Both the position numbers and the translations under genes were made by a program. 20,000 nucleotides of DNA from an uncultured virus (IMG/VR IMGVR_UViG_3300042691_032227). Lineage: Duplodnaviria > Heunggongvirae > Uroviricota > Caudoviricetes. The notes below the pieces were generated by a model. That model did no database searches. It saw only the letters and a list, made by a program, of their open reading frames with translations, and was not told the origin of the DNA. The stretch's first letter is position 1. Each line of letters opens with the position of its first letter. The stretch lies in the IMG/VR virus record IMGVR_UViG_3300042691_032227, one strand, 5' to 3'. This document shows, one piece after another, positions 1 through 20,000 of the stretch.

Positions 1-1813
1 TGAAATTCAGTATGCCACAGATCGTAATAGTTTAAGAGATCGTTTTAATAGATTACGTACCACTTCATATAACCAATATACTAGAGATTTTAATCTATCA
101 TATCAAAGCAGTCGTGTAGAATTATTTCGTGATTATGATACAATGGATATGGATCCGATCTTGGCATCTGCATTAGACATATATGCCGACGAATGTACTA
201 CTAGAGATGAAATGGGAGAAATTCTACAAATCAAATCTACAAATGACGAAATCAAGAATATTCTTCATAATCTATTTTATGACATTCTAAATATAGAATT
301 CAATTTATGGAGTTGGACACGTTGTATGGTAAAATACGGAGATTTTTATCTTCGTTTACATATTAGTCCAGAATATGGTGTTTATTTGGTTGAACCTCTA
401 AGCACATATTATGTTACCCGTGTAGAAAATGCAGCATTAACAAATAAAAACTTTGTAAAGTTTCAAGTTAATCTTCCATATGGTAATAAAATAGAAGATT
501 TGGAAAATTATCAGATAGCACATTTTCGTTTATTGAGTGATAGTAATTTCTTACCATATGGTAAGAGTATGTTGGAAGGTGCTCGTCGTGTTTGGAAACA
601 GTTGAGTTTGATGGAAGACGCAATGTTAATTCATCGTATCATGCGTGCTCCTGAAAAACGTATTTTCAAGGTTGATATTGGTAACATTCCACCTAATGAA
701 GTGGATAACCACATGGAACGTATTATGACTCAAATGAAAAAGGTTCCATATGTAGATCAACAAACGGGTGATTATAACTTACGTTTCAATTTACAAAACA
801 TGGTTGAAGACTTTTTCCTACCAGTTCGTGGTAGTGATAGTGGCACCAGTATTGATAATTTGCCTGGATTGGAATGGACCGGAACAGACGATATCGAATA
901 TCTTCGTAACAAGATGATGGCAGCCCTTAAGATTCCAAAAGCATTCTTGGGATATGACGAAAGTTTAAGTGGTAAAGCTACATTAGCTGCCGAAGATATT
1001 CGTTTTGCTAGAACAATTCAACGTATACAAAGAATTATTGTAAGTGAATTAAATAAGATTGCAGTAATTCATTTATATAGTCAAGGATATCGTGATGAAT
1101 CTTTGGTCGATTTCACTTTAGAGTTAACAAATCCATCTACCATTTTTGAAAAAGAAAAGATAGATGTTTGGAAGAGTAAAGTTGAAGTGTCCAAAGACAT
1201 GCAAGAAAATAAATTCTTTAGCAAAAAATGGATTTATGAAAATGTGTTTGGTTTGAGCGATCAAGATATGATCGAATTACAGAAACAGTTAATTGATGAT
1301 GCTAAGGGCACTTATAGATTTAAACAAATTGAGGAAGAAGGTAACGATCCAGCTATCAATTTCTTGAAATCGTCGGAAAAGAAAGAAGACGGCGGTGGAG
1401 GTGGTGGCGAAGGTGATATGGGCGGAGCTGGTGCTGATATGGGAGGTGTAGAACCAAGTGGATCTGAACCTCCAGCTGGTGAGGGTGAAAAAGGAGGAGA
1501 CGCCGGTGCAGATGACACTTCTAAACCAACTGGTGGCGAATCTAAGCCAGCAGCTCCAAAGTTAGCCGAACGGGATCAAACTGGTAGAAAAGATGCAAGT
1601 AAATATAGGTTTGGTGAAGATCCACTTGGAACACTAGAGAATAACAGACGTAGTGATTTATCAGTAACACACAAGTATAAAAACAAGTCTCCTTTATCAT
1701 TGGAATCTCTAAGAGGATTGACTGATATGTTGAATACGGTGGAAGATGAAAAACAAATTTTAAGAGAAGGAGAAGAAAAATCCTTTATGGATGAAAGAAA
1801 TATAAAAGAATAA
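1..1813 (+). CDS. gp20: T4 gp20-like portal protein, 5' end upstream of the window
   Basis: The frame is open from base 2 (EIQYATDRNSLRDRF...RVELFRDYDTMDMDPILASALDIYADE), so the ATG at 143 is internal. It has portal motifs KQLSLMEDAMLIHRIMRAPEKRIFKVDIGNIP, MVEDFFLPVRG, DDIEYLRNKMMAALKIPKAFL and EDIRFARTIQRIQ. The C-terminal extension is Gly/Glu/Pro-rich. Confidence 0.96.
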   Translation, partial: EIQYATDRNSLRDRFNRLRTTSYNQYTRDFNLSYQSSRVELFRDYDTMDMDPILASALDIYADECTTRDEMGEILQIKSTNDEIKNILHNLFYDILNIEFNLWSWTRCMVKYGDFYLRLHISPEYGVYLVEPLSTYYVTRVENAALTNKNFVKFQVNLPYGNKIEDLENYQIAHFRLLSDSNFLPYGKSMLEGARRVWKQLSLMEDAMLIHRIMRAPEKRIFKVDIGNIPPNEVDNHMERIMTQMKKVPYVDQQTGDYNLRFNLQNMVEDFFLPVRGSDSGTSIDNLPGLEWTGTDDIEYLRNKMMAALKIPKAFLGYDESLSGKATLAAEDIRFARTIQRIQRIIVSELNKIAVIHLYSQGYRDESLVDFTLELTNPSTIFEKEKIDVWKSKVEVSKDMQENKFFSKKWIYENVFGLSDQDMIELQKQLIDDAKGTYRFKQIEEEGNDPAINFLKSSEKKEDGGGGGGEGDMGGAGADMGGVEPSGSEPPAGEGEKGGDAGADDTSKPTGGESKPAAPKLAERDQTGRKDASKYRFGEDPLGTLENNRRSDLSVTHKYKNKSPLSLESLRGLTDMLNTVEDEKQILREGEEKSFMDERNIKE

Positions 1814-1845
1814 ACACAAATCCTATATATTTAAGGAGTTCTGAT

Positions 1846-1858
1846 ATATTTATAAATA
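1846..1858 (+). promoter_or_regulatory. Putative late promoter, ATATTTAT motif overlapping TATAAATA
   Basis: ATATTTATAAATA lies in the gap between the portal and ORF 1870. It contains the recurrent ATATTTAT 8-mer (1846-1853) and the T4 late consensus TATAAATA (1851-1858). Confidence 0.65.
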
Positions 1859-1869
1859 ATATTAATATT

Positions 1870-2754
1870 ATGCATAAGAAAGCAAAACATTCAAAATTCA
1901 AGAATGCTGGAATATTGTTTGAACTTCTTACGCGTCAAATTACTGCAGATATTTTGGCGGGTAGGGATGAGACGTTCACTAAAAATTTGATGTTTAAGTA
2001 CTTCCACGAAAGTAAGGAACTTGGCAAAGAAGCACAGTTATACAATTTTGTACTACAACAAACCAGCAAGGATGCAAACGCAGCAGAACGTATTCTAAAC
2101 GTAGTACTACAAACACGTTCTAAATTAGATGAACGTGAACTAAACAAACAAAAGTACAACGTAATCAAAGAAATAAAAGAAAAGTATAATATTGATGAAT
2201 TTTTGAAGAACAAGATTCCCAATTATAAACTGTACGCTTCTATTTATAAATTATTTGAAAATCAAGCAGAACAAGAAGTTAAATTTGATGTACAAGAATT
2301 GGTAGAGTCGAGAGAATATATTATTGAAAATTTGACCAAAGAAAAGAAGAACAGTGAAGAGAGTTTGGATGTTTATGGAAGTCAAAGTGCAGAAGTAAGA
2401 TTGTTAGCTTATAAGTTCTTGATTGAAAATTTCAATACCAAGTATAGTAATTTGTTACCAGCACAAAAGAAACTACTTAAAGAATATATTACAAATATTA
2501 GCAATTCAAGTAAATTTACTAAATTTGTGAATGAAGAATATAAGAGAGTAAGTCTCATACTAAAAGATACTCTTCAAACAGTTAATTCAGACATTGTAAA
2601 GATTAAGATCACTGAAGTTGTTAATCAATTTACAAATAAAAGCGTTACTGGTGTAGTAAAAGAAAATCAATTAACTTCATTGTTGAATGCATATGAATTG
2701 GTTGAAGAACTTGAAAAGTTAAAGAATGAAGCCACACCTAAGAAAGAAAGTTAA
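1870..2754 (+). CDS. Conserved hypothetical head-module protein (294 aa, helical)
   Basis: Long ORF directly after the portal. The N-terminus KHSKFKNAGILFELLTRQITADIL is recalled as typical of the post-portal gene in uncultured T4-like phages. Confidence 0.8.
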   Translation: MHKKAKHSKFKNAGILFELLTRQITADILAGRDETFTKNLMFKYFHESKELGKEAQLYNFVLQQTSKDANAAERILNVVLQTRSKLDERELNKQKYNVIKEIKEKYNIDEFLKNKIPNYKLYASIYKLFENQAEQEVKFDVQELVESREYIIENLTKEKKNSEESLDVYGSQSAEVRLLAYKFLIENFNTKYSNLLPAQKKLLKEYITNISNSSKFTKFVNEEYKRVSLILKDTLQTVNSDIVKIKITEVVNQFTNKSVTGVVKENQLTSLLNAYELVEELEKLKNEATPKKES

Positions 2755-3694
2755 GGCACTCTTAAATAAATTAAGAGCAAAAAACGAAGCCAGTACTACA
2801 GGTACTATGCCAGTTGCTTCAGGTCCAGTTGCAGTAGGTGGAGATGCAGCTAGAACACCTTTTGCTTTTTCCAAGAGAGGCGCAAGACCAGCTACTTATA
2901 CTCAATTAGGATATAAATTAGCAAAACCAGTTAAAAGAAGTCCTGGTTATAAGTTGGAAAATCAAATGTATAGTGAACCAGCATTTGTTACTCCAGCATT
3001 TAACATTGAGCCGGTTGATACATATATTGATAAAAACGGATTAGTACAACACAACGATCCTAATTTAGATCCTAATTTAATTGGGTATAAACAAGGTAGT
3101 TTGCCGTTTACAGAGGGATTTAATGGATTAAAGTACGAACAAGAAACTCCACAAGCTGTTCAGCCACCTCCACAACAACCATCTACACAGCCTACACAAA
3201 AACCCCAAGCACAACCATCTGTAGATGTAAAGAATTATGATGTGTTGCCTGATTTTACAGCATTTGATACTAAACTAAAAAGTAGTACCGAAACTTTAAA
3301 GAATAATTTACAAAAGACTATTCAAGACAAAATTTTAGGTAAAAAGATTGTTGTAAGAGCTAGTAAAGGATACAAACAACCAGAAACGGATTATACAATC
3401 AATGTTACCGGAGTAGCAATTGATTATTACTATGATAGATATGTTATTATCATTATAGGCCGTGAAGAAAATAAACAGAAAGTTGCTAAGTTCTTTATTA
3501 AGCCTGGATTTTCAATCAAAATATTAGGTTCTGCTGATCTAAAACCTAAAGATAAATATCAAGTAGCTAAATCACAAGCTCTTGTTAATCCACAACAATC
3601 AGCTACACCAACAAATACGGTGACATCGGATGAAGAAGAAACACCTTCTGAACCCGAAGCTGAACAACAACCTTCTACACAACCGAAAGTATAA
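2726..3694 (+). CDS. Hypothetical protein, probable head/core component (322 aa, Pro/Gln-rich linkers)
   Basis: The ORF overlaps the upstream gene by 29 nt and ends 1 nt before the protease ATG. It has a basic leader followed by KNE|ASTTG and two P/Q/T-rich low-complexity segments. Confidence 0.75.
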   Translation: MKPHLRKKVKALLNKLRAKNEASTTGTMPVASGPVAVGGDAARTPFAFSKRGARPATYTQLGYKLAKPVKRSPGYKLENQMYSEPAFVTPAFNIEPVDTYIDKNGLVQHNDPNLDPNLIGYKQGSLPFTEGFNGLKYEQETPQAVQPPPQQPSTQPTQKPQAQPSVDVKNYDVLPDFTAFDTKLKSSTETLKNNLQKTIQDKILGKKIVVRASKGYKQPETDYTINVTGVAIDYYYDRYVIIIIGREENKQKVAKFFIKPGFSIKILGSADLKPKDKYQVAKSQALVNPQQSATPTNTVTSDEEETPSEPEAEQQPSTQPKV

Positions 3695-3695
3695 T

Positions 3696-4298
3696 ATGAA
3701 ACAAGTATTAATTGATGTAATGCCATTTGAGTTTAAAAAGTCCGCCTTGAATGAATCTCTCAAGGACGGAAAATTACTCGTCAGTGGCGTACTACAAAGA
3801 GCGGATGCAAAAAATCAAAACGGCAGAGTTTATCCGGAGGATGTCTTGAAGAGAGAATCTGAAAAATACATGCAGAACTTTGTAAAACAACGTCGTGCTA
3901 TGGGTGAACTTGATCATCCAGAATCTTCAGTCGTTAATTTAAAGAATGTAAGTCACAATATCGTTGATATGGGATGGGACGGTAAAGACTTAGTTGGAAC
4001 CGTTGAAATTTTACCAACACCAAGTGGTAACATTTTAAGAGATTTACTACAATCTGGTATTTTATTGGGAATCAGCAGTCGTGGTCTAGGATCTGTAAAG
4101 AAAGATATGAGAGAAGGTGCTGATGTTGTACAAGATGACTTTGATTTAATTGCCTTTGACTTTGTAAGCAATCCTAGTACACAAGGCGCTTTCATGTATC
4201 CACAAGGTAAGATCAATGAAAGTGTAGAACAAAAAATAATTATTAACCCATATAGTAATGTTGAAAGAATTATCCACAACATTCTATCAGAACTATAA
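3696..4298 (+). CDS. gp21: T4 gp21-like prohead core protease
   Basis: Motifs GVLQRADAKNQNGRVYP, AMGELDHP, NVSH, ILPTPSG, GISSRGLGSV and FDFVSNPSTQGAF. The start is reassigned from 3630 to ATG 3696 (MKQVLIDVMPF), just after the upstream stop. Confidence 0.96.
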   Translation: MKQVLIDVMPFEFKKSALNESLKDGKLLVSGVLQRADAKNQNGRVYPEDVLKRESEKYMQNFVKQRRAMGELDHPESSVVNLKNVSHNIVDMGWDGKDLVGTVEILPTPSGNILRDLLQSGILLGISSRGLGSVKKDMREGADVVQDDFDLIAFDFVSNPSTQGAFMYPQGKINESVEQKIIINPYSNVERIIHNILSEL

Positions 4299-4306
4299 TA
4301 TTTATA
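4298..4306 (+). promoter_or_regulatory. Putative late promoter ATATTTAT(A)
   Basis: The 8-mer ends 5 nt before ATG 4311, and there is no Shine-Dalgarno sequence. Confidence 0.65.
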
Positions 4307-4310
4307 AAGT

Positions 4311-4748
4311 ATGAAATTAAAACATTTACTAGAAAATTCTACTGAACACGCATATACTCCACTTACCGTATATGAAAAGAAGAACATGGTTGAAACCATT
4401 AAGGCTTATAACGAATATCGTAAGGGATTGAAAGCTGATGGAGTTTATGCTACTGCTCAAAAAATAATGGAAGCTGTAAATTTGGCTGAACGTTATGCTT
4501 TGAAAGAATGTGGCGATTGGATGGAAGCTAAGATGGTAGAACGTGATATGAAAGAAATCAAACGTGATGCCGCTAAGATGTACGAAGAAGCACAAAAGAT
4601 GAAAGCCATTGAAAAACAACTAGAAATGTTGTATGAAGAAGTGGGTCGTCGTTTGGAAAGATATTTTGAAATTGCCGACCCAGCACAAATTTCACCACAA
4701 TCAAATGAAGTTAAAGCTTCGTCCACTTCATCGGAATTGAGTCAATAA
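4311..4748 (+). CDS. Hypothetical coiled-coil protein, probable prohead core/internal protein
   Basis: 145-aa helical ORF after the protease with the N-terminal leader MKLKHLLE. Confidence 0.75.
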   Translation: MKLKHLLENSTEHAYTPLTVYEKKNMVETIKAYNEYRKGLKADGVYATAQKIMEAVNLAERYALKECGDWMEAKMVERDMKEIKRDAAKMYEEAQKMKAIEKQLEMLYEEVGRRLERYFEIADPAQISPQSNEVKASSTSSELSQ

Positions 4749-5184
4749 ATTCCAACATTTTATCGAACGTTTCAAAAACGTATTTTCTATTAGTTTCAAT
4801 AACATAACCTTCGTCAGTTTTATAGACGAAGGTTTTTATTTTTTCATTTTCCATTTTAATTGACGGTACTTCAATTTCACTAAACATTTTGTAGTCGTCA
4901 TCAATTCTAAAGTTCATTTCTCCCAATATATCAAGTTCTTTAAAGTCCCAACCATTTGGGTGGTCAATATCTTCCAATTTATAAATCTTTACATCTTCTT
5001 CAAAGTTATCTGTATTGATAAAGTTTATTAATTTTGGACTTTTATGATTATTATAGTTGTTATTTAACGCACGAACATCTGGATTAGAATATGGAGTTTC
5101 ATTTCCGGTTCTCTTGATATTTTTATATGTATCCTTGGATTGATTCATGTGTCTGTTGAAATTAGGATTAAAATTGTATGGCAT
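4711..5184 (-). CDS. Hypothetical protein (157 aa)
   Basis: It starts 1 nt after the stop of the 5186..5779 ORF and has a plausible composition (acidic C-terminal domain). It overlaps ORF 4311 convergently by 38 nt. Confidence 0.7.
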   Translation of the reverse strand: MPYNFNPNFNRHMNQSKDTYKNIKRTGNETPYSNPDVRALNNNYNNHKSPKLINFINTDNFEEDVKIYKLEDIDHPNGWDFKELDILGEMNFRIDDDYKMFSEIEVPSIKMENEKIKTFVYKTDEGYVIETNRKYVFETFDKMLEFIDSIPMKWTKL

Positions 5185-5185
5185 A

Positions 5186-5779
5186 TTAAATGGATCCTAG
5201 GGTTGTATTAATACGATCAATAAAGTCTGCTAGTGTTTTTGTTTTGTCAGCAATATCTTTATCATCAAAACTGTTGCTCAATAAATCGAGAATTTCTTTT
5301 TCAGGTTTGTCTGGAAACGATCTTTCTATAAAACAAGCGTATTTGTATGTACCGTCGTTTTTATCAACTAGTTTTTTAAATACAAATTTTTTGTTTGTAT
5401 TGTTGCTGCTAATTTCGGTATATACTTCATTTGTATTTTTGTTGTTTTTAAATGAAGTTTTGCCGAATCCAGCAAATCCATTTTGTTTATTTTGAAATAC
5501 TTCTAATTCTTTTTCAGAAAACGGCAAACCTACTTGTTTCAATAAATGTTGTTTAAAACTTACATTCTTTATTGATTTTACCTTACTCAAACTATATTCA
5601 TTTTCTTTTATTTGATTAAGAATTTCTTTTAACTTAGTAAAGTCCTTTACACTACTAGGTTTAATTGTACGAGCCATCTTACGTACTTGTGGAGATACTT
5701 CTTTGCTTTTAATTCCACCTTTTTGTAGAGCTCTGACTAGTCTAAAAAGTCTTGCTTGTTTTTCACTTTTTGCAGGCAT
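5186..5779 (-). CDS. Hypothetical protein with a DUF3008-like basic N-terminal module
   Basis: The N-terminus MPAKSEKQARLFRLVRALQKG...VRKMARTIKPSSVKDF resembles the short 'MPAKS..QQ' module (DUF3008-like, from recall). ATATTTAT lies 6 nt upstream on the - strand (5786-5793). Confidence 0.7.
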   Translation of the reverse strand: MPAKSEKQARLFRLVRALQKGGIKSKEVSPQVRKMARTIKPSSVKDFTKLKEILNQIKENEYSLSKVKSIKNVSFKQHLLKQVGLPFSEKELEVFQNKQNGFAGFGKTSFKNNKNTNEVYTEISSNNTNKKFVFKKLVDKNDGTYKYACFIERSFPDKPEKEILDLLSNSFDDKDIADKTKTLADFIDRINTTLGSI

Positions 5780-5824
5780 ATATCAATAAATATAAAATAT
5801 TTCTAATTCTTTCGGTTTTATATT

Positions 5825-5934
5825 ATATTTATTATTCAAATACATCATTCTTTGATGTCACATCATTTTATCTTCTTTGGAGTTCTTCAATAACTTCACC
5901 AACAAATAACAATAAGAAAGGTAGTAATATAACT
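5825..5934 (+). promoter_or_regulatory. Putative late promoter plus about 100-nt leader and RBS of the scaffold-capsid operon
   Basis: ATATTTAT at 5825-5832, two small inverted repeats (5842-5858 and 5877-5902), and AGAAAGG at 5915-5921 before ATG 5935. Confidence 0.55.
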
Positions 5935-7017
5935 ATGAGCGATCTATTAAAAGAAAGCATTGCTGACGCAAAAGCCGTTCGTGAAACAGCTTTGGCAAAT
6001 GCAAAAACTTTCCTTGAAGAAAATTTCGCAGCAAGCATGAAAGAAATGTTTGCCGAAAAACTCAAGGAAGAAATGGCTGAAGAAGCCACAACAGAAGAAG
6101 GCAAGATCGAAGAAAAACTTGCATCTTCTGGTATCGGTAAAGATGATAGCAACATTGCTTCAAAACAACACCCAACCAAGCCATCACCTGCTGCAAGCAA
6201 GAACACAACTCCTGCTGGTAAGCAAGAATTTGATGTAAAGCTTGAAGAAGAAGCTGCTGTAGAAGAAGGTGCAGAAGTAACCAGTGAAGAACTAGATGAA
6301 ATTCTAGCTGAATTGGAAAGTGAAGTATCTGAAGGTTCAGGAGAAGTAGCAGAAGCCCAACCATCTGCTGAAATGGAAGAAGAAATTAGTCTAGATGAAC
6401 TTCTAGCTGAATTGGAAGCCGAAGAAGGTGCTCCAGCCGTTGCTGATCCAGCAGCTGCTCCAGCCCCAGCTCCAGCTCCAACTGCTCCTGTAACAGGACA
6501 AGTTCCTTCACCAGTAGCCGAAGCTAAGAAAGAAGACGAAGAAGAAGAAAAAGACGAAGTAGATGAAGCAGTTTCTACCGAAGAAATGGCAGAAGCTCTA
6601 GTCGCTATCAACGAAGAAAACGAAACTCTTAAGAAACAATTGGGAGAAGCTTTGAATACCGTCAAATACATGAAGGGTGTTCTAGCAGAAACCAACCTAT
6701 TGAATGCTAAGTTGCTTTATACCAACAAGTTGTTCAAGGGTAAGAGTTTGAATGAAGATCAAAAACTTAAGATCATTAACACTTTCGACTTGACCAAGAA
6801 TATTCGTGAAGTCAAGTTGGCATATACAGTTTTGGCCGAATCATTTAATTCCGGTGCATCAGTTGCCAAGAAAAAGACAAATGCAACTGCTCAAACTATC
6901 ACCGAAGGTTTGGCAAGCAAACCAGTATCATCTACTAAGCCTGATTCTACTATCGTAGAACCTCAAGCTGAAGTGATGACTTCAAGATTCCAAAAACTCG
7001 CAGGAATCAAGAAGTAA
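5935..7017 (+). CDS. gp22: Prohead scaffolding/core protein (T4 gp22 equivalent)
   Basis: Very acidic coiled-coil protein immediately upstream of the MCP. Motifs MSDLLKESIADAKAVRETALANAK, a repeated LDE(I/L)LAELE, ETNLLNAKLLYTNKLF and C-terminal RFQKLAGI. The start is reassigned from 5752 to 5935 because of the RBS. Confidence 0.88.
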   Translation: MSDLLKESIADAKAVRETALANAKTFLEENFAASMKEMFAEKLKEEMAEEATTEEGKIEEKLASSGIGKDDSNIASKQHPTKPSPAASKNTTPAGKQEFDVKLEEEAAVEEGAEVTSEELDEILAELESEVSEGSGEVAEAQPSAEMEEEISLDELLAELEAEEGAPAVADPAAAPAPAPAPTAPVTGQVPSPVAEAKKEDEEEEKDEVDEAVSTEEMAEALVAINEENETLKKQLGEALNTVKYMKGVLAETNLLNAKLLYTNKLFKGKSLNEDQKLKIINTFDLTKNIREVKLAYTVLAESFNSGASVAKKKTNATAQTITEGLASKPVSSTKPDSTIVEPQAEVMTSRFQKLAGIKK

Positions 7018-7069
7018 TTAGTTTGCGAGTAAAAACCTAACAGTAATTAAATAAGAAAGAAATAAACAT

Positions 7070-8899
7070 ATGAGTATGGACGTAAAGAGTCTATTGACAA
7101 ACAACATGAATCCACAAGCCAAATTGATGGCCGAAACCCGTGGACTACAAAACAAATGGGAAAAGACAGGCCTTCTAGAAGGTTGCCAAGGTGTTGAAAA
7201 AGCACACATGTCTATCCTTTTGGAAAACCAAGCAAAGCAATTGCTTGACGAAGCAACCACAACTGGTACTTCTACCAGTTCTGAACAATGGGCTGGCGTA
7301 GCTCTTCCATTGGTTCGCCGTGTGTTCGCTGAAATCGCTGCGAAGGAATTCGTAAGCGTTCAACCAATGAACCTACCATCCGGTCTAATTTTCTATTTAG
7401 ACTTCAAGTATGGTACAACCGCTCCAAACCAAGACTTGCGTAACTTGAACAATGGTACCTCAAAGACCACCCGTGCAGGTAAGCAATTGAACGACAGTTT
7501 GTTCGGTGGTACAGGTAAGAAATTGGGTTCAACTGATGCAGCAGTACGTGGTCTATACGGTCAAGGTGCTTATGCATATTCTATCCGTCCAGTAAGTAGC
7601 TCTTTGATTACACTTGCTAAAAGTGCAACCGCTACTTCAATCGGTAACACAATTCAAACAGCTTCATGGAACGACGTTCAATTTGATGCTGAATTGAGTG
7701 CTTCTGTAGTTGCTAAGAAGTTGTTCAAGGTTACCTTGAATCACGGTGATAACGTAACCAGTGGTATCGGTGCTAATGGTTACATGTACAACGTTGATTT
7801 GAACGCAGTACGTTCATTCAACTTGATCTCTGGTTCAACCACTCCAACTTCTCTAAGAAGCAATGGTTTGGTACTAAATACCTACAGCAAGGCAATCAAC
7901 ACTGGTAGTTTAAATACTCCATTCTATCAAACAGTTTACATTGTTTCTGCTTCTAACAGCGCTATCGGCGGTGTAGCAAGCAATGTTAAGTTGATCTATA
8001 GTCTACAACCTACCGATAACCTACGTGGTGATTTCGAAGCTGGTAAGACTTCAGGTGAAGGTTCTGGTACACAAGGTAACGTTGCTACACAAAGCATCGA
8101 TACTGATATCAGTATCCCAGAAGTAAACTTGGTACTAAACAGCGAACCAATCGTTGCTAAGACCCGTAAGTTGAAGGCAGTCTGGACCCCAGAATTGGCT
8201 CAAGACTTGAACGCATATCACTCTATTGATGCAGAAGCAGAATTGACTGCTCTATTGAGTGAATATGTATCTATGGAAATCGATCTCGAAATCCTAGACA
8301 TGTTGAACGAATCCGTTGAAGGTCAAACAACCGAAGCTTGGTCCGCCCAAATCGGTGTTGAATTCAGCAAGGCAATCAACGCAACAACCGGTGAAGCAAT
8401 CTTCACACGTAATGCAAACAGTTCACCAAACCGTACTGCTTACGTAAAGAGCACCTGGTTCCAAACTCTTGGTAACAAGATTCAAAAGGTATCTAACACA
8501 ATCCAAAAATTGACCCTCCGTGGTGGTGCTAACTTCTTGGTCGTAAGTCCAGACGTAGCAACCATCTTGGAATCAATCCCAGGATATGTTGTAAACACTG
8601 ACGGTGATCAAGCTAAGTTCGCAATGGGCGTAAGCCGTGTTGGTAGCTTCGCAAGTCGCTTCCAAGTTTACAAGAACCCATATATGACCGATAACGTTGT
8701 ATTGGTTGGTTTCCGTGGAAACAACTTCCTAGAAACCGGTGCTGTATATGCTCCATATATCCCACTAATCCAAACTCCATTGGTCTATGATCCAGTGAAC
8801 TTCACACCACGTAGAGGTGTAATGACCCGCTACGCTAAGAAGGTAGTACGTCCAGAGTTCTACGGTAAGGTCATCATCGGTGATCTAGACACTGTATAA
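7070..8899 (+). CDS. gp23: T4 gp23-like major capsid protein (609 aa)
   Basis: Motifs KWEKTGLLEG, LPLVRRVF, VSVQPMNLPSGLIFYLDF, AKTRKLKAVWTPELAQDLNAYHSIDAEAELT, YAPYIPL and FTPRRGVMTRY. Codon use looks typical of a highly expressed gene (aac/ttc/atc). Confidence 0.98.
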   Translation: MSMDVKSLLTNNMNPQAKLMAETRGLQNKWEKTGLLEGCQGVEKAHMSILLENQAKQLLDEATTTGTSTSSEQWAGVALPLVRRVFAEIAAKEFVSVQPMNLPSGLIFYLDFKYGTTAPNQDLRNLNNGTSKTTRAGKQLNDSLFGGTGKKLGSTDAAVRGLYGQGAYAYSIRPVSSSLITLAKSATATSIGNTIQTASWNDVQFDAELSASVVAKKLFKVTLNHGDNVTSGIGANGYMYNVDLNAVRSFNLISGSTTPTSLRSNGLVLNTYSKAINTGSLNTPFYQTVYIVSASNSAIGGVASNVKLIYSLQPTDNLRGDFEAGKTSGEGSGTQGNVATQSIDTDISIPEVNLVLNSEPIVAKTRKLKAVWTPELAQDLNAYHSIDAEAELTALLSEYVSMEIDLEILDMLNESVEGQTTEAWSAQIGVEFSKAINATTGEAIFTRNANSSPNRTAYVKSTWFQTLGNKIQKVSNTIQKLTLRGGANFLVVSPDVATILESIPGYVVNTDGDQAKFAMGVSRVGSFASRFQVYKNPYMTDNVVLVGFRGNNFLETGAVYAPYIPLIQTPLVYDPVNFTPRRGVMTRYAKKVVRPEFYGKVIIGDLDTV

Positions 8900-8923
8900 T
8901 CTGAACGATTAGTAAGTTAAATC

Positions 8924-8954
8924 AAACCCTCTACCGAAAGGTAGGGGGTTTTTT
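8924..8954 (+). terminator. Intrinsic terminator after the MCP
   Basis: AAACCCTCTACC-GAAA-GGTAGGGGGTTT forms a 12-bp stem with one G-U pair and a GAAA loop, followed by a T run. It abuts the stop of the convergent Mom-like gene. Confidence 0.92.
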
Positions 8955-9726
8955 ATTCAAAAAATTGATTGGTGTTTTGTACAACTATTTCTTGAACTTC
9001 TTCTTTGAATGAAGCATTTTTGGGGTAATCAAGAACTTTATGTTTTAGTGATTTGACAAGTTTCTTGTTCTCTATCTTGTTGCTAATAAATTTGATATAA
9101 CGATACTTGCCACTTTCACGTTTACGCCAAAATGTTCTACCTATACGTTCTTTTAGTTTATCTACACTATGTGTTTTCCACTTAGCATATACACTTCTAC
9201 TGTGTATCCATTTATAATTCGGGGGACCATCTAAACTAACACTATAGTTAGGCATTAGTGCCACATCGACATAATTATCGCCTTGAAAGAGAAAGCCTGT
9301 AGCTTGATAGATTGTACCTTTATGTCCAACTTCACTGTCAGCATAACTAAGAATACATTTTATGTAGGGATGTTCTATATTTAACAATCTGAAACTTTCA
9401 GCTATACAATAGCTTTCTATATTTTTACCGTAACCATCGGCAATCCACAGTCGTGTTAATTCCAACACATTGTTATTAGTAAGTAGTGGAGATATACTGG
9501 TACTAGCGTTTCTACCCACGGCATTTCCATATACTAATACACCTATTAATCTTTCGTTAAAACCACCAAAGAATGTACTTTCTATATATTCTTTATAATA
9601 AACTCCATAAGCTACAGTACATAGACTCCATTTATGTGTATAGTGATTCTTCTCAATAAGTGTTCTTGCAACATTCTTATTGATACTTTTTAAAAAAATT
9701 TGAGATGTATCACAATACTCCGACAT
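8953..9726 (-). CDS. mom: Mom-like (GNAT-fold) DNA adenine modification protein
   Basis: Motifs IEKNHYTH, LIGVLVYG, VLELTRLW, KNIESYCI and ILSYADSEVGHKGTIYQATGF match the Mu Mom family pattern. The start is reassigned to ATG 9726 (MSEYCDTS). Confidence 0.85.
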   Translation of the reverse strand: MSEYCDTSQIFLKSINKNVARTLIEKNHYTHKWSLCTVAYGVYYKEYIESTFFGGFNERLIGVLVYGNAVGRNASTSISPLLTNNNVLELTRLWIADGYGKNIESYCIAESFRLLNIEHPYIKCILSYADSEVGHKGTIYQATGFLFQGDNYVDVALMPNYSVSLDGPPNYKWIHSRSVYAKWKTHSVDKLKERIGRTFWRKRESGKYRYIKFISNKIENKKLVKSLKHKVLDYPKNASFKEEVQEIVVQNTNQFFE

Positions 9727-9732
9727 TATTTG

Positions 9733-9760
9733 ATTATAACAATACAATTCGGAGTGTCAA
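9733..9760 (-). promoter_or_regulatory. Consensus sigma70 promoter for the Mom-like gene
   Basis: The - strand reads TTGACA (9760-9755), a 16-nt spacer ending in TGt, TATAAT (9738-9733), 6 nt, then ATG. Confidence 0.85.
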
Positions 9761-9761
9761 G

Positions 9762-9977
9762 CTATAATATATAAAATAACCCCCTAGAATTATAAACTAC
9801 AATTTTTATTTTTGTTTGATTTATTTCATCTACCCCAAACCTATCAGTTATTTGAAATGGGTCTGGATGATGAACTGACTCTTCTCTTGCAATTATTTTA
9901 TTTTGTACTTTATATACATCCAAATCAGTATTTGTTATGTCTGGATGATATTGTCTGACCAAAGGCATCATTTTCAT
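9762..9977 (-). CDS. Hypothetical protein (71 aa)
   Basis: ATGA overlap with the cyclase stop (9974-9977). The ORF fills the gap up to the Mom promoter. Confidence 0.6.
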   Translation of the reverse strand: MKMMPLVRQYHPDITNTDLDVYKVQNKIIAREESVHHPDPFQITDRFGVDEINQTKIKIVVYNSRGLFYIL

Positions 9978-11755
9978 AGTTGTTTATTATTTAATGGTTC
10001 TATTTTTTTAACTCTTGTGGATGGAAACTCTTTATTACCAAAATCACTACCATATAAACTATATAGATGCATTACGACACCATGTTTAACTACTACATCT
10101 CCTAAATCTTGCACTAAAACATATTGTGGTCTATCATATTTAAGTATAACATCCGCACTTACTAATAAATGATTAGCTTCCCCAGAATCCATGACTCTTT
10201 GTGCATAATTAATTCCATCACCACTAATATTAAGGTTGCCATTAATATCTTCTAGTGGACATACATCTCCCCAGTGGATACCCATTCTCATTTGTAAGTC
10301 AGGTCTGTTTTTTACTGCTTTTGCTACCGTGATACCACAATTAATTGCATCTTCTAAATAAGTAAAAAATCCAAGTATCATTCCATCGCCGGTTGGTAGT
10401 ACAATAAGTTTTTCTAAAGCGTTTGCAGTTTTGAATTGTATTGTACCTTTAACAATTTCAGCTAAATCTTTAAAACACTTTCTTTGTTCTTCTGTTGTTT
10501 TTTTGCTATATCCAACAATATCCATAAAGAAGATATAGCCTGGTTGTATTACATCCAACTCAAGACGACTTGATTTAACTTCAGCCTCAATAACCTCGAC
10601 TTGTTTGATTATCTTTTTGGGAGGTTTTGGTGGATCTGGTTTTCTTTCTTCTACAGCTTTTATTTCTTCCGCTGGTTTGTTTTTACTTTTCAAAAAGTCT
10701 TGCCAGTTAATTGTTTTCTTTTCTTTATTTTTTACATTTTTATTTTTTTGTTCTTCTTCTTCTTGAATCTTTTTGAGACGAGCTTCTTCACGTTCTCTGC
10801 GTTCAAAATATCTACGCATTTCATCTTTAAGAACGACCGATACATCAATATATGTATCAGGCCCACTACCGCCAGTTTCTACTTTCTTTTTTCTGGTACC
10901 ACCCTTGGCTTGTAATAAGGCTTGCATTTTTACATTACCTGTTTTTATTGCCAAGTCTAATGGAGCTATTTCTCCTTTAAAATCCGCACCATTTACATTT
11001 GCGCCTAAACAAATTAGGTATTCTACCATTTCAATATCACCAGCATTAACAGCATAATGAATAGGCATCCATCCATTTTTATCGTCTCTTCCATTGATTT
11101 TACCATCAACATCATAGAATTTTTGAACACCCGCAAAATCACCCGTTTCAGCGCAAAAATGGATGCTTGATCCATAGGCAGATTTAGCTCCTGCTTTTAC
11201 TAATATTCTGACAATTTCTCCTCGGTTACCCAACGCGAGAACATCAATCGGATTGTTCTTACCTAAGAAATCTTTAGCGTTAACATCTACACCACGAACA
11301 ATTAAATACTCGACAAGATGTTTTTGTCCATAATGAACAGCGTAGTGTAAAGCAGTCCATCCTTTTGCAGCGTCCACCTCATTAAGAGTATGACCTTTGT
11401 TGAGCATTTCTTCTACAGAAACAATATCACCATTTTTTGCAGCCAAATGAAAACTGCTTCCGCTGCCATATCTCGCGCCTTTTTTCTGTAAAATTTCTAT
11501 TAAAGCAATGTGGTTTTTTTGTTCTGCAATATCTAATGCAGTATTTTTACCTGTCCAATCAGTAATATTAGGATCGGCGCCATGATTTAGTAATAAAGTT
11601 ACTATTTCTTTTTGATTTTCTTCAACAGCGACAATAAGAGGAGGATTACCTGTATCATCGTCTCGTTGGTTAACATTTACTTTATCACGTTCTATACAAT
11701 TGTAAACGTTGTCGTATAGACCTCTTCTAATAAGGGTAAAAATATTAATTGGCAT
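9974..11755 (-). CDS. Ankyrin-repeat / class III nucleotide (adenylate/guanylate-type) cyclase fusion (593 aa)
   Basis: About 9 ankyrin repeats (e.g. GWTALHYAVHYGQKHLVEYLIVRGVDVNAKD), a charged linker, then FMDIVGYS, LPTGDG, MRMGIHWG, GDGINYAQRV, LLVS and VKHG. The start is reassigned from 11815 to ATG 11755 (MPINIF). Confidence 0.92.
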   Translation of the reverse strand: MPINIFTLIRRGLYDNVYNCIERDKVNVNQRDDDTGNPPLIVAVEENQKEIVTLLLNHGADPNITDWTGKNTALDIAEQKNHIALIEILQKKGARYGSGSSFHLAAKNGDIVSVEEMLNKGHTLNEVDAAKGWTALHYAVHYGQKHLVEYLIVRGVDVNAKDFLGKNNPIDVLALGNRGEIVRILVKAGAKSAYGSSIHFCAETGDFAGVQKFYDVDGKINGRDDKNGWMPIHYAVNAGDIEMVEYLICLGANVNGADFKGEIAPLDLAIKTGNVKMQALLQAKGGTRKKKVETGGSGPDTYIDVSVVLKDEMRRYFERREREEARLKKIQEEEEQKNKNVKNKEKKTINWQDFLKSKNKPAEEIKAVEERKPDPPKPPKKIIKQVEVIEAEVKSSRLELDVIQPGYIFFMDIVGYSKKTTEEQRKCFKDLAEIVKGTIQFKTANALEKLIVLPTGDGMILGFFTYLEDAINCGITVAKAVKNRPDLQMRMGIHWGDVCPLEDINGNLNISGDGINYAQRVMDSGEANHLLVSADVILKYDRPQYVLVQDLGDVVVKHGVVMHLYSLYGSDFGNKEFPSTRVKKIEPLNNKQL

Positions 11756-11765
11756 AGTTAATAAA

Positions 11766-12143
11766 TTAGTCTTTTTTGAAACGAGACAAATCCAATTGAG
11801 GTAATGGTTTTTCAATATTCAAACCAGATAATCTTTCGTTTTGGATAACTAATTTACTACCGCCCACAACTTTACCATCAACTACATCGTATATAAAGAA
11901 TACGGTTTTGGTTAAACCAACTCTTACAATACGACCTGGTTTACCATCTATGAATACAACATCATCTTCTTTGTAATCACTGCCGATAAACATGAAAAGT
12001 GCTGCTGCAAACTTTTCAATACTCGATTTAAACATCAATGCAATCACTCCTGCTATAAACAACCAGACATATTTGCCCGTTAAATCTTGTGCGGTTGATT
12101 CTAATACCTTTTCTGATATTACATGTACTGAGTTTGTTTCCAT
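11766..12143 (-). CDS. Minimal MscS-like protein (TM segment plus middle beta domain)
   Basis: The hydrophobic stretch YVWLFIAGVIALMFKSSIEKFAAALFMFI is followed by YKEDDVVFIDGKPGRIVRVGLTKTVF...LVIQNERL. This parallels the MscS pattern PFKVGDxIxIxGxxGxVxxIGLRxT...IPN. Confidence 0.72.
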   Translation of the reverse strand: METNSVHVISEKVLESTAQDLTGKYVWLFIAGVIALMFKSSIEKFAAALFMFIGSDYKEDDVVFIDGKPGRIVRVGLTKTVFFIYDVVDGKVVGGSKLVIQNERLSGLNIEKPLPQLDLSRFKKD

Positions 12144-12220
12144 ATTTATATTGACTTTTACTACTAAATACTACCAACATCAAAACAAGTAGAAAGTCAT
12201 AACAAATATATTAATAAATA

Positions 12221-12628
12221 TCAAATGATGTATTTCAGAATAAAAAAGTTACAAAGTAGATGATAAGTGTTGTCACTAATAATATATAACCAAGTGGTAA
12301 TAAATTTGGGTCTAGCTGTAGTACAATCATTATTCCAATCATCATAATAGCCTGTAACTTTGCATTTGTCATACGATGGATATGACCAGTCTGGACCTAT
12401 ACGATTTTTGTACCACACGAAGTATTTAATAATACACCATCTATCTTGAATAAAATGTGTGAAGAATATCAAGAAAAGAGCTAATATATTATGTGTTAAT
12501 AATATAAATGGTAATGTATAAGTTAAACAATGAACTAAACAAGGAATTGTTCGTTTATTTTTATTTAGAGCCATCCAATCAGATTGAAGATAATAATCTG
12601 ACACCAAATGTGCTAGTAATTGTTCCAT
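12221..12628 (-). CDS. DUF3307-like membrane protein
   Basis: Motifs LLAHLVSDYYLQSDWMALNK, LVHCLTY, THFIQD and SDNTYH, with hydrophobic helices. Confidence 0.82.
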   Translation of the reverse strand: MEQLLAHLVSDYYLQSDWMALNKNKRTIPCLVHCLTYTLPFILLTHNILALFLIFFTHFIQDRWCIIKYFVWYKNRIGPDWSYPSYDKCKVTGYYDDWNNDCTTARPKFITTWLYIISDNTYHLLCNFFILKYII

Positions 12629-12643
12629 AACACTTATACAATA

Positions 12644-13603
12644 TTATCGTTTCCATTTTAATTCAACTAAAATATCATTAATTAGATCCTTTTCGTGACT
12701 ATCGAATTCTTTGTCAAATCTCTTAAGAACTTCTTCCAATGAATATGTTCTATCAGGCGCATCTTTTTGTTTTTCTTTTAATTCTTGTATTACGTCAACA
12801 ATTTTGGTAAGTGGCGATTTATACTCATCTACCGTATCTCTTGAAGCAAAATTGGCCATTTCAAAGGCTTTTGGTGTTAATCCTTTAATCAAACTTAAAA
12901 CCATAGAGCCAAACATATTAAATATACTAAATGCTGCTCCAGCAACTGGATTGACCATAGATAGTACTCTTAATACTAAGAATATAACTCCAAATATTAT
13001 TATGCCGGTTAATGCACTAAAGAAGAATTTTTTCATTCCCCATATTACAGCATTAAGACCAAACATACCACTCATACCATCCAAAGTTGCTTTATTTGCA
13101 TCCGCTTGTTTAGCTACTTCTTTAGCTTTTTCGTTCATGTCCCACATCTGATTATCATATTGTTCTTTTAACTCAGATGTTTCTTTTTGTAATTTATTTA
13201 TAATTTCATCCTTTTCTGCTAACATTTTCTCGCCACGTTTACGTTCTTCAACCACGGCTGAATTTAATAAGTCTACCATTTGTTTAACTTTATTAAGTTC
13301 ATCTATGTGTGGTGTACCTACTATAGAAATAACACGTTCATTCAGATCTTTAGCTGTTTTAACTTGACTTGGAGGATTTGTTACGGCACTTAGTGAATGT
13401 TGAATGCCGGCGGCTAAAGTAGCAGTTTGTATTTTTTTCTGTTTGTTATTTTTATCAAGATCGTCGATTGTGTTTTCGACCTTCTTTTCTTCTTTAGCAA
13501 GTTTTTTCTGATTATCATCGGTTGGTTTTGCTGGAGGAACCGTTGCGCAACTCAATACAAAAAACGACAACAATATTGTTATAATATAAGATAACTTCTT
13601 CAT
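12644..13603 (-). CDS. Lipoprotein with coiled coil and C-proximal TM helices (319 aa), possible unimolecular spanin
   Basis: The start is reassigned to ATG 13603, giving MKKLSYIITILLSFFVLS-C (signal peptide II/lipobox). About 170 aa of helical/coiled coil follow, then FFFSALTGIIIFGVIFLVLRVL and a second hydrophobic stretch. Confidence 0.65.
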   Translation of the reverse strand: MKKLSYIITILLSFFVLSCATVPPAKPTDDNQKKLAKEEKKVENTIDDLDKNNKQKKIQTATLAAGIQHSLSAVTNPPSQVKTAKDLNERVISIVGTPHIDELNKVKQMVDLLNSAVVEERKRGEKMLAEKDEIINKLQKETSELKEQYDNQMWDMNEKAKEVAKQADANKATLDGMSGMFGLNAVIWGMKKFFFSALTGIIIFGVIFLVLRVLSMVNPVAGAAFSIFNMFGSMVLSLIKGLTPKAFEMANFASRDTVDEYKSPLTKIVDVIQELKEKQKDAPDRTYSLEEVLKRFDKEFDSHEKDLINDILVELKWKR

Positions 13604-13617
13604 ATTTATAAATATGA
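13600..13617. promoter_or_regulatory. Palindromic bidirectional promoter/start element
   Basis: TCATATTTATAAATATGA is a perfect 18-bp palindrome. It contains both divergent start codons and has ATATTTAT on each strand. Confidence 0.75.
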
Positions 13618-14216
13618 TTAAACTAGGCGATTTAATTGAAAATGAAGAACTTTGTCCGATGCATTTATTGCAAAATATAGCAATTAGTGACAATCTAAAA
13701 TATCACATTGAAAAACAAATACCCCTAAGTGAAAACATTTTTAGAACTTATAGTGATAGTTACTTTGAGTTGTTGGAAGAGGTTCGTACTTTATATTTCA
13801 ACAACCAAATTGAATTATGTGATCCAGACGCTGAATTGGTGGAGAGTAATCTTGGTAAGAAAGAACTCTTCGAAGATAGAGAAGTTTATTTGGATGCACC
13901 TATTGAAGTAGAAGAAGATTTGTTGATGGAAGCTAAACATCGTGGCAGAAATGTTACTCTTAACAGACCAGTTAGAACACCGGGCGGACCAAAGAAGTAT
14001 GCGGTATATGTAAAATCAAAAAGTGGCAAAATTAAAAAAGTTACATTTGGAGATCCCAATTTGAGAGTAAGAGGACGCAGTGCTGCTCGACGTAAAAGTT
14101 TTGCGGCCAGACACAGATGTAGTCAAAAGAAAGATCGTACAACAGCTGGTTATTGGAGTTGTCGTAGTCATCGTATTCGTAGTTTAGGCAATAAGGGCAG
14201 AGGTAAGTACTGGTAA
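13614..14216 (+). CDS. Conserved phage protein: acidic N-domain plus basic C-domain
   Basis: The C-terminus VTLNRP...KKYAVYVK...KKVTFGDPN...RRKSFAARHRC...TAGYWSC is recalled as a widespread uncharacterised phage module. The leader is MIKLGDLIE. Confidence 0.78.
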   Translation: MIKLGDLIENEELCPMHLLQNIAISDNLKYHIEKQIPLSENIFRTYSDSYFELLEEVRTLYFNNQIELCDPDAELVESNLGKKELFEDREVYLDAPIEVEEDLLMEAKHRGRNVTLNRPVRTPGGPKKYAVYVKSKSGKIKKVTFGDPNLRVRGRSAARRKSFAARHRCSQKKDRTTAGYWSCRSHRIRSLGNKGRGKYW

Positions 14217-14217
14217 G

Positions 14218-14484
14218 ATGAGTTTGCCATTCATAGAAAAATCGTTGGGCAATAATCAGTATATAAGAGAATTTAGTGCTGATGTGGATACTCACGAACT
14301 AGAATGGCATATTGATCGTGAAGATAGAACTATTGAAGTTGTACAAAATACTGATTGGCAAGTTCAATTAGACAATAATTTACCAATATTACTTAAAGAG
14401 TCAATATTTATACCAAAAGAAACATATCACCGTGTAATAAAAGGCACGGGTAATTTAAAAGTAAAAATAACAAAACATATATGA
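14218..14484 (+). CDS. Small cupin-like protein
   Basis: ELEWHIDREDR and IFIPKETYHRVIKG fit cupin motifs 1 and 2 with His ligands. Confidence 0.7.
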   Translation: MSLPFIEKSLGNNQYIREFSADVDTHELEWHIDREDRTIEVVQNTDWQVQLDNNLPILLKESIFIPKETYHRVIKGTGNLKVKITKHI

Positions 14485-15632
14485 AATTTATAGATTTATT
14501 AACCGAAGTAAAAATGTATGAGGGATTGGGATTGCCTGCTGATAGTATACAAACACTGGATCAGTTCGTAAATTCATCTGGACTAGAGGAAGCTGATATG
14601 TTGGGCGCTATGACTCGCCCATTAACACCAGATGAGATGCAAGATTATCTTGCAAAAACCGCTGCTGGTAAAAAGACAAAGATGGATAAGTACACGATGC
14701 CTTATGTACACAGAGGTAATATTGAAATTAAAGATGAACAAGATCGTAAATTTGATCTTGATAAATTAAAAGCAGCAATTATTACTCGTCCTACAAAGTT
14801 GTTAAAACAAAACGAAAAGATTACTCACAGCGGTGGCGAAACAGCACAATATTATAATATCGGTTTACCAGCTTTAAAGGGATTGGCAGTAAATGAAAAG
14901 ACAGGTGATTTTATTGTGGTAGATACATGTCCTGGAGCAGGTGCGTGTAAGGTATATTGTTACGCTAAGAAAGGTGGTTATGTACAATGGAAAGCTAGTT
15001 CGATGTCACAAACCAAAGTATTAAATTTCTTGTTAAACGACCCACAAGGATTCAAAGCAAAATTAGAGTCTGAAATTCAAACAGAGGTGGATAAATTTGC
15101 TAAAAAGGGTGCTAAAGTAGTGATTAGATGGCACGATGCTGGAGACTTCTTTAGTCCTGATTATGTTGATTTAGCTTATAGTGTTGCTAGAAAATTTCCT
15201 CAAGTTGATTTTTATGCTTACACAAAAATGGCAAACGTAGCGACTGGAAATAAACCTGACAATTTTAAAATGAATTTTAGTATGGGTGCTACTCCAGAAC
15301 AAGAAAAACAAATACAACCCAAGACTACTAAGCATTCTACTGTAGTTCCAAAACCAATGTTTACCGATTTGATTCTAAAAGATGACAAGGGTAAATTGAT
15401 AAAAGATAAAGACGGTAAGATTCAATTTAAGTCTCCTGAAGCTATAGACATTTTGAAGGATAAATTGTCTGCTAAATATGGCGTTCCAAAAGACACTATA
15501 GTTACATATGACGAAATGAAGGTAATTCCAATTGGAAAAGAACCAAAGTTGAACGTCATAGTAAAACCAGGTGACGGCGACGAAAGTGCAAATAGAGCAG
15601 ATGTAGTTGGAACTTGGTTACTTATTCACTAA
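14481..15632 (+). CDS. Gp88-like (radical-SAM-like Cys-cluster) protein
   Basis: Motifs TCPGAGACKVYCYAKKG (CX5CX3C), IRWHDAGDFFS and FYAYTK. There is an ATGA overlap with the cupin gene, and the N-terminal extension begins MKFIDLLTE. Confidence 0.8.
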   Translation: MKFIDLLTEVKMYEGLGLPADSIQTLDQFVNSSGLEEADMLGAMTRPLTPDEMQDYLAKTAAGKKTKMDKYTMPYVHRGNIEIKDEQDRKFDLDKLKAAIITRPTKLLKQNEKITHSGGETAQYYNIGLPALKGLAVNEKTGDFIVVDTCPGAGACKVYCYAKKGGYVQWKASSMSQTKVLNFLLNDPQGFKAKLESEIQTEVDKFAKKGAKVVIRWHDAGDFFSPDYVDLAYSVARKFPQVDFYAYTKMANVATGNKPDNFKMNFSMGATPEQEKQIQPKTTKHSTVVPKPMFTDLILKDDKGKLIKDKDGKIQFKSPEAIDILKDKLSAKYGVPKDTIVTYDEMKVIPIGKEPKLNVIVKPGDGDESANRADVVGTWLLIH

Positions 15633-15658
15633 TTATATTGTATTATCTCACTAGAGAG

Positions 15659-15667
15659 ATATTTATA
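15659..15667 (+). promoter_or_regulatory. Putative late promoter ATATTTAT(A)
   Basis: The 8-mer ends 5 nt before ATG 15672. Confidence 0.65.
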
Positions 15668-15671
15668 ATTA

Positions 15672-16895
15672 ATGAGTGCAAATCTAGATCAAGATAGAGT
15701 AAGGTGGCCAGGCAGCGGTAGCGCTGTCAACAGTGGAAGTGTACCCTTTGGTTACTATTTAAACGAAACTTGTACAGCTGGAGAAACCACATTCGAAAAT
15801 GACTGTAGTAGCAGTGCAATGTGGGCAGCTAAACGTCTCGGTTATCCAATCATCGATATTGAAATGATCGATGTAAATTTTTACGCTTGTTTTGAAGAAG
15901 CTACACTAGAATATAATCGTGTAATTAACGAATTTAATATCGTAAACAATCTTGTTAGTCTTCAAGGTTTGCCACAAAGCAAATATGACAATCTAACTGG
16001 GTTGGCAATGAAAAGTACAGGTTTGCCTTATGTTGTACAACTAAGCAAACAATATGGTGCAGAAGCACTTGTTGGTGGTGAATATGAAGTAAAACGTAAT
16101 TACATCAACGTTACAGGCAGTGCTGCTCCTGCAAATACAAATCAAGTATATGATCTAAATATATTGATTGGCCAAGATATTGAACATTTAACCAGTTCTC
16201 GTATTGAAGTTAAAAGAGTATTTCATTATAGACCACCTGCTATTGCTCGTATTTATGATCCGTTCAGTATGACAGGTATGAGTTATAGTAACGTACTTAG
16301 TGAAATGGGTTTTAGTGCTTATAGTCCAGCAACACAATTCTTAATGACTCCTATCTTTGAAGATTTGGAACGTGTACAAGCTATCGAATTCAATGATATG
16401 GTTCGTAAGAGTGCTTATAGCTTTGAAATTTTAGGAAATAACAAGTTGAGAATTTTTCCAATTCCAACAGACAGTTTCAGAGTTTACATAGATTATATCG
16501 TTGAAAGTGAACGTGATATTACCAACTTCTTCAGTGGTTCACGTTATGAATATATCAGCGATCCAAGCGATGTGCCTTATGAGTATTGTACATATTGTAA
16601 AATAAATCAGCCGGGCAAACAGTGGATTAAAAAGTATTTTCTAGCACTTTGTAAAGAAACATTGGGACGTATTCTTCAAAAGTATACAACCGTTCCAATT
16701 CCCGGTGGAGAAGTTACTCTTGATGGTGCAGAATTACGTGCTGAAGCTAAGGAAGAAAAAGATGCTCTACTTGAAAAATTGAGAGATATGTTGGAGAAAA
16801 CTCTACGCGTTACTCAATTAGAAAATAAGGGCAAAGAAGGTGAAGAAATGCAGAAAATGCTTGCTAGAGTACCACTACACATTTACATAGGATAA
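15672..16895 (+). CDS. gp13: T4 gp13-like neck protein
   Basis: Motifs WAAKRLGYPIIDIEM and WIKKYFLALCKETLGRILQKYTTVPIPGGEVTLDGAELRAEA, plus gene order. Confidence 0.9.
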   Translation: MSANLDQDRVRWPGSGSAVNSGSVPFGYYLNETCTAGETTFENDCSSSAMWAAKRLGYPIIDIEMIDVNFYACFEEATLEYNRVINEFNIVNNLVSLQGLPQSKYDNLTGLAMKSTGLPYVVQLSKQYGAEALVGGEYEVKRNYINVTGSAAPANTNQVYDLNILIGQDIEHLTSSRIEVKRVFHYRPPAIARIYDPFSMTGMSYSNVLSEMGFSAYSPATQFLMTPIFEDLERVQAIEFNDMVRKSAYSFEILGNNKLRIFPIPTDSFRVYIDYIVESERDITNFFSGSRYEYISDPSDVPYEYCTYCKINQPGKQWIKKYFLALCKETLGRILQKYTTVPIPGGEVTLDGAELRAEAKEEKDALLEKLRDMLEKTLRVTQLENKGKEGEEMQKMLARVPLHIYIG

Positions 16896-16897
16896 TT

Positions 16898-17467
16898 ATG
16901 GCAGCGCCAACCACCCCACAATATCCAAAACAAAATCCAGCTTTTCCACAATATTGGACAAATGGTAGAAAAGATATTGGTATTTACAATCCAAATTATT
17001 CGCCAGGTAGATATTTTTCTCCAAGAGATATCAACATGTTGAGTTCTTTGAATGCTGAATTGATGGGTGATATTATTGAATGTGTAGTTCAAGTATTTAA
17101 GATTGCTACATATGAAACTGTTGTAAACATATATGGCGAAAGTAGTAGTGATAAAGGTAAAGTATTTTATCCAGGTATTAATCTAACAGCGTTGATTCAA
17201 CGTGAAGATATAAATGCTGAAAATCAAGGTTTTGGTCCTGATAGAAAACAGGACATTGTTTATAGATTTAGAGAACGTGATTGTATTATTACAAATTTCT
17301 TTCCTGAAATCGGCGACTTGGTTCTTTACAACGAACGTTATTACGAAGTTGATAATGTTGTACAAGAACAATTTTTAGGCGGTCATCCAGATAAGTCTTG
17401 GAGTTTAATTGTAAATACTCACTATACAAGACTAAGCAAGTTGAATCTCGTAGAAAGACAAACATAA
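16898..17467 (+). CDS. gp14: T4 gp14-like neck/head-completion protein
   Basis: Motifs NIYGES and FPEIGDLVLYNERYYEVDNV. It lies between the gp13-like and gp15-like genes. Confidence 0.78.
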   Translation: MAAPTTPQYPKQNPAFPQYWTNGRKDIGIYNPNYSPGRYFSPRDINMLSSLNAELMGDIIECVVQVFKIATYETVVNIYGESSSDKGKVFYPGINLTALIQREDINAENQGFGPDRKQDIVYRFRERDCIITNFFPEIGDLVLYNERYYEVDNVVQEQFLGGHPDKSWSLIVNTHYTRLSKLNLVERQT

Positions 17468-17470
17468 TAT

Positions 17471-18874
17471 ATGGCATGGGGACCAAACAACGTAAATAAT
17501 CCGAATAACTCTCCCAATCCAATTGAAAAGGGATCTGCTCAATCGGATGTAAAAAAGTATTATAATCGTGCAAACGCAGTACGTCGTGATACAGATAAAG
17601 AAAAAAATCTAACTATTACATTGTTAGATGTTGATACTGCAATAATGAGTACCTTAGAAACTCAATTAAAGTTACAAGTAAATGATAACGGAGAAACAAT
17701 TGCAGTACCAGTTATTTATGGCAATCCAGAAAGATGGTTCGCTGTAAAAAAATACGGTGGTATAAGAGATAATCAAGGCAAAATATTATTGCCAGCGATG
17801 ATGATTCGTAGAAAAAATGTAGAAAACAACAAAGATTTAGCTACATTTAATCGTTATTTAACATATCAAACTATAATGAACTATTCTGAAAAGAATAAGT
17901 ATGATCGTTTTGATTTGATGACTAAAGGATTATTTCCCAGCAAACCAACAAAACAAATTTACAACGTTTCTTTACCGGTACATGTAAACATAACATATGA
18001 GTGTATTATATGGACTGATTACGTGGATCAAAACAATAAGTTGTTGGAACAAATAAATTATGCGGCTAAAGATTACTGGGGTGATCGTGAAAGATTTAAA
18101 TTTAGAGCTAGAGTAGATAGTTACAGCGTCGAACAAGAAGTTAACGAAGGTGAAGACCGTAATGTAAAGACTACATTCGATTTAAATGTACACGCATATT
18201 TATTAAACGAAAACTATACAACTAGTATGAGTGGTATTAAAAACACTACTTCTAAAATGTTTACGGTTCGTAAGGTCGTACTACAAGAAAATGCAGTTTC
18301 TTCAACGGCAGAAATGTTGGCCATTAAACAAAATATAGATGCAGTTCAAAATCAAGATAATAGTAATTTAAAAGACAAACCATCGGATTATGTTGATGTA
18401 ACTGGCCAAGGAACGATGCAGTCTAAACCTAACGTTGTTACAAATAACGATGGTTATAATAAAATTGAGCCTGGAAATATTATAAAAACTATGTTTCACC
18501 CAGCACCAAAATCTCAAACAGATTACGGTGAAAATGGTTGGTTAGCATATGATGCTAAATATATTTATGTATATCAATATCCAGCCGGTTGGTTAAAACG
18601 TGAAATAAATACGTTTGATTATGATTATGCTGCACAAACTTATATCAGCGGTTATGATTGTAATGGCAATCCGATATATACCACGGCTAATAGAAGACCA
18701 ATAAATACAGCGTTTAGAATATTTCAAAGATTCCCAGATAAATTTTATCACCAAGTACCATATCAATCAAGTGATTATGGTCAAGATGGATGGATGAGTT
18801 ATGACGGTAATTATTTTTACATTTACAGTCAAGGTGAATGGAGAAGAGTTCCTATAAGTCTTTTTAATCCTTAA
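17471..18874 (+). CDS. gp15: T4 gp15-like tail terminator/sheath stabiliser with a C-terminal duplicated module
   Basis: Motifs VPVIYGNPERW, ILLPAMMIRR and PVHVNITYECIIWTDYVDQNNKLLEQI, plus synteny with gp13 and gp14. Confidence 0.8.
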   Translation: MAWGPNNVNNPNNSPNPIEKGSAQSDVKKYYNRANAVRRDTDKEKNLTITLLDVDTAIMSTLETQLKLQVNDNGETIAVPVIYGNPERWFAVKKYGGIRDNQGKILLPAMMIRRKNVENNKDLATFNRYLTYQTIMNYSEKNKYDRFDLMTKGLFPSKPTKQIYNVSLPVHVNITYECIIWTDYVDQNNKLLEQINYAAKDYWGDRERFKFRARVDSYSVEQEVNEGEDRNVKTTFDLNVHAYLLNENYTTSMSGIKNTTSKMFTVRKVVLQENAVSSTAEMLAIKQNIDAVQNQDNSNLKDKPSDYVDVTGQGTMQSKPNVVTNNDGYNKIEPGNIIKTMFHPAPKSQTDYGENGWLAYDAKYIYVYQYPAGWLKREINTFDYDYAAQTYISGYDCNGNPIYTTANRRPINTAFRIFQRFPDKFYHQVPYQSSDYGQDGWMSYDGNYFYIYSQGEWRRVPISLFNP

Positions 18875-18938
18875 AAAGTGTAATGATATGGAATCTAGAA
18901 TAACTACACTTGAGAATAAATAATATGAAATAAACAAT

Positions 18939-18976
18939 ATACCCCACTCAATAATATGGGTGGGGTATTTCTTTTT
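18939..18976 (+). terminator. Intrinsic terminator after the neck operon
   Basis: ATACCCCACTCA-ATAATA-TGGGTGGGGTAT forms a 12-bp stem with one G-U pair, followed by TTCTTTTT. Confidence 0.88.
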
Positions 18977-19024
18977 AGTATTATATATAAAAAATATAAT
19001 GTTTTTCTAATCAACGATTATCTG

Positions 19025-19033
19025 ATATTTATA
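19025..19033 (+). promoter_or_regulatory. Putative late promoter ATATTTAT(A)
   Basis: The 8-mer ends 5 nt before ATG 19038 and lies downstream of a terminator. Confidence 0.7.
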
Positions 19034-19037
19034 ACAA

Positions 19038-20000
19038 ATGGCAAGTTGTAATCATAATACATGTCCACCAAGCGCTTGTGTATTAACAAACGCAATAAAA
19101 GACTATAAGAAAGCTAGATCCAGTGTAAATGATGCTAGTCTAAAACCATTTCTTAAAATAATAGAAGCTCTACAAGCTGAAATTAATTGTAAATCAGGTG
19201 GTAATACTTTTTCTACAGGTAAAGCATTTCCTTGTGATAATCCACTAACTACATGGACTTTTAACCACAATCTAGGTAGTAAGTTAGCTCTCATTCAAGT
19301 TTATGATGAAAATTTTAATCAATTAATACCAGAAACAATTGAATTGCTTGACGAAAATACAGCTGAAATTACATTTTCTACACCATCATGTGGATATGCA
19401 GTAGCTAACAGCACACCAACAACATTTTCAGGTACATCCGGCAGCAGTGGATCAAGTACTAGCGGAACAGCTGGTACATCAGGTACATCCGGTAGTAGCG
19501 GTACCAGTGGAGTTTCTGCTAGCAGTGGTTCAAGTGGAACAAGTGGAAGTTCCGCTACTAGTGGTAGTTCAGGTAGTAGTGGTACATCAGGTACAAGCGG
19601 AAGTAGTGGTACAAATGGAAGTTCGGGTACAACCGGATTAAGCGGTACAGGCGGAACTTCAGGTACAGCCGGTAGTAGTGGTACAAGTGGATTAAGTGGA
19701 GGAATTCCTGGATCAAGTGGTACAAGTGGTACTACCGGTGAAAGTGGTACAAACGGTAGTAACGGCACCGGTGGTAGCAGCGGTACAAATGGTAGCGCCG
19801 GTACAAGCGGTACAAGTGGTAGTAGTGGTAATAACGGCACAAGCGGAATTAGTAATAACAGTGGTAGTAGTGGTACAAGTGGAAGTAGTGGTACAAGTGG
19901 TAGTGCGGGTACTACCGGTACAAGTACCATAAGCAAAACAAGCGGTAGCAGTGGTACAAGTGGTAGTAGCGGTACAACTACAACGGATGGCACCTCACAA
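19038..20000 (+). CDS. Putative fibre/virion protein with a Gly-X-Y (GTS/GSS) repeat, 3'-truncated and absent from the ORF track
   Basis: Manual translation from ATG 19038 gives MASCNHNTCPPSAC...TTWTFNHNLGSKLALIQVYDENFNQLIPETIELLDENTAEITFSTPSCGYAV, then GTSGSSGSS..., open to the window end. Confidence 0.88.
   Translation, partial: MASCNHNTCPPSACVLTNAIKDYKKARSSVNDASLKPFLKIIEALQAEINCKSGGNTFSTGKAFPCDNPLTTWTFNHNLGSKLALIQVYDENFNQLIPETIELLDENTAEITFSTPSCGYAVANSTPTTFSGTSGSSGSSTSGTAGTSGTSGSSGTSGVSASSGSSGTSGSSATSGSSGSSGTSGTSGSSGTNGSSGTTGLSGTGGTSGTAGSSGTSGLSGGIPGSSGTSGTTGESGTNGSNGTGGSSGTNGSAGTSGTSGSSGNNGTSGISNNSGSSGTSGSSGTSGSAGTTGTSTISKTSGSSGTSGSSGTTTTDGTSQ
19431..20000 (+). repeat. Degenerate 9-bp coding tandem repeat (GGT ACA AGT / GGT AGT AGT)
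   Basis: About 60 triplets of G-[TS]-[SNTA] with a few interruptions (ASS, ATS, GGIP, NNS, TISKTS, TTD). Confidence 0.92.

Follow-up and report, generated by a model that had tools for sequence, protein, structure and literature searches.

An ankyrin-repeat protein with a predicted class III nucleotidyl cyclase domain encoded on viral contigs

Background

Class III nucleotidyl cyclases work as head-to-tail pairs of cyclase homology domains (CHDs), with both chains contributing to each active site. A base-specifying pair of residues, Lys/Asp for ATP and of the Glu/Cys type for GTP, defines the substrate class of these enzymes and not their family membership. The mycobacterial cyclases Rv1900c and Rv0386, which carry Asn/Asp and Gln/Asn at these positions, still make cAMP. 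The nearest described relatives of the protein examined here are soluble class III (IIIc-type) adenylate cyclases, namely Rv1900c/LipJ (1ybt, 1ybu), Ma1120 (4wp8, 4wp9), Rv1264 (1y10, 1y11) and the Ruegeria pomeroyi protein 3mr7, whose fold is common to the phage domain.

Cyclases also have a place in conflicts between cells and their invaders, and phages are known to degrade or sequester the immune nucleotides of their hosts. The PycC cyclases of the Pycsar systems have class III-type catalytic motifs and likewise belong to phage-bacterium conflict (PMC11224242). The class II toxins CyaA, EF and ExoY offer a conceptual likeness, as the invader's cyclase is inactive until bound to a protein of the invaded cell (PMC9223806 for part of this account). 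These toxins are of unrelated fold and class, and ankyrin-mediated activation of the phage enzyme is something that we infer. Ankyrin proteins of Wolbachia phage WO and Leptospira phages match our query at 27-30% identity over residues 14-308 and consist of the ankyrin part only. Full-text literature searches turned up no account of a class III cyclase from a phage that is joined to ankyrin repeats. Here we examine such a fusion in a 20,000-nucleotide stretch of DNA from an uncultured virus (the window) and compare it with these systems.

Results

Gene and domain architecture

The ankyrin-cyclase gene occupies positions 9974..11755 of the minus strand and encodes 593 aa, with an ATG at 11755 and a stop at 9974-9976 in the ORF list and translation. 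The full ORF extends over 9974-11815 (minus strand). Because the gene upstream ends at 11766 and eight homologues begin at a Met equivalent to ATG 11755 (MAINIF or MASNIF), this ATG is most likely the true start; the homologues are 590-594 aa long. The gene is intact. The first-pass annotation had described about nine ankyrin repeats grouped as three triplets, followed by a charged linker and a cyclase domain at about 9974-10543, and all three parts were found in this order, with the CHD at 9995-10546.

The ankyrin array comprises residues 1-289 (10889..11755, minus strand) and was delimited by Pfam Ank matches, the AlphaFold2 model and triplet periodicity. Five Ank families scored above their cut-offs, with Ank_2 at 1.9e-36 and Ank at 4.9e-34, and the full-length model contains nine helix pairs at residues 5-283, giving the tandem 33-residue helix-turn-helix repeats by which ankyrin proteins are defined. 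The arrangement in triplets is real, as the triplets are mutually identical at 26/96, 28/96 and 34/96 positions (z 10-15 against shuffles) and most repeats score highest against a repeat three or six positions away. Matches to the NCBIfam models for MzaA and Dot/Icm ankyrin effectors fell far under their cut-offs and were set aside as generic ankyrin similarity. The linker, residues 290-403 (10547..10888, minus strand), was recognized by composition and in the AlphaFold2 model and is the least constrained part of the protein. Residues 296-410 (115 aa) include 19 Lys, 18 Glu, 8 Arg and 6 Asp, and the linker was modelled with low confidence, save for one predicted long helix at 307-340, and is predicted to be mostly disordered and flexible. 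A PADLOC match to HEC-02A (8e-4, residues 309-444) was disregarded because it lies mainly within this low-complexity charged segment.

The CHD spans residues 404-587 (9995..10546, minus strand). On the single sequence the Pfam model PF00211 gave a marginal score of 22.4 bits against a cut-off of 21.9, and the assignment was settled by profile matches in the PDB together with the model confidence and structural matches. A profile built from 26 CHDs of the subfamily matched 27 solved cyclase chains, best 3mr7 at 1e-13, with Rv1900c and Ma1120 at 5e-10. The isolated CHD was modelled by AlphaFold2 with a pLDDT of 93.5, and Foldseek aligned this model with class III cyclases at E 8e-11 and a TM of about 0.7. 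VIA comparisons with class III cyclases, among them Rv1264, Rv1900c, Ma1120 and guanylate cyclases, gave Z of 19-20 and rmsd of 2.3-2.5 over 156-167 aligned residues; for the IIIc-type adenylate cyclases named above the ranges are Z 18.3-20.1 and rmsd 2.1-2.6 over 154-166 residues. By profile and by model, the CHD is assigned to the class III nucleotidyl cyclases. Prediction of a two-copy CHD complex (alignment A1) gave a score of 0.01 against a mark of 0.42, which speaks neither for nor against a dimer.

Active-site residues

Residues were counted in 369 aligned CHDs, 122 viral and 247 bacterial and representative. The first metal-binding Asp, D412, lies in MDIVGYS (residues 411-417; 10505..10525, minus strand) and the second, D457, in LPTGDG (residues 453-458; 10382..10399, minus strand), and both positions are Asp in 369/369 sequences. 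The motif NYAQR (residues 516-520; 10196..10210, minus strand) supplies the putative transition-state pair Asn516 (Asn in 366/369) and Arg520 (Arg in 369/369), and VKHG (residues 556-559; 10079..10090, minus strand) contains the phosphate-binding Lys557 (Lys in 368/369) followed by the subfamily-specific His558. These are the motifs that the annotation had quoted for the metal-binding Asp residues, the Asn/Arg pair and the late Lys. Together with the phosphate-binding Arg, R490, the residues D412, D457, N516, R520 and K557 are kept in all 122 viral CHDs. The residues for two-metal catalysis and phosphate binding are all present and do not vary among the viral CHDs, and the domain is predicted to be catalytically competent.

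The base-specifying positions differ from those of the canonical enzymes. Leu453, the first residue of LPTGDG, stands at the position of the adenine-specifying Lys and lies opposite Lys in a pairwise alignment to 3mr7; Asn509, in NLNISG (10220..10237, minus strand), stands opposite Asp in the same alignment, at the position of the adenine-specifying Asp and seven residues ahead of the transition-state Asn. Leu and Asn occupy these positions in 122/122 viral CHDs, in place of the canonical pair. The claim that the site fits neither the adenylate nor the guanylate cyclase pattern therefore stands, but its presentation as a peculiarity of the phage protein does not, since 241/247 bacterial and representative CHDs have Leu, Ile or Val at the first position and 238/247 have Asn at the second, which is the norm of the subfamily.

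Relative to the IIIc-type adenylate cyclases, the phage CHD has in common the metal-binding Asp pair, the Asn/Arg pair and the phosphate-binding Arg and Lys, but it is just 16-26% identical to them and has Leu/Asn in place of Lys/Asp. Its subfamily has additional invariant residues that these enzymes do not share (Y416, S417, Q424, P454, D503, N505, Q519 and H558), and the phage protein differs further in having an ankyrin array as the partner domain and in being the product of a viral gene.

A large bacterial subfamily with the Leu/Asn pair

The hallmarks DIVGYS, LPTGDGM, DxNxxxN, GINxAQR and VKHG, which vary little or not at all in the 26-row alignment and in the 369 CHDs, all occur in the window protein, and by these motifs the phage CHD is placed in a Leu/Asn "LPTGDG" subfamily. 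This subfamily has 5109 cluster representatives at E<=1e-3, has no name in Pfam or NCBIfam, and had no solved member among the PDB profile matches. It is prominent in Verrucomicrobiota and Acidobacteriota, as profile matches confirmed for a resemblance that the first-pass annotation had suggested, and one MAG has 45 matches to the subfamily CHD profile. Bacterial members are 40-51% identical to the phage CHD and share its hallmark motifs and Leu/Asn pair. Their CHD is mostly N-terminal or follows a Ser/Thr kinase domain, whereas the phage CHD is C-terminal to ankyrin repeats. Fusion partners among 79 bacterial proteins were TPR (~27), Pkinase (14), WD40/PD40 (4), trypsin-like peptidase (3) and TIR (1).

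Distribution and evolution of the viral fusion

The cyclase family comprises 159 clusters. We found 84 relatives on IMG/VR viral contigs, and in total the ankyrin-cyclase occurs on >120 viral contigs from freshwater and probably marine samples. An ankyrin HMM matched 119/121 viral CHD frames (77/78 in group 1 and 42/43 in group 2) and 0/98 bacterial CHD frames from the best 79 of >641 genomic loci, so that the fusion is not common in this bacterial set. The first-pass annotation had made its claim of novelty depend in part on such fusions not being common on bacterial chromosomes, and this outcome is in its favour. Among the best 149 of 5109 representative proteins the HMM matched two, one of which groups with the viral sequences in the tree, and both have close relatives on viral contigs. 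Within this sample of best-matching bacterial loci and representatives, the ankyrin-CHD fusion is virus-only. GenBank phages gave no DNA match to the window, and their protein matches, in 9 records, cover the ankyrin part only and in no case the cyclase part.

All 16 viral-type rows of the tree form one clade (SH-aLRT 100), which has a long stem and no sister group among bacteria that is well supported. The gene is found in at least four phage genome backbones: the head block of the window type, a 174-kb phage with no Gp23 match, a 296-kb Gp23-type phage in which some 110 kb separate the cyclase from the capsid gene, and 170-kb group-2 phages. These sequence comparisons show the viral fusion to be of a single origin and to have moved between unrelated large phages. 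Divergence among the viral CHDs reaches down to about 42% identity. Median dN/dS over pairs of nine sequences was 0.067 for the ankyrin part, 0.176 for the linker and 0.046 for the CHD, which are rough values as dS is saturated in many pairs; the estimates place both the ankyrin array and the CHD under strong purifying selection.

Genomic setting

The gene sits in a T4-like head and neck block of a large freshwater phage, whose setting is that of a Gp23-type myophage. Pfam identified a Gp20 portal (PF07230, 6.9e-72), a Gp21-type prohead protease (PF03420, 2.1e-29) and a Gp23 capsid protein (PF07068, 2.9e-73) in the window, and a gp15-like gene is also present; with relatives on viral contigs, this bears out the earlier description of the gene as phage-encoded. 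A head-packaged internal protein was considered for its place in this block and was dropped because the N-terminus is the first ankyrin helix and the gene lies outside head modules elsewhere.

A 71-aa ORF at 9762..9977 (minus strand), which has no family match, overlaps the cyclase stop with its start by 4 nt and has a homologue in 65/79 related viral loci. Directly upstream of the cyclase, at 11766..12143 (minus strand), lies the gene of a 125-aa single-pass membrane protein with homologues in 70/79 group-1 and 25/47 group-2 loci. This is a very common gene of aquatic phages (1449 clusters) that accompanies the cyclase in several backbones. The first gene of the minus-strand block (12644..13603, minus strand) encodes a predicted lipoprotein whose signal peptide ends in Cys and which has a coiled coil as well as two membrane helices, as judged from sequence features; it has a homologue in 68/79 loci, and a ATATTTATAA motif stands directly upstream of it. 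The T4 late-promoter consensus TATAAATA is enriched, with 11 matches against 3.1 expected, but was rejected as a timing signal for the cassette because the copies near it abut start codons. Two small identical contigs in one metatranscriptome run (X20), corresponding to 11725-11875 and 11903-12185, cover the 125-aa gene and reach 31 bases into the start of the cyclase gene; they were not accepted as a sign of cyclase transcription, and X18 and X19 are probably DNA.

No cNMP-binding domain was found by Pfam in the 22 ORFs of the window that were scanned, and PF00027 was matched in 0/5 viral records, three of them rated complete. The isolated CHD matched 0 PADLOC families at E<=1, a search in which HMMER filters can lose very weak matches, and the 27 PDB profile matches and 50 VIA entries listed include no pyrimidine-cyclase entry, an absence that is no proof of distance. 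Pycsar systems are host-encoded and, unlike the phage gene, have an adjacent effector with a cNMP-binding domain. By these comparisons of sequence, the ankyrin-cyclase is classed as not Pycsar-like, and the suggestion that it jams cNMP immunity loses its footing, there being neither a Pycsar-type match nor a cNMP-binding partner.

The host is poorly indicated. Among cultured phages, those with the most closely related capsid proteins infect Microcystis and Flavobacterium, and labels from short binned contigs (Verrucomicrobiota, Solirubrobacterales, Candidatus Fonsibacter and Gammaproteobacteria) conflict with one another, probably represent mis-binned phage DNA and were discarded. The earlier hint that the cyclase subfamily points to a host in Verrucomicrobia or Acidobacteria is right as to the link with the subfamily, but weak as to the host, given the long stem, the want of a supported bacterial sister and these capsid relatives.

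Discussion

We hold with moderate confidence that the locus is an accessory gene by which the phage encodes a catalytically competent class III cyclase in which the ankyrin array is the sensing or targeting part. Within the infected cell, the enzyme probably produces a second messenger. By analogy with class III cyclases, two CHDs would pair head to tail with active sites shared by both chains, and activity would be set by bringing the copies together, separating them or reorienting them through the linker. The ankyrin array would most likely control this pairing by binding a conserved partner protein, probably one of the host. During infection the enzyme would convert an NTP into a cyclic nucleotide, which is expected to act on host receptors since the phage records that were checked contain no cNMP-binding domain, and which may reprogram host physiology to the advantage of the phage. 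Our best guess for the product is cAMP, or a purine cNMP with relaxed specificity, because the nearest solved relatives are adenylate cyclases and Rv1900c and Rv0386 make cAMP with altered pairs. This is a guess because Leu and Asn replace both base-specifying residues and products of the subfamily have not been described.

The same residues could be read differently, with the enzyme active and the whole Leu/Asn subfamily, phage protein included, making a non-canonical product such as cCMP, cUMP or a further kind of nucleotide signal. Neither purine-specifying residue is retained, and the near-invariance of the replacements suggests that a defined pocket of a different kind has been selected for; the subfamily-only invariants D503, N505, Q519 and H558 lie on or beside the active-site segments in sequence. 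PycC clades differ widely in the residue sets by which they achieve pyrimidine specificity (PMC11224242), so that sequence alone would not decide for or against a pyrimidine product. Yet the CHD drew no PADLOC family at E<=1, and in the PDB the subfamily profile found adenylate and guanylate cyclases, with none of the 27 listed chains named as a pyrimidine cyclase. Cyclases with Asn/Asp or Gln/Asn still yield cAMP, and 45 matches in one genome look like general signalling and not like a rare specialized messenger. We therefore consider a non-canonical product rather unlikely. Somewhat more doubtful still is a fuller proposal that combines it with gating by the host, in which an old, virus-only enzyme would be held off by its ankyrin array until a host protein is met, the Leu/Asn pocket would make a private messenger other than cAMP or cGMP, and the same chemistry would operate in thousands of Verrucomicrobiota and Acidobacteriota proteins.

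The neighbouring genes raise the prospect of a phage exclusion or defence-like module, in which the ankyrin array senses a rival phage or the state of the host and the cyclase signals to the 125-aa protein and the lipoprotein, which act on the envelope. The three genes lie on one strand with ATATTTATAA ahead of the first, the trio recurs in 68-70/79 group-1 loci, including a backbone that otherwise shares nothing with the window, and in 25/47 group-2 loci the cyclase has a 125-aa homologue no more than a few kb away. A cyclase beside a membrane protein also recalls the PycC and PycTM pair of Pycsar (PMC11224242). Neither membrane protein has a recognizable nucleotide-binding domain, however, and the 125-aa family is ~10x commoner than the cyclase (1449 vs 159 clusters), so that its nearness may come simply from its being widespread in phages. 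Neither neighbour accompanies the cyclase in the 296-kb phage, and in group 2 the 125-aa homologue is on either strand, 1.5-5 kb away. We regard such a module as improbable. Even less credible to us is a CHD that serves as a mere dimerizing or nucleotide-binding scaffold in a protein that is mainly an ankyrin binder sequestering a host protein. The array is constrained as strongly as the CHD, ankyrin-only phage proteins are known and the GenBank phage matches are of this kind, but the catalytic residues are invariant in 122/122 viral CHDs that diverge to about 42% identity, which is not expected of a scaffold.

A catalytically competent cyclase with an ankyrin sensing or targeting part thus remains the reading that we prefer. 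Its conservation, the purifying selection in both domains and its occurrence on >120 viral contigs and in at least four backbones argue for a real selective benefit. The distinguishing feature of the viral genes is the ankyrin-CHD fusion, the Leu/Asn site itself being typical of a large bacterial subfamily. The ankyrin partner would point to the host pathway targeted by these phages, and the phage product, once known, would give a function to a very large bacterial cyclase subfamily of 5109 representatives.

Gene and protein architecture

The ankyrin-cyclase gene was taken to occupy 9974-11755 on the minus strand and to encode 593 aa. The minus-strand ORF as listed, 9974-11815, opens with TTG, and the start at 11755 was preferred because the upstream gene ends at 11766, an ATG is available at 11755, and eight homologues of 590-594 aa begin at the equivalent Met.

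The first-pass annotation had described the product as about nine ankyrin repeats arranged in three triplets, a charged linker and a class III cyclase domain, and the results for the array, triplets, linker and cyclase domain bear out that description in all its parts. Ankyrin families score strongly (Pfam Ank_2, 1.9e-36), and a full-length AlphaFold2 model (mean pLDDT 77) contains nine helix pairs at residues 5-283. The three triplets share mutual identities of 27-35% (z 10-15 versus shuffled sequence), and for most repeats the best-scoring match is the repeat three or six places on. Apart from a helix at 307-340, the Lys/Glu-rich linker (approximately residues 290-403) is modelled with low confidence. 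As a single sequence, the cyclase homology domain (CHD, residues 404-587) barely passes the Pfam cyclase model (22.4 bits versus a cut-off of 21.9); a profile of 26 related domains matches solved class III cyclases (3mr7 at 1e-13, Ma1120 and Rv1900c at ~5e-10). The domain model (pLDDT 93.5) matches Rv1264, Rv1900c, Ma1120 and several guanylate cyclases with Z of 19-20 and rmsd of 2.3-2.5 over 156-167 residues, and Foldseek returned class III cyclases at an E-value of 8e-11. The CHD is a class III member that shares its fold with Rv1264, Rv1900c and Ma1120.

Distribution of the ankyrin-cyclase fusion

A word-index search with the cyclase part returned 159 proteins; the 120 matches listed all share 54-100% identity and, with a single exception, carry ankyrin family annotations. 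The JGI automatic name of these proteins is 'ankyrin repeat protein/class 3 adenylate cyclase'. IMG/VR contains 84 relatives on 79 loci (group 1). Two ankyrin-bearing cluster representatives led to a second set of shorter viral proteins (group 2, ~480-540 aa, Tara sequences included), for which scans gave 10 and 41 viral loci, some common to both.

An ankyrin HMM of the window's nine repeats was run on each frame containing a cyclase domain, and repeats were found in 77/78 group 1 and 42/43 group 2 frames, in 0/98 frames from bacterial loci and in 2/149 cluster-representative frames. The two viral frames lacking a match are short (298 and 226 aa), and the two positive representatives are the pair leading to group 2. 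For phylogeny, 369 domains were reduced to 84 rows with greedy identity cut-offs of 95% (group 1), 90% (group 2) and 65% (rest). In a quick IQ-TREE analysis, unrooted and with no outgroup, all 16 viral-type rows formed one clade (SH-aLRT 100) on a stem 1.3 changes per site long, and the clade's sister in this unrooted tree is one representative with a C-terminal cyclase domain, at a support of only 85. Among the titles and abstract openings retrieved by a full-text literature search, none reports an ankyrin-cyclase from a phage or any class III cyclase encoded by one.

Genomic setting and neighbouring genes

The window is phage DNA with structural genes identified by Pfam and further family matches, including a T4-type portal (PF07230, 6.9e-72), a prohead protease (PF03420, 2.1e-29), a Gp23 capsid protein at 7070-8899 (PF07068, 2.9e-73), a head-tail adaptor match, a gp15-like protein and a collagen-like fibre. 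The window has no close DNA relative among GenBank phages; near-identical DNA was found in freshwater metagenome runs of several studies. Among cultured phages, Microcystis phage Mel-JY01 (50% identity) and Flavobacterium phage immuto (49%) have the closest capsid proteins. At 609 aa the capsid protein is long, and the Gp23 model matches two stretches of it, the best being residues 328-599; only Mel-JY01, the immuto phages and a single uncultured phage record align over its full length, which suggests a lineage-specific part, either N-terminal or inserted. The fibre gene (19038-20000; PF01391, 1.5e-18) contains many internally repeated segments, cross-matching at 64-69% between related phages.

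The cyclase gene lies inside a minus-strand block, flanked by plus-strand structural genes, that comprises in transcription order a predicted lipoprotein (12644-13603), a DUF3307 membrane protein, a 125-aa membrane protein, the cyclase, a 71-aa ORF overlapping the cyclase stop, and a Mom-like DNA-modification gene (8953-9747; PF25680, 6e-41). Directly upstream of the Mom-like gene, 9733-9760 matches a sigma-70-type promoter perfectly (12/12), including an extended -10 TG, and a strong hairpin terminator (8924-8951) separates this gene from the convergent capsid gene. Between the 125-aa and lipoprotein genes (12145-12651), the DUF3307 gene (12221-12628) is inserted: it is missing from two related viral loci, L013 and L003, in which both flanks align, and present in a third, L001, which shares 99.9% identity with the window.

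In group 1 the cyclase is accompanied by the lipoprotein in 68/79 loci, the 125-aa protein in 70/79 and the 71-aa ORF in 65/79. A functional link of these neighbours to the cyclase is only possible, because the 125-aa single-pass protein (11766-12143) belongs to a much commoner family of 1449 clusters, its homologues lie within a few kb of the cyclase in 25/47 group 2 loci on either strand and at varying distance, and none was found near the cyclase of a 296-kb phage. The 125-aa protein has no Pfam or PHROG match; its family is very abundant and highly conserved on aquatic viral contigs, with many clusters 80-90% identical and one present on 432 contigs. The predicted lipoprotein has a signal peptide ending in FVLSC, followed by a long coiled coil, a pair of membrane helices and a short C-terminal segment. 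In the related viral locus L002 the lipoprotein block and the cyclase are separated by a holin-like gene (phrog_2359); a link of the block to lysis or the envelope is possible.

Selection and mobility of the cyclase gene

Among nine group 1 genes, median pairwise dN/dS was 0.067 for the ankyrin array, 0.176 for the linker and 0.046 for the cyclase domain, values that are rough because dS was often saturated. The window-type head block, with a portal-to-fibre order common to many loci, is one setting of the gene. In a 174-kb record rated complete and without a Gp23 match, the cyclase adjoins thymidylate synthase, a holin-like gene and a glycosyltransferase; in the 296-kb Gp23-type record it lies >110 kb from the capsid gene and its ORF is the sole match to the window; and the group 2 records include one of 170 kb without a Gp23 match. 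The window's copy is closest to that of the non-Gp23 phage (82% DNA identity across the gene, 93% protein identity across the cyclase domain) and less similar to copies on its own backbone (70-72% protein identity, best-matching segment), which points to exchange of the gene between phages.

Catalytic and base-selecting residues

The 369 aligned cyclase domains comprise 79 from group 1 (the window included), 43 from group 2, 98 from bacterial loci and 149 cluster representatives. The metal-binding D412 and D457 and also R520 are present in 369/369, K557 in 368/369, and N516 and R490 in 366/369 each; all six catalytic residues occur together in 122/122 viral domains.

Adenylate cyclases have a Lys/Asp pair for base selection and guanylate cyclases have Glu/Cys-type pairs. 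Leu453 occupies the position of the adenine-specifying Lys, opposite that Lys in a pairwise alignment with 3mr7, and Asn509, seven residues ahead of the transition-state Asn, occupies that of the Asp; both are kept in 122/122 viral domains. The earlier proposal of a non-canonical site holds in that Leu/Asn matches neither pattern, but the site is not specific to the phage, since in the 247 non-viral domains the Lys position is filled by Leu/Ile/Val in 241 and the Asp position by Asn in 238. The Leu/Asn site is, as judged from the alignment, the hallmark of a very large subfamily of uncharacterised function and no peculiarity of phages.

In a full HMMER scan, the domain matched 5109 cluster representatives at E<=1e-3, of which 533 passed E<=1e-30. 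The best non-viral ones are 40-51% identical to the window's domain, and LPTGDGMAL or a near variant occurs in nearly all of the best 149 of the 5109. A resemblance to a cyclase subfamily of Verrucomicrobia and Acidobacteria, earlier offered from recall, is upheld by species-representative genomes: the best 79 of at least 641 matching stretches are, by record titles, nearly all from Verrucomicrobiota (Chthoniobacterales, Udaeobacter, Verrucomicrobiae) and Acidobacteriota MAGs, with single loci labelled Heliomicrobium, Armatimonadota, Nitrospirota and Dormiibacterota. The ESM Atlas agrees with this picture. One 4.3-Mb Verrucomicrobiae MAG (G008, the genome of bacterial locus L085) matches the Leu/Asn cyclase profile at 45 places at E<=1e-20, many in tandem clusters on one strand (e.g. 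C2:1870570-1926512 and C2:2003978-2042217), and several bacterial loci have 3-4 such genes side by side. The window's CHD belongs with these bacterial members to the Leu/Asn subfamily but differs in partner domains, which in 79 representatives (Pfam) include ~27 TPR, 14 N-terminal Ser/Thr kinase, 4 WD40/PD40, 3 trypsin-like peptidase, 1 TIR and 2 ankyrin.

Host and start signals

A loose Shine-Dalgarno-like motif precedes only 3/21 genes, G+C ranges over ~28-43% in 1-kb windows, and the hosts of the nearest cultured capsid relatives are a cyanobacterium and a Flavobacterium. Shine-Dalgarno sites are little used in Bacteroidota and cyanobacteria. Because of these three observations taken together, a host that rarely uses such sites would fit at least as well as a Verrucomicrobiota host. 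The motif ATATTTATAA occurs 6 times versus 0.35 expected in the window (1846-1855, 4298-4307, 13602-13615 on both strands, 15659-15668 and 19025-19034), each copy 0-14 nt ahead of a start codon, namely those of 294-aa, 145-aa and 200-aa ORFs, the minus-strand lipoprotein, the adaptor and the fibre gene. It may act as a promoter of the phage or as a start signal of the leaderless type, and its placement, with the low count of Shine-Dalgarno-like genes, hints at a host not reliant on such sites.

Candidate product and mechanism

A Pycsar identity was rejected: there was no PycC model match and no cNMP-binding effector, family searches of the window's ORFs giving no recognisable nucleotide-binding domain in any cyclase neighbour and PF00027 occurring in 0/5 viral records, three of them rated complete. 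cAMP is still the product of the cyclases Rv1900c (Asn/Asp) and Rv0386 (Gln/Asn); because of these and because the nearest solved relatives are adenylate cyclases, we lean, by analogy, to cAMP or a relaxed purine specificity. A different product is possible on sequence grounds, since Pycsar cyclases of different clades, according to PMC11224242, achieve UTP or CTP specificity through unrelated residue sets.

The gene is intact, conserved, mobile and viral, and its protein combines a nine-repeat array, a flexible linker and a CHD with a complete catalytic set. By reference to the class III family, two CHDs would pair head-to-tail and share active sites; the ankyrin array, bound to a conserved partner, could set CHD pairing or orientation or place the enzyme at its target. 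The product would act on host receptors. The enzyme family and the repeat type are themselves ordinary; what is new is a virus-restricted fusion of the two, spread among large phages.

Follow-up and report, generated by a model that had tools for sequence, protein, structure and literature searches.

Does a nucleotide cyclase gene that lies directly beside a gene for an MscS-like membrane protein in a phage genome form a single signalling system with it, or do the two belong to separable units that share a site? The question is raised by a block of minus-strand genes in the 20,000-nt stretch of DNA analysed here (the window), which comes from an uncultured T4-like phage of lake water (freshwater; ~33% GC). 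The carrier of this block is a lytic-type phage and not a defence island. In the original prediction, four co-oriented genes, encoding a DUF3307 membrane protein, mini-MscS, Ank-cyclase and a 71-aa product (orf71), were read as a candidate cassette in which a sensor-cyclase may be paired with a membrane effector. The features of the locus are collected in Table 1.

Table 1. Features of the minus-strand block and its borders (positions in the window).
Feature	Position	Strand	Remarks
Hairpin terminator	8924-8951		between the Mom gene and the convergent capsid gene
Mom-family DNA-modification gene	8953..9726	-	Pfam PF25680 E 6e-41; phrog_1384
Sigma-70-type promoter	9733..9760	-	TTGACA, 16 nt, TATAAT, with TG; between orf71 and the Mom gene
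orf71	9762..9977	-	71 aa; start overlaps the Ank-cyclase stop (ATGA)
Ank-cyclase	9974..11755	-	593 aa; ATG at 11755
Mini-MscS	11766..12143	-	125 aa
Spacer 5′ of mini-MscS	12144..12220	-	77 nt; TATAAATA (12150-12143, minus strand) at its end, directly before the mini-MscS ATG and touching it
DUF3307 membrane protein	12221..12628	-	135 aa
Lipoprotein/TM gene (TM349)	12644..13603	-	319 aa; ATG at 13603; outside the coordinates of the original prediction

The anatomy of the locus agreed for the most part with what had been described. The open reading frames are where they had been placed, exactly 10 nt separate the TAA of mini-MscS from the ATG of Ank-cyclase, and the TGA of Ank-cyclase overlaps the ATG of orf71 (the 613-aa form of Ank-cyclase in the list of open reading frames starts at an upstream TTG). 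The structural context, between capsid and neck genes, is also as described: the portal, the prohead protease and the Gp23 capsid are upstream, and an adaptor-like protein and a gp15-like sheath stabiliser downstream. The four genes are all on the minus strand, but the block contains six, because the Mom gene and the lipoprotein/TM gene flank them and the latter had been missed. The promoter between orf71 and the Mom gene matches the sigma-70 consensus at 12 of 12 positions, so that the Mom gene is likely a separate transcription unit; it is a neighbour that stands outside the cyclic-nucleotide theme. Purifying selection was detected on each of four genes compared, those for orf71, mini-MscS, Ank-cyclase and the lipoprotein, with rough dN/dS values of 0.03-0.24 in 15 of 16 comparisons, the remaining one being not computable owing to saturated synonymous sites.

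The identities proposed for DUF3307, mini-MscS and Ank-cyclase were all borne out. Ank-cyclase begins with ~290 residues of ankyrin repeats (Pfam Ank_2, E 1.8e-36), continues with a charged linker and ends in a class III nucleotide cyclase domain, which matches the C-terminal half of the PF00211 (Guanylate_cyc) model only, just above the cut-off (E 1.1e-4; 22.3 vs 21.9 bits), while the orthologues of five large relatives score 24-25 bits. Its best matches among solved structures are the soluble class III cyclases of Ruegeria pomeroyi (3mr7, E 2.4e-4), Mycobacterium tuberculosis (Rv1900c/LipJ, 1ybt, E 0.0088) and M. avium (Ma1120, 4wp9, E 0.035). The motifs FFMDIV, PTGDGM, RMG.H.G and NISGDGIN.AQRVMD occur unchanged in all 16 Ank-cyclases compared, including the 40%-identical one of L078, and align to Rv1900c and 3mr7; from what is known of the class III family, we take them to hold the two metal-binding Asp, the transition-state Arg and the Asn/Arg pair. 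Both metal-binding Asp, the RxGxHxG Arg and the GxxxNxAxR Asn/Arg are shared with the soluble enzymes, from which Ank-cyclase differs in the ankyrin fusion through a charged linker, in being phage-borne and in its base-specifying residues. The classical pairs at these two positions in class III cyclases are Lys/Asp or Glu/Cys, whereas the alignment to Rv1900c gives Leu and Asn; they allow no guess at the product, nor can activity be taken for granted. The dN/dS of Ank-cyclase is 0.03-0.14. Its class III domain, joined to the ankyrin repeats, is likely active, and a cyclic nucleotide is probably what it produces during infection.

Ank-cyclase is also found outside the phage clade to which the window belongs. 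An unrelated phage (L078) carries a 483-aa form and has no mini-MscS, and three Verrucomicrobiota contigs (L262, L263, L264; 63-65% GC) encode a 594-aa chromosomal orthologue that is collinear with the phage protein over its full length, linker included, with 408 of 587 residues identical (70%) and the same Pfam architecture. The context of the bacterial gene is cellular, unlike that of the phage gene, its neighbours being LigA, FGE-sulfatase, HDOD and KdsB-like genes, and neither mini-MscS, nor the lipoprotein, nor orf71 was found near it in the three contigs. The gene is present in 3 of 81 genomes of that Verrucomicrobiota family and in 1 of 401 sampled across the phylum. Since a full-length, 70%-identical version is found on the chromosome of three related species, Ank-cyclase should work without the other genes of the island. 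These bacteria are unlikely to be the actual hosts, given the difference in GC content (~33% in the phage vs ~64%).

The second conserved protein, mini-MscS, is a single long helix, equivalent to the pore-lining TM3a/TM3b of MscS, followed by the MscS beta-domain. Its AF2 model (pLDDT 90.8) shows a helix at residues 5-53 and four strands, and a Foldseek search of the PDB returned 11 matches at E<=0.001, all of MscS type (E. coli MscS, a YnaI-MscS chimera, AtMSL10), with E-values of 3e-4 to 1e-3 and query TM-scores of 0.45-0.58; with few exceptions, the top matches of this search as a whole belong to the MscS family. The window's own sequence remains below the Pfam cut-off (PF00924, E 0.013; 16 vs 20.2 bits), but 38 of 64 family members match this model at E<=0.1 (best 1.7e-6), and 21 of the 22 PDB matches of the family profile belong to the MscS family; the best of the matches is 4hw9 (E 0.0026), and the aligned region spans TM3 and the start of the beta-domain. 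The TM3-like helix and the beta-domain are thus shared with the MscS family (E. coli MscS, Helicobacter pylori MscS, YnaI, AtMSL10 and the minimal Trypanosoma cruzi MscS), whereas the tension-sensing paddle TM1-TM2 and the C-terminal alpha/beta domain that forms the cytoplasmic vestibule are missing from its 125 residues. Mini-MscS belongs to a standalone family of small viral or metagenomic proteins, which comprises 244 representatives (the best 150 of the 244 are all 41-229 aa long) and matches 1449 protein clusters at E<=1e-3 in a large protein database. An MscS cut down to pore helix and beta-domain is of interest for channel biophysics whatever its role in infection.

The gene most tightly associated with mini-MscS is the lipoprotein gene, which lies upstream of it in 73 of 74 testable loci and is its true constant partner. 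The encoded protein has a signal peptide with a lipobox cysteine (Cys19, invariant in 16 of 16 aligned relatives), a long helical or coiled-coil region, a two-helix membrane hairpin and a C-terminal domain of ~85 aa; it reached the threshold of no Pfam, PADLOC or NCBIfam family, and its AF2 model is all-helical and of low confidence (pLDDT 57.4). The invariant lipobox cysteine, the long helical stretch after it and the pair of hydrophobic helices would fit an envelope or lysis module. In such a module, the lipoprotein would bridge the envelope in the manner of a spanin, with its lipid in the outer membrane, its coiled coil across the periplasm and its hairpin in the inner membrane, mini-MscS would serve as a holin-like or osmotic-control pore and the cyclases would tune the timing of lysis. 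Retention of the pore-lining helix in mini-MscS fits this idea. The position after tail-fibre genes often holds lysis or conversion genes, and it is there that distant mini-MscS genes are found in small temperate phages, with an integrase within ~1.4 kb downstream in 3 of 14 loci examined (L162, L167, L174). Yet the argument from position is circumstantial, the lipoprotein model is poor, and a check of the lipoprotein for spanin-type features found neither an endolysin or holin neighbour nor a match to a spanin family; no endolysin or holin family was matched in the window. A lysis module strikes us as very unlikely.

Gene order across related loci shows how far the members of the block travel together. 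Mini-MscS and Ank-cyclase lie side by side at 69 of 75 loci, and at two more they are separated by small inserts; orf71 adjoins Ank-cyclase in 60 of 73 testable loci. DUF3307 occupies the slot between mini-MscS and the lipoprotein at a single one of 77 related loci, namely in the record of the window itself. A gene for a cyclic-nucleotide protein follows mini-MscS within 1.3 kb in all 76 testable loci of the clade, and in this place Ank-cyclase is found 70 times, a membrane-sensor cyclase four times and an HD protein twice. Some relatives carry the membrane-sensor cyclase as a second cyclase in the island, together with the HD protein, and the variants with the second cyclase only may be simple deletions from the variant with both. 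Because a cyclic-nucleotide gene always comes after mini-MscS within the clade, the combination of cNMP and envelope genes is a genuine theme of the island. The 76 loci represent a single phage clade (mini-MscS at least 77% identical), with some contigs taken twice, and the association consequently amounts to few independent events that could reflect shared ancestry of one island rather than function. As for orf71, it has 27 invariant columns among 13 sequences and a dN/dS of 0.13-0.24; there is no match to it in Pfam, PHROGs, PADLOC or NCBIfam, and its best Atlas score (0.80) is at chance level. Within the explanation that we prefer, which we hold with slightly better than even confidence, it is a translationally coupled partner of Ank-cyclase.

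The cassette of four genes was not borne out, and DUF3307 is not a member. The gene itself is well identified (PF11750, E 1e-7, 32.4 vs 23 bits; phrog_6676, E 2.9e-33), and it is inserted, as a piece of about one gene's length, between the lipoprotein gene and the 77-nt spacer, at which point the window is ~410 bases longer than L009, L017 and L119 in DNA alignments. Among 20 DUF3307 loci, 17 have no cassette gene nearby, and in two others the gene takes a different slot, with the order orf71–DUF3307–Mom. DUF3307 is an incidental one-off insert and not a part of the conserved island, probably a mobile gene for a small membrane protein that chanced into the island in one genome. For annotation, this means that the lipoprotein gene should be counted in the cassette and DUF3307 should not. 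The original prediction had also placed DUF3307 proteins (SatE) next to SatD, which has a nucleotide-cyclase-like fold; no island protein matches a Pfam family of the SatD kind, and PMC4886424 makes no mention of a pairing of SatD and SatE.

Separation of mini-MscS from the cyclase, which had been named as an observation that would count against a common system, was found in part. The pair of lipoprotein and mini-MscS is kept without Ank-cyclase at six loci (L108, L119, L132, L136, L151, L152), and Ank-cyclase occurs without mini-MscS at L018, L047, L049 and L078 and in the three Verrucomicrobiota genomes; in the contigs behind L018/L132, L047/L152 and L049/L151 both units are present, 12-15 kb apart. 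Their recombination histories differ as well: compared with L003, the window is 93% identical in the cyclase, 77% in mini-MscS and 66% in the lipoprotein, and compared with L009 the values are 72%, 88% and 86%. The island thus behaves as two separable units, one of lipoprotein and mini-MscS and the other of Ank-cyclase and orf71, and not as one wired system. This mosaic structure could also be produced without any functional link, if the region between the structural operons were a permissive insertion hot-spot and the co-occurrence merely recorded the common descent of one island. All the close loci come from one clade and each unit exists alone elsewhere, and the content of the island is variable: DUF3307 appears in two slots, L003 has two small TM genes as inserts, some loci have and others lack the second cyclase, the HD protein and a beta-barrel protein, and the neighbouring Mom gene has its own consensus promoter. 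Against this explanation, which seems to us unlikely, chance alone would be unlikely to bring an HD metalloprotein and two different cyclases together in the same island, the intergenic distances are very short, and the block lipoprotein–mini-MscS–cyclase–orf71 is intact in a second context without nearby capsid or Mom genes (L003-L008, L039, L046).

At the other extreme stands an integrated phage system, in which the ankyrin repeats would detect a cue and the cyclase would produce a cNMP that opens or closes a pore of mini-MscS and lipoprotein, for superinfection exclusion, membrane depolarisation or counter-defence. The 10-nt gap, the frequent adjacency and the constant cyclic-nucleotide gene downstream of mini-MscS all speak for it, as does the fact that, where Ank-cyclase is missing from its slot, another cyclase or the HD protein is there. 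In the distant phage lineage L191, a Popeye-like cNMP-binding membrane protein is encoded two genes from mini-MscS, and in all three Verrucomicrobiota genomes with Ank-cyclase the mini-MscS profile finds its best match in a protein combining MscS and cNMP_binding domains (511 aa in one of them). Channels of MscS type that are coupled to cyclic nucleotides do exist in nature: bCNG channels, according to PMC13591265, are MscS-like and carry a cNMP-binding domain at the C-terminus. However, L191 represents only one lineage (L192 is identical to it), a cyclase was detected by tblastn in none of 32 distant mini-MscS loci, and Guanylate_cyc was absent from all 115 neighbouring ORFs at 14 of them. 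The cyclase without mini-MscS in L078 and Verrucomicrobiota, the distances of 12-15 kb in three contigs and the different histories of the two units point the same way. Lastly, PF00027, the cNMP-binding domain, was matched by none of the window's island proteins, mini-MscS, lipoprotein and orf71 among them, as the original prediction had remarked, and by none of five large relatives, including two with a completeness rating of 100%, although PF00211 was found in all five. A system of this integrated kind is, in our judgement, distinctly improbable, and mini-MscS is probably not a dedicated cNMP-binding effector; a non-canonical phage receptor may nonetheless reside in its beta-domain, in the C-terminus of the lipoprotein or in orf71. 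From the idea of a sensor-cyclase with a membrane effector there remain a likely active cyclase, an MscS-derived protein directly upstream of it and a cyclic-nucleotide gene at every testable locus of the clade.

The explanation that we favour, by a little more than an even chance, is that of an accessory ('moron') island of mosaic make-up, placed antisense to the structural module and composed of two conserved, separable units and one incidental insert, whose signal acts through host receptors. The first unit would be an envelope pair, the lipoprotein with its membrane hairpin and mini-MscS with its pore helix and beta-domain, whose most likely role is to form a small pore or complex in the inner membrane, or to modify one. 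The second would be the ankyrin-repeat cyclase with orf71, probably producing a cyclic nucleotide in the infected cell, with the ankyrin domain probably docking on a conserved cellular protein. The signal would probably be read by receptors of the host, because the phage lineage lacks a canonical cNMP-binding domain; the chromosomal enzyme of Verrucomicrobiota, in whose three genomes 7-9 PF00027 matches each were counted, points to the same model. Phage second messengers are known mainly from the side of defence, where phages degrade or sponge the signals of the host. A widespread and strongly conserved phage gene that makes cyclic nucleotides would, in contrast, represent a virus writing into host signalling. 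The two units could even meet in trans, if the cNMP flooded the cell and acted on bCNG-type channels of the host, with mini-MscS co-assembling with them or substituting for subunits and the lipoprotein anchoring the complex across the envelope. In MscS, the pore helix and the beta-domain make the subunit contacts, and these are exactly the parts that mini-MscS has kept, which is why co-assembly comes into consideration. Such a circuit would control turgor, membrane potential and the moment of lysis, and no virus would have been seen before to take over a mechanosensitive or cNMP-gated channel system of bacteria, but we regard it as very improbable indeed.

In comparison with known systems, the island resembles Pycsar and CBASS in the logic of its gene order, a nucleotide cyclase beside a membrane protein. 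Pycsar consists of a PycC cyclase and a cNMP-binding TM or TIR effector. The island has no such effector, either in the window or in the two complete relatives, Ank-cyclase matched no PycC or CD-NTase model of PADLOC at E<=0.01, and none of nine proteins scanned matched a CBASS model. The neighbouring variant cyclase of L119, on the other hand, matches PycC models at 1e-35, in keeping with its canonical class III domain. The analogy that had been drawn with both defence systems does not hold, and the system of the island is neither Pycsar nor CBASS. Mini-MscS differs from bCNG channels in having no PF00027 domain, and any coupling would therefore have to take place in trans; for the coupling itself, of an MscS-type pore to cyclic nucleotides, the bCNG channels (PMC13591265) provide the precedent.

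Within the structural module of a T4-like phage, part of which the window covers, the capsid gene is followed by a block of six minus-strand genes before the plus-strand genes resume (see the table). The most economical account of this block is that of an accessory island, mosaic in build, whose two conserved units are separable: an envelope unit, formed by the lipoprotein and mini-MscS genes, and a second unit, formed by the ankyrin-repeat class III nucleotide cyclase (Ank-cyclase) and orf71. The original prediction had grouped DUF3307, mini-MscS, Ank-cyclase and orf71 into a single cyclic-nucleotide cassette. Its reading of the gene junctions was exact: the mini-MscS TAA is followed by ten bases and then the cyclase ATG, and the Ank-cyclase stop overlaps the orf71 start as ATGA. 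By capsid protein, the closest cultured relatives are a Microcystis phage (50%) and Flavobacterium phages (49%); blastn found no DNA-level match to the region in GenBank phages, and a 13.6-kb IMG/VR record is identical to the window across the 4.8 kb compared. Elsewhere in the structural module, two further small antisense genes follow the prohead protease, ahead of the next head gene, and are another accessory insertion, and the fibre protein with collagen repeats (Collagen, E 1.5e-18) extends past the window end.

Coordinates of the features discussed, in the window and in related loci
Feature	Sequence	Coordinates	Strand	Remark
Portal protein (Portal_T4)	window		+	upstream of island
Prohead protease	window		+	upstream of island
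TATAAATA, example sites	window	1851-1858; 12143-12150; 13603-13610; 13607-13614		T4 late-promoter-like octamer
Antisense small-gene pair	window	4711-5779	-	157 and 197 aa; not clearly assigned to a family
Gp23-type capsid protein	window	7070-8899	+	upstream of island
Hairpin terminator	window	8924-8951		12-bp stem
Mom-family gene	window	8953-9726	-	
Mom promoter	window	within 8953-9760	-	
orf71	window	9762-9977	-	71 aa
Ank-cyclase	window	9974-11755	-	593 aa
Metatranscriptome piece	window	11725-11875		151 bases
mini-MscS	window	11766-12143	-	125 aa
DUF3307	window	12221-12628	-	
Lipoprotein	window	12644-13603	-	319 aa
Divergent starts	window	13601-13616	-/+	lipoprotein gene (-, 13603), 200-aa gene (+, 13614)
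GP88-family protein	window		+	downstream of island
Adaptor-like protein	window		+	downstream of island
gp15-like sheath stabiliser	window		+	downstream of island
Collagen-like fibre protein	window	19038-20000	+	downstream of island
Three genes after mini-MscS	L119	5394-8267		
Three genes after mini-MscS	L108	5384-8246		
Extra small membrane-protein genes	L003	7060-8008		206 and 108 aa
Coiled-coil protein	L003	10030-10251		73 aa
Popeye-like membrane protein	L191	7217-7867		216 aa
bCNG-type channel	L291	1048-2583		511 aa; orthologues in L290, L292

Gene neighbourhoods were compared by scanning IMG/VR with Ank-cyclase (77 loci) and with mini-MscS (80 loci), the contigs of the two scans largely overlapping and all belonging to one clade. 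A scripted count placed mini-MscS directly upstream of Ank-cyclase in 69 of the 75 testable loci; in two others (L003 and L048) two small membrane genes intervene and mini-MscS is still no more than 1.3 kb upstream, and four (L018, L047, L049 and L078) are without mini-MscS upstream. orf71 follows Ank-cyclase in 60/73 loci, and the lipoprotein gene precedes mini-MscS in 73/74. In L003 the extra genes separate mini-MscS from Ank-cyclase, and orf71 is followed by a coiled-coil protein with a C-terminal TM helix that recurs in L108. The DUF3307 assignment was confirmed (PF11750, 32.4 bits vs a cut-off of 23); its place as a cassette component did not hold, as the slot between the lipoprotein gene and mini-MscS is occupied in 1/77 loci, the window's own record. 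Alignment with the DNA of relatives shows the gene as an insertion of ~410 bases. A separate DUF3307 scan returned 20 loci, one being the window's own record; in two the gene sits elsewhere in the same island (cyclase–orf71–DUF3307–Mom), and in 17 no island gene lies within the fetched flanks. The single occupied slot and these 17 loci without island genes indicate that DUF3307 is a mobile small gene and not a component. A literature search on SatD and DUF3307 returned mainly satDNA papers, and PMC4886424 mentions neither SatD nor DUF3307.

All 76 loci with enough sequence carry a cyclic-nucleotide gene within 1.3 kb downstream of mini-MscS, the gene that follows being Ank-cyclase in 70, a 482-aa cyclase in four and an HD-domain protein in two. 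This second cyclase combines a periplasmic region and two TM helices with a class III domain of canonical type (PF00211, E 6.6e-27). In two of the relatives, L119 and L108, mini-MscS is followed by a 215-aa beta-barrel-like protein with a signal peptide, the 482-aa membrane-sensor cyclase, which PADLOC PycC models match at 1e-35, and a 259-aa HD metalloprotein. The HD protein of the relatives had no sequence match in the PDB and matched, weakly, only an uncharacterised HD family; to call it a phosphodiesterase would be a guess. Because consecutive genes in several relatives encode both cyclases together with the HD protein and the beta-barrel-like protein, the variants without Ank-cyclase could be deletions and not replacements. 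The 76/76 association represents few independent events, since all loci belong to one clade. This association would speak for an integrated system in which the two units work together, a model that we consider quite unlikely; three contigs carry the cyclase–orf71 pair 12-15 kb from the lipoprotein–mini-MscS pair. The island block is also a mosaic, with discordant protein identities to two relatives: window and L003 share 93% in the cyclase, 77% in mini-MscS and 66% in the lipoprotein, and window and L009 share 72%, 88% and 86%, respectively. That the two units keep company by pure coincidence is improbable.

The mini-MscS of the window, taken alone, falls below the Pfam cut-off (PF00924, E 0.013). 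It belongs to a small-protein family of 244 representatives (50% clustering), the best 150 of which are all 41-229 aa long; the MscS beta-domain model is matched by 38 of 64 aligned members, and 21 of the 22 PDB matches of the family profile are MscS-family chains. Its AF2 model (pLDDT 90.8) has one long helix and a four-stranded domain, and Foldseek ranked MscS, YnaI, MSL10 and a minimal Trypanosoma MscS at the top. Profile and fold evidence therefore make 'mini-MscS' a fair name for a protein consisting of TM3 and the beta-domain and nothing else. No match was found by tblastn in GenBank phages, and PMC12856327 mentions MscS-annotated small proteins in passing. In the partner lipoprotein the lipobox cysteine is invariant, and the protein also has a long helical region and a membrane hairpin of two helices; its AF2 model (pLDDT 57.4) was too poor for a fold search, and the ESM Atlas returned viral hypothetical clusters only. 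The envelope unit is probably a small pore or complex of the inner membrane, or a modifier of one. That this pair serves in lysis appears very unlikely.

Outside the clade, a profile scan of IMG/VR (alignment A3) gave 307 mini-MscS relatives, of which 80 were kept, 32 of them from other lineages at 40-60% identity. These 32 distant loci gave no tblastn match to any other island protein, none of 115 neighbouring ORFs in 14 of them matches Guanylate_cyc, and a single distant protein used as query (P0165) found no IMG/VR relative. In three small integrase-bearing phage contigs (L162, L167 and L174) the distant mini-MscS comes right after tail-fibre and tail-chaperone genes, with the integrase ~1.4 kb or less downstream, a placement that hints at a general, cyclase-independent role. 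A different large-phage lineage (L191) encodes, two genes downstream of its distant mini-MscS, a Popeye-like membrane protein with a cNMP-binding domain (PF00027, 8e-16), found again only in the identical L192.

The Ank-cyclase combines ankyrin repeats over ~290 residues (Pfam, E 1.8e-36) with a C-terminal domain that narrowly passes the Guanylate_cyc threshold (22.3 bits vs 21.9). Among solved structures, this domain matched soluble bacterial class III cyclases (3mr7, E 2.4e-4; Rv1900c, E 0.0088). The motifs FFMDIV, PTGDGM, RMG.H.G and NISGDGIN.AQRVMD are invariant in an alignment of 16 sequences, one only 40% identical; in class III cyclases these motifs contain both metal-binding Asp residues as well as the Arg and the Asn/Arg pair. 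The product is not predictable from sequence because the two classical base-specifying positions, read from the Rv1900c alignment, are Leu and Asn. In GenBank phages, tblastn with Ank-cyclase gave ankyrin-repeat matches only, in 16 records, none covering 80%. Its partner orf71 is under purifying selection, and 27 columns are invariant in an alignment of 13 sequences; no family was found in Pfam, PHROGs, PADLOC or NCBIfam, and the best ESM Atlas score, 0.80, is at chance level. A predicted complex of the two proteins scored 0.00, which is neither support nor counter-evidence.

A prokaryote scan with one genome per species returned four full-length Ank-cyclase relatives. One is a phage-like fragment of 34.5% GC with orf71, and three are on contigs of Verrucomicrobiota assemblies. 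The Verrucomicrobiota orthologue is identical to the phage protein at 408/587 positions (70%) and collinear through the linker. Its 594-aa gene has no mini-MscS, lipoprotein or orf71 nearby, and a DNA ligase gene lies upstream in both longer contigs. An origin of these contigs as mis-binned phage was rejected on their base composition (63-65% GC), on neighbours that comprise NAD-dependent DNA ligase (LigA), KdsB-like, FGE-sulfatase and HDOD genes, and on synteny common to two species. All three genomes are from a single family, of whose 81 genomes 3 have the gene; in a phylum sample of 401 genomes the full-length form was present in the centre genome only, and three others match the cyclase domain alone (39-44%) in other architectures. 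A quick tree joined the three cellular sequences in one clade (SH-aLRT 100), within an unresolved polytomy with phage lineages and with a very long outgroup branch. The full adaptation of base composition on either side indicates an old transfer and a strongly constrained protein. Ank-cyclase lives without the other island genes in cells and in another phage (L078, an unrelated higher-GC contig encoding a 483-aa form without mini-MscS). The Ank-cyclase unit is autonomous and probably active, and a conserved protein of the cell is the most likely binding partner of its ankyrin domain.

Pieces of the mini-MscS and lipoprotein genes occur without errors in two metatranscriptome libraries, and one piece spans the mini-MscS/cyclase junction. 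These are contigs of public runs, not reads, so that parts without cover carry no meaning, and they are at most a weak hint that the island is transcribed, DNA carry-over being possible with no silent control stretch. The Mom-family DNA-modification gene (PF25680, E 6e-41) has a perfect sigma-70-type promoter (TTGACA-16-TATAAT, extended TG) in front of it, an argument for treating Mom as a separate unit, and is set apart from the convergent capsid gene by a hairpin terminator. At the other end, only a 10-bp perfect palindrome, ATTTATAAAT, separates the divergent starts of the lipoprotein and 200-aa genes, so the promoter of each must lie inside the other gene. The octamer TATAAATA occurs 11 times in the window vs 3.1 expected (0/200 shuffles reach 11) and directly abuts the ATG of three genes. 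No Shine-Dalgarno motif was seen in the four upstream regions read (Ank-cyclase, DUF3307, Mom and orf71).

The cNMP-binding domain PF00027 is found in 0/5 large phage relatives, two of them rated complete, and the cyclase family in all five. Since the phage lineage encodes no canonical receptor, the cyclase product would most likely be read by host proteins; each of the three Verrucomicrobiota genomes has 7-9 PF00027 matches. In the literature searched, which included few subscription journals, no paper dealt with ankyrin-cyclases or mini-MscS proteins of phages. The likeness to Pycsar and CBASS in the original prediction has to be given up: Ank-cyclase matches no PycC or CD-NTase model and the island has no cNMP-binding effector, so the system is neither. 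In the Verrucomicrobiota genomes with the cellular orthologue, the mini-MscS profile has a single match per genome, a protein of 511-540 aa in which MscS domains are followed by a cNMP-binding domain at the C-terminus. These proteins, such as the channel of L291, share the bCNG architecture (MscS-like channel fused to a cNMP-binding domain) described in PMC13591265. The bCNG channels show such a coupling of MscS-type cores to cyclic nucleotides in nature, not in the present island.
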